NCBI GenBank assembly: GCA_030583825.1
Contig: CP129477.1
Span: forward strand, 909,627-958,220
Reading direction: 5' to 3'
Length of the DNA stretch: 48,594 nucleotides
DNA from: Candidatus Dojkabacteria bacterium
GTDB lineage: Bacteria; Patescibacteriota; Dojkabacteria; GCA-002793355
Shown: positions 1 to 48,594 of the stretch, piece after piece
How positions within the stretch are numbered: position 1 is the first letter of the stretch
How the letters are laid out: each line of letters opens with the position of its first letter
Notes under the pieces: generated by a model
Databases searched by the model: none
What the model saw: the letters and a program-made list of their open reading frames with translations, nothing else
Told to the model about the DNA's origin: nothing
Program-made: the position numbers and the translations under genes

Positions 1-82
1 ATTTTTTCACTTAACGTTCATAAATTCTTCATCGTTTATCATTCAACGTGAAGTGATAAAGTTTTGGAGAGTACTGTAATTT

Positions 83-198
83 AGGGACGAGAAGCTGAGT
101 GAAAAACAGTAGCTGCTCCTACTGTTTTGAACGAAGAAGGGGTCGAGGAGCATACCTTAGGCTTTGAATATAATGCGAGGTGACCGAGTCCCTCCTCC
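83..198 (+). repeat. tRNA-linked mini-element, copy A (ends in a tRNA T-arm/3'-end-like sequence CGAGTCCCTCC)
   Basis: Shares GAAGCTGAGTGAA with the Thr-linked copy, and GGGGTCGAGGAG plus ATAATGCGAGGTGACCGA (18/18) with the Arg-linked copy. It has a 10-bp hairpin at 103-128, and AGGGAC (83-88) pairs with GTCCCT (188-193). Confidence 0.85.
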
Positions 199-219
199 AT
201 GTTTAGCAGAATAATATCT

Positions 220-1128
220 TTAATAACTCGTTATTAATAATTCTTTTATATTCCCACGTAAGGTAGCTTTTGAATTGATGGATCTTTTTGCATTCACCTT
301 TTTTATTTTAAAGGTAGAATAAAGTTTATCGAAATAAGTATCTGTTATTTTTGTATTCTGTGGGTCAGAATTACTAATAATAACAAAGGCATTTCTAGAC
401 TTTGCATATTTCGCATACTCAGCAAGTCTTTCTTGATCAGTATCCGAAAATCCATCTTTAGAATAATTAGTAAAATTTGAAGTCTTACCTAAAGGTTTGT
501 ATGGAGGATCCAAATAGATAACGGCCCCCTTTTCTATTAATTCTTTGGTTGAATAAAAATCTCCATCCATCAGGATAGTGTTTTTTAATGCTTCATTTAC
601 AGAATAAATATTATCCTGATCACAAATCTTTGGATTCTTATACCGGCCAAACGGGACATTAAAGCTGCCTTTTTTATTTTCTCGAAAGAGTCCATTAAAA
701 CAAGTTCTATTGAGAAAAATAACCTGAGATACTCTTTGTATTGCTAATTTATCCAACTTTGTGTAATCAAATTCTTCTTTTTGTATATTAAAGGTTGTCC
801 TTACTTCATAATATTTCTTTTCTCTTTCCGAGTCCGCTAATTCTAGGTATTCCTTTTCCATCTTTTTTAAATTCTCAATCAATTCGGATACCCTACTTTG
901 GATTACCCGATAACAAAGCATTAGATCTCTATTTATATCGAGGAGGTAAGCCTTTTTGACACTATAATTAGATTTAAGGTAGAAAAAAAAGGAAGCTCCA
1001 CCGGCAAATGGTTCAATATATATATCAATCTCTCTTTTTTCTTTAATCTCCCTTGGCAATGCGGATTCAAGCTCGTTTAAGAGTTGTCTCTTGCCTCCTG
1101 CCCATTTTAAGAAAGGTTTTGCTTCCAA
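220..1128 (-). CDS. Dam-family (alpha-class) N6-adenine DNA methyltransferase, DpnM/M.MboIA-like
   Basis: N-terminal KPFLKWAGGK, motif I EPFAGGAS, LNRTCFNGLFREN.KG.FNVPFG and DPPY. The start was moved to TTG at 1128, just after the upstream stop; the ORF-track start at 1257 lies inside the nuclease gene. Confidence 0.92.
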   Translation of the reverse strand: MEAKPFLKWAGGKRQLLNELESALPREIKEKREIDIYIEPFAGGASFFFYLKSNYSVKKAYLLDINRDLMLCYRVIQSRVSELIENLKKMEKEYLELADSEREKKYYEVRTTFNIQKEEFDYTKLDKLAIQRVSQVIFLNRTCFNGLFRENKKGSFNVPFGRYKNPKICDQDNIYSVNEALKNTILMDGDFYSTKELIEKGAVIYLDPPYKPLGKTSNFTNYSKDGFSDTDQERLAEYAKYAKSRNAFVIISNSDPQNTKITDTYFDKLYSTFKIKKVNAKRSINSKATLRGNIKELLITSY

Positions 1129-1129
1129 A

Positions 1130-1747
1130 CTATGTCTTTTTAAATAATTCCGCCAATAGAGATTTTCGAGCATAAAACGCTCTACTAATAGATCCATGCC
1201 CTGGGCCTTTTGTTCTTGCTTGAATCCATTTCCCATCTTTGCCTGTAAGAGATTCAAATCCTGAAATAATTAATTTGTTTCTGATGAATTCATAATCCGC
1301 TTCTATTTCTTTAACTATAGTATCGGTGGTCAATAGATCAAAACTAGCAACATCTAATAGTTTTGGATGTTTTGTCATTTTTCCTTTCCACTCAACGGCG
1401 CAAAGAATGAGTGATTTTAATTTATCCCAGCAATGACTTTCAAAAAACGGAGTATCTATCAGCTGCTTTTGATTTATCATGGTTATAGCCATTGTTTCTC
1501 TTGGGAGATATACGCCATTTCTTAGGACATATGAAACAGATTTAAGCTCAAACCCAATTCCATTTGGAGCAGGGCTGTTATTATTTGTCAGTCCGGCTAA
1601 TCTCTCCAGAACTTGACCTTTCCATCCCTTATTCTGCTTATCTTCTTTAAAAGAGGTAATTTCAAATTTAGTAGCCCATTCAGACAAATCGTGACCAACA
1701 TATTTTTGAAGATTATCTATTGCTGTTTTTCTAGTAATAATTTCCAT
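1130..1747 (-). CDS. MutH/Sau3AI-family endonuclease (single domain)
   Basis: KGWKGQVLER..PN....ELKS..ETMAITM resembles MutH KGW.G..LE...D.....ELK. The C-terminal Q.RTKG motif resembles Sau3AI-type enzymes. It lies between two methylases. Confidence 0.75.
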   Translation of the reverse strand: MEIITRKTAIDNLQKYVGHDLSEWATKFEITSFKEDKQNKGWKGQVLERLAGLTNNNSPAPNGIGFELKSVSYVLRNGVYLPRETMAITMINQKQLIDTPFFESHCWDKLKSLILCAVEWKGKMTKHPKLLDVASFDLLTTDTIVKEIEADYEFIRNKLIISGFESLTGKDGKWIQARTKGPGHGSISRAFYARKSLLAELFKKT

Positions 1748-2528
1748 TATTATTTGTTACTCTATTTATTGATATATCTAAGTAAGAAGATTCATTGTCA
1801 ATTCCAATAAATTTTCTATTAAGCTCTATTGCAACTATACCAGTTGTTCCGCTTCCTGAAAATGGATCTAAGATAGTATCTCCTTCTTTTGTACTGGAAA
1901 GTATGATTCTTTTTAAGAGCATTTCAGGCTTTTGTGTTGGGTGTTTTCCAAAACGTTTTTCATAGGGTTTCACACTATTTACTGCCCAGACAGATCGCAT
2001 CTGTTTACCAGGTACTTTTAAGAAATCTCCATCGCTATCATAATTCTTCATCTCGATATAGTTAAAAGTATGTTTTCCTGCTTTGTGCTTTCTTACCCAC
2101 AAAAGATTCTCGTGGCTTGCAGTAAAAAATCGTCCGCTTAAATTAGGAGGCGCGTTCTTTTTATACCATACAATATCGTTTAAAATATGATAACCTAGTT
2201 TTTGGATGGCGAATCCTATTTGGTAGGTAGAATGGTATGTGCTACTTACCCATAATGTTCCATTTGGTTTCAATAGTCGCTTTGCCAATTTTAGCCATTC
2301 ATAGTGAAACTCAAAGTTTTCTTTTAACGATGATCCTATATCCCAATCCCCCTTCTTGACGCTTACCATTTCTCCATTTTGGCAAGTAAAACTTCCATTA
2401 GATAAGAAATATGGAGGATCAGCAAATATCATATCAATGCTCTCTTCGGGTATCTCTTTTAGCAACTTAAATGAGTCGGCATGATAAAGAGTAAAATCTT
2501 TTAATTCTGATTGGAAATAAGGTTTCAT
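1731..2528 (-). CDS. Beta-class DNA methyltransferase, DpnA/M.MboIB-like
   Basis: N-terminal ADPPYFLSNG....G..VSV.KGDWD, then HPTQKP and a C-terminal DPFSGSGTT motif I (beta-class order). Confidence 0.9.
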   Translation of the reverse strand: MKPYFQSELKDFTLYHADSFKLLKEIPEESIDMIFADPPYFLSNGSFTCQNGEMVSVKKGDWDIGSSLKENFEFHYEWLKLAKRLLKPNGTLWVSSTYHSTYQIGFAIQKLGYHILNDIVWYKKNAPPNLSGRFFTASHENLLWVRKHKAGKHTFNYIEMKNYDSDGDFLKVPGKQMRSVWAVNSVKPYEKRFGKHPTQKPEMLLKRIILSSTKEGDTILDPFSGSGTTGIVAIELNRKFIGIDNESSYLDISINRVTNNNGNYY

Positions 2529-2592
2529 ATAATATATTGTACTTGATAAAAATGATTGTACAACTTTAAAACCAAATAGTTTTTTCTTCCTA

Positions 2593-2601
2593 TGCTACAA
2601 T
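2593..2601 (+). promoter_or_regulatory. Extended -10 box TGcTACAAT, 5 nt before ATG 2607 (putative leaderless start)
   Basis: Read directly from the sequence; no Shine-Dalgarno sequence between the box and the ATG. Confidence 0.6.
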
Positions 2602-2606
2602 GTTCT

Positions 2607-3089
2607 ATGACAAATCTTGGACTTACAATCGAACTCTGGTTCGACAATGAAGCAGAAGAAGCTGCTCGATTTTACACAGGTGTTTTCAAAGACTCCGAAC
2701 TTGGGGCGATCCGCTATTACACCACCGATACTCCCTCAAACAAGCCTATTGGCAGCGTTATCACCGTAGACTTTACTCTCAATGGCCAAAGGTTCCAGGC
2801 ACTAAACGGCGGCCCAGACTTTAAATTCAATGAATCAATTTCTTTTATCGTCGAATGTGAGGATCAAGCCGAAATTGACTACTACTGGTCAAAACTCACT
2901 GCCGATGGAGGAGAAGAAAGCTTCTGTGGCTGGCTCAAGGACAAATACGGTGTCAGCTGGCAAATTGTTCCAAAAGGTTTAGATGACCTCCTCTACCAGG
3001 AAGATGCAGCAAAAGGAAAACGCGCAATGGATGTTCTTCTTACGATGAAAAAACTCGATTTTGAAGCAATTAAAGTTGCTGCAGCATAA
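2607..3089 (+). CDS. VOC/PhnB-family protein (3-demethylubiquinone-9 3-methyltransferase-like)
   Basis: LWFDNEAEEAA.FY, F.LNGQ.F.ALNGGP.FKFNE.ISF and CGWLKDKYGVSWQIVP are typical of the family. The start at 2607 is supported by the adjacent -10 box. Confidence 0.88.
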   Translation: MTNLGLTIELWFDNEAEEAARFYTGVFKDSELGAIRYYTTDTPSNKPIGSVITVDFTLNGQRFQALNGGPDFKFNESISFIVECEDQAEIDYYWSKLTADGGEESFCGWLKDKYGVSWQIVPKGLDDLLYQEDAAKGKRAMDVLLTMKKLDFEAIKVAAA

Positions 3090-3138
3090 ATTTTGTCACT
3101 AACAAAAAATAGCTAATTTGTGAAACATTGCAAATTCT

Positions 3139-3555
3139 GTGAAACTTCCCTCTCCCGACGTAAAAACGATCTCTCAATATAACGCTGCTCAGCCTGACAG
3201 CTACAAGCAAATTTGCGAGCTACTCAACAAAGAAATTAATCGTCACTTACCAAAAGCAGAAAGCAAATTGTGGCATGGAGCTCCAGTTTGGTTTCTTGAG
3301 GGCAATCCTATCGTAGGCTATCACTTACTGAAAGATGGAGTTCGATTACTTTTCTGGAGCGGTCTCTCTTTTGAAGAGCCTTCCCTTATAAAGGTCGGAA
3401 AAAACTTCCAATCCGCAGGAATTACTTACACAGATGTTGGACAGATAAATCTAGGTGACCTTGAAAGATACCTTAATAAGGCAGAAAGTATACAGTGGGA
3501 TTATAAAAATCTTGTCAAAAGAAAAGGTGAGCTTTTACCGGTAGAAAAAATTTAA
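3139..3555 (+). CDS. DUF1801 (YdhG-like) domain protein
   Basis: LP.AESKLWHGAPVWFL.GNPIVGY...K.GVRLLFWSG.SF.EP pattern. Confidence 0.75.
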   Translation: MKLPSPDVKTISQYNAAQPDSYKQICELLNKEINRHLPKAESKLWHGAPVWFLEGNPIVGYHLLKDGVRLLFWSGLSFEEPSLIKVGKNFQSAGITYTDVGQINLGDLERYLNKAESIQWDYKNLVKRKGELLPVEKI

Positions 3556-3562
3556 TGAAAAA

Positions 3563-3610
3563 GCGGAACCGTAGCGACCAATAGCAACGATTTGCTATTG
3601 TGTTGCAAGG
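3563..3610. repeat. 48-bp dispersed hairpin repeat, copy 1
   Basis: 45/48 identical to 14946-14993; stem CAATAGCAA-cgat-TTGCTATTG. Confidence 0.9.
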
Positions 3611-3640
3611 CTAATAATTAATTATTACTTATTTTAGGCG

Positions 3641-4054
3641 ATGAAAGTTTCAGCAATTTATGTAAATCTTCCAATTAAAGACGTTAACCGTTCACGAGCA
3701 TTCTGGACAAAGCTTGGATTTTCGATCAATGAAGAATTCAGTGATGAAAAAGCAATCTGCCTTGTGCTTAACGAAGAGAAAGGTCTCTTTGCAATGCTGG
3801 TGACTCACGAATTCTTTAAAACATTTACCAACCGACCAATTTCTGACGGTATAACAACACAAGTAATTAATGCAATTCAAGTCGAAAATCGTGAAACAGT
3901 AGATAAAATTGTGAAACATGCCTTAGAAGCAGGTGCTACTCGCTATCGCGAAGGAAAAGACGAAGGCTGGATGTATTACGACAGTTTTGCAGATTTGGAC
4001 GGTCACCAATGGGAAGTTATGGCAATGGATGTGACTAAAATCTCTCCCGAATAA
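3641..4054 (+). CDS. VOC family (glyoxalase/bleomycin resistance-like) protein
   Basis: IYVNLPIKDVNRSRAFWTKLGF at the N-terminus and GWMY..SFADLDGHQWEV at the C-terminus. Confidence 0.85.
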   Translation: MKVSAIYVNLPIKDVNRSRAFWTKLGFSINEEFSDEKAICLVLNEEKGLFAMLVTHEFFKTFTNRPISDGITTQVINAIQVENRETVDKIVKHALEAGATRYREGKDEGWMYYDSFADLDGHQWEVMAMDVTKISPE

Positions 4055-4606
4055 ATGAAAAGTATTCGGTATATTGCGTTACTCCGTGGAATTAACGTTG
4101 GTGGCAACAATATTATCAAAATGGCCGATTTGAAAGCCTGTTTTGAGTCAATGAAATTTGCAAATGTAGTCACATATATTCAAAGTGGCAATGTATTGTT
4201 CGATTCTCTCGAAGAAGATAAAGAAACGCTTGTGGGGTTAATAGAAAAAACGCTTTCGACTCAGTTTAATTATAGCTCAAAAATTGTACTTATTACTGCT
4301 GATCACCTTAGAGAAACTGTAAGTGATGCTCCCAGTGGCTTTGGTCAAAATTTCGAGGAGTATAAATACGATGTATTATTTCTAAAAGAACCTCTTGTTG
4401 CGAAAGAGGCTCTCGGAAGCCTCAAGTTAAGAGATGGCGTAGACAATGCATATGCCGGCAATGGTGTTTTGTATTTTTCGCGTCGGATAAAAGACCTTAC
4501 AAAAAGTTATCTCAGTAAAGTGATATTGCTTCCAATTTACAAAAACATGACAATCCGCAACTGGAACACGACCACAAAGCTATTAAGCTTAGCAAACCCG
4601 CAGTAA
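4055..4606 (+). CDS. DUF1697 domain protein
   Basis: YIALLRGINVGG.N.IKMADL..., V.TYIQSGNV.F and a C-terminal TIRNWNT, all characteristic of the family. Confidence 0.88.
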   Translation: MKSIRYIALLRGINVGGNNIIKMADLKACFESMKFANVVTYIQSGNVLFDSLEEDKETLVGLIEKTLSTQFNYSSKIVLITADHLRETVSDAPSGFGQNFEEYKYDVLFLKEPLVAKEALGSLKLRDGVDNAYAGNGVLYFSRRIKDLTKSYLSKVILLPIYKNMTIRNWNTTTKLLSLANPQ

Positions 4607-4613
4607 GGAGAAA

Positions 4614-5387
4614 TTAATCCGGATCGCCAAACTTGTCTGGATCGCTATTGTTACAACGTGGACATGTCGTTAAGTGTTGAGTTCCTTCGTATACATAGTT
4701 ACATACGAGGCATTTCCATCGTCGCCACTCTTCTTCTATTTCCGGCAATTGCTGTGAAATTTTTGCATATGCAGTTGTAAACTGCTCCATTGTAGAGACT
4801 TTTTGCAATAATTGCTCTGGAGGAACGCCGGTGCTATTCACAAAAGCAACTTGCATCATACTTGTTTCAGGAATCGGAGAAATATTTGTACTTTTTTCAA
4901 ATACGGCATTGTATGCTGCATCCTGATCAGATAAAAGAACTGCAGTTTGTTTTATTGCATTTTCATCCATAGGAAGGGAGTGTTTTGCGTGTAATCGTCT
5001 TGCTCGTTCGGTTTCGTCACAGTGAATCCATAAAGAGAATAATGGGTTCATTTGCTTTGCAATGCTGTAAGTAATTGTTCCCGTAAATGAAATAACAATC
5101 GGACGGGTTGCCTGTGTCATTTTTTGCGAAATGTGAGTAAACATTTGAAAAACAATTTCCGGCTTGCCACTTAACACATCACGCAGAAACTGGGTATAGG
5201 TTACTAAACGCTCGGCTGGAGTTGTTGGAGGCGTCTGCAACGTGGACAAAAATACCTGCGTAAGAATGTCATTGCCATCAAATAACTCAAAGTTATAGGT
5301 ATTGGCTATAAATGTTGCAAGCGTGCTTGCTCCGCAATATGGGAGCCCTTCAATGAGAAACGCTGGCAGTGTGGCTTTCTCGCTCAT
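4614..5387 (-). CDS. Cytidylate-kinase-like P-loop fold protein with a C-terminal rubredoxin-type CxxC..CxxC domain
   Basis: LIEGLPYCGASTLA (degenerate Walker A), LWIHCDETERARRL, and C-terminal WKCLVCNYVYEG....TCPRC. Confidence 0.6.
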   Translation of the reverse strand: MSEKATLPAFLIEGLPYCGASTLATFIANTYNFELFDGNDILTQVFLSTLQTPPTTPAERLVTYTQFLRDVLSGKPEIVFQMFTHISQKMTQATRPIVISFTGTITYSIAKQMNPLFSLWIHCDETERARRLHAKHSLPMDENAIKQTAVLLSDQDAAYNAVFEKSTNISPIPETSMMQVAFVNSTGVPPEQLLQKVSTMEQFTTAYAKISQQLPEIEEEWRRWKCLVCNYVYEGTQHLTTCPRCNNSDPDKFGDPD

Positions 5388-5397
5388 AGTGTATTTA

Positions 5398-5406
5398 TGA
5401 TACACT
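5398..5406 (+). promoter_or_regulatory. Extended -10 box TGaTACACT, 6 nt before the ftsW/rodA ATG
   Basis: Read directly from the sequence. Confidence 0.5.
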
Positions 5407-5412
5407 AAAAAA

Positions 5413-6567
5413 ATGGTCGCAACAACAAAGAAAACTCCAAAAAAAGGTTTTCTCTCAATACATCAGGAGCTTTGGGCAATTCCGCTCTTTTTGTTTGCGT
5501 TTGGCGTTATTCAGATTTTCTCCGCTAGCCGCTTTAAAGGAGTCGAATTAAAAGATAATGAATTCTACTTTGCAATTCTCCACTTTTTTGGCGTATCCAT
5601 TGGAATTATCGCTATGTCATTTACAACATTGTTAAGCTCGAATATTTGGAAAAAGCTTTCTCATATTATTTACGCAATTACCATTGCGCTACTTGTTGGA
5701 GTGCTTTTTACCCCCGCAGTAAATGGTGCACATCGTTGGTTTGAAATTCCTGGTACTGGATTTGCAATTCAACCGTCGGAATTTGCAAAAATCACGGTCG
5801 TATTATACGGCGCGTACTTGCTTGAAGCATATGGCAAGAAAAATTTTGCTACATATAAACAGCATTTAGAACAGTTTTTGCGACCTGTCGCAATTCGAAT
5901 GCTGCCACTTATTTTGCTTGTCGTTATTGAGCCTGACCTTGGCACAGCGGTTGTTATGGTTGCTGCATTTGTTTTTATGTACTTTATGAAAGAAAACAAA
6001 TTTTTGAAGCAGGATATTATGGCGATTGGGATTGTGCTTCTCATTGGTGGAGTGGTATTCAGTCTTGTAGAGTCATATCGCGTCACTAGAATTAATACGT
6101 ACTTTACGCTTCTTTTTACAGGAAAAATTGAAGATGAATTTGGTGCCGGGTATCAGCTGCGCAATATTTTAATTGGTGTCGGCTCAGGCGGATGGTGGGG
6201 AAAGGGACTTGGACAGTCTCGACAACGGTTTGGATACCTTGTTGAAACTACCGCATTCACGGATTCAATCAGTGCCGTCATCTTTGAAGAGCTTGGCTAT
6301 ATTTTAAGTGTAATTTTTATTTCGCTATACCTCATTTACTTCTGGAGTATTACAAAACGTGCGGAGGCTCAAACGGATCAATACAAAAAACTTGTGTTGT
6401 GGGGAATGGCGGGCTGGTTTATTTCCCAGACATTTATTCACCTTTCAGCAAACTTGGCGCTGATTCCGGTTAAAGGAATTCCACTGCCGTTTATTACTTA
6501 CGGAATGTCTTCAATTATCTCTATTGGAATTGCTGCGGGAATTACTTATCGTTTTTCTCGTTCTTAG
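5413..6567 (+). CDS. SEDS family peptidoglycan glycosyltransferase (FtsW/RodA/SpoVE)
   Basis: NGAHRWF, IQPSEFAKI, EPDLGT, GYQL..ILIGVGSGGWWGKGLGQS, TD.I..VIFEELG, KGIPLPFITYG; about 10 TM segments. Confidence 0.93.
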   Translation: MVATTKKTPKKGFLSIHQELWAIPLFLFAFGVIQIFSASRFKGVELKDNEFYFAILHFFGVSIGIIAMSFTTLLSSNIWKKLSHIIYAITIALLVGVLFTPAVNGAHRWFEIPGTGFAIQPSEFAKITVVLYGAYLLEAYGKKNFATYKQHLEQFLRPVAIRMLPLILLVVIEPDLGTAVVMVAAFVFMYFMKENKFLKQDIMAIGIVLLIGGVVFSLVESYRVTRINTYFTLLFTGKIEDEFGAGYQLRNILIGVGSGGWWGKGLGQSRQRFGYLVETTAFTDSISAVIFEELGYILSVIFISLYLIYFWSITKRAEAQTDQYKKLVLWGMAGWFISQTFIHLSANLALIPVKGIPLPFITYGMSSIISIGIAAGITYRFSRS

Positions 6568-7843
6568 TCTGAAACTGCTTTAAAAATTCTTCTTTCGATA
6601 AAATCTTCTTTGCCGGTTCTTCTGCTTCTGGTGAATCTCCACTCTTATTTGTGTCTGCAGGCTTTAATTTCTGCGCAGCAGTACTCTTCGTGATAACTGA
6701 GGCCTTTACTTTTTTCGTGGTCTTTTTAGCCTTTTTTACTGTCTCAGAGGATACTCTTTTGCTTGAGATATCAACCTTTCTTTTCTGAAAGTTTGGAAGC
6801 GCTTCTGCAATTTTTTGTTCTGTAGCAACTTCTTTCGCAGAAAGTGCAGGTTTTATTTGTTCTTTCTCTTTCTTTTCTTCTTTGGCGGCTGGTTTAGTTT
6901 TCTCTTTTGCTTTTACTTTTTTCTTAACGACCTTGCCTTTTGAATTTGATTCTTCCGATACAATATCAAGAATAGTTTTCTGGCTGGACATTCCACCAAA
7001 TATGTCTGCAATGCTTTTCTCTTCTCTTTTCTTGTCCATTTTTCTGCGAATAGAAACAGCAACAAGAATAATAATTATGAATAGTGCTCCACCAATGATT
7101 GCGTAAAACTCGTTTGGATTTGTTTGTGTAAATGTTTTAATTCTTTCAACTATTTGTGTTATCTGGTTCTGTGCTTCTTGCACTTGAACTTGTGGGTTAA
7201 CTTCTGCCGAGAATAGCTTATACTCGACTGTTAATGGCTTTGATGCTTCGCTGATAAGACCATTTCTCAATACAAATGCAATAATCGTGTTTTTTCCTTC
7301 TACAGGTTCAGGGAGGATAAATTCCCACTTTCCGTCCTGGTTTGAAGAAAACTTATTCACGGTTGAGCTGTTTACAATAACCATAACTGTTGATTGCGGC
7401 AATGCAGTTCCTGAAAGAACAACCTGGTTTGGACGAACAACTTCTGTTTTGATTGTCTGGTCAAAGATTGGAGGCTTTGGAACAATAATCAATTGTTTTG
7501 AAAGTACTCGGACGAGACCTTCTTTATTTGTAAACTTGAATGTAACCGTATGTGCGCCAATTGGCAAGTTTGGAAGAATGAACGGGCTTGGTGCATTTTG
7601 CGTAATTTGTGTTCCAATGGCAATCTCTACTCCTTTTGAGCTTGGATCAACAAAAGTAACAGGATAATTTGGATCGTCGGAAGTTTCTGGAAGATTTAAA
7701 GAAAGTTCGCGGCTAATAGTTCGTTCTCTTTCTGCTTCTGCATTAAGGATCACCTGTGCTGGAGTTGGTGTTTGTGCCGACGCAACGGGACTAATAATTA
7801 TTACTCCTGCAAGGAGCGCGGCAATGATGAGGCGTTTCTGCAT
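6542..7843 (-). CDS. Hypothetical surface protein: signal peptide, Ig-like beta region, one TM helix, Lys/Ala/Glu-rich cytoplasmic tail
   Basis: MQKRLIIAALLAGVIIISPVASA signal peptide; VVLSGTALPQSTV....SSNQDGKWEF (bacterial Ig-like); TM AIIGGALFIIIILVAVSI. Start 7843 has TGtTACGCT 7 nt upstream. Confidence 0.65.
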   Translation of the reverse strand: MQKRLIIAALLAGVIIISPVASAQTPTPAQVILNAEAERERTISRELSLNLPETSDDPNYPVTFVDPSSKGVEIAIGTQITQNAPSPFILPNLPIGAHTVTFKFTNKEGLVRVLSKQLIIVPKPPIFDQTIKTEVVRPNQVVLSGTALPQSTVMVIVNSSTVNKFSSNQDGKWEFILPEPVEGKNTIIAFVLRNGLISEASKPLTVEYKLFSAEVNPQVQVQEAQNQITQIVERIKTFTQTNPNEFYAIIGGALFIIIILVAVSIRRKMDKKREEKSIADIFGGMSSQKTILDIVSEESNSKGKVVKKKVKAKEKTKPAAKEEKKEKEQIKPALSAKEVATEQKIAEALPNFQKRKVDISSKRVSSETVKKAKKTTKKVKASVITKSTAAQKLKPADTNKSGDSPEAEEPAKKILSKEEFLKQFQTKNEKNDK

Positions 7844-7972
7844 ATAGGTAAGCGTAACAAAGGAAGCTTCGAAAGTCAATCAACAAATCCCCGCGATATC
7901 GAATATAATGCACAAGGTTTGGGAGCTTTTCTTAAATTTGGCGGTTACCTATTTATTAGCGGGATTTTCTTA

Positions 7973-15996: not shown

Positions 15997-18828
15997 CTAC
16001 TTTCGTTTTTTACCTTTTTTAGCCTTTTTTCCGTTATTGTTCTGTACTGAACGACGAACTGCATCACGAATTAAGTCTTTTGCATCCTGCTGTTGCTTTG
16101 AAACAGCTTCAATTCTAAACATCTTTCGTGCAATCATATCTGCCAGCTGGTCAAAAAATCCGTTAAAGAGTGCTGTTCCTTCTCGCTTATACTCTACCAA
16201 TGGATCTCGCTGTGCATATCCGCGGAATCCAATACCTTCACGAAGGTCGGACATTGCGTCAATATGATCCATCCAGAGAAAATCAAGCGAGCTCATGATA
16301 AGGTATCGCTCATACTCTTTATTCGGAACACTCTTTTCAAGTTCTTGAAGCTTTGTAAACCATGCTGCATTAATCAATTTGAAAAGCTCTGTTACTGACA
16401 CTGTAAATGTCTTTTTCTTTTGAACAAAATTCTTTTCAAGGAATTCGGCATATGACTTAAGTCCCATTGCTTTTGCAGCTTTTTCCTGCAAATCGTTTGG
16501 AATACATGTCTCAATAAACTCTCGGAGGATTCTTGCCTGCTCTTCTGGAATTTGCTTTTCTTTGCGAATGTCTCCACCCATGATGTGAAGAATCTGATCC
16601 CACACCTGCTTCATTGTCCACATGCGTAATGGGAAATCCATGTATGTCTCTTTTACAAGCTTTACTGCTTCTGCGTCTTTTGAGCGCTTTAGCGAGTATG
16701 TTCCAAGTTTTTGCAAGAAAGTAATAATTTCGATGTCTGAGAGCTCTGTATTCTTCAATGGAGGAAGCTGAACATTGTGAAGCAATAACAGAATAAGCTT
16801 TCGCATTTTATAGACAGTTTCTCTTTGGAAGTTGAGGACATCATCGTATTCAACGAGTCTCTTTCGAATGTCGAAGTGAAGTGACTCAACTTTTTCTTGA
16901 GCTTTTTTAATGATTCCTGACAATAATCCTGATTCCAATGGAATATCTTCTGGAAGTTGTCCTCCAAGGACGTTTTTAATCATATCTCCACCGAATACGC
17001 GCATAAGATGGTCTCCAAGTGAAAGGTAGAATCGTGATGATCCTGGGTCACCTAAACGTCCTGACCTTCCGCGGAGCTGGTTATCAATACGGCGCGCTTC
17101 GTGTCGTTCTGTACCAATAATGTGAAGTCCACCAAGTTCTTTTACTTCCGGAGAAAGCTTAATGTCAGTTCCACGACCTGCCATGTTAGTGGCAATAGTG
17201 ACTGTTGCTTTTTGCCCTGCTGCTGCAATAATTTTTGCTTCTTTTTCATGCAGTTTTGCATTTAAGACCTGATGAGGAATTCCCCGCTTGCGAAGCAATG
17301 TCGAAATATACTCTGATTTTTCAATAGAGGTTGTACCTGCTAATACTGGTCTTCCCTGTTTGTACTTTTCGATAATATCTTCTACGACTGCATCGTACTT
17401 TGATTTTTCAGACTTATAGATAACGTCAGCAAGGTCTTCACGTGTAATCTTTTTATGTGTTGGAACACGTACGACATCGAGCTTATAGATTTTTGCAAAT
17501 TCTTCAGCCTCAGTCATTGCTGTACCTGTCATACCTGCGAGGAATGAGTACAAACGGAAGTAGTTCTGGTAAGAAATTGTTGCAAGTGTCTTGCTTTCAT
17601 TTCGAATGTCTACACGCTCTTTTGCTTCGATTGCCTGGTGTAGTCCTTCGCTATATCGTCGTCCCTGTTGTGCGCGGCCGGTAAATTGGTCAACAATAAG
17701 AACTTCGCCATTGTGAACAATATACTCTTTGTCTTTGTTATAGAGTGCTTTTGCCTTCAGTGCGTTATCAATATGCTTAATGAATCGTGAGTCACTCCAA
17801 ATGTCTGCAACATTAATCGCTGTTTCAACTTTTTTAATACCTGCATCGGTAAGAACAACTGAGTGACGCTTTTCGTCAACAATATAATCTTCGTCAGCTT
17901 TTAAAGTTTCTGCGATTGTTGCAAATCGGTAATACACTTCGCTTGGCTGCTCATCCGGGACAGAAATAATAAGCGGAGTTCGCGCTTCGTCAATTAAAAT
18001 TGAGTCAGCTTCGTCAACGATTGAGTAGTAATAATATCGCTGAACACGTTCTTCCAATGAGTTTGCCATGTTGTCACGAAGATAGTCGAATCCAAACTCG
18101 CTGGCCTGTCCATATGTCACATCGCATTTATATGCCTGTTTTTTATTAATCACTTTTAAGTTTGTGCCAACCATTGTGGACATATTTGACATGTCTTTTT
18201 TATCAAGAGATGCCTGAGCATCTTTTCCAAATATTTCGAGCACTTCTTCGTCACTGATAACTTGGTAAGAATCGTTTGCAGTAATAATCGAGGCATTCAT
18301 TCCCAATGCATGCATTACTTGTCCTGCCCATTCACCGTCACGTTTTGCGAGATAATCGTTAACAGTTGCAACATGAACGCCACGACCAGTTAGTCCAAAT
18401 AAGTATGCGGGAAGTACTGCAGAGTTTGTTTTTCCTTCACCTGTGAACACTTCGGTTACTTTGTTATGTGCGAGCAAAATACCGGTCATAAGCTGAACAC
18501 TGAAGTGTTCGTGCTTTGCGATACGACCTGCGACCTCTCTGACTCGTGCATATACTTCCGGGAGAATTTCGTATAACTTTTTACGCTCTTCAAGAAGTTC
18601 TTTTTCATCCATTTCTGGATACTTTTCGTCAAAGTAGATATCATCTGCTTTGCGCTTTTCAATATCAATGCCAAGCTTTTTTCTGAAATATTCTGTTGAT
18701 TTTGCTAACTCTTCGTCAGATAACTGCTTAACACTGTCCTCAAACTCCAATACTTTACTGAGGATTTTGCGTGCCATTGCAAGCTCTTTTTCGTTAGGGG
18801 AAAATAGATTTTTTATCGTGCCAATCAT
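15997..18828 (-). CDS. secA: Preprotein translocase subunit SecA
   Basis: TGEGKT, HVATVNDYLAKRD, IVDEADSILIDEARTPLIIS, NMAGRGTDI, RRIDNQLRGRSGR.GDPG and QRDPLVEYK. Confidence 0.97.
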   Translation of the reverse strand: MIGTIKNLFSPNEKELAMARKILSKVLEFEDSVKQLSDEELAKSTEYFRKKLGIDIEKRKADDIYFDEKYPEMDEKELLEERKKLYEILPEVYARVREVAGRIAKHEHFSVQLMTGILLAHNKVTEVFTGEGKTNSAVLPAYLFGLTGRGVHVATVNDYLAKRDGEWAGQVMHALGMNASIITANDSYQVISDEEVLEIFGKDAQASLDKKDMSNMSTMVGTNLKVINKKQAYKCDVTYGQASEFGFDYLRDNMANSLEERVQRYYYYSIVDEADSILIDEARTPLIISVPDEQPSEVYYRFATIAETLKADEDYIVDEKRHSVVLTDAGIKKVETAINVADIWSDSRFIKHIDNALKAKALYNKDKEYIVHNGEVLIVDQFTGRAQQGRRYSEGLHQAIEAKERVDIRNESKTLATISYQNYFRLYSFLAGMTGTAMTEAEEFAKIYKLDVVRVPTHKKITREDLADVIYKSEKSKYDAVVEDIIEKYKQGRPVLAGTTSIEKSEYISTLLRKRGIPHQVLNAKLHEKEAKIIAAAGQKATVTIATNMAGRGTDIKLSPEVKELGGLHIIGTERHEARRIDNQLRGRSGRLGDPGSSRFYLSLGDHLMRVFGGDMIKNVLGGQLPEDIPLESGLLSGIIKKAQEKVESLHFDIRKRLVEYDDVLNFQRETVYKMRKLILLLLHNVQLPPLKNTELSDIEIITFLQKLGTYSLKRSKDAEAVKLVKETYMDFPLRMWTMKQVWDQILHIMGGDIRKEKQIPEEQARILREFIETCIPNDLQEKAAKAMGLKSYAEFLEKNFVQKKKTFTVSVTELFKLINAAWFTKLQELEKSVPNKEYERYLIMSSLDFLWMDHIDAMSDLREGIGFRGYAQRDPLVEYKREGTALFNGFFDQLADMIARKMFRIEAVSKQQQDAKDLIRDAVRRSVQNNNGKKAKKGKKRK

Positions 18829-19894
18829 AATTGTTTATTATTAACCTATATATGGTATCGGGAGACACCAGTATATCTGCCGTAAAGGTGATATATTCAG
18901 AATCAATTATACTATCTTTCCGAACTATGTGCATTATAGCAGATGGTGGAATTTCCTGCGGCATCGGGATAAGTAAATGCTCTTCTTTTGAGTGTAAATC
19001 GTACTGTGCCACTCCTTTATCTGAAAGAAAATATATGCCTGACTCGGTAATATCAAGAAGCATAAGTATTTTTGCTTCTGTACCAAGTGCCAGTTGAATA
19101 AGCTCACTATTATGCAGAGAGAACCAGCCCTTTTGTTGTGTGTGACATTCTTCTTTAAAAAGAAGAGATTGGGTAAATGCAGGGAAAATATACGAAGAAT
19201 CCGAACACGGTATATTTATGACAACTGGCGTATTTTCATTGTCTTTTATATATAGCATTTGCTTTGCTGCCTCAAGAAAGGGGTAAGCCTGTTCAAGAAG
19301 TAAAATGCTTCCTTCTTCTCCAGGGTAAAGTGAGTTAACTTTAAGTGTTTCGGTAAGCTGTAGGCTTCTTTTTGGAATGATGATTTTTTCTGTGAGGTTA
19401 ATTTCTAATTGGATCAAATCTGTTCCAATATCAGATTCTTTTTGCTTTTCTTTTTCTATGGAATACCATAGCGTGACGGTGCTTTCTGTCGTGAATAATG
19501 CCGCCAATCCTGTAATGTATTCACTAATAAGCGATGCCGTGATTACTTTTGTATTGTCTTTTTCGGATAAATGAAGTAAGGTAAGCTCTTTTCCGTTTAC
19601 GAGAAATAAATACTCTCCTCTCAATACAAATGAGGCATCGGCAACCAGGTTTTTGAAGCTACCTAACTTGTTATCTCCATGGGTTACGTTGTTACCGTCT
19701 CGACAAATAATATTCCACTGGCTGGATGCAATATACTCTCCTTGTTTGCATTGCATGACCTCATGCCGAATGATTCCTTCTTTTTGGTTATCTTGTGTGG
19801 ACGAAGGGAGAGGTTTCAGCAATACACTAAATACAAATATTGCGATATACAATACTGTGAGCATTACAATAAAAATAATATGTTTTTTATTCAT
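18794..19894 (-). CDS. Hypothetical membrane-anchored extracytoplasmic protein
   Basis: N-terminal hydrophobic anchor followed by a beta-rich domain; sits between the M23 gene and secA on the same strand. Confidence 0.55.
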   Translation of the reverse strand: MNKKHIIFIVMLTVLYIAIFVFSVLLKPLPSSTQDNQKEGIIRHEVMQCKQGEYIASSQWNIICRDGNNVTHGDNKLGSFKNLVADASFVLRGEYLFLVNGKELTLLHLSEKDNTKVITASLISEYITGLAALFTTESTVTLWYSIEKEKQKESDIGTDLIQLEINLTEKIIIPKRSLQLTETLKVNSLYPGEEGSILLLEQAYPFLEAAKQMLYIKDNENTPVVINIPCSDSSYIFPAFTQSLLFKEECHTQQKGWFSLHNSELIQLALGTEAKILMLLDITESGIYFLSDKGVAQYDLHSKEEHLLIPMPQEIPPSAIMHIVRKDSIIDSEYITFTADILVSPDTIYRLIINNYDWHDKKSIFP

Positions 19895-19896
19895 AA

Positions 19897-22641
19897 TTAA
19901 TACGATGGATGAGGATTATTTCCAGTCAAGCGACCTGGATAGACATTAGCTTTTGCAGTTTTTATCTGGTTCCAATCAACATTTATAAAGGGAACCGGAT
20001 CAAGATGATCTTTCAGTTGCTGAGAAGTGCGTATTTCAAAATGCAGATGATATGCTAGCTTTTGACAATTATATAACCCGGACTTACCACTTTTTGCAAT
20101 TATTTGTCCGCGTTTTACTTTTGTACCGATTGCAAACGCAGGAGCATTTTCTAAATGAAAGTAAAACGAATATGTCCCTGAATTGTGTTTGATTCCAATG
20201 TAGTACCCACCGCCAAAGCAAGCAGTTGATTGGTGGTACCCCTTTGTTACAACAGTTGCATCATCTGGAGCAAGTATGTCTGCCTGAGCCACGCTAAAAT
20301 CAATACCAGTATGAGGTTTCTGATACGCTGTCATGCCATACCATTGACTCACTTGTACTAAGTTTTTGAAAATCCAACCCAGTGGAGGTATGTTTTTGGG
20401 TACAGTGGGTTCCTGGAGCGCGATTTCTGTGGTCAATGGTGATGTTATAGTAATGTCAATTTGCTGATTGTGAATAGTTAGTAACTTTCCGGCAATTACC
20501 TGATATTCAATTTTTAATGACTTATCATTTATCGGAAGCAATATTGTATATAAGCGCTTATCCGTAGAATACCTATCAAACATAAGTGTATTTGGTGCAC
20601 TTATTGAAAGCAACACTGGAATATCTGTAAAAGATTGCTTTTCGATAACCTCAGAGCATCCAAACCATGTTAGCGGATTCCAGAATGTTTTATTCATACA
20701 TGAATATGTAGTGACATTCAACATAATTGTGATATTTCTAGGCGCTTCAATTGTGTGTATTGCTTCAGTATCGCTAATCTTTTCTGCCTCAAGTGCTTTA
20801 AAGATATTTTCTACCGTACTCCAGTCACAGGAAGTGTATTGGTTCTGCTCTTTGCGAAGATCTATTTCTGTTTTGCAGTTAACGGTTGTTGCCATAAATT
20901 CAGTGGAAGCGGGCTTTTTTATAGGGAGTGGTTTGACTGCGAGATCGCTCCAGTTATCATATGCGTCAGAAATACTGCTGCCCATATAGTTACTTTGCAG
21001 TGCTTTATCGTTTAGTGAGAATATAAATGATTCCTCTGTTGGGCAGTTTCCTTCATATAGAACTTCTCCATCGGCAGATATCTTTACTTTCCCTCCTTCC
21101 TTGCATGATGAAATAAACTCGGTTGGATCTTGTGCATCATTGAACTTTACGCTTGGTTTAGATGGAGGAGTTGTATCTACGGTAAGAATAATGCTATTTT
21201 CAGCTTTATGTCCTGCAGAATCCGTACAAGCAGCTTTTAATGTAAAACTTCCATCATTTAAATCTAATATCAGCCGTGTAGATTCCTGAAATTCAGATAT
21301 AATTTTGTTACTTAAATAGGCTTTTCCTGGTATTGACTCATTACAATGGACAAGAATTTCTTTTTTACGTTTGTTATCAGAGAGTACCGTAATTCTGGGC
21401 TGTGTGGGAGGTGAAGTATCCACTGTTACTACTAACGGAGGAGCAAGAAACATATCTCCACTTTGTGCTTCACATTTCATGAAAACCGAATATGTTCCGT
21501 CTACAATAGCGTTCACTGTATCCGGCCAATATGTCCATAGGTACACTTTCTGAGTTTCAGTCTGAGTGAATACGACATTTCCCTGCTTATCCTGTACGTA
21601 AATTGTAAGACTTTTTATGCTTCCGCCGCAACGTCCTTGAATATAAAACTCACCCTCAATTGCGCCATCTTTTTCAAAAGGAGCGGCAATAGTTTTACTT
21701 GTTTTAAAGTATTCCATAAAAGGAAATTGCGGATCTTGTTTTGATTGCGTAATATTTGACCATGCTGAGTATTTATCAGAGACTCTACATCGAACTCTAA
21801 AATAATAGGTACCTGCAGAAAGCGTGATGGTTGTTTCTCTTTCTTTTACCCACGAAGGTTCTCCCGCTGAAACAAATGACAAATTATTTGCCCATTGTAC
21901 TTGATATTCTTCACATTCATTATTCCCTTCCCAATAGAGAGTATTAGTTTTTCCTCCGGTAATTGGAGGTTCTTCTATGAGTACTGGTGACTGTATTAAT
22001 GACGCTCCTTCTGTAAGAGTTACAGTAATAGATGGAAATTCTCCAGGGTTGCATATAGGTGGCGCAGGCGCGATTTCACAACCTGGAGACCAGAATACTG
22101 ATGCATAATGTATTTCGTTTACGAAAGAAATTTGAAGCCCTCGGTCGTCTCCGCTACTTAAGAACGATTGATATCCGGCGATAAATGGGATGGTAATATC
22201 TACGCTTTTGGTTCCAAGTGAAAGAGGAAGAAGTTGGGTTGTACTCGCTTGAATATGCGGCTTTGTATTCCAAGTAACTGTTTTGTAATCCCAACTTTCC
22301 TGAGGTAATCCAATTGCAATATCAATATGAGTATTAGTTCCCTGATTCTGGTACTGTGTAAGATTTATAACAGTGCTTTGAATATCATCAGATGTCAATC
22401 CGAGCTCTTTTAGTTGTTGAAATTGGCCTTTAAATAAGATCTTGTTTCTCCCTTTTGAGTAGATAATGTCGTATCCGAGGAATAAATTTCTCGTATTCCA
22501 TGTCGGCGTTGTGGGAAAGCCACTTTCAATATAAGTAATTGCTTCAAGTGGATAAGAAATTGTTTGACTTTCTGCGTGTACACCGGGCACAGCTAAAAAG
22601 AGAAGCAAGAGAATTAGTAACATCATTATTCTTTTTTGCAA
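19897..22641 (-). CDS. Large secreted M23 family metallopeptidase with multiple N-terminal beta-sandwich domains
   Basis: Signal peptide; DNRLRE/CBM96-like W....VTWNTKP segment; FN3-like YYFRVRC....YSAWSN; repeated vDTtPP Ig-linker motifs; C-terminal HTGID (HxxxD) and HLHFEIR (HxH). Confidence 0.8.
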   Translation of the reverse strand: MQKRIMMLLILLLLFLAVPGVHAESQTISYPLEAITYIESGFPTTPTWNTRNLFLGYDIIYSKGRNKILFKGQFQQLKELGLTSDDIQSTVINLTQYQNQGTNTHIDIAIGLPQESWDYKTVTWNTKPHIQASTTQLLPLSLGTKSVDITIPFIAGYQSFLSSGDDRGLQISFVNEIHYASVFWSPGCEIAPAPPICNPGEFPSITVTLTEGASLIQSPVLIEEPPITGGKTNTLYWEGNNECEEYQVQWANNLSFVSAGEPSWVKERETTITLSAGTYYFRVRCRVSDKYSAWSNITQSKQDPQFPFMEYFKTSKTIAAPFEKDGAIEGEFYIQGRCGGSIKSLTIYVQDKQGNVVFTQTETQKVYLWTYWPDTVNAIVDGTYSVFMKCEAQSGDMFLAPPLVVTVDTSPPTQPRITVLSDNKRKKEILVHCNESIPGKAYLSNKIISEFQESTRLILDLNDGSFTLKAACTDSAGHKAENSIILTVDTTPPSKPSVKFNDAQDPTEFISSCKEGGKVKISADGEVLYEGNCPTEESFIFSLNDKALQSNYMGSSISDAYDNWSDLAVKPLPIKKPASTEFMATTVNCKTEIDLRKEQNQYTSCDWSTVENIFKALEAEKISDTEAIHTIEAPRNITIMLNVTTYSCMNKTFWNPLTWFGCSEVIEKQSFTDIPVLLSISAPNTLMFDRYSTDKRLYTILLPINDKSLKIEYQVIAGKLLTIHNQQIDITITSPLTTEIALQEPTVPKNIPPLGWIFKNLVQVSQWYGMTAYQKPHTGIDFSVAQADILAPDDATVVTKGYHQSTACFGGGYYIGIKHNSGTYSFYFHLENAPAFAIGTKVKRGQIIAKSGKSGLYNCQKLAYHLHFEIRTSQQLKDHLDPVPFINVDWNQIKTAKANVYPGRLTGNNPHPSY

Positions 22642-22733
22642 ACTTAGATGTACTTATAGTACATCGGGAAAAATGACTTACTAAAAACAAATAACTGACC
22701 GAAATTGGGGAGTGAATATAGAAAAAGGTGAAC

Positions 22734-23462
22734 TTACACTTCTTGCTCGTGATCTCCTATATTGTCGTTATTATAATCTGCAATCTTTTTGTGATCTCCT
22801 GAAAGCAATACTTCAGGCACTTTTAATTGCTTTTTCTTGCCCTCTTTGGAAGTATATTCAAAAACCTCTGGACGAGTATATTGCGGATATTCTCCGGAGA
22901 TCTTTATTGTATTATTCATCAATACAAACTTTGTTTCGTTCTTTGGGCTGTCTTCGTTTCCAAGTACTCCTGGAAGCAATCGTGTAATGACATCAACAAA
23001 CATAAGTGCAGGAAGTTCTCCTCCTGTGAGAATAACAGGGCCAACGCTGTAAAGCATATCAACAAACTTGTGAATTCTATAGTCAATGCCTTCGTAGTGT
23101 CCGCAAATTATTATAAACGCCTGGTCTTCTTCTTCAGATGCAATGCTGTGAGCAAAGTTCTGAGTAAGAATAGTTCCGCTCGGCGACGTTAATACAACTT
23201 TCGTATTTTTCTTAAACTTCTCTGGCATTTCCTCTTTAATGTCTTTGATTGCACTGTATAATGGCTCGATTTTCATAAGCATACCTGGGCCACCACCGTA
23301 AACTCGGTCATCAACTGTTTTATGCTTATCTGATGCCCAATCACGAATATTATGAATGTGTATTTCAATTGCACCTTTTTCTATTGCTCGGGCAATAATA
23401 CTTTCCTGTGTGTAAGGCTCAATAATTTCTGGAAAAATAGTGAGAATATCGAATCGGATCAT
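22734..23462 (-). CDS. trmD: tRNA (guanine37-N1)-methyltransferase
   Basis: FDILTIFPE, VDDRVYGGGPGM, ICGHYEGID, LTGGELPA, PQYTRP and VPEVLLSGDH. Confidence 0.96.
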   Translation of the reverse strand: MIRFDILTIFPEIIEPYTQESIIARAIEKGAIEIHIHNIRDWASDKHKTVDDRVYGGGPGMLMKIEPLYSAIKDIKEEMPEKFKKNTKVVLTSPSGTILTQNFAHSIASEEEDQAFIIICGHYEGIDYRIHKFVDMLYSVGPVILTGGELPALMFVDVITRLLPGVLGNEDSPKNETKFVLMNNTIKISGEYPQYTRPEVFEYTSKEGKKKQLKVPEVLLSGDHKKIADYNNDNIGDHEQEV

Positions 23463-23827
23463 AATAAACCAATTAACTTAGGTAAAAATATAATTCCCCC
23501 GATAACCACAGATCCTGTAGCAATAATTAATACTGCTGTCGCTCCCATATCTTTTGCAGATTTAATATGTTCATTATATTCAAGTGTGATTGCGTCGCAT
23601 GCCTTCTCTATTGACGTATTAATACTTTCAGCTGCAAGTACTCCAATAATACAAATAATGATAAGAGCCCACTCTACGGAAGAAATTTTAAATATGAATC
23701 CTGCAATAACAACCAAAAGTGCTGCGAAAAGCTCGATATTAAAATTCTGTTGCGTAAGGATCATCTCTCTTAGTCCACGCCACGCGTTTTCCTGACTTGC
23801 CATATGTTTTTGTATCTTTTTTATCAT
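23459..23827 (-). CDS. dgkA: Diacylglycerol/undecaprenol kinase (DgkA family)
   Basis: AESINTSIE.ACD and AKDMGA.AVL, with three TM segments. Confidence 0.85.
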   Translation of the reverse strand: MIKKIQKHMASQENAWRGLREMILTQQNFNIELFAALLVVIAGFIFKISSVEWALIIICIIGVLAAESINTSIEKACDAITLEYNEHIKSAKDMGATAVLIIATGSVVIGGIIFLPKLIGLL

Positions 23828-23836
23828 GCTCCCCCA

Positions 23837-25243
23837 CTAGGATAAAATTTTTCTCACTGTTTTAAACAGGATGATAAAGTCTAACCATAAAGACCAATTT
23901 TGTATATACCAGGTATCAATGTCTAATCGTTGTTTAAAAGTAAAATCGTTACGCCCTGTTGCCTGCCAAAGTCCAGTAATACCAGGTTTTACAGATAGAA
24001 TTCTTGCAAAGTAATTTCCAATCATGTCTCTTTCACGTGGAAGGTATGGTCGTGGCCCAATAACGCTCATTTGGCCAAATAACACATTAAATAGCTGTGG
24101 AAGCTCATCAAAATCTAGTTTTCGTAACCAATACCCAATAAATTTGATAAGCCGTGGGTCTTCTCCTTTCAACTTTTGAAAAGTGTTCCATTCTTTTGCT
24201 TTATCGGGGTTTTTCTGTAAGTACTCTGCGAGGATCTTATCGTTATTTTTATACATTGTTCTAAACTTCATGAACCTGAAAATTTTTCCATCTTTACCGT
24301 ATCTTTCCTGCGTATACACAACAGGAGCGCCATCCATAAGGTAAATAATAATTGCAGTAAGAAGCATTATTGGTGAAGCAACAATGAGCCCAATTGCCGC
24401 AATAAAGAAATCTGTAACACGTTTTAATACTCTGTTTGAAAATGACGTCAAACCCTTTTTAATATCAAACACAAAGAGGTTTTCATACATCATGTGATAG
24501 ACGTCTGCATTGATGACATCAAAAGGCATAAATTCCGGAATAAGAATAATCTGCGGCGCAATAAAGTACAACTTTTCTACAAGATGAGAGAGTTTTTTAT
24601 CGGTAATATCGTCGGTAATTATTGAAATAGTTTCTACATTGTTTGCTTTTACCACTTTGCGAACATCTTCTGCTAATTCTTCAAGTTTCTTTTGTGAGTT
24701 GAGACTTGTTTTAAATTCAGCAATGACATCAAATCCGATATATCCGTTTGCATTCCATACTTTGCCCAGTGAATAGTCTGTATCGAGCTTAATTTCTACA
24801 ATTGGAGTTTTCCAAAGCCCAATCCTAAACATGAGAAGTTTGATAATACGCCTTGATAATGGAATAAACACTGCCATAAGAAACGGATGCAGAACAAAGA
24901 TGATTCGTGAAACGTATGGACTTAAACGTCCAAAAGAAATAATTGTGTAAATTAATAATGATGCAATAACAATTGAGCGCATCATACTTTTTGTTTCATG
25001 CCAGAATGGCCGACGCTCCGTGTAGAGTCCTTGTGTCCAGAAAACAATAAAATATAACGGAATAATCCACCAATTTGTTAATTGGTAGTCAATAGGATCA
25101 TTTGAAATAAGTGCCGGAATTGTAATGAAATTTCCAATAAAGTCACGAAGTAAAAAGGAAACAAAGAAAGCAAAAATAACAGTGGAGATATCTGACGCGA
25201 CCAATGTAATTGTCCAACTAAAGCGTTTCAGCAAATTATTCAT
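23837..25243 (-). CDS. Polyprenyl-phosphate glycosylphosphotransferase (WbaP/WcaJ family)
   Basis: KR..D, Q.RYGKDG..F..MKFRTM, LDFDELPQLFNVL.GQMS.IGPRP, KPGITGLWQ and W.LWLD..IL.KT. Confidence 0.92.
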   Translation of the reverse strand: MNNLLKRFSWTITLVASDISTVIFAFFVSFLLRDFIGNFITIPALISNDPIDYQLTNWWIIPLYFIVFWTQGLYTERRPFWHETKSMMRSIVIASLLIYTIISFGRLSPYVSRIIFVLHPFLMAVFIPLSRRIIKLLMFRIGLWKTPIVEIKLDTDYSLGKVWNANGYIGFDVIAEFKTSLNSQKKLEELAEDVRKVVKANNVETISIITDDITDKKLSHLVEKLYFIAPQIILIPEFMPFDVINADVYHMMYENLFVFDIKKGLTSFSNRVLKRVTDFFIAAIGLIVASPIMLLTAIIIYLMDGAPVVYTQERYGKDGKIFRFMKFRTMYKNNDKILAEYLQKNPDKAKEWNTFQKLKGEDPRLIKFIGYWLRKLDFDELPQLFNVLFGQMSVIGPRPYLPRERDMIGNYFARILSVKPGITGLWQATGRNDFTFKQRLDIDTWYIQNWSLWLDFIILFKTVRKILS

Positions 25244-26348
25244 GTTTTGCGTGATTTTCTATCACGTCCCGCATCTTAGTGAGGAATACCTCTGTATCGA
25301 ATTGTAACACACTTTCTCTCAGAGTTTTCCTGTATTTCTCATTATCTTCCTGTTGGTTCACCCAGTCAATAGCCTTTTGTAGCTGATTTGTTGTCACATT
25401 TTCTATAAGATAGCCGTTTTTTTCATGTACTACTATTTCGGGTGCTCCTCCTTTATTTAGAGCAATTGCCGGAGTTCCTGCTGCTAGTGCTTCTGCCATA
25501 ATAATTCCAAAATCTTCTCTATTTGGAAGCAGCAATGCTTTGTGCTCTGCTAAAATACGCCATTTCTCAGACTCTGGAACATATCCCAGGAATGTAACAT
25601 TCTTACGATGGGCATACTTAGACTGCAAGTATTCTAGCTGGCTTCCCGATCCACCAATAGTTAGCGGAGTCTCTTCCGGCCAGGACTCTATAAGTTCATC
25701 AACCTTTTTATACGCTTCCAGCCTGCTTAAAAACAAAAATGAATCCTTCTTTTTTACATTTTGAGTAGCATCAATAATTTGTTTCACTTCAACTGGCGGA
25801 TGAATAATGATTGAATCTCTTCGATAAAACTTCTTTATTCGTGCGGCAACATCTTTTGAGTTTGCAACAAGAACATGAACTCTTTGTGCATGGAGAAAAT
25901 CAGCAACTCGCTGAGACGTTCCAAAGAAAAAGTTATATATAAATCTTGCAAAAAAGTTTTGGCGTGCTTTTAGCGATGCGTCTAAATTCCACAAAAACCG
26001 TGGAGGAGTATGAATATAGCTGATATGTGTTGCTCCCGGTGGAACAATAATAAACTTTGCAAACGATGCTGTGTCGCTAATAACAATATCTGTATCCGCA
26101 GGAAAATGGATTGACTCAAACGCGTATGGCAAAAGCAACTTGTAAATAGTCAAAAACTCTTTAAGAAAGGGCAATTTTTGCATAAATGTCGTACGAACAT
26201 CTTTACCTTCAAATTGTGGCTGATATGAAATCGAAGCATACAACGAAGTTGTGTAAGGAAGTTTTAGCAATGCTGCGCAGACTTTTTCTGCTCCGCCATT
26301 TACAATGAAAAAATCGTGTACAAGCGCAATATTTTTTTGTTTTTGCAT
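25236..26348 (-). CDS. Glycosyltransferase family 4 (WbaZ-like)
   Basis: ALVHDF...GGAEKV, SFAKF, YIHTPPRFLW and EDFGI..AEALA.GTP.IA. Confidence 0.9.
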   Translation of the reverse strand: MQKQKNIALVHDFFIVNGGAEKVCAALLKLPYTTSLYASISYQPQFEGKDVRTTFMQKLPFLKEFLTIYKLLLPYAFESIHFPADTDIVISDTASFAKFIIVPPGATHISYIHTPPRFLWNLDASLKARQNFFARFIYNFFFGTSQRVADFLHAQRVHVLVANSKDVAARIKKFYRRDSIIIHPPVEVKQIIDATQNVKKKDSFLFLSRLEAYKKVDELIESWPEETPLTIGGSGSQLEYLQSKYAHRKNVTFLGYVPESEKWRILAEHKALLLPNREDFGIIMAEALAAGTPAIALNKGGAPEIVVHEKNGYLIENVTTNQLQKAIDWVNQQEDNEKYRKTLRESVLQFDTEVFLTKMRDVIENHAKHE

Positions 26349-26352
26349 ACGC

Positions 26353-26970
26353 TTAAAAGAATGCCTGTAATATGACCTTAAAGAACTTCTTTTGGTTTAG
26401 GTACTGGTCAATTATAACAAAGTCTATGCCGGCATTTTTTGCAAAGTCGTGGTCAGTCTTTGAATCACCGAAATAAAGGTAGTTATCCTTTGGTAAGTCA
26501 TACTTATTCACAATATCCAACAAGCACTTTGGATCAGGCTTTTCGTATCCTTCATCAAGACAGGAAATAATATTTTCGAAGTAGTGAGTTAGATTGTTGT
26601 TGTCGAGAATTCTTCGGAGAGATCCATATTGTCGGTTTGTACAGAGAGAAACAAGTTTGTTATTTGCTTTGAACATTTTCAAGAGTTCTTCTACAGACTC
26701 GAATGAGCCTATCCTATCAACGTTTTTAATATGAAGCTCTTCGTTTTCTTTCACAAGTTGCTCTGGATCGAGTTTCAGATTCAATTTCGAAACAATTTCT
26801 TCAAACTGTAAATGCATTGATTTTCCTCTACTGCGAAAATGCACGTCACGAACGTATTGCTCGTCTATATCTGAAATGTGAGGCAAAAATGTTTCAACAA
26901 ACATCTGCTGATTAAATTCATACGAATTTGTCAGTGTGTCATCGAGGTCGAAAATAAAGTGTGTTTTCAT
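26353..26970 (-). CDS. HAD-family hydrolase
   Basis: FDLDDTL (motif I), TN, KPDP and GDS..D. Confidence 0.9.
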   Translation of the reverse strand: MKTHFIFDLDDTLTNSYEFNQQMFVETFLPHISDIDEQYVRDVHFRSRGKSMHLQFEEIVSKLNLKLDPEQLVKENEELHIKNVDRIGSFESVEELLKMFKANNKLVSLCTNRQYGSLRRILDNNNLTHYFENIISCLDEGYEKPDPKCLLDIVNKYDLPKDNYLYFGDSKTDHDFAKNAGIDFVIIDQYLNQKKFFKVILQAFF

Positions 26971-27093
26971 AAGCTCTTCTTTGAGTAAGGATGTAATTAT
27001 ACCATTTTTAGGGAGCTAAATGTAGGTGCATTCTCCTTTTTGCGAGGATGCATATATCCGATACAATGACTTATTTAATATGAGTATTAAGCT

Positions 27094-27279
27094 ATGATAC
27101 CTTTACCAAAACTTTCCAATCCTGCGCTTCAGGCATTTGAGCTGGTAGGTATCAGATACTTAGAAGATTTACAGAAATTTTCACAAAAAGAAATTCTTGC
27201 ACTTCACGGAGTTGGGCCAAAAACAATACGAATGCTTGCCCCTGCAATGAAAGCGCACAATATTGCATTCAAGAAATAG
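27094..27279 (+). CDS. Small helix-hairpin-helix / RNAP alpha-CTD-like DNA-binding protein
   Basis: PA..A....GI..LEDL......EIL.LHGVGPK.I pattern. Confidence 0.7.
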   Translation: MIPLPKLSNPALQAFELVGIRYLEDLQKFSQKEILALHGVGPKTIRMLAPAMKAHNIAFKK

Positions 27280-27290
27280 CTTATCGGCTT

Positions 27291-27668
27291 CTAGAGATTA
27301 CAGAACAGATCGATTTTATAGCCATCCGGGTCTTCGACAATACAGTATCTTTGTCCCCAAAATGCATCCCACGGCTCTTTCGCTATCTTGAATCCTGCTT
27401 GTGCGATTGCTTCTGCTGCTTTATTCACTTCTTCTGGAGAATCATACTTAATTGCAAATGAAGAGTGATTGCTCGCTCTTGGTTCTTCTCCCAATATCTC
27501 GGTGATAAGTTTCTTTGAGTCAATCATCAATCGTGCACCATTTTTATGTTGTGGTTCGAGATGTTGTTCATCTTCAGCAAATGATTCGAATGTAAAGCCA
27601 AGAAGTGTGTAAAATCGTACGGTTTCTTTGAGATTGGAGCTTGCAACTCCGACTGCGTCAATTGTCAT
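27291..27668 (-). CDS. VOC family protein
   Basis: FYTLLGF at the N-terminus and EPWDAFWGQRY..VEDPDG at the C-terminus. Confidence 0.88.
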   Translation of the reverse strand: MTIDAVGVASSNLKETVRFYTLLGFTFESFAEDEQHLEPQHKNGARLMIDSKKLITEILGEEPRASNHSSFAIKYDSPEEVNKAAEAIAQAGFKIAKEPWDAFWGQRYCIVEDPDGYKIDLFCNL

Positions 27669-27705
27669 GATCTTGTTGATGAAATTTAGGGTTTATGCGT
27701 TTTAT

Positions 27706-27837
27706 GTGGAAGACGGGATGGCGCGACGCTACTTTCGCTGTACTCAAGAGCGAACCTTCATTACTTTAATATATGAGGTTACTCACCGAGGATTCTCACT
27801 CTTGTGTCTATCTACCTTACAGGCAGCTACACACAAA
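27706..27837 (-). repeat. tRNA-Gly(GCC)-linked spacer closed by a duplicate of the tRNA 3' end
   Basis: 27706-27719 matches 27839-27852 at 13/14 positions. The spacer begins with a hairpin sharing TGCCTGT(T)AAGGTA with the one after tRNA-Gly(TCC). Confidence 0.7.
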
Positions 27838-27911
27838 AGCGGAAGACGGGATTCGAACCCGCGACCTTCTCATTGGCAATGAGATATTCTAGCCAACTGA
27901 ACTACTTCCGC
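27838..27911 (-). tRNA. tRNA-Gly(GCC)
   Basis: Cloverleaf; TCTCA-TTGCCAA-TGAGA; GCGGG-TTCGAAT-CCCGT. Confidence 0.95.
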
Positions 27912-27970
27912 GTAAAGTACCAAAACACCCAGTAAATTTATTACCAGATGTATATTTTATCACATAAAAA

Positions 27971-27979
27971 TGGTATAAT
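27971..27979 (+). promoter_or_regulatory. Extended -10 box TGgTATAAT, 5 nt before ATG 27985
   Basis: Consensus extended -10 read directly from the sequence. Confidence 0.7.
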
Positions 27980-27984
27980 TCAAT

Positions 27985-28986
27985 ATGTCACAGCAGTTGC
28001 AACCTGGACAGCCGATTTCTGTAAGCAACAATGATAACTCCCCAGTAAATCCGGCTCCAGTATCAACTCCGCTGCCCCAGGATGATTCGTCGAATAGTTA
28101 TTCTTTACCTGTTTCACAACTACCACAACAGCCGATACAACAATCGCAAGACTTTATTACGCAGGGAGGCTCAGCAATTCCGTTCTTAAGTAATCTTGAT
28201 GATGAAGACTTCGACCTAGAAGATGAAACATTTGTAGAAGATCCTGTTCTGCCTACCGAAAAACCTGCTCCAGTAATGCAAGCTCCAGCGACAGTACCTA
28301 TGCAGATGCCGAAAATTGGTCAAAATTCTCAGGCTCAGCAACCTTTACTAGCTCCAAATGTGAACCCTGCGGGTTCTTCATTTGCTAAACCTCCAACGCT
28401 ATCAATGTCATTAAGTAAAATGCCGGAAGATCAGCGCCGAGAAGTTATTACACGGCTATTTAAGCTTGTTGTTGGCAAAGAGCCACAAGAAAAAGACTTT
28501 AATTATTACCGTTTCAGCGCATTGACCGAAGATGGACTCATTCGTAACTTACTGAATACGCAGGAACACAAGAAAATACTTGATCAGTCTGGTGAATTTA
28601 ACACGGTGCAGTCATCACAGCGCAACATGGAACTAAAAGTAAAAACATTGGAAATGCACCTTGCATCGCTACAGAATGAGTTAAAGACGTTGCAGGAAAT
28701 TCTGGAGGAGAAAAATCGTTATATTCAAAATTTACGTGCAACAATAAATCCTGTTGAGAATATGTACCTTCCGATTGCAACAATTCAGGAGCAACCGCAG
28801 ATTCAATATGAGCAACAGCCAAGACAAATGCCACAACAGTATGAAGAAGAACAATTTCAGCAGTCATATGGACAAACAATGATTCCTCAACATCAGGAAG
28901 CTCCAATGATTCAAAGCTCGCTCCCCTCGCCTATTGATGAACTAAAGCAGTTTATTAAAGGGATTTTTGGAATTCGTCGTTATTAA
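27985..28986 (+). CDS. Hypothetical Pro/Gln-rich protein with a small central helical domain and a coiled coil
   Basis: Low-complexity P/Q termini; RREVITRLFKLVVGKEP...YY......E..LI..LL...E resembles DUF4214; heptad region follows. Confidence 0.6.
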   Translation: MSQQLQPGQPISVSNNDNSPVNPAPVSTPLPQDDSSNSYSLPVSQLPQQPIQQSQDFITQGGSAIPFLSNLDDEDFDLEDETFVEDPVLPTEKPAPVMQAPATVPMQMPKIGQNSQAQQPLLAPNVNPAGSSFAKPPTLSMSLSKMPEDQRREVITRLFKLVVGKEPQEKDFNYYRFSALTEDGLIRNLLNTQEHKKILDQSGEFNTVQSSQRNMELKVKTLEMHLASLQNELKTLQEILEEKNRYIQNLRATINPVENMYLPIATIQEQPQIQYEQQPRQMPQQYEEEQFQQSYGQTMIPQHQEAPMIQSSLPSPIDELKQFIKGIFGIRRY

Positions 28987-29009
28987 TACAAAATTTTCGC
29001 TATCCTTTA

Positions 29010-29804
29010 CTAAAGAGTTTCTAAAGTTTTCGTGAGTATATCTGTGTAGCATTCTGACCATGGAGCATAGTTCTGAAGTACAGTTTTTTCAGCCTTATAT
29101 TCATTTTCTTTTGCCACGGCAACGGGATATTCCTTTATATGGACATTCTCATAAAATGCTGCGAGCAGATTATATGTTTTCTCGACCTGTTCAAGGTATT
29201 CTTGAGGAGTTGCTTTATCGTTACATACGAGATTACTTTGAGTTTGAATAGATGTGGCGAGAGAGTTTACAATAATTAAGCCGTTAACACACTCGCGTAA
29301 CTGTGTTGCAACGGTTCCAGGATCTCCATTGTAGTTTATTGCTTCTATGCATTTATCAAACGTCTGGACGCCATTTTGGATATCTTTTTCCCCTTTTACA
29401 AGGACATTGAGTCTTTCCATAGTGCCAAGCTGTTCCCGACGCTTTTTGACGGCTTGCAGCGTCTCTTCAAGGCTATTATTTTCTTCCTTTGAAACAAATA
29501 GAGTGTTTTGCATGAACGTAAGCTCCTGCTCAACGTCTGAGTACAAAAGAGTCATTGCTGCAATTTCTTCTTCTGCAACGGCTGATCGCTCTGAAAGACC
29601 TTTTCTTGCCTGAGCGTATTTGTCTTCAGCAATTTCGAACTGTGTTCCTACGGAACTCACTCTCTGTGTAATGTCATCGGCAAGTTTTTGTCGAAAAGCG
29701 AAAATGGCAATAAAAATACTGAAAGTAATCACAGCGCTAATACACATAAAGACGAATCCCCGGGTAACTCTTATATTGGTTCGTTTAATCGGGCCTGAAT
29801 CCAT
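29010..29804 (-). CDS. Hypothetical membrane-anchored coiled-coil protein
   Basis: N-terminal TM (GFVFMCISAVITFSIFIAIFAF) followed by long helical heptads. Confidence 0.6.
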   Translation of the reverse strand: MDSGPIKRTNIRVTRGFVFMCISAVITFSIFIAIFAFRQKLADDITQRVSSVGTQFEIAEDKYAQARKGLSERSAVAEEEIAAMTLLYSDVEQELTFMQNTLFVSKEENNSLEETLQAVKKRREQLGTMERLNVLVKGEKDIQNGVQTFDKCIEAINYNGDPGTVATQLRECVNGLIIVNSLATSIQTQSNLVCNDKATPQEYLEQVEKTYNLLAAFYENVHIKEYPVAVAKENEYKAEKTVLQNYAPWSECYTDILTKTLETL

Positions 29805-30502
29805 TTTGGAACGAGTCTGTTTTTTATGTAGAAAATAACGATGAAAATAATCAACGGGATAATAATAAACAGAACTACGCCAATAACTACATACATTGTT
29901 GTTTCATATGTTCGGTATTGCTCAGGAACAGGTTGTACGATCTTTGCCGCATCTAACGTTACCTCTACTGGAATTGTAGTGATGTGATTTCGCTCAAATG
30001 TTGTGAGTGTTACACTTGCTGAAACTCTTTGCGGGCCGATGGCAATAGGATCAAAGGTGAATTCTGCAATATATGTTTGGTCTTTTTTCACATTGTTCCA
30101 TACCCTTCTCTGTGGTGAAATAAGAAATCCGGAGCGTGCTGGCCAGGAAATTTCCATTTTCGACCCATCTAATCGTGGTGTAAGTTGAATCTTTACAGGA
30201 ATCTGCTTATTCCAAGGAAACTGTGTTTCAACTTGTAACACTGTATTAATAGCTATTGGCGTATTTTGTGATGGTAATGGCGTTGGTGTGGGTGTCTGGC
30301 TTACCTCTGGTGTTGTCGTAATTGTTACTGTCGGCGTAACACTGATACTTGGAGTTTCACTCACGATTGGCGATACCGTTGGAGATTGTGTTTGAGTCGG
30401 CGTCGGTGTTGCACCTGTTGCTGCAACGCTCATTGGAAAAACAAAGAATGCAAGTGCAAATATAACACTCACAAAGATTTTAAGGGCTTTTCTGTATTCC
30501 AT
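29771..30502 (-). CDS. Hypothetical surface protein: signal peptide, Pro/Thr-rich linker, beta domain, C-terminal TM
   Basis: Start moved to ATG 30502 (TATAAT 7 nt upstream). TPTPTQT/TPTPTP repeats; TM VVIGVVLFIIIPLIIFIVIFYI. Confidence 0.65.
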   Translation of the reverse strand: MEYRKALKIFVSVIFALAFFVFPMSVAATGATPTPTQTQSPTVSPIVSETPSISVTPTVTITTTPEVSQTPTPTPLPSQNTPIAINTVLQVETQFPWNKQIPVKIQLTPRLDGSKMEISWPARSGFLISPQRRVWNNVKKDQTYIAEFTFDPIAIGPQRVSASVTLTTFERNHITTIPVEVTLDAAKIVQPVPEQYRTYETTMYVVIGVVLFIIIPLIIFIVIFYIKNRLVPKWIQARLNEPI

Positions 30503-32174
30503 ACTTCTTATTATACATGACAATATAAATGAAAGAGAGAATAAATATTCCCAGTACCACAAAAAAGACAATTCCAAGAATATAGATAATATCAAGTAGT
30601 AAATTTTGCTCTGGAGAGTATGTTGTCTTCTTTTCGAACCCGTTGATGTTCAATAGGATCTCGGAAGGCAAATTTCGTACAGGGATGCGGCTTTTTGGAA
30701 TTAAATCAATATGCCCTACTCCTCCTGGCGGAATTGCTCTTTTATCATTGCCAGCAAGCTGAAAAATGTTATTGTTTATAAGCTCTAGCTTCTCGATGAC
30801 ACCCAAAGAGTTTGATTTGTTCAATATTTCAAGCTCGTACCTTCCAAATGAAGGAGACACAATTGCAATATCAATGTCATCTAAGCCAAGAATGAGTGGT
30901 TTTTCAACAAAACGCTCTGCGGTTGGGGAAATTGACTTGCTCATATTTGCGAGCTCATCTTTTAGAATATTGCATTGTGATGTTGACTCACAGACACCGA
31001 TAGAAATATGAAATGCAGAAGTATAGTCCCATGAATAGGGAAAACGACGCTCTCGCAGTTCTCGACTGAAAAACGACAATGTATTAGTTTTTATATCGAA
31101 GTTTTCGTCCCATTCGGCGGGAATAACTATGTTTACATCAGGATATAATACAAGCCCAACAATTTTTGTACTCACTGTTTGTGCAGGATCTGTACTTACT
31201 GCTCCTCCCTGTTGTATGAATCGTTCAGTTAAACACTGCTGTGCCATGAAGACATTCGTAGTAAGAATAACTGGCTTGTTAGTTTCTTTTGGGGTAAAAG
31301 TAACATTGCTTTGTGAATCAATAAAGCCATCTCCGCAGTTTTCACAACTGACAAAAGAATGCGAAATACACTGATCTTTCGAGTCATTTCGTAGTGCATG
31401 AACAACTTCTCTATCTGAAGTCCTTTTAAGTGTCATGGACATGTCGCCCATCATAAAGGCAAAAGTCTTTCCATCTTCATCTGATAAATGAAAACGGTAG
31501 GTATTCCATTCGGAACGTCGGTCATCTGGAGAAAGAATCATGGGAAGAGATTTGTCTACATCTACAGTAATATCTATATGGCGATTCGTTGAATCTACCT
31601 GAAATGGGAGGTCAAGGATCTTTAATTGTCCATATTCTTTAAAGGGTGCATCAATATCTGCCTGAAAGTGGAAGGTTGCGCTCCCATTGTTTCGAATAAC
31701 AACAGATTTTGTTTGTGAAGACTTAATTTTAAAAAGGTTTGAATTGTTTTCTCGGTATGTATCTATAAGAAAAATATCGGGAGTAATTCTGGTGATCTTT
31801 GTATTTTTTAGTTTTACGATAGGAAGCAAAAGCTCGTATTCTCCGATTGCAGCGTCTTTACCTGAAACATTAGTAAGTACAATTTTTCCTTCAAGCCTGA
31901 CTGCATAATTATTTTCAATAACAAACGAAAGTGTAATATCTTCGCGAATACTTGGAGCTTCCTGAGCTGAAATAGACGGAATAAAGCCTTGATTTTGCGA
32001 GCTTCTAATGAAAGGATTAGCGATTAAAACTGACAGGATCGCCAGTAACGCTGGAATACATAATATCCTGCCAATCCATTTTGTTTTCAAACCATGTAAA
32101 GCATAAGCCATGCTCGCAAACCTGGTGAGCAACTGTTGGGCCATCCATGACCGAGATTCTCTTTGGGAATTCAT
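30480..32174 (-). CDS. Hypothetical large membrane-anchored protein (start uncertain)
   Basis: Long ORF with an N-terminal hydrophobic stretch and a C-terminal TM; overlaps the upstream ORF by up to 158 bp. Confidence 0.55.
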   Translation of the reverse strand: MNSQRESRSWMAQQLLTRFASMAYALHGLKTKWIGRILCIPALLAILSVLIANPFIRSSQNQGFIPSISAQEAPSIREDITLSFVIENNYAVRLEGKIVLTNVSGKDAAIGEYELLLPIVKLKNTKITRITPDIFLIDTYRENNSNLFKIKSSQTKSVVIRNNGSATFHFQADIDAPFKEYGQLKILDLPFQVDSTNRHIDITVDVDKSLPMILSPDDRRSEWNTYRFHLSDEDGKTFAFMMGDMSMTLKRTSDREVVHALRNDSKDQCISHSFVSCENCGDGFIDSQSNVTFTPKETNKPVILTTNVFMAQQCLTERFIQQGGAVSTDPAQTVSTKIVGLVLYPDVNIVIPAEWDENFDIKTNTLSFFSRELRERRFPYSWDYTSAFHISIGVCESTSQCNILKDELANMSKSISPTAERFVEKPLILGLDDIDIAIVSPSFGRYELEILNKSNSLGVIEKLELINNNIFQLAGNDKRAIPPGGVGHIDLIPKSRIPVRNLPSEILLNINGFEKKTTYSPEQNLLLDIIYILGIVFFVVLGIFILSFIYIVMYNKKYGIQKSP

Positions 32175-32799
32175 TTGGATCTAATTTAACATACTTCTGC
32201 ACATTTTTGTATTGTGAATTTTTCACAATTTCAACTGATCCATTCCTTTCGATGAGGTACAATGGTGCTCCTTTTCGGTCTTTATAGGTAATGTGTATTG
32301 GTTGATCTTTGTGAAGTAACTCAATAGTTGCAAGTGGTTCACGTCCAATATTTACAAGTGTATATCCCCACTGTGGAGGAACTGCAACTTTTACACCGGG
32401 ATACATTTCAACAATGAATGGAACCATTTCTTCCGTAAGAGCTGGCTCAGGTGGTTGCAAAATTGCGACTCCCATACCTGCAATGCATTCTACTAAGCGT
32501 GGAGAATCAACAGAGACAACTGTTTTTGTCTTCGCAAATTCAATACCGACAATATCAGGGAAAACGACGGTGCTTTTTAATTTTAGTCCACCTTGCTGGA
32601 AATTATTGTAGAAGTCGTCAACCCAATACGTTTTGTAAATTATTTTTGGAAAAACTGTCAGCGCGTTCAGATAGTAACGACGAAGCATTTTTGTCTTGAA
32701 CGACTGTTCATGTGAAACAACAAATACCGAGCGATCAAATTCCAGTCCATCTTCTCGGGTAACGATGGGCAGCGCTGCATTGGTAAATAGATGACCCAT
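32017..32799 (-). CDS. Hypothetical protein
   Basis: 260-aa ORF starting 1 nt after the YggT stop; no family recognised. Confidence 0.5.
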   Translation of the reverse strand: MGHLFTNAALPIVTREDGLEFDRSVFVVSHEQSFKTKMLRRYYLNALTVFPKIIYKTYWVDDFYNNFQQGGLKLKSTVVFPDIVGIEFAKTKTVVSVDSPRLVECIAGMGVAILQPPEPALTEEMVPFIVEMYPGVKVAVPPQWGYTLVNIGREPLATIELLHKDQPIHITYKDRKGAPLYLIERNGSVEIVKNSQYKNVQKYVKLDPNEFPKRISVMDGPTVAHQVCEHGLCFTWFENKMDWQDIMYSSVTGDPVSFNR

Positions 32800-32800
32800 A

Positions 32801-33085
32801 TTATTCTAACGCTTTGATTATTTCGAAGAGCGCATACGCTATGAGAGTTAAAATGAAGATAACAAGCAGCGTAGTGAGCTCAATAGTAATGCCCCACAGA
32901 GTAACTTCGTCCATAATGACGCCTCGTAACGGGGAAAGAATAGTTTCAGTAAGATTATACAACCATGAAATAATTCCGACATTGGCATTTGCGCCAAGGA
33001 GTTTTAGTACAAATCTGATGGAAAGAAGACTTTCAAGAATGATGACTATGACGTAAAGTATTTGAAAGACTATCTGCAGAAACAT
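32801..33085 (-). CDS. YggT family membrane protein
   Basis: LLSIRFVLKLLGAN....IISWLYNLTE.IL.PLRG pattern. Confidence 0.8.
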   Translation of the reverse strand: MFLQIVFQILYVIVIILESLLSIRFVLKLLGANANVGIISWLYNLTETILSPLRGVIMDEVTLWGITIELTTLLVIFILTLIAYALFEIIKALE

Positions 33086-33164
33086 ATTGAATTATACCAT
33101 ATCCATCGTGAAATCGCAATGAAGTAGTAGTTATTTGTCCACATTGTTGGGAACAATTTAGAGG

Positions 33165-33818
33165 TTAGTATTTTTGGAAGTGAAGGGTTGCAATATCATT
33201 TTCTATTGTTATAAAGTCCGCGTGCCCATGCTCAATAAAGCCTGTATTATAAAACCCTTCTGCCATATTTGCTTCTGAAAGATGCGTGTGACCGGTGAAC
33301 AATAATGTATTCTCAGGCAGGTTCATTTTTCGCCATTTTTTCATTCTCGCATTGTCAAAGACTTCTCTTAGGTAGAAGTAGCGGCCCATTGTTCGTACAC
33401 CGACTTCTTTAAAGATACTGTAAGCGTCAACAACAAGTTTAATTTTTGTTAAGAATGGAAAAAGGCTATCTGTTGCACGAGTAATGCTGTCTCCATGCGT
33501 AAAATAGAAAACTTTTTCTCCTGCGGTGAGTTCAAGTATTAAGCCTGATGTTTTCGCGAATTGAGATCTTCTTTCGTCAGAATAAATTTCTTTGTCGTGG
33601 TTTCCGTAAAGGTAGTGAGTTTCTTTTGTGGCAAGGATTTCAAAAAGTTTTTGCCATTCGGAATTGATAAATTGGTCGAATGTTGAGATATAGCCATCCC
33701 AAAAGTCGCCATTAAGGACGACTCTATCTACATCTGTGAGAATTGAAGAAAGAAAGTTACATTTTGGAGCATCAAATTTGTGGGTAAGGTGGGTATCGGA
33801 AATGACAAGTGTTTTCAT
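33165..33818 (-). CDS. Calcineurin-like metallophosphoesterase (LpxH-like family)
   Basis: ISDTH, LNGD..D, GNHD, HGD and GHTH motifs. Confidence 0.85.
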   Translation of the reverse strand: MKTLVISDTHLTHKFDAPKCNFLSSILTDVDRVVLNGDFWDGYISTFDQFINSEWQKLFEILATKETHYLYGNHDKEIYSDERRSQFAKTSGLILELTAGEKVFYFTHGDSITRATDSLFPFLTKIKLVVDAYSIFKEVGVRTMGRYFYLREVFDNARMKKWRKMNLPENTLLFTGHTHLSEANMAEGFYNTGFIEHGHADFITIENDIATLHFQKY

Positions 33819-33841
33819 TGTAAAACGATGCTTTTAAATAC

Positions 33842-33918
33842 TGGAGCTGAGAACGGGAGTCGAACCCGTGACCTCCCCCTTACCAAGGGGGTGCTCTAGC
33901 CACCTGAGCTATCCCAGC
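33842..33918 (-). tRNA. tRNA-Thr(GGT)
   Basis: CCCCC-TTGGTAA-GGGGG anticodon arm; 3' CCA encoded. Confidence 0.95.
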
Positions 33919-33995
33919 ATAAAGTTGTGAGTACTAAAGAATTAAAGCTCAGGGAGGTATGCCAATTATAACTGAGCGGGAATACTACTTTTTTA

Positions 33996-34124
33996 GGTCA
34001 GGGCGGGGTTCGCTCACCTTGTAACAAACCATAATTCGCTCCGCGTCTATAGGTGTTACTACCTCGAGCCCATCTTCGTTCTAAATAGCAAATTGTTGCT
34101 ATTTTTCACTCAGCTTCGAATCCC
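33996..34124 (-). repeat. tRNA-linked mini-element, copy C (tRNA-Thr TGT)
   Basis: GGGATTCGAAGCTGAGTGAA, AAATAGCAA-caat-TTGCTATTT, GAACGAAGA, CTCGAGG and AAGGTGAG|CGAACCCCGCC, the last being a degenerate copy of the Thr CGAATCCCGCC. Confidence 0.8.
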
Positions 34125-34137
34125 TACTTCCCTAAAA

Positions 34138-34176
34138 TTGTTAAAAAATCCTAAACTCCTTAGGATTTTTTAACAA
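34138..34176. terminator. Perfect 17-bp inverted repeat abutting the tRNA-Thr(TGT) 3' end
   Basis: TTGTTAAAAAATCCTAA-actcc-TTAGGATTTTTTAACAA. A terminator or processing role is inferred. Confidence 0.5.
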
Positions 34177-34247
34177 GCCAGAGGCGGGATTCGAACCCGC
34201 GACAAACGGTTTACAAAACCGCTACTCTACCACTGAGTTACTCCGGC
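34176..34247 (-). tRNA. tRNA-Thr(TGT)
   Basis: GCGGT-TTTGTAA-ACCGT anticodon arm; T-arm GCGGG-TTCGAAT-CCCGC. Confidence 0.95.
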
Positions 34248-34272
34248 ATTACGTCCTTTCCATGTAGGAAAG

Positions 34273-34911
34273 TTATATTCCAAATACTTGTAAGAGCGTA
34301 AAAACAATTGTTTCGATGAAATTATACCAAAAGTTACTAAAAATTGCGAAAAATGGTGACACCGGCAGAACAAAGATAAGCATAATCCATGGAAGGAATG
34401 ACCCAATAGATTGCCATGTTTCTCTAAAACGATCGGGCAAAAGGGCATCTACGATATTTCCACCATCCAGAGGAGGAATAGGAAGCAAGTTAAAAAATGC
34501 CAACGTAGCGTTAATAAACAGGAAGAATACAAAGAATTGAATGATTAAAGTACTTATAAATGTAGTATCAGGGATAATAATTGTGACAATTTTCAAGAGC
34601 GCCGCACCAATAACCATAAGGATGAGATTCGAAACTGGCCCAGCCACTGCAACAAGAAACTGTCCTCGTAATGGATTTTCAAAGTTGTAAATATTTACGG
34701 GGACTGGTTTTGCCCATCCAATACGTGCAAAAAGCATAAAAAGAAAGCCTATTGGATCTAAATGAGCTATTGGGTTGAGAGTCAAGCGTCCTTCTGCTTT
34801 TGCTGTATCGTCACCAAGCTTGTATGCGACCCATGCATGAGCATATTCGTGCACTGTTGCGGAAATAATCATTATTGGAATTGAGAATATGATCCAATAG
34901 ATTTGCTCCAT
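34273..34911 (-). CDS. Site-2 protease (M50) family protein
   Basis: HEYAH, TLNP.AH.D, GWAKPVP, VAGP.SN and NLLPIPPLDG. Confidence 0.93.
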   Translation of the reverse strand: MEQIYWIIFSIPIMIISATVHEYAHAWVAYKLGDDTAKAEGRLTLNPIAHLDPIGFLFMLFARIGWAKPVPVNIYNFENPLRGQFLVAVAGPVSNLILMVIGAALLKIVTIIIPDTTFISTLIIQFFVFFLFINATLAFFNLLPIPPLDGGNIVDALLPDRFRETWQSIGSFLPWIMLIFVLPVSPFFAIFSNFWYNFIETIVFTLLQVFGI

Positions 34912-34914
34912 TAC

Positions 34915-35784
34915 CTAAAATGCGGTCAAAATTATGCCGAAGACAACGAGTGCAATACCAGCCAACTGGAATCGTGTAATCTTCTCTTTGGAAAAGATCA
35001 TAGCCAATGCAACTGTTACAACGGTCAATGCTGATGATATTGGTGCAACGATAACTCCGTCTCCATAAGACTGTCCAAATGTTGCGCTTAAGACTCCTAT
35101 TGCCTCGAGAATACCTACCGATGCAAGCAAAAGAATAAGCTTTGGTTGAATATTTTTTATCTCTAATGATTGCTTTTGGAAGAGTGAAAGTCCAAAAACC
35201 ACGATCAAGGCAATAAATTTTGTGATTAATCCAACTGTAAGCCAATCTACCTGCTCAACAATAAATTCGTTAACTGGCCAATAAAATACTCCAAAAATAA
35301 CTGCTGCAATGAATGTTTCTCTTACTCCCGCGAGCAGTGAAACTGTTCCCTTTTTGAGGTCATCAAAGTTTGTAGAGACGACTAAGACACCAATAAGCAA
35401 GATTATTATTGCTGGAACCTGTAACAAGGACAGCTCTTGGCCTCTAAACAGGGAGATAATAATAACAAATAGTACTTGTAAGTTGATTACAGCAGAAATG
35501 ACGGAGACATTACCGATTTCGAATCCTTTATAGAAGAAGAGGTATCCTAATGCATATGCAATTCCGCAAAAAATGGCAAGCGGAAAAAATATTCCCGGAA
35601 GATGTAAATTGGGCGCCATAAAAATAGCGACTGCTATGATTGTGACAAATCCAGCAACTTGAGACCAGAAAAATGTTTTTGAATGGCCAATTTTCTCAGA
35701 AGAATTATTTGCAAGGAAGTCAGATGTTCCCCATCCAAACATTCCGCCGAGCCCGGCTAATATGCTCAAAAGTGTTTTATTCAT
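34915..35784 (-). CDS. DMT/EamA family transporter
   Basis: About 10 TM segments in two repeats; G.VSVISAV and V.PISS. Confidence 0.85.
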   Translation of the reverse strand: MNKTLLSILAGLGGMFGWGTSDFLANNSSEKIGHSKTFFWSQVAGFVTIIAVAIFMAPNLHLPGIFFPLAIFCGIAYALGYLFFYKGFEIGNVSVISAVINLQVLFVIIISLFRGQELSLLQVPAIIILLIGVLVVSTNFDDLKKGTVSLLAGVRETFIAAVIFGVFYWPVNEFIVEQVDWLTVGLITKFIALIVVFGLSLFQKQSLEIKNIQPKLILLLASVGILEAIGVLSATFGQSYGDGVIVAPISSALTVVTVALAMIFSKEKITRFQLAGIALVVFGIILTAF

Positions 35785-35823
35785 TGGAGATTATAGCAGA
35801 AAATACGGGGATACAGTTTTTGG

Positions 35824-35945
35824 AGAATGCACCCGGAGGGAATCGGTCACCTCGCATTATGCTGAATTACTAATGAATACTCCTCGACCCCGTCCTCACT
35901 TAGAAAAGCAGGAGCAACTGCTTTTCTTCACTCGGTTTCGATTCC
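35824..35945 (-). repeat. tRNA-linked mini-element, copy D (tRNA-Arg), ending in a 22-bp exact duplicate of the tRNA 3' end
   Basis: 35824-35845 equals 36121-36142. All family motifs are present except that ACGAAG is degenerate. Confidence 0.88.
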
Positions 35946-35994
35946 TATCTTTCAGTTAAGAAGTAACACCACATTTCATATGCTGCTACCTCTT

Positions 35995-36120
35995 AATGCA
36001 CCCGGAGGGATACCCAGCTCCGCTTCTCTCGCAAAGCTCGAGTTAGAACCATTCACTTTGTGAAGGTCACTTTCCTTCCCCAGGTATTCTGCGCTATCAC
36101 CTAAAATTAGGTTACACCGC
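35995..36120 (-). repeat. Second tRNA-Arg-linked spacer closed by a 16-bp duplicate of the tRNA 3' end
   Basis: 35995-36010 (AATGCACCCGGAGGGA) equals 36123-36138. Confidence 0.8.
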
Positions 36121-36124
36121 AGAA

Positions 36125-36198
36125 TGCACCCGGAGGGAATCGAACCCCCAACCTTTGGTTCCGCAAACCAATGCTCTATCCAATTGAGCTACGGGTAC
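36125..36198 (-). tRNA. tRNA-Arg(GCG)
   Basis: TTGGT-TTGCGGA-ACCAA anticodon arm; acceptor GTACCCG/CGGGTGC. Confidence 0.93.
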
Positions 36199-36249
36199 CT
36201 ACGTTCGTATTATAAAACTTTTTTAGCTGTTATGCCACATTAATGTAAT

Positions 36250-36281
36250 AAAAAAGGGAGCTTCATTTCTGAAACTCCCTT
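36250..36281 (-). terminator. Rho-independent terminator after khpA
   Basis: AAGGGAGTTTCA-gaaa-TGAAGCTCCCTTTTTT on the minus strand. Confidence 0.75.
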
Positions 36282-36302
36282 ATATAAAGTAGAAACAGCT
36301 AA

Positions 36303-36563
36303 TTATTCCAATGCTGCATCTGGTCGTGGGCTTGAAGGAACTTTTACATCAACAAACTTTCCTTCTTTAATTGCCTTAATTTTGACAAGTGATCGGATTG
36401 CGTTAATGTTTTTTCCTTGTTTTCCAATGACGATTCCAGTGTCTGCTGGGTCTGTGTGAATTTCGAGCATAATTTTGCCCGTTTCATCAACAGTCTCGTT
36501 AATGACGACAGAATCAGGATTCTCCACGATCTGTCTCACGATGTACTCGACTAGCTCTTTCAT
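36303..36563 (-). CDS. khpA: KH-domain RNA-binding protein (KhpA/YlqC)
   Basis: MKELVEYIV..IV.NP..V and D.G.VIGKQGKNI.AIR; located downstream of rpsP. Confidence 0.9.
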   Translation of the reverse strand: MKELVEYIVRQIVENPDSVVINETVDETGKIMLEIHTDPADTGIVIGKQGKNINAIRSLVKIKAIKEGKFVDVKVPSSPRPDAALE

Positions 36564-36605
36564 TATGAGAATAATTAATTAAATTAAGATCCTAGAACTA
36601 TTATA

Positions 36606-36887
36606 CTACTCTTTTTTAGATTTTTCTGCCTTTGGCTTTGATGGCCATTTTTTCTCTTTCTCTTCTTTAGAAAGAACGAGCCTTTCGACTGATTCTGTTG
36701 GTTGTGCTCCAACTCCAACCCAGTACGCATATTTCTCTGCGTCAATTTTCTTTTCATTTTTCAATGGGTTATACCAGCCGACAATGTCTGTATACTGTCC
36801 GTCGCGCTTTGAACGAGCTTCTGCAACGACAATTCGGTAAAATGGCTGATGAGTCTTACCAATTCTTGTAAGTCTAATTTTAAGCAT
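36606..36887 (-). CDS. rpsP: 30S ribosomal protein S16
   Basis: [27 protein letters not shown] and GAQPTE.V. Confidence 0.96.
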
Positions 36888-37617
36888 TTGATGAGCTTAT
36901 CAATTTATCTATGGTTTCGAGAGCCTTCTCGGCGGCATCTTCTTCAGCACGTTGTTTAGAGGATCCCGTGCCTTCACCTAATTTCTTTTTATCTACGAGA
37001 ACTGCAGCGACATAATTTTTTTCATGCGCAGGGCCCGACTCATGGATTATAGTATACACGGGCGTTTTTTTGAAGTGATTTTGTGTAATTTCCTGTAATT
37101 GGGTCTTTGGATCAACATATTTTTTATGAGTTATGATGTGATCTGCGTGCGCCTTTAGTGTTCTAAAAATAAATTCTGACGCAACTTTTATTCCACCATC
37201 AAGGAATAATGCTCCAACAATGGATTCAAAAATATTCGCAAGGATATATGGTTTTGTTCTACCACCAGTTTTTTCTTCACCTTTACCCATGATGATACAT
37301 TCTCCGATTCCGATTTCTTCAACTGCTTTGCTGAGTGATGTTGTACGAACAATTGTTGATCTGACAAGTGTTAATATTCCTTCAGAAAAGTCTGGATAAT
37401 TACGGTACAGGTAATCTGAAATGATGAGCTCTAATACAGCATCACCAAGAAATTCTATTCTTTCATTATTATAGATATCTCCATGCTTTTTTAACTGGTT
37501 CGTGTAAGACCTGTGGGTTAATGCGAGCTGTAAGTATTCTCTATTTTTGAATTTGTACTTGAGAATTTCTTCTGCCTTGTCAAAATAGGCTTTATGCTCC
37601 GGTGGAAGGTTGTTCAT
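36880..37617 (-). CDS. rnc: Ribonuclease III
   Basis: [12 protein letters not shown] signature plus a dsRBD ([20 protein letters not shown]). Confidence 0.96.
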
Positions 37618-38041
37618 TTGTTTCTAAGTCGGCAAATTCAGATGCATACAATGCTCCAAGGACACCATTGATGAATTTGTAGCTTGATTCTGCACCAAAC
37701 GCTTTTGCAAGCTCTACCGCTTCATTAATAGCCACCTTTGGAGGAGTAATTTTACCAATAAATCCCTCTGCGATAACAATACGAAGGATATTTAAGTCAA
37801 TGCCATTTATATCTGAAATTGGGCGCTCTTTTGCGTATTTTGCAATAAGTGAATCAATATAAGGGATATTGTCTTTCAATAAATTTTTGATTGTTTCGTA
37901 TTTTTCTTTGTCGTAGGGAACGTTTTCAAAGAAAGCATCGGTAACATTGCTATTACCTTCTTCAAACGTTTGCGCAAATAATTCCTCAAGCACTAGTGCG
38001 CGTGCATTTCTTCTGGGATCTTCTGTAAAATAGATATCCAT
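37592..38041 (-). CDS. nusB: Transcription antitermination factor NusB
   Basis: RR.AR...L..LF, ID.NILRI and KVAINEAVELAK.FG...SYKFINGVL. Confidence 0.92.
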   Translation of the reverse strand: MDIYFTEDPRRNARALVLEELFAQTFEEGNSNVTDAFFENVPYDKEKYETIKNLLKDNIPYIDSLIAKYAKERPISDINGIDLNILRIVIAEGFIGKITPPKVAINEAVELAKAFGAESSYKFINGVLGALYASEFADLETNEQPSTGA

Positions 38042-38049
38042 AGACGGAT

Positions 38050-38202
38050 TTATTTGGCATTACAATGAATACAGCGGCTGTGGTTCTTTTTTAAATGACC
38101 ACAAGATTGACAGACGGTAACGCCTGTTAATGTAACTTTGCTGTTTGCTTTATTTCGTCGCGCGGTTCTCCCATGCGATTGTCTTTTCTTTGGAACTGCC
38201 AT
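38050..38202 (-). CDS. rpmF: 50S ribosomal protein L32 (not in the ORF track)
   Basis: Hand translation: MAVPKKRQSHGRTARRNKANSKVTLTGVTVCQSCGHLKKNHSRCIHCNAK. Confidence 0.93.
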   Translation of the reverse strand: MAVPKKRQSHGRTARRNKANSKVTLTGVTVCQSCGHLKKNHSRCIHCNAK

Positions 38203-38240
38203 ATGTGGAAGTATATAACACCAGAATTAAATAGTCAACG

Positions 38241-40124
38241 CTACTTGTTCTCTTCAAAACGCTTTTTTACCTCATTATCCTGTAGAAATTCACGAATGAC
38301 TGCTGCTGCTCTGCTGCTGTCGCTTCCTCCTTCTAAAAGAATAGCAAATGCATATTGGGGATCTTCGTAAGGAAAAAAGCCAATAATCCAGGCGTGAGCA
38401 GTTAAATATCCGTCTTTATCTTTCACTCCGAATTCCGCAGTACCGGTCTTTGCTGCAACAGTAAAAGGTGTATTTCGAAGGCTTGTAATAATACCACGCT
38501 GCTCAGTAATTCCCATTCTCATTCCCTGCCTCACCGTTTGTAAGTTTTCGGGACTTATAAATCCAGATTCGATAACTTCCGGTTGGTGTGACACTTCTTC
38601 AGCATTCTGTTTCATCACTTTCTGTGCCAAATATGGACGATACACTGTTCCACCGTTTGCAATTGTACTGGCAATTGATGCCATTTGCAGCGGAGTTGCA
38701 AGCGTAATTCCCTGCCCGATTGCTGCATTACACGCGTCACCTTCGGGGTACCAAATTTCATCGAGCCAATATGCTCCATTTTGAGCAAGCCACAGCTTGT
38801 TTTCCGGCGATGGAATACGTCCCTTCATTTCGCCCGGAATATCTATGCCAGCTTGTTTTCCCACTCCAAATTTTTCTGCGTAGCCCAAAAATGGCTCTAT
38901 TCCCATCTCAATAATAGTTCTGCAAAAGAAAATATTGCTCGACACCATAAGCGCGCTCCTGACATCTAACGTTCCGTGCACTCTTTTTCGGTAGTCCTGA
39001 AACGGCTGCCCTCCTGAAAGATAAATAACTCCAGGTGCATTAAATGTTGTGTTTCGAGTGATCGAGCCGCTTTGTAACGCTGCTGAGGCAACTAATGTTT
39101 TAAATGTAGATCCCGGCGGCTCCTGCGAGCTAATTGGTCTATACAGTAATGGTGTTTGAGGGTTATCTAATAATGTTTTGTAATCTTTGCTTGAAATCCC
39201 ACCGACAAAAAGGTTGTTATCGTATGAGGGATAACTGACAAGTGCTTTTACAGCTCCGGAACGGACATCTAATACCACGGCCGACCCGCCCTTTGCATGA
39301 TGCATGTCAACATACTTTTTTACCTTATCAAACAGTACTTTTTGGTACGTTGCATTTATTGTAAGAGTGATATTGCTACCATGCTGAGGATCAACAAGAT
39401 ACCCCTGAAATTCTGAGCTCTGCTCTCCAAATGCATTTGTCTCTATGTATCGCGAACCATGAATTCCTCGAAGTTCTTTGTCATATTGTACTTCTATTCC
39501 TGATTTTCCTGTTACTTCGTTATAGAATAAGCTTGGATCTCGCTTTAAATCAGTATCACTGACAAGTCCTGTATACCCAAGCAAATGAGAAAATTCGGGG
39601 CCTTGAATATATTGCCGAACATATGATGACTTTACAAACAATCCCTCATGTCGCTTTGCCTGTACGTCAATTGCAATTTCTTTTGGTACTTTGTGTACAA
39701 TAAGTCGCGGGGTAATTGTATCTTCTGTTTCTTCCGTATGTTCTGCTTTATACTCTTCCAACTCGTCCGCAATAGCAGGATACAATATCGCAATCTCTTC
39801 AAGCGAAAGGTATTTTTGAACGTAATACAAATCGAACGTTTTATCGTTTTGAACAAGAGGAATTCCCTCGCTATCGAAAATAATTCCTCTACTGGCAAAA
39901 ATAGGCTCTTTAAAGAGTGAGTTGTCTTGTGCTAGAGCAATGTATTTTGAATTTTCGGTGACTGTTATGGAAATTAATCCATATCCAATATAGCTGATAG
40001 TTATTAGAATTCCGAGAAAAATAGCACCAATAAACGAGTTTTGAGTAGTTTTATCTTGCTCCGCAAATGCTGATGTTTTATCACGCAGTTGCTTTTGGAG
40101 CAGGGGCAGAATGCTTCCTCTCAT
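38241..40124 (-). CDS. mrdA: Penicillin-binding protein 2 (class B)
   Basis: SRG.I.D, GKSGIE.QYD..L.G, PGSTFK (SxxK), SSN and KTGTAE. Confidence 0.92.
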   Translation of the reverse strand: MRGSILPLLQKQLRDKTSAFAEQDKTTQNSFIGAIFLGILITISYIGYGLISITVTENSKYIALAQDNSLFKEPIFASRGIIFDSEGIPLVQNDKTFDLYYVQKYLSLEEIAILYPAIADELEEYKAEHTEETEDTITPRLIVHKVPKEIAIDVQAKRHEGLFVKSSYVRQYIQGPEFSHLLGYTGLVSDTDLKRDPSLFYNEVTGKSGIEVQYDKELRGIHGSRYIETNAFGEQSSEFQGYLVDPQHGSNITLTINATYQKVLFDKVKKYVDMHHAKGGSAVVLDVRSGAVKALVSYPSYDNNLFVGGISSKDYKTLLDNPQTPLLYRPISSQEPPGSTFKTLVASAALQSGSITRNTTFNAPGVIYLSGGQPFQDYRKRVHGTLDVRSALMVSSNIFFCRTIIEMGIEPFLGYAEKFGVGKQAGIDIPGEMKGRIPSPENKLWLAQNGAYWLDEIWYPEGDACNAAIGQGITLATPLQMASIASTIANGGTVYRPYLAQKVMKQNAEEVSHQPEVIESGFISPENLQTVRQGMRMGITEQRGIITSLRNTPFTVAAKTGTAEFGVKDKDGYLTAHAWIIGFFPYEDPQYAFAILLEGGSDSSRAAAVIREFLQDNEVKKRFEENK

Positions 40125-40560
40125 AGTAATTCATTATAACGCGAAAAGTAATCCCAAGACAACCTGCAATGAGGGTTTGTATCAGTACGACCGGTATTTG
40201 AATAGTAATATCATTCATCCCCGTGGAAATTCCGGAAAAGAATGCCATACTCACCAAAAAAGAAATAAGCGCCACAATTGAAGAAAGATATACTCCAAAC
40301 GATTGCTTTTTTAACAAAATATTAAGTCCATATGCAAAAAGTAAGGCAATCGAAAGTGCTAATGGAAATATACCCAGCGGTGTGAAAAATATACTGCTCG
40401 CAAAAAATGCCGTAATAATAACGGGTAAGGGATTTTTTTCATAATTGCCGGACAGTAAATACATAAACAGCCATGCTCCCGGCAGGGAAACGATGTTTGG
40501 TAAAAAGAGTGAGAACAAACAACACACAACGAGAAATATAATATCTATACGTATTTTCAT
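40081..40560 (-). CDS. Probable MreD-like membrane protein
   Basis: About 5 TM segments, located between mreC and pbp2; called on position only. Confidence 0.55.
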   Translation of the reverse strand: MKIRIDIIFLVVCCLFSLFLPNIVSLPGAWLFMYLLSGNYEKNPLPVIITAFFASSIFFTPLGIFPLALSIALLFAYGLNILLKKQSFGVYLSSIVALISFLVSMAFFSGISTGMNDITIQIPVVLIQTLIAGCLGITFRVIMNYYERKHSAPAPKATA

Positions 40561-41342
40561 TCTATAATCACTGTCACAAAAGTAAGATCATCAAGAGCAA
40601 TGAGTGGAGAAATAATTGCTTGCTTTGTCGAGCCGCCGATTCCTTCTTCCATCCTTGTTACTGTTGCAACGGGCAAAGTGACTTTATCTTCAAGTATAAA
40701 TGCTACGACTCTATCTCCTTCAGCAACATTTTCAGTAACAAGAATATCGCCAATAATAAGTCGTCCATTTTGGTTCTGTAGTAGCCCAACAACCTTTTTA
40801 TTTTGAATAGCCACTTTCTGAGACGAGTTTTGCCTGTAAATTGAGGTCACAACAGCGGTATGAGGAAACACTCTTGAAACTACCCCGATGTATGTATTTC
40901 CGGAGCTTACAGCTTGATCAATGGCAATACCGTCTTCCGATCCCTTATTAATAAGCAATGTTCCAGTTGAGTCTCCAAATGAGTTATCTATAACTTGTGC
41001 GTCCACCTTTTTAGAAACTCCCTGAAGTGTGCTATTTTTTAAATATTCTTCTGATAAAGCACAAAAGCTTTTAATATCTTCTTTTTGGGAAAGTTCCTGA
41101 CGTAGTTGCAGTACTTCTGCTCGTAGCGAGACATTTTCTTCATACAGTGTATGAAGTGAGCCAATTTGTGAAAAGAAAGTGACAGTATTTGCGGAGCTTT
41201 GTTTTCCTGCGAAAAGAAGCGGATCAGCGATAAAAGACCTTGTATTATATACAAACTGAAGAGCTCCAATGCTATCAAGTAGGAATACAATACTCATTAC
41301 TAAAAAAGAGATAAAGTAGACTGGGAATTTTGAAGCGCTCAT
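40557..41342 (-). CDS. mreC: Rod shape-determining protein MreC
   Basis: TM plus coiled coil (LYEEN..LRAE), and INKGSEDGI..DQAV......GVV..V. Confidence 0.85.
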   Translation of the reverse strand: MSASKFPVYFISFLVMSIVFLLDSIGALQFVYNTRSFIADPLLFAGKQSSANTVTFFSQIGSLHTLYEENVSLRAEVLQLRQELSQKEDIKSFCALSEEYLKNSTLQGVSKKVDAQVIDNSFGDSTGTLLINKGSEDGIAIDQAVSSGNTYIGVVSRVFPHTAVVTSIYRQNSSQKVAIQNKKVVGLLQNQNGRLIIGDILVTENVAEGDRVVAFILEDKVTLPVATVTRMEEGIGGSTKQAIISPLIALDDLTFVTVIIE

Positions 41343-41367
41343 ATACGATAGTACCGTACTTTGTAGA

Positions 41368-42417
41368 CTATATCAAACTTCGCTCGCTTTCTTTCAGCTT
41401 TTTGAGGATTTCTACTTCTTGCAATACTGCAAGAGTTCCCTGTACAACACTCAGTGATGGACTTGGAGCTTTTCTTACAGGAATTCTTAGAACTTCTTTC
41501 CAATATGAGTCAAGGCCATCTAGCTGGCCCCCACCTCCTGTGAGAAGGATACCTTGCGAATAAATGTCTGTAATAAGTTCTGGAGGAGCATCTTCAAGCG
41601 CCTCTTTTATTGCTTCTGTCATAAGGTACAGAGACGGTGCCAGTGCTTCGCGGATCTCAATACTGCTTACTTCGACTGATTTTGGAAGGCCTTTTATCAT
41701 ATCCCTTCCCTGTACTTGCATAGTCTTCTCTTTTTTCATGGGAAATGCGCTTCCAACTGACATTTTGATATTTTCTGCGGTTCTTTTACCTACTAAAAGG
41801 TTGTAACGTTCGCGAAGAAAGTCAACGACATGGTCGTCCATCTCATCTCCGGCGATTTTAATAGTTTTATCAACGACAATTCCGCCAAGAGAGATAATTG
41901 CAATATCTGTCGTACCTCCGCCTATATCTACAACCATACTGCCAATTGCATCCTGTACGGGGAGCCCTGTGCCGATTGCTGCGGCCATAGGCTCTTCAAT
42001 TACATATGCTTCGCGCGCTCCTGCTGACTCTGCAGCATCAATCACTGCCTGTTTTTCTACTTCTGTAATGGCTGAAGGAACTCCAATAACAACACGAGGT
42101 CGAGGAACTGTGGCATACGTACCAAATTCGGCATGAACTTTTGAAATGAAATACTTAAGCATTGCCTGGGTTGTATCGAAATCAACAATGATTCCATCTT
42201 TTAGTGGGCGAATAGCGATAACATTTGCGGGAGTACGTCCAAGCATCTCTTTTGCTTCTTTACCTACTGCGAGGACTTCTTTTGTCTGCTTATTGATAGC
42301 AACAACAGATGGCTCATGCATAACAACGCCTTTACCCAATATACCCACCCGGGTATTCGCAGTACCGAGATCTATGCCTATATCAAGTGTGAGAAATGAG
42401 AGAAGCTTTCCAAGCAT
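41368..42417 (-). CDS. mreB: Rod shape-determining protein MreB
   Basis: DIGIDLGTANT, EPSVVA, IRPLKDG.I.DF, EEPMAAAIG, VDIGGGTTD and LTGGG. Start moved to ATG 42417. Confidence 0.96.
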   Translation of the reverse strand: MLGKLLSFLTLDIGIDLGTANTRVGILGKGVVMHEPSVVAINKQTKEVLAVGKEAKEMLGRTPANVIAIRPLKDGIIVDFDTTQAMLKYFISKVHAEFGTYATVPRPRVVIGVPSAITEVEKQAVIDAAESAGAREAYVIEEPMAAAIGTGLPVQDAIGSMVVDIGGGTTDIAIISLGGIVVDKTIKIAGDEMDDHVVDFLRERYNLLVGKRTAENIKMSVGSAFPMKKEKTMQVQGRDMIKGLPKSVEVSSIEIREALAPSLYLMTEAIKEALEDAPPELITDIYSQGILLTGGGGQLDGLDSYWKEVLRIPVRKAPSPSLSVVQGTLAVLQEVEILKKLKESERSLI

Positions 42418-42549
42418 GCCGTAGTAATTTTGACTTAATACTGCAAGTTTAGCACATAATGCCAAAGCTTGAGACATGTATTCGTACTCTTTTGCTAGAT
42501 GAATACACAAAAAATAGAGAAACGACTCTTACACTAAGATTGAAATCTT

Positions 42550-42813
42550 TTATGCAGCGATGTTCAGCTTGCTGACACCCTTTACATTCTTTCTCTTAAG
42601 GAAAGCAATGCCGTCTTTCTGATATCGCTTGTAGCAACTCATACAGACTGAAAGGTTCAATGTTGAAAGGCTGTCTGTCAATTTGAGTGAGCGGATGTTT
42701 GGTGCCCATGTTCTTTTGGTTCGTGGTGCACGAAATCTCCAGCGTGAGTGACGGTGCATGTGCTGGTCACCATGAGCTGTTTTCTTTCCGCATACGTCGC
42801 ACTTCAACGCCAT
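42550..42813 (-). CDS. rpmB: 50S ribosomal protein L28
   Basis: KCDVCGK...G, RTKRTW.PNI and VC.SC.K. Confidence 0.88.
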   Translation of the reverse strand: MALKCDVCGKKTAHGDQHMHRHSRWRFRAPRTKRTWAPNIRSLKLTDSLSTLNLSVCMSCYKRYQKDGIAFLKRKNVKGVSKLNIAA

Positions 42814-42815
42814 AA

Positions 42816-43508
42816 TTAATCCATTAATTTTATGTCAAATTGTACTGCAGGGCCCATTGTTGGGGTCAAGTATGCATTCTTAATGACTGCTTCTTTGTTT
42901 CGTCCCATCATTACTGCAATGTAGTGAACTGCTTCTTTAATATTTTCCTGCAATTTTTTGCCTTCAAAAGAGACTTTTCCAACTGGAATATGAATTCCAC
43001 CTGCTGCATCTGCTTTAAAAACAAGCTTTCCTCTTTTAAATTCGCCAATTGTATCTACAATTTTTGATCCATCAGCTACTGTGCCGTTCTTTGGATTTGG
43101 CATTAAACCTTTTGGCCCAAGTACTTTACCCATTGATGCAAGCTGTGACATAACTTCTGGAACAGAAAGCAAGATATCAAAGTTAACTTTGCCATCTTTT
43201 AACTCTTTCAAAAGATCTTCAAGAACATAAATGTCTGCGCCAGCTTCTTTTACTGCTGCTTGCAAATGATCTGGAACTGCAACTGCAATAACTGCTGCTT
43301 TTGCTTCCATGTGTGGAAGTGAAACGCTACCTTTGATTGATTTTGGATCTTTATCTTTTGGAAGATTCAATGCAACATGGAGCTCTACTGTACCGTCAAA
43401 CTTGCTATACGAAAGCTTTTTTGTGCTTTCTACTGCTTCTTTGAGTGAGAGAACCTTTGAAGGGACTCTTTCTGCTATTTTTTCGTATTTCTTACCTCGT
43501 GATGGCAT
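42816..43508 (-). CDS. rplA: 50S ribosomal protein L1
   Basis: KFDGTVE, G.VLGPKGLMPNPK.GT and TPTMGP. Confidence 0.96.
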   Translation of the reverse strand: MPSRGKKYEKIAERVPSKVLSLKEAVESTKKLSYSKFDGTVELHVALNLPKDKDPKSIKGSVSLPHMEAKAAVIAVAVPDHLQAAVKEAGADIYVLEDLLKELKDGKVNFDILLSVPEVMSQLASMGKVLGPKGLMPNPKNGTVADGSKIVDTIGEFKRGKLVFKADAAGGIHIPVGKVSFEGKKLQENIKEAVHYIAVMMGRNKEAVIKNAYLTPTMGPAVQFDIKLMD

Positions 43509-43513
43509 ACATG

Positions 43514-43939
43514 CTAATCAATAATTTTAACTCCCATTTGTCTTGCTGTTCCTTCGAGAATATTCATTGCCATTTCAATGTTAACTGCGTTAAGGTCAGC
43601 CATTTTTTCTTCAGCTACTTCTTTAAGCTGTGCTTTTGTCATTTCACTCACTTTCTGCAAGTTTGGTCGGCTTGATCCTTTTTCGATACCAAGCTTTTTC
43701 TTAATCAATGCAGATGCTGTCGGTGGTCTAAAGTCTAATGAAAATGTTCTGTCTTCGTAAACTGTTAAGATCGCAGGAATTTTAATACCCATACGGTCGC
43801 GTGTTGCTTCGTTAAACTTATCACAGAATTCTTTAATATTTACACCAGCTGCGCTAATTGTAGGGCCTAATGGTGGTGCAGGAACAGCTTTTCCTCCTGC
43901 GATAATTACTTTTAGCACTTTTTTAATTTTCTTTGCCAT
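43514..43939 (-). CDS. rplK: 50S ribosomal protein L11
   Basis: GKA.PAPPLGP, FC..FN..T, VYEDRTF and GTARQMG. Confidence 0.97.
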   Translation of the reverse strand: MAKKIKKVLKVIIAGGKAVPAPPLGPTISAAGVNIKEFCDKFNEATRDRMGIKIPAILTVYEDRTFSLDFRPPTASALIKKKLGIEKGSSRPNLQKVSEMTKAQLKEVAEEKMADLNAVNIEMAMNILEGTARQMGVKIID

Positions 43940-43955
43940 ACTTACTCTGTATCAA

Positions 43956-44498
43956 TTAAAGTTTCTGAACTTGTGTCATATCTAAATCTATTGGGTTTTC
44001 TCGACCCATGAAAGTGATGAGTATTTTAACTCGTCCCTTTGCTTCATCTACTGCTGCGACTTTGCCTAACCAATCTTTGAACGCACCGTCTGTGATCTTT
44101 ACAGCATCATTGATTCTAATTGTTGTTGCGTACACTTTCTGCTTTGATTGTGCCTCTGGTTTCTCGTTACGCATTCGCTCTACCTCTTCTTCTGTGAGTG
44201 GGTATACTGTGTCTCCAATTCGTACAAATCCTCTGACTTCTTCAATGTTTGTAATCATTGGAGCAGTCATGTTGGTGTAAAGCATCTTTATAAGAACGTA
44301 TCCTGCGAGCATTCTCTTTTTCTGAAGTACTTTCTTTCCGTCTTTTACAACGATCTTTGACTGTTTTGGTACGACAAGGTCAGAAAAATATTGCTTTAAT
44401 CCTTGTGTTGCAATCATTTGCTGAATCTTTTCAACAACAAAGTCTTCTTTTCCAGAGTGAACGCTTAAAACGTACCACTTGTGGTCTTTCTGATCCAT
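43956..44498 (-). CDS. nusG: Transcription termination/antitermination factor NusG
   Basis: WYVL.VHSG.E, GYVLIKM, and a KOW domain (V.ITDGAF....G.V). Confidence 0.95.
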   Translation of the reverse strand: MDQKDHKWYVLSVHSGKEDFVVEKIQQMIATQGLKQYFSDLVVPKQSKIVVKDGKKVLQKKRMLAGYVLIKMLYTNMTAPMITNIEEVRGFVRIGDTVYPLTEEEVERMRNEKPEAQSKQKVYATTIRINDAVKITDGAFKDWLGKVAAVDEAKGRVKILITFMGRENPIDLDMTQVQKL

Positions 44499-44508
44499 GT
44501 TTTACAGT

Positions 44509-44724
44509 CTAAAATAAAAGTGTGTTTCTGATATAACTAAAGAGCGCATCGGCACCCAGTAAATACGCACTAATTATAGCAGAAAATATAAGAACAACAA
44601 GTGTCCTGACGAGCAACTCCTTTGGAGTTGGCCACTGAATCGTCTTGTATGTTCGGAGCAGCTCGATTAAAAACCGTCCTACTGCAGAATCTTCTAAGTT
44701 AAATTTTACTTTTACTCGTGCCAT
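44509..44724 (-). CDS. secE: Preprotein translocase subunit SecE
   Basis: EL....K.I.WPT.KEL...T.VV plus a TM; canonical position before nusG. TGaTATTAT lies 6 nt upstream of the ATG. Confidence 0.9.
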   Translation of the reverse strand: MARVKVKFNLEDSAVGRFLIELLRTYKTIQWPTPKELLVRTLVVLIFSAIISAYLLGADALFSYIRNTLLF

Positions 44725-44746
44725 ATTACTATAATATCATAAAAAG

Positions 44747-44817
44747 CAGGGCTACTCTGACTCGAACAGAGAACGGCGGTTTTGGAGACCGCTGTTTTAC
44801 CATTAAACTATAGCCCT
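44747..44817 (-). tRNA. tRNA-Trp(CCA)
   Basis: GCGGT-CTCCAAA-ACCGC anticodon arm; canonical position between rpmG and secE. Confidence 0.95.
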
Positions 44818-44824
44818 ACGCGAT

Positions 44825-44998
44825 TTACTTAATCTTTACTTCGTTATGAAGCGTATGCTTTTTGCATGCGCGGCTATTACAAAACTTCGACAATGCGAGT
44901 TTTTCTTTAATGGCCAAACCCTTTGCTGTTGTGTAGCCAATTCTTCCACATTCTGAGCACTTAAGACGAATAAGCTGGCTTTTAAGTTTCTTTGCCAT
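44825..44998 (-). CDS. rpmG: 50S ribosomal protein L33 (not in the ORF track)
   Basis: Hand translation: MAKKLKSQLIRLKCSECGRIGYTTAKGLAIKEKLALSKFCNSRACKKHTLHNEVKIK. Confidence 0.9.
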   Translation of the reverse strand: MAKKLKSQLIRLKCSECGRIGYTTAKGLAIKEKLALSKFCNSRACKKHTLHNEVKIK

Positions 44999-45114
44999 GA
45001 TTACAAATGGTCATGTTATTAAGTCGTTGGGCTGAGGTAAAAACTCCAAAGATACTTACTATCTATGCTTTCCTGTCTTTACTCTCGCAGTTAGTTATTA
45101 TAGACTATGGAATA

Positions 45115-45825
45115 ATGAAACTCAATAGTACGGTCATATTGGCAGCAATCACCTCTCCTGCGGGACGCTACGCGGGGATACTTCTCGTTTGGATTTTAAT
45201 TGCATTGTTTATGTTTACACCGTTTTCGTATTTTATTGTAGAAAGAATTCTTGAAACGTCCTCTGCAACAATTGCAAAAGAAGGAACTTCTTACGTGTTA
45301 AGTCCGGTTTCCCTGCGAGTTTCTGCTAATGCAGTAAATGCAACTGAGTTGCAAAACAAGGTATTCCAAAATAATACTGTCGAAATTACATCCCAGTCAT
45401 CGTTGACCGACGCACGTATCGTTGCAATGCGCCGCTTTTTATTAGAGCAAAATTCTCCGCTTATGCCTTATTCCGAACTTATTGTGACAGAGGCCGATAG
45501 ATATGGGCTTGACTGGAGAATTGTTGTTGCCATTTCAGGGGTAGAATCCCGCTTTTGCCGCATCTATCCTGCAGGAACATTTAACGGTTGGGGATGGAAA
45601 GGTGGCCCAGGTGGTGCATGGCAAGAATTTGGAAGCTGGGACAATGCTATCCGCCATATGACCCAGCGTCTTGCTCTCGGATACAATAGACTAAACGATC
45701 CGTACATAATTGAGCCTGTGTATTGCCCACCATGTGCTGCATCAGGCCATAACTGGGCACGAGCTGTGTCTGCATTTATGTGGCAGCTCGATCAACAACT
45801 TGAAAAAAGCAAGCTTCCCCAGTAA
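45115..45825 (+). CDS. Membrane-anchored lysozyme-like/glucosaminidase-like protein
   Basis: N-terminal TM; SPL..Y...IV..ADRYGLDWR.V.AISGVES.F and N.WGW suggest a lysozyme-fold Glu (AxxxxES). Confidence 0.6.
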   Translation: MKLNSTVILAAITSPAGRYAGILLVWILIALFMFTPFSYFIVERILETSSATIAKEGTSYVLSPVSLRVSANAVNATELQNKVFQNNTVEITSQSSLTDARIVAMRRFLLEQNSPLMPYSELIVTEADRYGLDWRIVVAISGVESRFCRIYPAGTFNGWGWKGGPGGAWQEFGSWDNAIRHMTQRLALGYNRLNDPYIIEPVYCPPCAASGHNWARAVSAFMWQLDQQLEKSKLPQ

Positions 45826-45865
45826 AATACACCATTAGAGCTTTTGTTCTAATCACTTTTATAAT

Positions 45866-45939
45866 GCGGGTTTAGTTCAGTTGGCTAGAATGTCTGTTTT
45901 CCAAACAGAAGGTCACGGGTTCGAATCCCGTAACCCGCT
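45866..45939 (+). tRNA. tRNA-Gly(TCC)
   Basis: TCTGT-TTTCCAA-ACAGA anticodon arm; T-arm ACGGG-TTCGAAT-CCCGT. Confidence 0.95.
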
Positions 45940-46012
45940 TTGAGACGGTTATTTGCCTGTTAAGGTAAGTAGCCGCCTCAAGAAAATTACTGGGATTCGA
46001 AACCCGTAACCC
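45940..46012 (+). repeat. Hairpin followed by a near-complete duplicate of the tRNA-Gly(TCC) T-arm/3' end
   Basis: GGGATTCGAAACCCGTAACCC (45992-46012) versus the tRNA GGGTTCGAATCCCGTAACCC; long hairpin at 45940-45981. Confidence 0.75.
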
Positions 46013-46049
46013 ATCTCACTTGGTTATAAGAACGGTTTATATCCTGACC

Positions 46050-46418
46050 CTATTTCTCCGAAACTTCCCACACATTTTTATCTGGATCCAGAAAGTACGC
46101 AACTTTTTGTCCCCACGGAGTTTCTTTTGGGCCTTCAAAGATATTCACGCCTTTCTTTGCTAAATCCTGACAATACTCGCTGATATTATCTACCTGAAAT
46201 GCTAATACTGTTCCACCACCGGCATTCATAAAACGTTTAGGAAACATAAGTGTTGCTTCGTCTTTTTCAAAGATTGCGAGTGAAGTTCCGTTTACTTTAA
46301 AGTCTGCAAACTTACTGTTTACGTTGTTTACTTCAAGTTCAAGCACATCTTTATAAAAAGACAGTGATCTCTCAAAGTTATTAACAAGTAAACACACTGC
46401 AAAAAGTTCTTTTACCAT
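46050..46418 (-). CDS. VOC family protein
   Basis: CLLV.NFERSL.FY.DVL.L and GP.ETPWGQ..AYF.DPD.N.WE. Confidence 0.88.
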   Translation of the reverse strand: MVKELFAVCLLVNNFERSLSFYKDVLELEVNNVNSKFADFKVNGTSLAIFEKDEATLMFPKRFMNAGGGTVLAFQVDNISEYCQDLAKKGVNIFEGPKETPWGQKVAYFLDPDKNVWEVSEK

Positions 46419-46496
46419 ACTGTAAACCGATAATATTTTATATTATTATAATTGTATTTGCCCCGCAGAATAATTTTTAGAGTAGAGAGCTACCCT

Positions 46497-47171
46497 ATGC
46501 ATAAGCTTCAAAAAACTTTACTTAAACGTTTAATCCAGCAAAACAATCTAAGGTTTGGTCAACTGACTTCAGGATATGACTTTGAAGACAATATCTTATG
46601 GCATCTCAACAAGCTTATGGAGAATGAGCTTATTGCAAAAAATAACGGCATATACTCTCTTACATTGTCTGGCATTAAAGAAATTACCAAGTATGAACCA
46701 CTAGAACTCGAAGAAAAAGGAGTAAAAAGCTTTTTTATCGGATTTCTTTGTAAAGATAATGATGAAAACTACCTTATAAAGTCTCATTCTCAGGCAAAAG
46801 TAAATTTCTATAATCTTCCTAGTGGAAAACCATTTTTCGGTGAAAAAATAGAAGACTCTTTGCAGCGTACATTTATGCAGAATACTAGACTTGTGTTGCA
46901 ACCGGAGCGGTTCTCTTTTGTTAGCTTGCATTTAAAAACTATAAAGACAATGCAAGAAGAAATTTTGTTTGACGATGCATTCACTATCTATTCTGTTGAA
47001 ATTCAGGCAAATGAAAAGAAACTGATGTCGCTTATGGAATCTATCAGCTGGAAGTCTCTTTCAGAAATACAAGATTTGTCTCCTAAATGGCCTGAAATTG
47101 ATATGTGTATTCTTAATAAGGATTATTCACCTTATGTGGTGTATGAACACGTTTCTAACTATATTTTGTAG
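46497..47171 (+). CDS. Hypothetical winged-HTH plus Nudix-like fold protein
   Basis: N-terminal LRFGQL......WHLNKL.....I.K..G.YSLT..G (wHTH-like); LPSGK...GE..EDSL.R resembles a degenerate Nudix box. Confidence 0.5.
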   Translation: MHKLQKTLLKRLIQQNNLRFGQLTSGYDFEDNILWHLNKLMENELIAKNNGIYSLTLSGIKEITKYEPLELEEKGVKSFFIGFLCKDNDENYLIKSHSQAKVNFYNLPSGKPFFGEKIEDSLQRTFMQNTRLVLQPERFSFVSLHLKTIKTMQEEILFDDAFTIYSVEIQANEKKLMSLMESISWKSLSEIQDLSPKWPEIDMCILNKDYSPYVVYEHVSNYIL

Positions 47172-47607
47172 GGGACTCGTTATCGCGTACAAGTACTTCG
47201 ACACCTTTATATGCACTCCACGCTTTTACTAAAAGACGCCTCAATGCCTCCATATCAACATCGGAGAGCTTTTTGATATAAAGACATGCTTTTCCTGTGG
47301 TATATTTGCCTAAAGAGGCAAGTTCATCTGTAAATTCTTCCCAGCCTTTGTGTAAGTAAAGTGTGAGTGCTTGCTTTCTTGGTGAGAAGCCTATTACTCC
47401 AAAAGGTAATTCTCTTCCGTTTGGGTATTTTAGAATAATTGAGCCGTATCCAACAATGCTTGGCCCCCACATTGATGCGGACTCCTTCGTTATTTCGTCC
47501 AATATGTTCTTAAGTGCTTTTCCATCTGCTCTGCGTACAGGATTTTCAATAGAATCTAAAAATGCATCAACAGAAGCATTTGTTTTTACTGTTTTAATTT
47601 CGGCCAC
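47155..47607 (-). CDS. DUF1801 domain protein
   Basis: KT..T.ASV..FL, MWGPSIVGYG, GFSPRK.ALTLY and LGKYTTGKACLYIKKL.D. Confidence 0.85.
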   Translation of the reverse strand: MAEIKTVKTNASVDAFLDSIENPVRRADGKALKNILDEITKESASMWGPSIVGYGSIILKYPNGRELPFGVIGFSPRKQALTLYLHKGWEEFTDELASLGKYTTGKACLYIKKLSDVDMEALRRLLVKAWSAYKGVEVLVRDNESPTKYS

Positions 47608-47633
47608 AACGTGAATTGTTTAAGTTAAGAAAC

Positions 47634-48593
47634 TTACTTGACTACTGGATTTCCTGAACCGTTATAAAGAACATAATCAACAGACTCAGGTACAGATGGG
47701 TGTAACAACATTAATCGGTTTGTTTCCTGAAAGACACCTTGTTGGTTGCCTTGGTTTCCAGTATATACGCCGGCACGAAGGAATGCCATTTGCGGAACAG
47801 GGAAATCATAAGCTGGGCCATCTGCTCCAAGCAAGCTTAATTCTACAAATGGGTTAGGGTTACCTGATTCTTCTTTAAGCAATGCTTTTACTCTCCAAAA
47901 CGAGACTCCATACCCTGCGTTTGCTCGGAAAAGCATACATTTGGTTCCGTATCTTGCTGGATCTGGGCATGATGCAAGCTGCTGTATTGCTAAAGATCCT
48001 GGAATACACGATGCTGTTGCTGCTCCACTTCCTGAAATATTCCATACACACTCACCAACAAGTTTTACAATAGTAGTTCCTGATACTGTTTCGCGTGCAA
48101 ATGCTTTTACAAGCAAAGAGCTTCTTGTTTCATCAATGCTGTCGTTATCACTAGTTGAAACAATCATTCGTGAATCGTTTCCGGTTTTTACTCCGACAAC
48201 ACCAGCATCGAAAAAGTGACCTTCAAGATTTTCGCTATTATTAATTTTAAAGCGGATAATTTTGTCATAAGACAATACACGAACATTACTCTCATTTTCA
48301 CAGCGCTTGCTTAAGTCTGTTGCGTCATTTTGACAAAGGTTTAATGGAGTTGCAGTTGATCCACTGGGGGTAATGTTTCCAATACCAATTTTTACATCTG
48401 TACCTGATTGAACGCGAATCTGTCCGTTTTGAATTTGCTGGGTAATGTTATCAACTGCCGATTCCGCAATGGTTTCTGCTCGCGTAGAAGCTCTTTCCAA
48501 ACCTTGTTGTCGAATATCTGTCATTACTCGAGATGTAACGGAAAGCACCACAATTATGGCTAAAACTACTATGATAAGAACGAGTGCTAATGC
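47634..48593 (-). CDS. Pilin-like/PilX N-terminal domain protein, 5' end outside the window
   Basis: The frame stays open to the window edge: ALALVLIIVVLAIIVVLSVTSRVMTDIR....E.A..A...AES, typical of PilX-like minor pilins; Cys pairs in the soluble part. Confidence 0.6.
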   Translation of the reverse strand, partial: ALALVLIIVVLAIIVVLSVTSRVMTDIRQQGLERASTRAETIAESAVDNITQQIQNGQIRVQSGTDVKIGIGNITPSGSTATPLNLCQNDATDLSKRCENESNVRVLSYDKIIRFKINNSENLEGHFFDAGVVGVKTGNDSRMIVSTSDNDSIDETRSSLLVKAFARETVSGTTIVKLVGECVWNISGSGAATASCIPGSLAIQQLASCPDPARYGTKCMLFRANAGYGVSFWRVKALLKEESGNPNPFVELSLLGADGPAYDFPVPQMAFLRAGVYTGNQGNQQGVFQETNRLMLLHPSVPESVDYVLYNGSGNPVVK

Positions 48594-48594
48594 C

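Follow-up and report, generated by a model that had tools for sequence, protein, structure and literature searches.

The element at positions 83-203 on the forward strand of the window, by which the whole analysed stretch of 48,594 nt of Candidatus Dojkabacteria DNA (contig CP129477.1) is meant, is one of several gene-less, structured cassettes of approximately 100-180 nt (type A) that reside in the 3' trailers of tRNA genes and have so far been seen only in Dojkabacteria. There is about an even chance, in our judgement, that these units are miniature, non-autonomous insertion cassettes specific for the tRNA T-loop, whose own fold would rebuild their attachment site. No described element or RNA family matched the cassette in the searches made.

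Architecture of the element at the start of the window

All motifs that a sequence-only reading had quoted for 83-198 were recovered: AGGGAC (83-88), GAGAAGCTGAGTGAA (89-103), the hairpin 103-112/119-128 with the loop CTGCTC, GAACGAAGA (129-137), GGGGTCGAGGAG (139-150) and ATAATGCGAGGTGAC|CGAGTCCCTCC (170-195). The element was thus delimited correctly except for its 3' limit, as the degenerate tRNA-tail copy goes past 198 and the unit reaches approximately position 203. The interpretation of the terminal motif as the 3' half of a T-loop/T-stem was borne out, CGAGTCCCTC being an exact copy from C56 through the 3' strand of the T-stem; the subsequent CTCCATGTT is the decayed counterpart of the tRNA-Leu acceptor strand TCCCGGCAC. 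The position of the junction between body and tail was set by comparison with the tRNA-Leu T-loop, and tail positions 188-193 double as the 3' strand of helix P1 (see Table 1). A 21-nt junction motif occurred twice in the window at no more than 3 mismatches, compared with no occurrence in 100 shuffles. Because its tail is degenerate and no RNA contig of the metatranscriptomes lay over 83-203, this copy looks old.

In the type A architecture, the tRNA is followed by a spacer hairpin, the left arm, the hairpin P2, the helix P3 over the junction and the copy of the tRNA 3' part, in this order; the spacer hairpin is terminator-like and present in the Arg and Thr copies and those of relatives.

Table 1. 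Positions of the cassette parts and of the further tRNA-linked units in the window.
Feature	Position	Strand	Basis or description
Spacer (3' trailer), tRNA-Leu(CAG) to cassette body	1..82	+	L001/L003 upstream sequence, truncated tRNA match
Left arm (P1 5' strand) AGGGAC	83..88	+	Exact reverse complement of tail GTCCCT 188-193; paired in MFE fold
J1/2, purine-rich joining strand GAGAAGCTGAGTGA	89..102	+	Family consensus GAGAAAC/CGAAAC..RAG..GAA, from alignments
P2 hairpin, stem 103-112/119-128, loop CTGCTC	103..128	+	Covariation
J2/3, joining strand GAACGAAGAAGG	129..140	+	Alignments
P3 5' strand GGTCG	141..145	+	Partner is 181-185; covariation
P4, variable region inside P3	146..180	+	~35 nt here versus ~50-145 nt in other copies
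P3 3' strand TGAC|C	181..185	+	Body/tail junction between 184 and 185; C185 corresponds to tRNA C56
Tail, tRNA-Leu(CAG) 3' part from T-loop C56	185..203	+	CGAGTCCCTC 10/10, then CTCCATGTT degenerate
Expanded type A unit behind tRNA-Val(cac)	15058..15255	-	Body 15255-15078, nested extra hairpin, tail 15077-15058
Type B unit behind tRNA-Gly(gcc)	27704..27836	-	Body 27836-27718, tail 27717-27704
Type A unit behind tRNA-Thr(tgt)	33995..34124	-	Body 34124-34013, degenerate tail 34012-33995
Type A unit behind tRNA-Arg(gcg)	35824..35994	-	Spacer hairpin 35994-35946, body 35945-35846, tail 35845-35824
Type B unit between tRNA-Arg and type A unit (B1)	35995..36122	-	Body 36122-36010, tail CCCTCCGGGTGCATT 36009-35995
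Short type B-like unit behind tRNA-Gly(tcc)	45941..46016	+	Y-shaped 5' domain, then degenerate T-arm and acceptor 3' strand

The upstream tRNA-Leu(CAG) gene

From the orphan copy at its start, a + strand tRNA gene had been predicted just upstream of the window; tRNA-Leu(CAG) was found at this site, ending 9 nt before position 1. The upstream DNA was reached via the exact product of the methylase gene 1731-2528 in public (Logan) contigs: four short-read sludge-metagenome contigs carry this product, two of which (L001 and L003) comprise the first genes of the window with the identical product and extend 77 nt past position 1, and contigs of other runs over the same stretch showed 0 differences from the window. 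On the 77-nt extension (TGGCAGACGCGCTAGCTTCAGGAGCTAGTATCAGCAATGGTGTGAGGGTTCGAGTCCCTCTCCCGGCAC), the 3' two-thirds of the + strand tRNA are visible, reading ...GGTTCGAGTCCCTCTCCCGGCA; the Rfam tRNA model gave a 5'-truncated match (model positions 16-71, E 5e-4, + strand). The anticodon CAG and the long variable arm identify the gene as tRNA-Leu(CAG), with a T-arm of GAGGG-TTCGAGT-CCCTC. The anticipated T-arm is therefore in place and agrees exactly with the first 10 nt of the tail, but it reads TTCGAGTCCCTCT instead of the expected ...CCCTCC. The underlying tRNA-targeting model is compatible with every copy in the window and in four related genomes.

Copies behind other tRNA genes of the window

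A type A profile was built from four copies (three of the window and one of the related genome L279); searched with nhmmer, it found four sites in the window and nothing else above noise, at 83-197(+) (E 7e-33), 35946-35833(-) (E 4e-32), 34125-33999(-) (E 1e-25) and 15249-15071(-) (E 4e-6). Membership in the profile makes the first three matches hold by construction; the tRNA-Val copy is an independent match. On the minus strand, each of the three copies immediately follows the 3' end of a tRNA gene, namely tRNA-Arg(gcg), tRNA-Thr(tgt) and tRNA-Val(cac). The tRNA-Gly(gcc) locus and the first unit at tRNA-Arg, which the sequence-only reading had taken as a further type of tRNA locus, have a different core (type B). 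Of the eight tRNA genes that lie in the window or adjoin it, six are followed by a unit; tRNA-Thr(ggt) and tRNA-Trp are not. At tRNA-Arg, a B unit (B1) is followed by an A unit (A2), i.e. two unrelated cores are stacked in tandem. In type B tails, the entire T-arm is kept in degenerate form; the tail at tRNA-Gly(gcc) additionally comprises GTCGCG from the variable loop.

The identity of the cores amounted to 61-79% with no clear grouping by genome or tRNA; the lineage-specific parts were restricted to the junction and P3 motifs. Two tRNA-Val cassettes of the same genome share an identical block of 93 nt, after which 3/52 positions differ, and their identity ends exactly at the left arm; this near-identity indicates recent copying or gene conversion.

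Correspondence of tail and left arm to the individual tRNA

In every type A copy, the tail starts exactly at C56 of its own tRNA. The Arg tail is identical to the tRNA end at 22/22 positions, including 4 nt beyond the discriminator base, and the Val tail at 20/20; the Thr tail is degenerate (14/18), and the Leu tail becomes so after 10/10 matching positions. In all eight copies from five tRNA species, the left arm reads as the precise reverse complement of positions 56/59-63 of the tail, with the register fixed (left arm/tail: Leu AGGGAC/GTCCCT, Arg GGAATCG/CGATTCC, Val CAATTGG/CCAATTG; Thr left arm GGGATTCG versus tRNA CGAATCCC; tRNA-Thr(ggt) copy of L282 CGACTCCC and GGGAGTCG). In L284, with the T-loop CGATT and the left arm GGGAATCG, a species-specific tRNA variant is followed by both tail and arm. 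An origin of the left arm from the 5' half of the T-stem in sense orientation was discarded, since it is exactly antisense to 56-63 (e.g. GGAATCG/CGATTCC) and does not read GGGGGTTCG.

The length of the repeat ranges from 10 to 55 nt (10 nt in L279, approximately 20 nt in the window, approximately 38 and 55 nt in L282). The bases past the tRNA end within the repeat number 2-4 in the window; in L282, they amount to approximately 17 nt at tRNA-Thr(ggt) and 37 nt at tRNA-Thr(tgt). Since up to 37 nt of non-tRNA trailer are thus included, the repeat represents a DNA-level duplication and not merely RNA mimicry. The junctions read GGTGAC|CGA, GGGYAGC|CGA or GGGGTACC|CGA.

Predicted fold and covariation

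The fold consists of P1 (left arm and tail start), the P2 hairpin, the 5-bp helix P3 and the variable P4 inside P3. P3 spans the junction, as its 3' strand is made up of the last four core bases and C56; between them, P1 and P3 make the flanks of the junction double-stranded by pairing two segments that lie far apart on one strand, and the first 5-8 nt of the tail are paired to the left arm and not free. When eight copies were folded independently, the MFE structures contained the full P1/P2/P3 set in five (both L282 copies, L279, L284 and the Thr copy of the window), P1 only in the Leu and Val copies of the window and P2 only in its Arg copy. P3 occurs as GGUCG/UGAC-C, GCUCG/UGAG-C, GGCUG/CAGC-C, GGCUG/UAGC-C and GGGUA/UACC-C.

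Covariation was counted on gap-free, hand-extracted helix strands, a procedure that favours structure, and the P1 3' strand is dictated by the tRNA; on this basis, two-sided changes were present in 11/21 pairs with all three helices covarying, and 0/500 shuffles reached the observed values. In the helix-strand alignment of the eight copies, 86.9% of cells pair. P2 changes on both sides in 5/8 pairs (95% of cells paired, eight copies) and P3 in 3/5, the commonest pair at P3 position 5 being G-U; the pair at tRNA position 59 was seen as U-A, A-U, C-G and G-C. When the partner strand was slid by 1-3 columns, the covariation signal was lost (near zero). Only L279 has a strong folding energy (z -7.4); the copies of the window do not stand out (z -0.4 to -1.6), and the two strands fold to a similar extent. 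P1 is extended by non-tRNA sequence in L279, L282 and L284.

Occupancy of tRNA sites in related genomes

Relatives were anchored by their RNase III homologues (protein identity: L279 92%, L284 68%, L282 and L285/L286 62%), and the syntenic NusB-RNaseIII-S16-KhpA-tRNA-Arg ... M50-tRNA-Thr region was compared; DMT-transporter homologues were not syntenic. L279, L282 and L284 each have a type A unit following tRNA-Thr(tgt), and L282 has another following tRNA-Thr(ggt); at tRNA-Arg, L284 and L285/L286 have a type B unit. Every one of these units has a tail and left arm matched to its own tRNA. The occupancy of a given site varied: Unit B1 is absent in L279, where the tRNA-Arg end ...GCATT directly abuts the homologue of the A2 spacer hairpin (window versus L279: 47/64 columns identical, 0/2000 shuffles). 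In consequence, B1 with its 15-nt repeat was either acquired in the lineage of the window or lost precisely in L279. L279 retains a decayed type A core at tRNA-Arg, tRNA-Arg is empty in L282, and tRNA-Thr(ggt) is occupied in L282 and empty in the window and L279.

At tRNA-Thr(tgt), the spacers of the window and L279 are alignable (38/58, 0/2000 shuffles; coding DNA of the two genomes is 74-83% identical), so that these cassettes are regarded as orthologous. The orthologous copies keep P2 and P3 through compensatory changes, which points to selection in place rather than ongoing movement.

Transcription

In three metatranscriptomes of one study, error-free (0-mismatch) RNA contigs across 9 kb fell on the cassettes and otherwise only on khpA and the 5' end of the gene that follows the Gly unit; short matches confined to tRNA genes were obtained from a fourth metatranscriptome, which belongs to a different study. 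One RNA contig (34088-34247) begins exactly at the 5' end of tRNA-Thr and runs through the spacer hairpin into the cassette; others cover 33965-34115, 35925-36075 (B1/A2 boundary) and 27556-27755 (Gly unit). Sigma-70-like promoters precede the tRNAs and not the cassettes; together with the RNA contigs, this makes the cassettes part of the pre-tRNA trailers. A 208-nt RNA contig at tRNA-Val was set aside as an assembly chimera of two Val copies, and its ends are therefore not RNA ends.

Search for encoded functions, relatives and excision products

The tRNA-to-tail intervals (120-300 nt) contain no ORF of at least 60 aa, and no integrase lies between the repeats; no recombinase was found in or beside the cassettes, and no IntI gene in the stretches read. 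Antisense coding was discarded: A 36-codon open frame of the Leu copy is stopped early, in the same register, in the Arg copy, and neither strand has a frame common to the copies. With Rfam gathering thresholds, only the tRNAs were retrieved, and at E up to 10 no credible match to the cassettes appeared, the families covered including tmRNA, ribozymes and YrlA. Pattern scans for the core yielded 64 matches on genome contigs and 80 on metagenome contigs, and four viral scans between 1 and at least 120 matches each, all of which proved to be chance by nhmmer; accordingly, no autonomous relative and no copy outside Dojkabacteria emerged from the viral, metagenome and genome pattern scans. A single viral match, L416, sits in an apparent coding sequence.

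Excision was sought in the form of circle joints and empty-site joints; neither was present in the Logan contigs of eight sludge/bioreactor DNA runs, contigs of a kind that drop rare variants, and the arrangement in these contigs agreed with that of the window. In one relative, a serine integrase overlaps tRNA-Leu(tag); the serine-integrase element of L076 lacks both cores, type A and type B alike, as well as any tail repeat of at least 14 nt.

Several known structured or mobile RNAs were rejected as well. By inspection, a hammerhead ribozyme is at odds with J1/2, which is variable (CUGAGUGA) and departs from the core CUGANGA, and a group I intron would end in G and not in C as the body does, the latter being moreover far too small. 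For a retron or DGR, a reverse transcriptase nearby is missing and the differences between copies are not A-specific; for IS200/IS605-type ends or a TnpB-type guide RNA, the tail start is paired with the left arm and no TnpA/TnpB gene is nearby.

Adjacent restriction-modification genes

The restriction-modification genes (220-2528) start 17 nt after the tail and thus lie outside the tRNA-to-tail interval; their GC content (0.33-0.35) is below the approximately 0.39 of the surroundings. The element may mark the border of this putatively acquired island, as the sequence-only reading proposed. There is no second tail copy bounding these genes, and the homologue of a VOC protein, sought as an anchor for their border, was not syntenic.

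Possible readings: insertion cassette or trailer RNA

Applied to the copy at the window start, the insertion reading would imply a site-specific event in the T-loop of tRNA-Leu(CAG), between T55 and C56: The present 3' part of the tRNA together with the ~90-nt spacer would form the attL-like side, and the displaced original 3' part, now the degenerate tail, the attR-like side. The cassette fold would serve as attachment site in the manner of integron attC or CTXphi attP, and a recombinase encoded elsewhere and acting on one strand would move the cassette, which after insertion may have persisted for long in the pre-tRNA trailer, its left arm keeping the displaced tRNA fragment paired. An insertion into the T-loop is suggested by the repeat that runs from C56 into trailer DNA, the restored tRNA, the tandem stacking and the variable occupancy; the absence of genes, the many tRNA targets and the covarying fold distinguish the units from integrase arm sites, island remnants and MITEs. 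As P1 and P3 would assemble the duplex at the junction from two distant segments, a cassette inserted by means of a folded att site appears to be the favoured interpretation, one that we hold to be about equally likely to prove right or wrong. The orthologous, fold-keeping Thr(tgt) cassettes and the A2 spacer count against ongoing movement, and the lack of a recombinase, ORF, circle joint or autonomous relative in the searches described, the repeat length of 10-55 nt, the unremarkable energies and the similar folding of both strands count against an insertion cassette as such. A recombinase with a fixed attP fails to account for a tail and internal arm that match at least eight tRNAs; how both are matched to each new tRNA is accounted for by none of the readings.

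It is possible, with a lower probability, that the units are instead a dedicated structured RNA of the pre-tRNA 3' trailer that is not mobile and vertically inherited. Such an RNA might conceivably affect, in cis or in trans, how the tRNA matures, how stable it is or how its transcript terminates, or might serve as a decoy of its 3' half or as antisense to it, and selection or gene conversion might, at the same lesser probability, keep it matched to its tRNA. This would agree with the 0-mismatch RNA contigs on cassettes amid mostly uncovered neighbouring protein genes, with the presence of tRNA promoters and no separate cassette promoter, with the compensatory P2/P3 changes in the orthologues of the window and L279, with the extra, non-tRNA part of P1 in L279, L282 and L284, with tails and left arms that track species-specific tRNA variants (e.g. 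CGATT/GGGAATCG in L284) and with G-U as the commonest pair at P3 position 5. However, a trailer RNA leaves the up to 37 nt of non-tRNA trailer in the repeat unexplained, as well as the tandem unrelated cores and the presence or absence at the same tRNA in close relatives; decay without replacement (tRNA-Arg in L279, the Leu tail in the window), the missing Rfam match and the Leu copy without RNA contig likewise speak against it, and its spread over many tRNAs would still require copying at the DNA level. The insertion-cassette and trailer-RNA readings are not mutually exclusive. We regard it as unlikely that the units are leftover attR-side ends of larger islands or ICEs (with serine or tyrosine integrases) whose remainder was deleted: Displaced tRNA 3' fragments are the usual mark of tRNA-integrated islands, a relative's serine integrase overlaps tRNA-Leu(tag) and the low-GC restriction-modification cassette adjoins the Leu copy, but random deletions would not be expected to leave units of conserved size and fold, with covariation, at several tRNAs of five genomes, the L076 element is devoid of core and tail repeat, and the restriction-modification genes are outside the tRNA-to-tail interval. 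A decayed second copy left by tandem tRNA duplication (a pseudo-tRNA 3' half with unrelated DNA in between) would be in keeping with the degenerate whole T-arm of type B tails and with GTCGCG at tRNA-Gly(gcc); it is rendered very improbable by the sharp C56 start of all type A tails, by the common, conserved non-tRNA core upstream of the tail, and by the Rfam tRNA model, which matches no cassette, no intermediates with D or anticodon arm being seen upstream of type A tails.

Comparison with known elements

Genes for tRNA are classical landing sites of mobile DNA, and P4-like islands are among the integrative elements that recombine in the T-loop. Mycobacteriophage Ms6 integrates at tRNA-Ala, with recombination in the T-loop (PMC1762012). 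The cassettes share with these attL/attR-flanked elements an intact tRNA, an insert, a displaced repeat that extends from the T-loop past the tRNA end, and the tandem accretion at one tRNA; they differ in the absence of an integrase or any gene, the small insert (120-300 bp), the occurrence of the same core at many tRNAs, each with its own matched repeat, the internal antisense arm, and a covarying three-helix fold in place of arm-type binding sites. CIMEs, which extend over kilobases, go back to a known ICE/IME and have the same single att site as this parent. They have been described as cis-mobilizable, att-flanked remnants without recombination genes (PMC5704250). Like CIMEs, the cassettes are gene-poor, att-flanked, non-autonomous and presumably moved in trans; unlike these, they have multiple targets and no known parent element, and no cognate autonomous element was detected in the scans.

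A structural parallel is provided by attC sites, which measure approximately 60-140 nt. Integron attC (PMC4792948) and CTXphi attP (PMC3442271) are folded single-strand sites at which one strand is exchanged and replication completes the reaction. Here, too, an imperfect hairpin of one strand rebuilds a duplex across the putative crossover, structure is conserved over sequence, arrays form at one landing site and the length is similar, the resemblance being structural only. In contrast, the junctions, as read, contain neither a RYYYAAC/GTTRRRY core nor a site resembling dif, landing would take place in a tRNA T-arm, and the flanking repeat measures 10-55 nt versus 6-7 nt. Like MITEs, the cassettes are small, non-coding and present in multiple copies, their termini are complementary in inverted orientation and their RNA fold resembles a hairpin; they differ in that the "inverted repeats" change from site to site with the target tRNA from which they stem, the flanking repeat is long and varies in length, and the target is a specific position of a tRNA gene. 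In Dehalococcoides, repeated copies of the ssrA 3' end reportedly mark successive insertions of islands, and integrases are said to be present. These horizontally acquired islands are integrated at the tmRNA gene ssrA (PMC3146451). The use of a small-RNA gene as insertion site is common to both, and the islands differ in that they carry genes.

Significance

A gene-less unit of approximately 100-180 nt resides behind about a dozen tRNA genes of an approximately 1-Mb CPR genome, and such units are present at about a quarter of its tRNA genes. To our knowledge, the known occupants of tRNA sites carry their own integrase and keep to one tRNA. If the fold is a recombination site, recombination that reads single-strand structure would be extended to tRNA targets and to the Patescibacteria; if the integron-like reading is true, the target would be specified by the left arm together with the tRNA-end copy and could be set anew. 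If, on the other hand, the units act as trailer RNA, they would constitute a novel type of tRNA-linked RNA, in organisms about whose RNA processing very little is known. It is a tentative and rather doubtful proposition that the units are a tRNA-based counterpart of integron cassettes on many T-arms or, equally, a new class of trailer RNA that combines an antisense arm and a decoy of the tRNA 3' half in a single fold and switches between the two, either of them without described relative. In practical terms, the repeats of the cassettes break short-read assemblies at tRNA loci, and their tails predict tRNA genes past contig ends, as at the start of the window.

Type B cassettes

The units listed as type B in the table constitute a second cassette family, with a core different from that of the type A cassettes, the gene-less folded units found behind tRNA genes. 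Their 5' domain, which begins 0-3 nt past the tRNA, is Y-shaped and composed of an outer covarying stem, an inner hairpin and the motif G(A/G)TAG; the tail consists of an entire T-arm, degenerate in sequence and reduced in loop length, followed by the acceptor 3' strand. The motif GAAAGTGA/ACGAAGAA is common to both types.

Features of the window and of related contigs
Feature	Position	Strand	Remarks
Restriction-modification cassette	220-2528		two methylases and a MutH-like nuclease
Repeat, ~65 nt, two copies	3546-3610; 14929-14993	+	copies 89% identical; hairpin CAATAGCAACGATTTGCTATTG
40-nt block inside the tRNA-Val cassette	15143-15182	-	includes hairpin GAAAAGCAACAATTTGCTTTTC
Type B unit	36010-36122	-	window
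Type B unit	27718-27836	-	window
Type B unit	45941-46002	+	window
Type B unit	L284 ~10649-10760		relative
Type B unit	L285 ~9526-9675		relative
Serine recombinase gene, 604 aa	L076 7419-9266		last 52 nt antisense into tRNA-Leu(tag)

Comparison of the tRNA-Arg locus with that of the closest relative (L279 4247-4404 versus window 36125-35824) revealed that B1, the type B unit stacked with the type A unit A2 in the window, is missing from the relative: a homologue of the A2 spacer hairpin directly follows the tRNA and is succeeded by a decayed type A core devoid of a tail. At the tRNA-Leu(tag) gene of another relative (L076), neither a type A or B core nor a long tail repeat was present alongside the serine recombinase gene.

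Repeats and the restriction-modification cassette

The restriction-modification cassette is lower in GC content (0.33-0.35) than the adjoining DNA (~0.39), and the 3.7-kb contig that carries it ends at the tRNA-Leu locus and at the ~65-nt repeat. This repeat is a break point of short-read contigs; its word depth in the DNA contigs was ~5x that of the surroundings, and several more copies must therefore be present in the genome. The block within the tRNA-Val cassette, with a depth of 3-4x single-copy, is a separate small repeat inserted there; its loop AGCAACAATTTGCT is also present in the tRNA-Thr cassette, where it forms the P2 hairpin.

Transcript of the tRNA-Thr(tgt) locus

A metatranscriptome contig (34088-34247, minus strand) starts precisely where mature tRNA-Thr(tgt) has its 5' end, then runs on past a terminator-like hairpin into the cassette of this tRNA; start and continuation together thus indicate a precursor processed at its 5' end and unprocessed at its 3' end.

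Follow-up and report, generated by a model that had tools for sequence, protein, structure and literature searches.

In tRNA att sites, as they are used by tyrosine-integrase islands and prophages, the T-loop is a classic sublocation for the integrase crossover. Downstream of an intact tRNA gene, the non-coding modules described here likewise carry a direct repeat of its 3' part, starting at the T-loop, and several of them can be stacked at one tRNA. Unlike att sites, however, they measure only 110-220 nt, are accompanied by no integrase and possess a conserved, covarying interior; moreover, their left end is an inverse copy of the tRNA end and their outer arm is often not tRNA sequence. With the attC sites of integrons the modules share a structure-defined imperfect palindrome, a short core outside which little sequence is conserved, a one-strand fold and the arrangement in arrays, as well as, in one case, a position at the 3' end of a bracketed ORF. 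They differ in that no IntI-like gene or attI platform was seen, in that most modules are gene-less, and in that they are tied to tRNA genes, which they imitate and with which they are transcribed. RNase P cleaves the YrlA of M. smegmatis, to which CCA is also added. Like YrlA and tmRNA, the modules join a tRNA-like acceptor/T-arm mimic to a non-tRNA module, but they show no significant match to the corresponding Rfam models, their mimic is matched to the neighbouring tRNA, an extra module occupies the T-loop position, and there are many copies per genome compared to 1-4. The sequence GUCGAGG in the module core resembles the GNCGAAN0-1G motif that YrlA carries (PMC4201824).

Short repeats of the REP/BIME, Correia, RPE and MITE kind are, like the modules, protein-less, palindromic, multi-copy, strain-variable and co-transcribed with their neighbours. 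In contrast to such repeats, the modules have neither fixed terminal inverted repeats nor a fixed target duplication, their arms are re-specified for each tRNA, and they occur almost exclusively in the 3' flanks of tRNA genes, in the orientation of the tRNA. When assessed as MITEs, they show arms that differ from tRNA to tRNA, no constant target-site duplication beyond CGA and no parent element in the loci. Finally, the TCGA of the left flank and the CCGA of the right end fit the insertion logic of IS200/IS605 PATE or of REP with RAYT; PATE, however, has subterminal hairpins at both ends, whereas the commonest short module subtype has one hairpin only.

The stretch of DNA that was analysed, here called the window, comprises 48,594 nt from a Candidatus Dojkabacteria bacterium, an assignment with which the homologues found for its proteins are consistent. 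Its copy B (33996-34176, minus strand) lies directly 3' of the gene for tRNA-Thr(UGU), at a site flanked by genes for an M50 protease and a metallophosphoesterase. The site is composed as follows:

34350..34321, minus strand: promoter-like TTCGCA-18-TGnTATAAT upstream of tRNA-Thr(UGU)
34176..34247, minus strand: tRNA-Thr(UGU) gene (tgt); ARAGORN, Rfam tRNA model 71 bits
34138..34176, minus strand: hairpin H1 with perfect 17-bp arms and a 5-nt loop; inverted-repeat search, MFE fold
34131..34137, minus strand: closing stem, 5' strand UUUUAGG, in perfect 7-bp pairing with 33991-33997; MFE and centroid folds
34115..34125, minus strand: left T-arm mimic AGGGAU-UCGAA; inverted-repeat search
34072..34114, minus strand: 5' module specific to the Dojkabacteria type, made up of GCUGAGUGAAAAA, hairpin Px and UUUAGAACGAAGAU
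34010..34071, minus strand: family core with GG, P1, purine-rich internal loop, long P2 hairpin and GA; cmsearch, fold
33998..34009, minus strand: right arm AC-CCCGC-CCUGA, a tRNA copy from nucleotide 59
33991..33997, minus strand: closing stem, 3' strand CCUAAAA; inverted-repeat search, fold

The tRNA-Thr(UGU) gene is without an encoded CCA, and copy B constitutes its 3' trailer. The trailer starts with H1, whose arms (34176-34160 and 34154-34138) are the perfect 17-bp inverted repeat that a preliminary description of this DNA had seen between the tRNA and the element, and whose first base is the last base of the tRNA. A scan for intrinsic terminators (G+C-rich stem followed by a U run) does not pick out H1, and an RNA contig (34088-34247) reads through it. 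The element 3' of H1, about 145 nt long, displays the order UUUUAGG, AGGGAUUCGAA, GCUGAGUGAAAAA, 9-bp hairpin, UUUAGAACGAAGAU, GGGCUCGAGGUAG, long hairpin, CAAGGUGAGCGA, ACCCCGCCCUGACCUAAAA. Accordingly, the motif order given in the preliminary description is found in full on the minus strand, with GGGATTCGAAGCTGAGTGAA from 34124, the hairpin at 34104-34083, GAACGAAGA, CTCGAGG and AAGGTGAG|CGA. The left end of copy B, GGGATTCGAA, is the exact inverse complement of TTCGAATCCC in tRNA-Thr(UGU). The 9-bp stem of Px pairs 34104-34096 with 34091-34083, and the core, beginning 105 nt after the tRNA, contains P1 formed by GCUCG (34069-34065) and UGAGC (34016-34012) as well as an internal loop AGGU/AAGG (consensus AGGA/GAGG). 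For the 150-nt element, the fold has a z-score of -3.4 relative to shuffled sequences.

At the right end the tRNA is repeated only in part (CGAACCCCGC vs CGAATCCCGC), the acceptor portion being diverged. Compared to AT-CCCGC-CTCTGG of the tRNA, the right arm shows one T-to-C change and divergence beyond; of the seven nucleotides after the terminal CGA, six match (ACCCCGC vs ATCCCGC). The T-to-C change results in an A.C mismatch with the left arm, which is still perfect. The earlier claim that the tRNA duplicate has drifted (CGAACCCCGCCCTGACC vs CGAATCCCGCCTCTGGCT) thus holds for the T-loop/T-stem part, where this change lies, but not for the outer part, which takes part in the perfect 7-bp closing stem. 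No ORF was found within the 180 nt between the tRNA-end repeats, nor any integrase gene or island remnant, and no integron R-box (GTTRRRY) was detected in the copy B sequence.

Copy B is one of four related copies in the window, located behind tRNA-Leu, tRNA-Val, tRNA-Thr and tRNA-Arg. The other three are:

60..205, plus strand: copy A, behind tRNA-Leu(CAG); cmsearch 52.1 bits at 139-187
15059..15274, minus strand: expanded copy V, behind tRNA-Val(CAC); weak cmsearch match, 14.8 bits
35828..35996, minus strand: copy C, the second module behind tRNA-Arg(GCG); cmsearch 50.5 bits

The tRNA-Leu(CAG) gene ends 9 nt before window position 1; its 3' part is present on a Logan contig (L051, 3602-3679) that extends 77 nt upstream of the window start, and since this contig places the tRNA just upstream, copy A is tRNA-linked as well. 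The T-loop/T-stem part CGAGTCCCTC of tRNA-Leu is repeated at the end of copy A (10/10). The 16-mer GAAGCTGAGTGAAAAA occurs exactly twice in the window, in copy A (91-106, plus strand) and in copy B (34117-34102, minus strand), which bears out the motif identity between the two copies noted before. Copy V ends with a perfect 16-nt copy and copy C with a perfect 17-nt copy of the respective tRNA 3' end; tRNA-Arg carries two stacked units, each of which closes with a perfect tRNA-end copy of 14-17 nt. Shorter modules follow both tRNA-Gly(GCC) and tRNA-Gly(UCC), so that tRNA-Thr(GGU) and tRNA-Trp are the only tRNAs of the window without a module. Behind tRNA-Gly(UCC) (45940-46015), GGGATTCGAAACCCGTAACCCAT lies after a hairpin; this sequence mimics a T-arm/acceptor in minimal form, contains no core within its loop and is possibly a cargo-less state of the module.

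To describe the family as a whole, a covariance model (R1) was built from 29 family cores. Besides copies A, B and C of the window, R1 recognises about 30 copies at other loci. It detects copy B over the full model length (34010-34071, minus strand) with 35.2 bits and an E-value of 1.2e-5, the lowest score among the three clear window copies, in line with its earlier description as a diverged copy of one element family. A scan of metagenomes with the pattern GGGGTCGAGGAG-N20-40-AGGTGACCGA yielded 41 loci, about 25 of which are A+T-rich, the rest being G+C-rich chance matches. The A+T-rich contigs look like those of bacteria of the candidate phyla radiation (CPR), and in many of them the match follows a tRNA (Lys, Arg, Gly, Trp, Ser, Val, Leu and others) at a distance of 70-110 nt. 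The core in these loci reads GG-[GGUCG/UGACC]-AGGA/GAGG loop-[variable hairpin]-GA.

Linkage to tRNA genes extends to the sequence of the arms. A same-strand tRNA lies at most 450 nt upstream in 20 of 32 model matches, and in 16 of these 20 at least six of the seven nucleotides after the terminal CGA equal those of the tRNA. In many of the A+T-rich loci, the tRNA is succeeded by a strong hairpin, by a sequence exactly complementary to its acceptor 3' strand and by a small hairpin, then by the T-stem/T-loop complement and the core; the unit closes with the repeated T-loop and T-stem 3' strand, in some cases with the entire repeated 3' end of the tRNA, as exemplified by L039 (GCGCGATGAGAGGC...GCCTCTCATCGCGC). 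In many copies only the T-loop/T-stem part of the arm tracks the tRNA. Every orthologous spacer between tRNA-Thr(UGU) and tRNA-Thr(GGU) that was retrieved via M50 protease homologues holds a version of the element, and each holds a different one. We operationally define a family member by the core, by a position within about 250 nt 3' of a same-strand tRNA gene and after a hairpin, and by a copy of T-loop 59-60 and T-stem together with the complement on the left; copy B has all of these. It is best described as an intact, expressed, divergent member of this family.

Orphan copies without a nearby tRNA were also found (L028, L029, L033 and L050). L050 (JACCDG010263963.1, 3700-4700) contains two complete modules, both arms of which match the 3' end of the tRNA-Ser(ACU) of L047; within the 6.7 kb of the L050 locus ARAGORN predicts no tRNA, and only degenerate tRNA-end-like strings lie upstream. 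In L033 (2760-2795), a solo remnant, AGGTGACCAAATCCCGCCGG, located 12 nt after tRNA-Arg(GCG), comprises only the right end of the core and the arm, as if the rest of the module had been deleted.

In Rfam 15, only tRNAs pass the gathering thresholds and no family does so on the element; at E-values up to 10, nothing credible falls on the element. The YrlA model reaches 15.9 bits (threshold 69) over the tRNA T-arm and H1. A strict three-motif scan of GTDB representative genomes returned one match, a chance match with no tRNA nearby; it lies in a Bacteroidales MAG (CACZVR010000045.1, locus L001, 4955-5140), in a tandem repeat of about 70 nt (GCAAGGTGAGCGAAAAAGCAAATTTTTTTGCTTTTTCCGAACCGCAGCC...) that belongs to a different repeat family. 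No description of a tRNA-trailing module family was found in the literature searched, and the family is apparently undescribed.

A number of known RNA and DNA elements were considered as candidates and rejected. The core motifs of hammerhead, hairpin and twister ribozymes do not fit, and Rfam gives no match to them. In IS110 bridge RNA open guide loops would be expected, whereas the two arms of the module pair with each other. Adjoining the copies examined there is neither a reverse-transcriptase gene, as for a retron ncRNA, nor a tnpB gene, as for a TnpB omega-RNA with a tRNA-end guide, which moreover would target the tRNA itself. An origin from mature tRNA, similar to a primer-binding site, was discarded as most copies, copy B included, are without CCA.

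All 37 distinct cores fold alike, into GG, a 5-bp P1 (GGUCG/UGACC), a 4x4 purine loop (AGGA/GAGG), a variable P2 and GA. In the alignment of 29 cores 96.9% of the cells are paired, compared to 18-58% when the partners are slid. The outer pairs of P2, which show four to five pair types each, contain 44 double-changed cells, while shuffled alignments contain 15.3 ± 2.7 and none of 500 shuffles reaches the observed number. In P1, the G.U at columns 7-57 is kept in 29/29 cores, and the pair at columns 4-60 is C-G in copy B and G-C in the other 28, which makes copy B the only core with a compensatory G-C to C-G flip in P1. Since P1 is nearly invariant, its covariation support consists of this one double change and of one-sided changes in divergent subtypes. 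A consensus fold of 10 aligned Dojkabacteria-type copies yields a T-stem-like helix, Px, P1 and P2, with 11 of 21 pairs holding through double changes. Here, the T-stem-like closing helix GGGAN/NUCCC (columns 4-8 with 124-128) has an innermost pair that covaries, changing along with the tRNA, and the side hairpin Px likewise shows covariation. Folded alone, copy B adopts the consensus shape, closed by the perfect 7-bp stem between 33991-33997 and 34131-34137. The fold is also biased with regard to the strand: the summed minimum free energy of the 37 cores amounts to -735 kcal/mol in tRNA sense and to -565 kcal/mol in antisense, and 59 of the 622 pairs in the core folds are G.U. Taken together, the covariation of the stems, the invariant G.U and the P1 flip of copy B argue for selection on the fold of the tRNA-sense strand. 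Each strand of the conserved internal loop resembles a Shine-Dalgarno sequence (GAGGAG and GAGGUGA, e.g. at 139-187 of the window), and GAGGUGA is complementary to the usual 3' tail of 16S rRNA.

In the wider alignment (10 Dojkabacteria-type copies, 29 cores) divergence is blocky instead of uniform across the element. The blocks GGGA, GAA, GGGGTCGAGGAG and CGAGGTGACCGA..CCC are far better conserved than the rest, as had been proposed for the internal motifs in the preliminary description; variation is found in the stems and spacers, with covariation in the stems. Selection on the motifs is thus supported, because conservation is blocky and the variable parts covary. The two departures of copy B in P1, GGGC for GGGG and GAGC for GACC, amount to one compensatory base-pair flip.

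RNA evidence comes from three metatranscriptome runs of one sludge study, in the form of unstranded Logan contigs with a depth of 2-4. Two RNA contigs without mismatch (33965-34115 and 34088-34247) cover the whole of copy B and tRNA-Thr(UGU), while the flanking genes for the M50 protease, EamA and the phosphoesterase have an RNA depth of 0. The second of these contigs ends at the first base of tRNA-Thr(UGU). Since a contig from a DNA run crosses 34247 unbroken, this stop is suggestive of a processed 5' end, at a depth of only 2-3. Further RNA contigs lie on copy V (15058-15245), across the junction of the two tRNA-Arg units (35925-36075) and on the tRNA-Gly(GCC) unit (27605-27755). In total, about 5 of roughly 30 perfect RNA pieces fall on modules, which occupy about 2.4% of the window. 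Being unstranded and from one study, the contigs show transcription only and no discrete RNA product; contig ends can be made by the assembly, and read-through of a tRNA operon would give equal coverage without any function. In RNA run X18, a contig is perfect over the Val element for 188 nt, stops at the 3' end of the element and at 15245 enters 20 nt unlike the window (RNA sense ...CTGTTATATATTTCATTGGC|GAGAAACC), which points to a second copy or strain allele of the Val element with shared cargo and right arm and a different left arm.

The comparison of two closely related strain loci, L004 and L005, reveals how these sites change. The M50 protein that they encode is the same, the flanks agree to 98-99% and the two tRNA-Thr genes to 100%, whereas the 250-nt spacer between the tRNA genes is only 41% identical. 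The two spacers are two different family members, with different first hairpins and tails. Copies at the Thr-Thr locus are replaced wholesale, which points to turnover and not to slow decay. The preliminary description had regarded copy B as an older copy; with wholesale replacement at this locus such an age cannot be inferred, and copy B may instead stem from a different lineage. It is not decaying, because its P1 flip is compensatory, its closing stem is perfect and the copy is transcribed. Likewise, to view the repeated tRNA end as a plain target duplication proves too simple, given that the outer arm of L005 (ATGTAAAATG/CATTTTACAT) is unrelated to the tRNA yet complementary to the left arm. 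Within the species itself no strain polymorphism was seen: Logan contigs L002 and L003, like several DNA runs, agree with the window in every position and show neither joints nor an alternative allele. A 31-kb contig from DNA run X14, which belongs to a related organism, carries both tRNA-Thr genes with 3 differences in 50 nt and 6 in 76 nt; the two genes are 541 nt apart, compared to 256 nt in the window (33918-34175), and the larger site may hold two modules.

Tandem units are found at tRNA-Arg of the window and in L018, L020, L021 and L030, and the comparison of L018 with L014 shows the extra unit placed at the CGA junction. A cassette-like layout is seen in L015 (Ga0172380_10011784, 1883-4315), where the 31-nt sequence CGAATCCTCCCCTACGCAATTTATGGATTGC follows the first module behind tRNA-Tyr and recurs about 2.06 kb later, right after a second core, with one 509-aa ORF (2593-4122) between the two. 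This ORF (P0121) has no Pfam, PHROG or NCBIfam match and no homologue in the other loci; it was therefore rejected as a mobilising enzyme and treated as cargo.

To account for these observations, we favour a structured, tRNA-mimicking RNA that resides in the 3' trailer of the tRNA and is exchanged, as DNA, in the form of a cassette at tRNA flanks (probability about 0.45). The module would be transcribed as the 3' trailer of tRNA-Thr(UGU), and the trailer RNA is predicted to fold into a branched rod composed of H1, the closing stem, a helix imitating T-stem and T-loop, Px and a distal module. This nearly invariant distal module, i.e. P1 (GGUCG/UGACC) with its fixed G.U, the 4x4 loop AGGA/GAGG and the variable P2, would be what a protein or another RNA recognises, with the tRNA-like part serving as the handle that presents it. 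Such an RNA may act on tRNA-related machinery, be it in processing, in quality control or as a decoy. At the DNA level, copies would be gained, stacked and swapped as cassettes at tRNA 3' flanks. Of this picture, the data show that the copies form a family, that the fold covaries and is biased to one strand, that the modules are transcribed, that they are linked to tRNAs and match them in sequence, and that they are replaced between strains; a function as RNA, the partner and the way of spreading are inferred.

Somewhat unlikely, but to be weighed first among the alternatives, is a mobile DNA module that encodes no protein and, like attC or REP/PATE, works through its fold in single-stranded DNA. 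An enzyme provided in trans would recognise the strand that imitates the T-arm and insert the module at (T)TCGA of the T-loop or at the right junction of an earlier module, with transcription being incidental. The borders of the core, TCGA...CCGA, are in line with this reading, as ...GAC|CGA closes every copy, with T-loop 59-60 and the 3' strand of the T-stem coming next; the G.T pairs and the strand-specific fold would fit a single-stranded DNA recombination site, too. In addition, near-identical cores sit behind different tRNAs with arms re-specified to match each of them, a pattern more readily explained by copying or insertion than by selection alone. The tandem arrays with a new unit at the CGA junction (L018 vs L014), the apparently cargo-less minihelix after tRNA-Gly(UCC), the L015 ORF bracketed by a repeat of the tRNA-Tyr end with a core at the right end, the orphan copies and the replacement of whole spacers between strains point in the same direction. 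On the other hand, no recombinase or transposase was found adjacent to any copy, the L015 ORF being without a family match, and a pair of empty and filled sites with clean boundaries was not found: L004 and L005 differ over the whole spacer and not by a discrete insert. DNA runs of the strain contain no excision joints. Furthermore, in the commonest subtype (H1, inverted acceptor strand and a core of about 54 nt; L014, L021, L047) many copies are without the expected tRNA 3' end at the right, and an RNA accounts no less well for the invariant G.U, the purine loop and the transcription.

A bolder variant of our favoured reading, which we consider clearly unlikely, would make the module a functional RNA and a new mobile unit at once. 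In CPR bacteria, many tRNA genes would then be accompanied by a 'shadow' RNA, re-specified for each tRNA, that imitates the acceptor/T-arm minihelix of the tRNA and carries one universal recognition module (GGUCG/UGACC with the AGGA/GAGG loop). Towards enzymes that handle tRNAs, or toxins that target them, it would serve as a decoy, a sensor or a handle for processing, and it would spread by structure-directed recombination at TTCGA of the T-loop, as a counterpart of attC.

The two remaining readings fit the data less well. That the module is nothing but a cis-acting part of the tRNA precursor, i.e. a structured trailer that controls termination, 3'-end maturation or stability of tRNA-Thr and leads no independent life as RNA or mobile element, seems to us decidedly improbable. 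Such a role would agree with the invariable position directly 3' of a tRNA, on its strand and after a strong hairpin, with tRNA genes that encode no CCA, and with RNA contigs that join tRNA and module. Moreover, the sequence that follows H1 exactly complements the acceptor 3' strand in many relatives and can thus compete with the acceptor stem. However, tRNA-Thr(GGU) and tRNA-Trp of the window do without a module and tRNA-Arg of L004 has a hairpin only, modules occur in tandem and as orphans without a tRNA, and simple termination needs no conserved distal core common to the trailers of more than ten different tRNAs. Extremely improbable, finally, is a decayed att scar, left as attR and drifting debris by an island that had integrated at the T-loop of tRNA-Thr via a tyrosine integrase and was later deleted. 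In its favour, the tRNA is directly repeated from the T-loop onward. Against it, the interior is a conserved covarying structure common to many tRNAs and genomes, copy B keeps compensatory changes and a perfect closing stem, none of ten scanned tRNA-flanking ORFs of the window contains an integrase domain, and simple att recombination would not yield a left arm that copies the tRNA end inversely.

In conclusion, if the proposed trailer RNA and its exchange as a DNA cassette are real, the modules would represent a widespread, conserved and expressed class of non-coding elements in the candidate phyla radiation. As CPR genomes are very small, conserved non-coding stretches of about 150 nt downstream of many tRNA genes are unlikely to be neutral. 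The combination of a constant core with arms rewritten for each tRNA requires that some copying mechanism read the target tRNA gene or that mimicry of each tRNA be strongly selected for; to our knowledge, neither has been described for small elements of bacteria. The modules would also explain assembly breaks and hypervariable spacers in CPR genomes, as well as duplicated tRNA ends that are mis-called as att sites of prophages or islands.

Follow-up and report, generated by a model that had tools for sequence, protein, structure and literature searches.

What are the non-coding units that trail tRNA-Arg(GCG) in this Dojkabacteria genome, and how did they come to end in copies of the tRNA's own 3' end? 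The original prediction, made on the window (the whole stretch of DNA analysed here, 48,594 nt), saw in them a candidate new system of mini-elements set into duplicated tRNA T-arms, and offered two ways of understanding it: elements mobilised in trans by a recombinase or a retro-mechanism, or structured RNAs co-transcribed with the tRNAs. On balance we favour a reading along the second of these lines, which also fits best what we found. The Arg stretch is probably tRNA-Arg followed by two tRNA-linked-repeat (TLR) units, a Dojkabacteria counterpart of the TLR/RtT sequences of E. coli, in which structured RNAs encoded in the trailer have spread as the 3' region of the tRNA was duplicated by recombination. 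The claim to novelty falls away on this comparison, as the architecture is that of the E. coli repeats down to the pairing of a 5' arm with the tail copy, and two units in the window appear to share a sequence motif with RtT.

All parts of the Arg array lie on the minus strand. The tRNA-Arg(GCG) gene itself (36125-36198) was identified with ARAGORN and the Rfam tRNA model (67.5 bits), and its 3' end does occur three times, as had been predicted. The first copy, found by reading the sequence, is at 36142-36121, inside the gene, and comprises the T-loop-to-3' end and 4 nt of flank. The second, DR2 (36010-35995), is an exact 16-nt copy of the 3' end (T60-A73 plus TT), and the third, DR3 (35845-35824), is an exact 22-nt copy of the T-loop-to-3' end (C56-A73 plus TTCT, the 4 flanking nucleotides). 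These exact tail copies of 16 and 22 nt each close one of two different non-coding units, and the tRNA-anchored stack with two different inserts that had been proposed is therefore present. The tRNA-proximal unit opens with hairpin H1 (TTCTGCG...CGCAGAA, 36087-36124), likewise recognised by reading the sequence, and continues into its core, insert 1 (36011-36081), which is RtT-like by local alignment to E. coli RttR and consists, in order, of GGGGAAGG.., GGUUCUAA, CUCG-AGCUUUG-CGAG, AGAAGCG and ..GGGUA. Next comes hairpin H2 (TTAAGAGGTAGCAG...TTACTTCTTAA, 35956-35996), the ancestral trailer hairpin of tRNA-Arg as judged from a homologue in the relative L081, where H1 is missing and H2 directly follows the tRNA. 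The distal unit, D, starts with the 5' arm GGAATCG (35939-35945), which forms the 5' strand of helix P1 and is the exact reverse complement of CGATTCC in the tail. It is followed by P2 (35897-35936), a variable hairpin whose base, delineated with RNAalifold, holds two tandem G.A/A.G mismatch pairs (CCGAGUGA...AAGUGAGG), and by P3 (35846-35891), made up of GGGGUCGAGGAG, a variable hairpin and GCGAGGUGAC. The first 7-8 nt of DR3 then supply the 3' strand of P1.

The four elements that had been listed with a common layout are all there and do share it. Besides D they are unit A (83-198, plus strand), of the same class as D with a core 75% identical; unit B (15058-15255, minus) behind tRNA-Val(CAC), with ends like those of A and D and a 20-nt direct repeat; and unit C (33996-34124, minus) behind tRNA-Thr(UGU), which has a diverged tail and positional counterparts in four relatives. 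Only three of the four had been placed behind tRNAs, and this count has to be raised to four, since a tRNA-Leu(CAG) located just outside the window precedes A by 100 nt and agrees with the tail of A over 10 nt. A different, RtT-like unit is found behind tRNA-Gly(GCC) (27708-27837, minus) and ends in a 12-nt tail copy, ATCCCGTCTTCC, at 27708-27719. Units A-D, like insert 1 and the Gly(GCC) unit, sit 40-280 nt behind a tRNA and on its strand. Tail copies measure 20 nt in B, 16 nt in insert 1 and 22 nt in D; those of A (10 nt) and C (13/18) are older copies. Unit B also has approximately 75 nt of additional hairpin modules set into the 5' strand of P3, and these modules are multi-copy in DNA contigs, with B-type sequence at at least 95% identity. 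A 3' duplicate had been counted at five of the seven tRNAs in the window and was indeed seen at Val, Gly(GCC), Thr(UGU) (diverged), Arg and Gly(UCC); Thr(GGU) and Trp have none. The absence of coding capacity was confirmed as well, there being no gene in the units and no ORF of at least 80 aa between the Arg repeats or in A or C, while an 85-aa chance frame on the opposite strand overlaps B and tRNA-Val.

Two statements about the borders of the units needed revision. The junction had been said to fall at the same T-loop nucleotide each time, which is true for A-D only, where it reads GA(C/G)|CGA; even there it is not placeable within positions 56-58, because CGA is invariant in T-loops. For the other unit types of the window the junction is at positions 59-60 (..GCC|ATCCC in the Gly(GCC) unit and ..GGGTA|TCCC in the proximal Arg unit). 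The left end, described as T-stem-like, does not copy the 5' strand of the T-stem but is reverse-complementary to tail positions 56/57-63, as GGAATCG is to CGATTCC in D. This 5' arm exactly matches the T-loop letters of each host tRNA, a fit that is poorly explained by slow compensatory evolution and hints at some further mechanism.

The core of the A-D class is a three-way junction in which the closing helix pairs the 5' arm with the tail copy. In this fold, P1 joins the 5' arm to tail positions 57-63, P2 forms a variable hairpin over a base of tandem G.A mismatch pairs, and P3 opens with a covarying 5-bp helix that uses C56 of the tail. In unit D this proximal helix of P3 is GGUCG/UGACC, with C56 borrowed from the tail, and its counterparts GCUCG/UGAGC, GGCUG/CAGCC and GGUUG/UAACC show the covariation. 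Counted on an alignment fitted to the covariance model (10 copies from 5 genomes), 90.9% of cells are paired, versus 69.1% in shuffles and 37-49% when the partners were slid; both sides have changed in 24 of the 32 pairs, and the observed values were reached by none of 500 shuffles. For P2, changes on both sides were found in 11 of 12 pairs. The assertion that the variable hairpins are always paired is thus upheld, with pairing kept across copies. G.U pairs outnumber A.C mismatches (21 versus 5), which points to the tRNA-sense strand as the one that is folded. Single-sequence folding energies are ordinary (z = -0.5 to -1.7). Two known motifs were tried and rejected: a hammerhead, whose CUGAGUGA / GAA motifs are off consensus and not kept in relatives, and a K-turn at GGUCGAGG/GGUGACC, where the covarying pair puts G4 within a plain helix.

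A strict pattern matches A, C and D and had zero matches in 100 shuffles. The covariance model built from the same three units scores 114-138 bits on them and finds B at 19.6-25 bits, and each of its 10 matches is preceded by either a tRNA gene or a copy of a tRNA tail. Further copies beyond the window, which the original prediction had proposed looking for, were found in related Dojkabacteria, in one Paceibacterota genome and on one metagenome contig. As a DNA pattern searched over genome contigs, the strict pattern gave 44 matches, 43 of them by chance in GC-rich genomes and one real (L016); over metagenome contigs one of 30 matches was real (L055), and none of the 20 in viral contigs. Neither E. 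coli genomes nor phages returned blastn matches to the units. A possible match to a described Rfam family had also been raised; searches at both gathering and E-value thresholds returned only tRNAs. In the related Dojkabacteria, units stand behind about half of the tRNAs. Over the loci that contain tRNAs, 17 tail copies lie behind 14 of 33 tRNAs, one of the 17 being an 8-nt chance match at Trp.

Comparison of relatives shows which parts are kept. At the tRNA-Thr(UGU) locus a unit is present both in the window and in the four relatives L081, L084, L086 and L087, which have an RNase III 92-61% identical to that of the window; these units retain the core motifs and have their hairpin sequences swapped for other paired sequences. 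The motifs are kept at orthologous loci where the flanking intergenic DNA is approximately 50% identical. Core identity is 57% between two Thr(UGU) units, set beside the 75% between A at Leu and D at Arg. At tRNA-Arg itself the content differs, with insert 1 not present in L081, the site empty in L084 and other unit types in L086 and L087. Compared with L081, DR2 and DR3 seem to have followed their tRNA in acceptor-stem changes specific to the lineage. Stacking occurs twice, with two units at tRNA-Arg here and two at tRNA-Gly(UCC) of L087. The repeats extend 1-35 nt beyond the tRNA end in five units, and one L084 repeat is 54 nt long, including 35 nt of species-specific flank. Older copies keep only the P1 part of the tail while the acceptor part decays, which argues against the tRNA-like 3' arm, suggested earlier, as a maintained functional part. 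In L081, P1 is extended by the non-tRNA pairs AATGTAAAATG/CATTTTACATT. The suggested search for empty and filled sites revealed no polymorphism within the strain, contigs of six samples being 100% identical to the window. Many public sequencing runs from sludge contain the strain.

The E. coli tRNA-linked repeats with which we compare these units are said to have been known since Egan and Landy in 1978, with Rudd in 1999 also cited, and to our knowledge most of them are still without a known function or origin after almost 50 years. They include RtT/RttR of tyrT-tyrV (Rfam RF00391) and the sRNAs RrA, RrB and RrF (Stenum et al. 2021, PMC8144298). They lie directly downstream of a tRNA or 5S gene and in the same orientation, their last 18-19 nt equal the 3' end of the upstream gene, and 1-5 units stack per locus; they are gene-less and are transcribed by read-through past a first terminator-like hairpin (PMC8144298). 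The units described here are likewise behind a tRNA and on its strand, with tail copies of 16-22 nt and two units at tRNA-Arg. The likeness extends to RtT in particular. At tyrT-tyrV-rttR the helix closed by the 5' arm and the tail is followed by GAGAAGC, and the window has GGAU/GGAC-GAGAA(A/G)C; written out, the RtT consensus GgGaaGGAU GAGAA ... AUCCuuCcC stands against GGGAU/GGGAC GAGAA(A/G)C ... (C)GA(A/G)UCCC. Insert 1 and the Gly(GCC) unit in addition have RtT's GGUUCG(A), its CUCG..CGAG hairpin and its AGA(A)GCG. Scored against dinucleotide shuffles in about 20 comparisons, the local alignment of insert 1 with E. coli RttR gave z = 6.0 with the arm and 3.8 without it (p = 0.004), and the Gly(GCC) unit aligned to the same RtT segment with z = 4.7-4.9 (p = 0.0006 at 4.7).

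This likeness has its limits. Units A-D have no primary sequence similarity to RtT and, unlike it, are built on a three-way-junction core of their own (GGGGUCGAGG ... GAGGUGAC|CGA). Run at E values up to 10, the Rfam RtT model, which scores 133-138 bits on four E. coli copies, matched neither the Arg array nor the Gly(GCC) unit nor the Gly unit of L083; the model from A, C and D reached only 6.9 bits on RtT, and blastn and nhmmer comparisons of RtT with the CPR loci found nothing. Because none of these searches gives a match, common descent of A-D with the E. coli TLRs is not shown. The tails also differ from those of E. coli in being without CCA, since the tRNA genes of the CPR host are themselves CCA-less.

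Evidence for transcription came from exact metatranscriptome contig matches at 35925-36075, 33965-34115, 34088-34247 and 15058-15245, which are of low depth and strandless, with true ends not given. One RNA contig spans the tRNA-Thr 5' end into unit C, and the neighbouring EamA and M50 genes have zero depth in the RNA data. The transcription that had been proposed as a check is therefore seen over three trailers (B, C and the Arg array), in contigs that are few, of low depth and possibly affected by DNA carry-over. The contig end at 15058 was not taken as a true 3' end, as it may be an assembly break between repeat copies. A promoter-like site is present upstream of tRNA-Arg and none was found before the cores, which suggests that the units would be made by read-through from the tRNA promoter.

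These observations lead us to the following model for the TLR reading. Each unit would consist, in order, of a hairpin after the tRNA (or after the previous tail), a structured non-coding core, and a tRNA copy from the 3' half of the T-loop. Units may arise by duplicative, Campbell-like or unequal recombination with the left border in the T-loop and the right border at or beyond the tRNA end, and the direct repeats left behind could then add, stack, homogenise or delete units, presumably with no involvement of an element-encoded enzyme. Selection would act on the folded core and P1, and the remaining tail would be a side effect of the way in which units form. If E. coli RrA/B/F are taken as a guide, the RNA of a unit is probably either a small RNA derived from the trailer or one that binds a protein. 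The 3'ETS-leuZ-type sRNAs of tRNA operons (cited in PMC8144298) offer a parallel as functional small RNAs from a tRNA trailer, but they differ in having no tRNA-tail copy and no closing helix formed with one, and they are not a repeated family. No candidate partner protein was found in the 48-kb window or in approximately 160 kb of flanks (CPR loci L016, L055, L081, L083-L084, L086-L089 and L111).

The foremost rival, which we consider possible but rather unlikely, is non-autonomous mobile DNA. An enzyme encoded elsewhere, whether a serine or tyrosine recombinase or another, would insert a small circle (tail, hairpin, core) at the T-loop of a tRNA gene, restoring the gene and displacing its old 3' end, with the fold belonging to a single-stranded DNA or RNA intermediate or to protein-binding sites. 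In its favour are direct repeats that run from the T-loop at least to the end of the tRNA, like those of Campbell-type integration, the stacking of different unit types at one tRNA, the varying unit content of tRNA-Arg among relatives, the related cores behind Leu, Arg, Thr and Val tRNAs, whose arms and tails are specific to the host in each case, and the multi-copy state of B-type sequence at its high identity. However, the recombinase or reverse transcriptase that was originally invoked to mobilise the units is not encoded near any copy, no excision joints were detected in four DNA metagenomes, the locus is identical throughout the six samples, and the core is not in viral contigs or phage records. 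The hairpins that a protein would have to recognise vary freely in sequence and length, and the 54-nt repeat with its species-specific flank fits homologous better than site-specific recombination. The bridge/seek RNAs of IS110/IS1111 are similar in being structured non-coding RNAs with a short segment complementary to the insertion flank, but the repeats here are 16-54 nt as against a 2-nt core, and no DEDD recombinase adjoins the copies, the genes next to them, in the window as in ten related loci, being housekeeping genes. As regards MITEs and IS200/IS605-type PATEs, the end arms vary with the host tRNA, and neither the sequence nor the length of the P2 and P3 hairpins is constant between copies; IS200/IS605-type ends were rejected, as the hairpins are not conserved.

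Two other explanations we regard as highly improbable. Decayed att remnants (attL/attR with arms) of integrative elements or prophages once resident at tRNA genes would resemble CIMEs and Islanders in their direct repeats of the tRNA 3' end from the T-loop and in tandem accretion at one tRNA gene, both typical of tRNA-gene islands, but this idea is largely refuted by transcribed units of 100-300 nt (126-200 nt without ORF remnants) that hold no gene remnants and share one core and a covarying fold across unrelated tRNAs and other CPR lineages, with strong compensatory changes and motifs kept despite diverged flanks, and by viral and phage searches, the proposed check for known attP remnants, which gave chance matches only. 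Spread through RNA, in which a small RNA becomes attached, by its own action or otherwise, to a (pre-)tRNA at the T-loop, is copied to DNA up to the T arm and recombines behind the cognate gene (a "T-loop retro-insert" or small ribozyme), would agree with a partial tRNA copy that starts at the T arm and may take in the 3' trailer, as in a precursor tRNA, with the invariably sense orientation and with a junction rich in conserved nucleotides; yet it too has very little chance of being right, as no reverse transcriptase was seen in the neighbourhood of the copies, none of the known ribozyme families matches, and E. coli K-12, which is not known to have a reverse transcriptase, has 22 TLRs. Retroviral-style tRNA priming was tried separately and rejected because the order of parts is wrong.

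Returning to the TLR reading, a broader version of it may be put forward, though we hold it as a speculative idea with the odds against it: tRNA-linked repeats could be a pan-bacterial class of RNA modules in T-loop copies, extending from RtT of E. coli to the CPR and comprising several core types. They would be spread by a copying process that enters the letters of the host tRNA in the tail as well as in the 5' arm complementary to it, and the fold of the RNA would do the work either in this process or in some conserved role in the expression of tRNA operons. The presence of the class in some of the smallest known bacterial genomes, behind about half of the tRNA genes, transcribed and with compensatory evolution, argues that it is widespread and does something, or else that it spreads very efficiently. 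The Dojkabacteria copies provide a second, independent data set on the origin of the units and on their RNA partners, one that is rich in covariation and includes several core types as well as occupied, empty and decayed sites in related genomes. There is also a practical point for annotation, as such units are easily taken for att scars, pseudo-tRNAs or new mobile elements. One further case in the window lies behind tRNA-Gly(UCC), where a core-less T-arm-like near-palindrome with a tail copy (GGGATTCGAAACCCGTAACCC, 45992-46012, plus strand) could be a site that is not occupied or a scar left where a core was lost.

The tRNA-linked non-coding units of this genome are real and more widespread than the original prediction could see. 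What had been proposed there as a new system shares the architecture of the tRNA-linked repeats (TLRs) and RtT RNAs of E. coli; the Dojkabacteria units are a new structural variant of that known kind, in a distant phylum, and no new kind of system. At tRNA-Arg(GCG) (36125-36198), where all array features lie on the minus strand, the gene is followed first by hairpin H1 (36124-36087), then by insert 1, a 71-nt unit core (36081-36011), and by DR2 (36010-35995), whose 16 nt exactly repeat T60 to A73 of the tRNA plus TT. After hairpin H2 (35996-35956) comes the distal unit D, with its 5' arm GGAATCG (35945-35939), the P2 helix, GGGGUCGAGGAG, a hairpin, GCGAGGUGAC and finally DR3 (35845-35824), whose 22 nt match C56 to A73 plus TTCT exactly. 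In the same sludge, a 4654-nt contig of another organism carries two tRNA-Arg genes ~200 nt apart, one of them equal to the window tRNA-Arg (36126-36198) across 71 nt; that organism may be a relative whose trailers are arranged differently.

The common layout claimed for four elements is indeed shared by A (83-198, plus), B (15058-15255), C (33996-34124) and D. A strict pattern matches A, C and D and has zero matches in shuffles, and a covariance model trained on these same three scores them at 114-138 bits and B at 19.6-25 bits. Three of the four had been placed behind tRNAs, which stands for those three, but A follows one as well: on a Logan contig of the same strain the 3' half of tRNA-Leu(CAG) ends 100 nt upstream, and the tail of A copies its CGAGTCCCTC. 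As predicted, five of the seven window tRNAs have a downstream tail copy. B looks like an A/D-type unit with ~75 nt of GAAAAGCAACAATTTGCTTTTC-type modules nested between the GGGG and UCGAGG of its P3 strand. The GAAAAGCAACAATTTGCTTTTC hairpin module at 15151-15177 reaches ~10x baseline depth, and the P2 of unit C, an AGCAA-CAAT-TTGCT hairpin, is similar to it. Behind tRNA-Gly(UCC), a core-less near-palindrome, GGGATTCGAAACCC followed by GTAACCC (45992-46012), amounts to two unit arms without a core; the site is either unoccupied or scarred by the loss of a core.

RNAalifold gives the A-D class a three-way junction. In the closing helix, P1, the first 7-8 nt of the tail pair with the 5' arm. 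This arm reverse-complements tail positions 56/57-63 exactly and is no copy of the 5' strand of the tRNA T-stem. P2 is a variable hairpin with two tandem G.A/A.G mismatch pairs at its base. P3 opens with the 5-bp helix GGUCG/UGACC, which draws on C56 from the tail and is stacked directly on P1. Covariation was scored on alignment A3, which was fitted to the model and comprises ten copies from five genomes. Pairing is seen in 90.9% of its cells; shuffles give 69.1%, and shifting the partners by 1-3 columns gives 37-49%. Both sides changed in 24 of the 32 pairs, and none of 500 shuffles reached the observed values. The proximal P3 helix, for example, occurs as GGUCG/UGACC, GCUCG/UGAGC, GGCUG/CAGCC, GGCUG/UAGCC, GGUUG/UAACC and GCCUG/UAGGC. 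Since G.U pairs outnumber A.C mismatches (21 vs 5), the comparison points to the tRNA-sense strand as the folded one. Single-sequence folding energies are ordinary (z = -0.5 to -1.7), so that support for the fold comes from comparing copies and not from thermodynamics.

In E. coli, 22 TLRs are spread over ten loci with one to five at each, and their last 18-19 bp repeat exactly the upstream gene's 3' end (tRNA or 5S); most are without known function; RrA, RrB and RrF arise when transcription reads past a first terminator, and they bind Hfq and CsrA, RrB ending 3 nt beyond the repeat (Stenum et al. 2021, PMC8144298). We fetched the tyrT-tyrV-rttR locus for comparison. In the Rfam RtT consensus the closing helix, GGGGAAGG(A)U / A(U)CCUUCCCC, is likewise formed by a 5' arm and the tRNA-Tyr tail copy and is followed by GAGAAGC, where the Dojkabacteria units have GGAU/GGAC-GAGAA(A/G)C; the architecture is therefore that of RtT. 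By sequence the units fall outside the RtT family (RF00391): its model matches none of them, nor does any other Rfam family, the model built on A, C and D scores RtT at 6.9 bits, and blastn and nhmmer find no match between RtT and the units. Insert 1 and the Gly(GCC) unit do resemble one RtT segment (GGUUCG(A), a CUCG..CGAG hairpin and AGA(A)GCG), a likeness that A-D do not have; against dinucleotide shuffles, z = 3.8 for insert 1 without its arm and 4.7 for the Gly(GCC) unit, which after ~20 comparisons is no more than suggestive.

RNase III homologues, by the names their sources give them, agree with placing the genome in Candidatus Dojkabacteria. Relatives were reached via exact-protein look-ups. 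The strain shows no polymorphism, the window region being 100% identical in six sludge Logan assemblies. Copies beyond the window do occur. Five Dojkabacteria loci (L081, L083, L084, L086, L087) keep synteny, with RNase III 92-61% identical to the window's, and behind many of their tRNAs come a hairpin, a structured unit and then a tail copy. Of the 33 tRNAs in the fetched loci, 14 have a tail copy, none of them at L088 or L089, the most distant two of the Dojkabacteria loci. Pattern scans added two copies: one, at 37 bits, lies in a Paceibacterota genome (L016), and the other, at 29.8 bits, in a metagenome contig of unassigned taxon (L055), where a second unit of different type lies just upstream. 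In both (L016 7340-7400; L055 5640-5700, minus) the hairpin that follows the tRNA end or tail copy forms a long, perfect palindrome of ~25-29 bp per arm that takes in the acceptor 3' strand itself; in L016 a second tRNA gene, lying between tRNA-Pro and the unit, is for the most part hidden under a masked N run (7211-7310).

Units lie downstream of tRNA-Thr(UGU) in the window, L081, L084, L086 and L087. This spacer is ~50% identical when the window is compared with L081; islands of identity coincide with the core motifs, and other paired sequences stand in for the P2 stems. Tail decay falls outside P1 (the L081 unit retains only CGAATCCCAC, its P1 extended by the non-tRNA pairs AATGTAAAATG/CATTTTACATT), yet direct repeats overrun the tRNA end in five units, 35 of the 54 nt in L084 being flank. 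We infer from this that the acceptor part is a trace of unit origin, without selection, and that core and P1 are the part kept.

We lean, modestly, towards trailer-encoded structured RNAs whose multiplication and stacking would come about through duplicative recombination in the 3' region of the tRNA. The main rival, a DNA element mobilised in trans, we regard as rather unlikely. Cores of A (Leu) and D (Arg) are 75% identical and those of the two Thr(UGU) units 57%, despite arms and tails in A and D that carry the letters of their own host tRNAs, so cores have moved or been exchanged between tRNA loci. Searches of viral contigs and phage records gave no real match to the units. The tRNA-Arg site varies among relatives: in L081 the tRNA is followed directly by H2 and insert 1 is missing, the L084 site is empty, and L086 and L087 have other unit types. 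Insert 1 is either a gain of the window lineage or a precise loss from L081 through recombination between repeats. DR2 and DR3 have the acceptor-stem letters of the window lineage, unlike L081's, which suggests gene conversion with tRNA-Arg. Past the H2-like hairpin of L081, CGGAATAAAAAGCCAAGCAAAAG (within 4290-4400) resembles the first 25 nt of D and may be its decayed stump. A second two-unit stack lies behind tRNA-Gly(UCC) of L087 (586-657, minus), a long-type unit and then a short one ending AGGTA|AATCTCGTCGCCC, ~230-370 nt downstream, in the opposite order to the Arg array.

Transcription was read from four sludge metatranscriptomes, as Logan contigs only, which are unstranded and whose ends are not RNA ends. 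Exact RNA contigs span 35925-36075 (from within insert 1 through DR2 and H2 to the beginning of D), unit C (33965-34115, and 34088-34247, which runs from the mature 5' end of tRNA-Thr(UGU) via the hairpin into C) and all of B (15058-15245, plus 20 nt of a different left flank, indicating another B copy). In these contigs khpA has a depth of 3-7 and the adjoining EamA and M50 genes have none. A promoter-like site lies upstream of tRNA-Arg and none before the cores, which together with the low-depth contigs fits co-transcription with the tRNA by read-through.

Among DNA contigs, a 48-bp dispersed repeat (14947-14995 and 3563-3610) has a summed depth of 118.9 against a 10.1 baseline (~12x), and so probably many copies in the genome or community. 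Adjoining unit A, three neighbouring minus-strand genes at 220-2528, for an N6/N4 DNA methylase, a MutH-like protein (weak Pfam hit) and a Dam-type methylase, look like a restriction-modification-like module.
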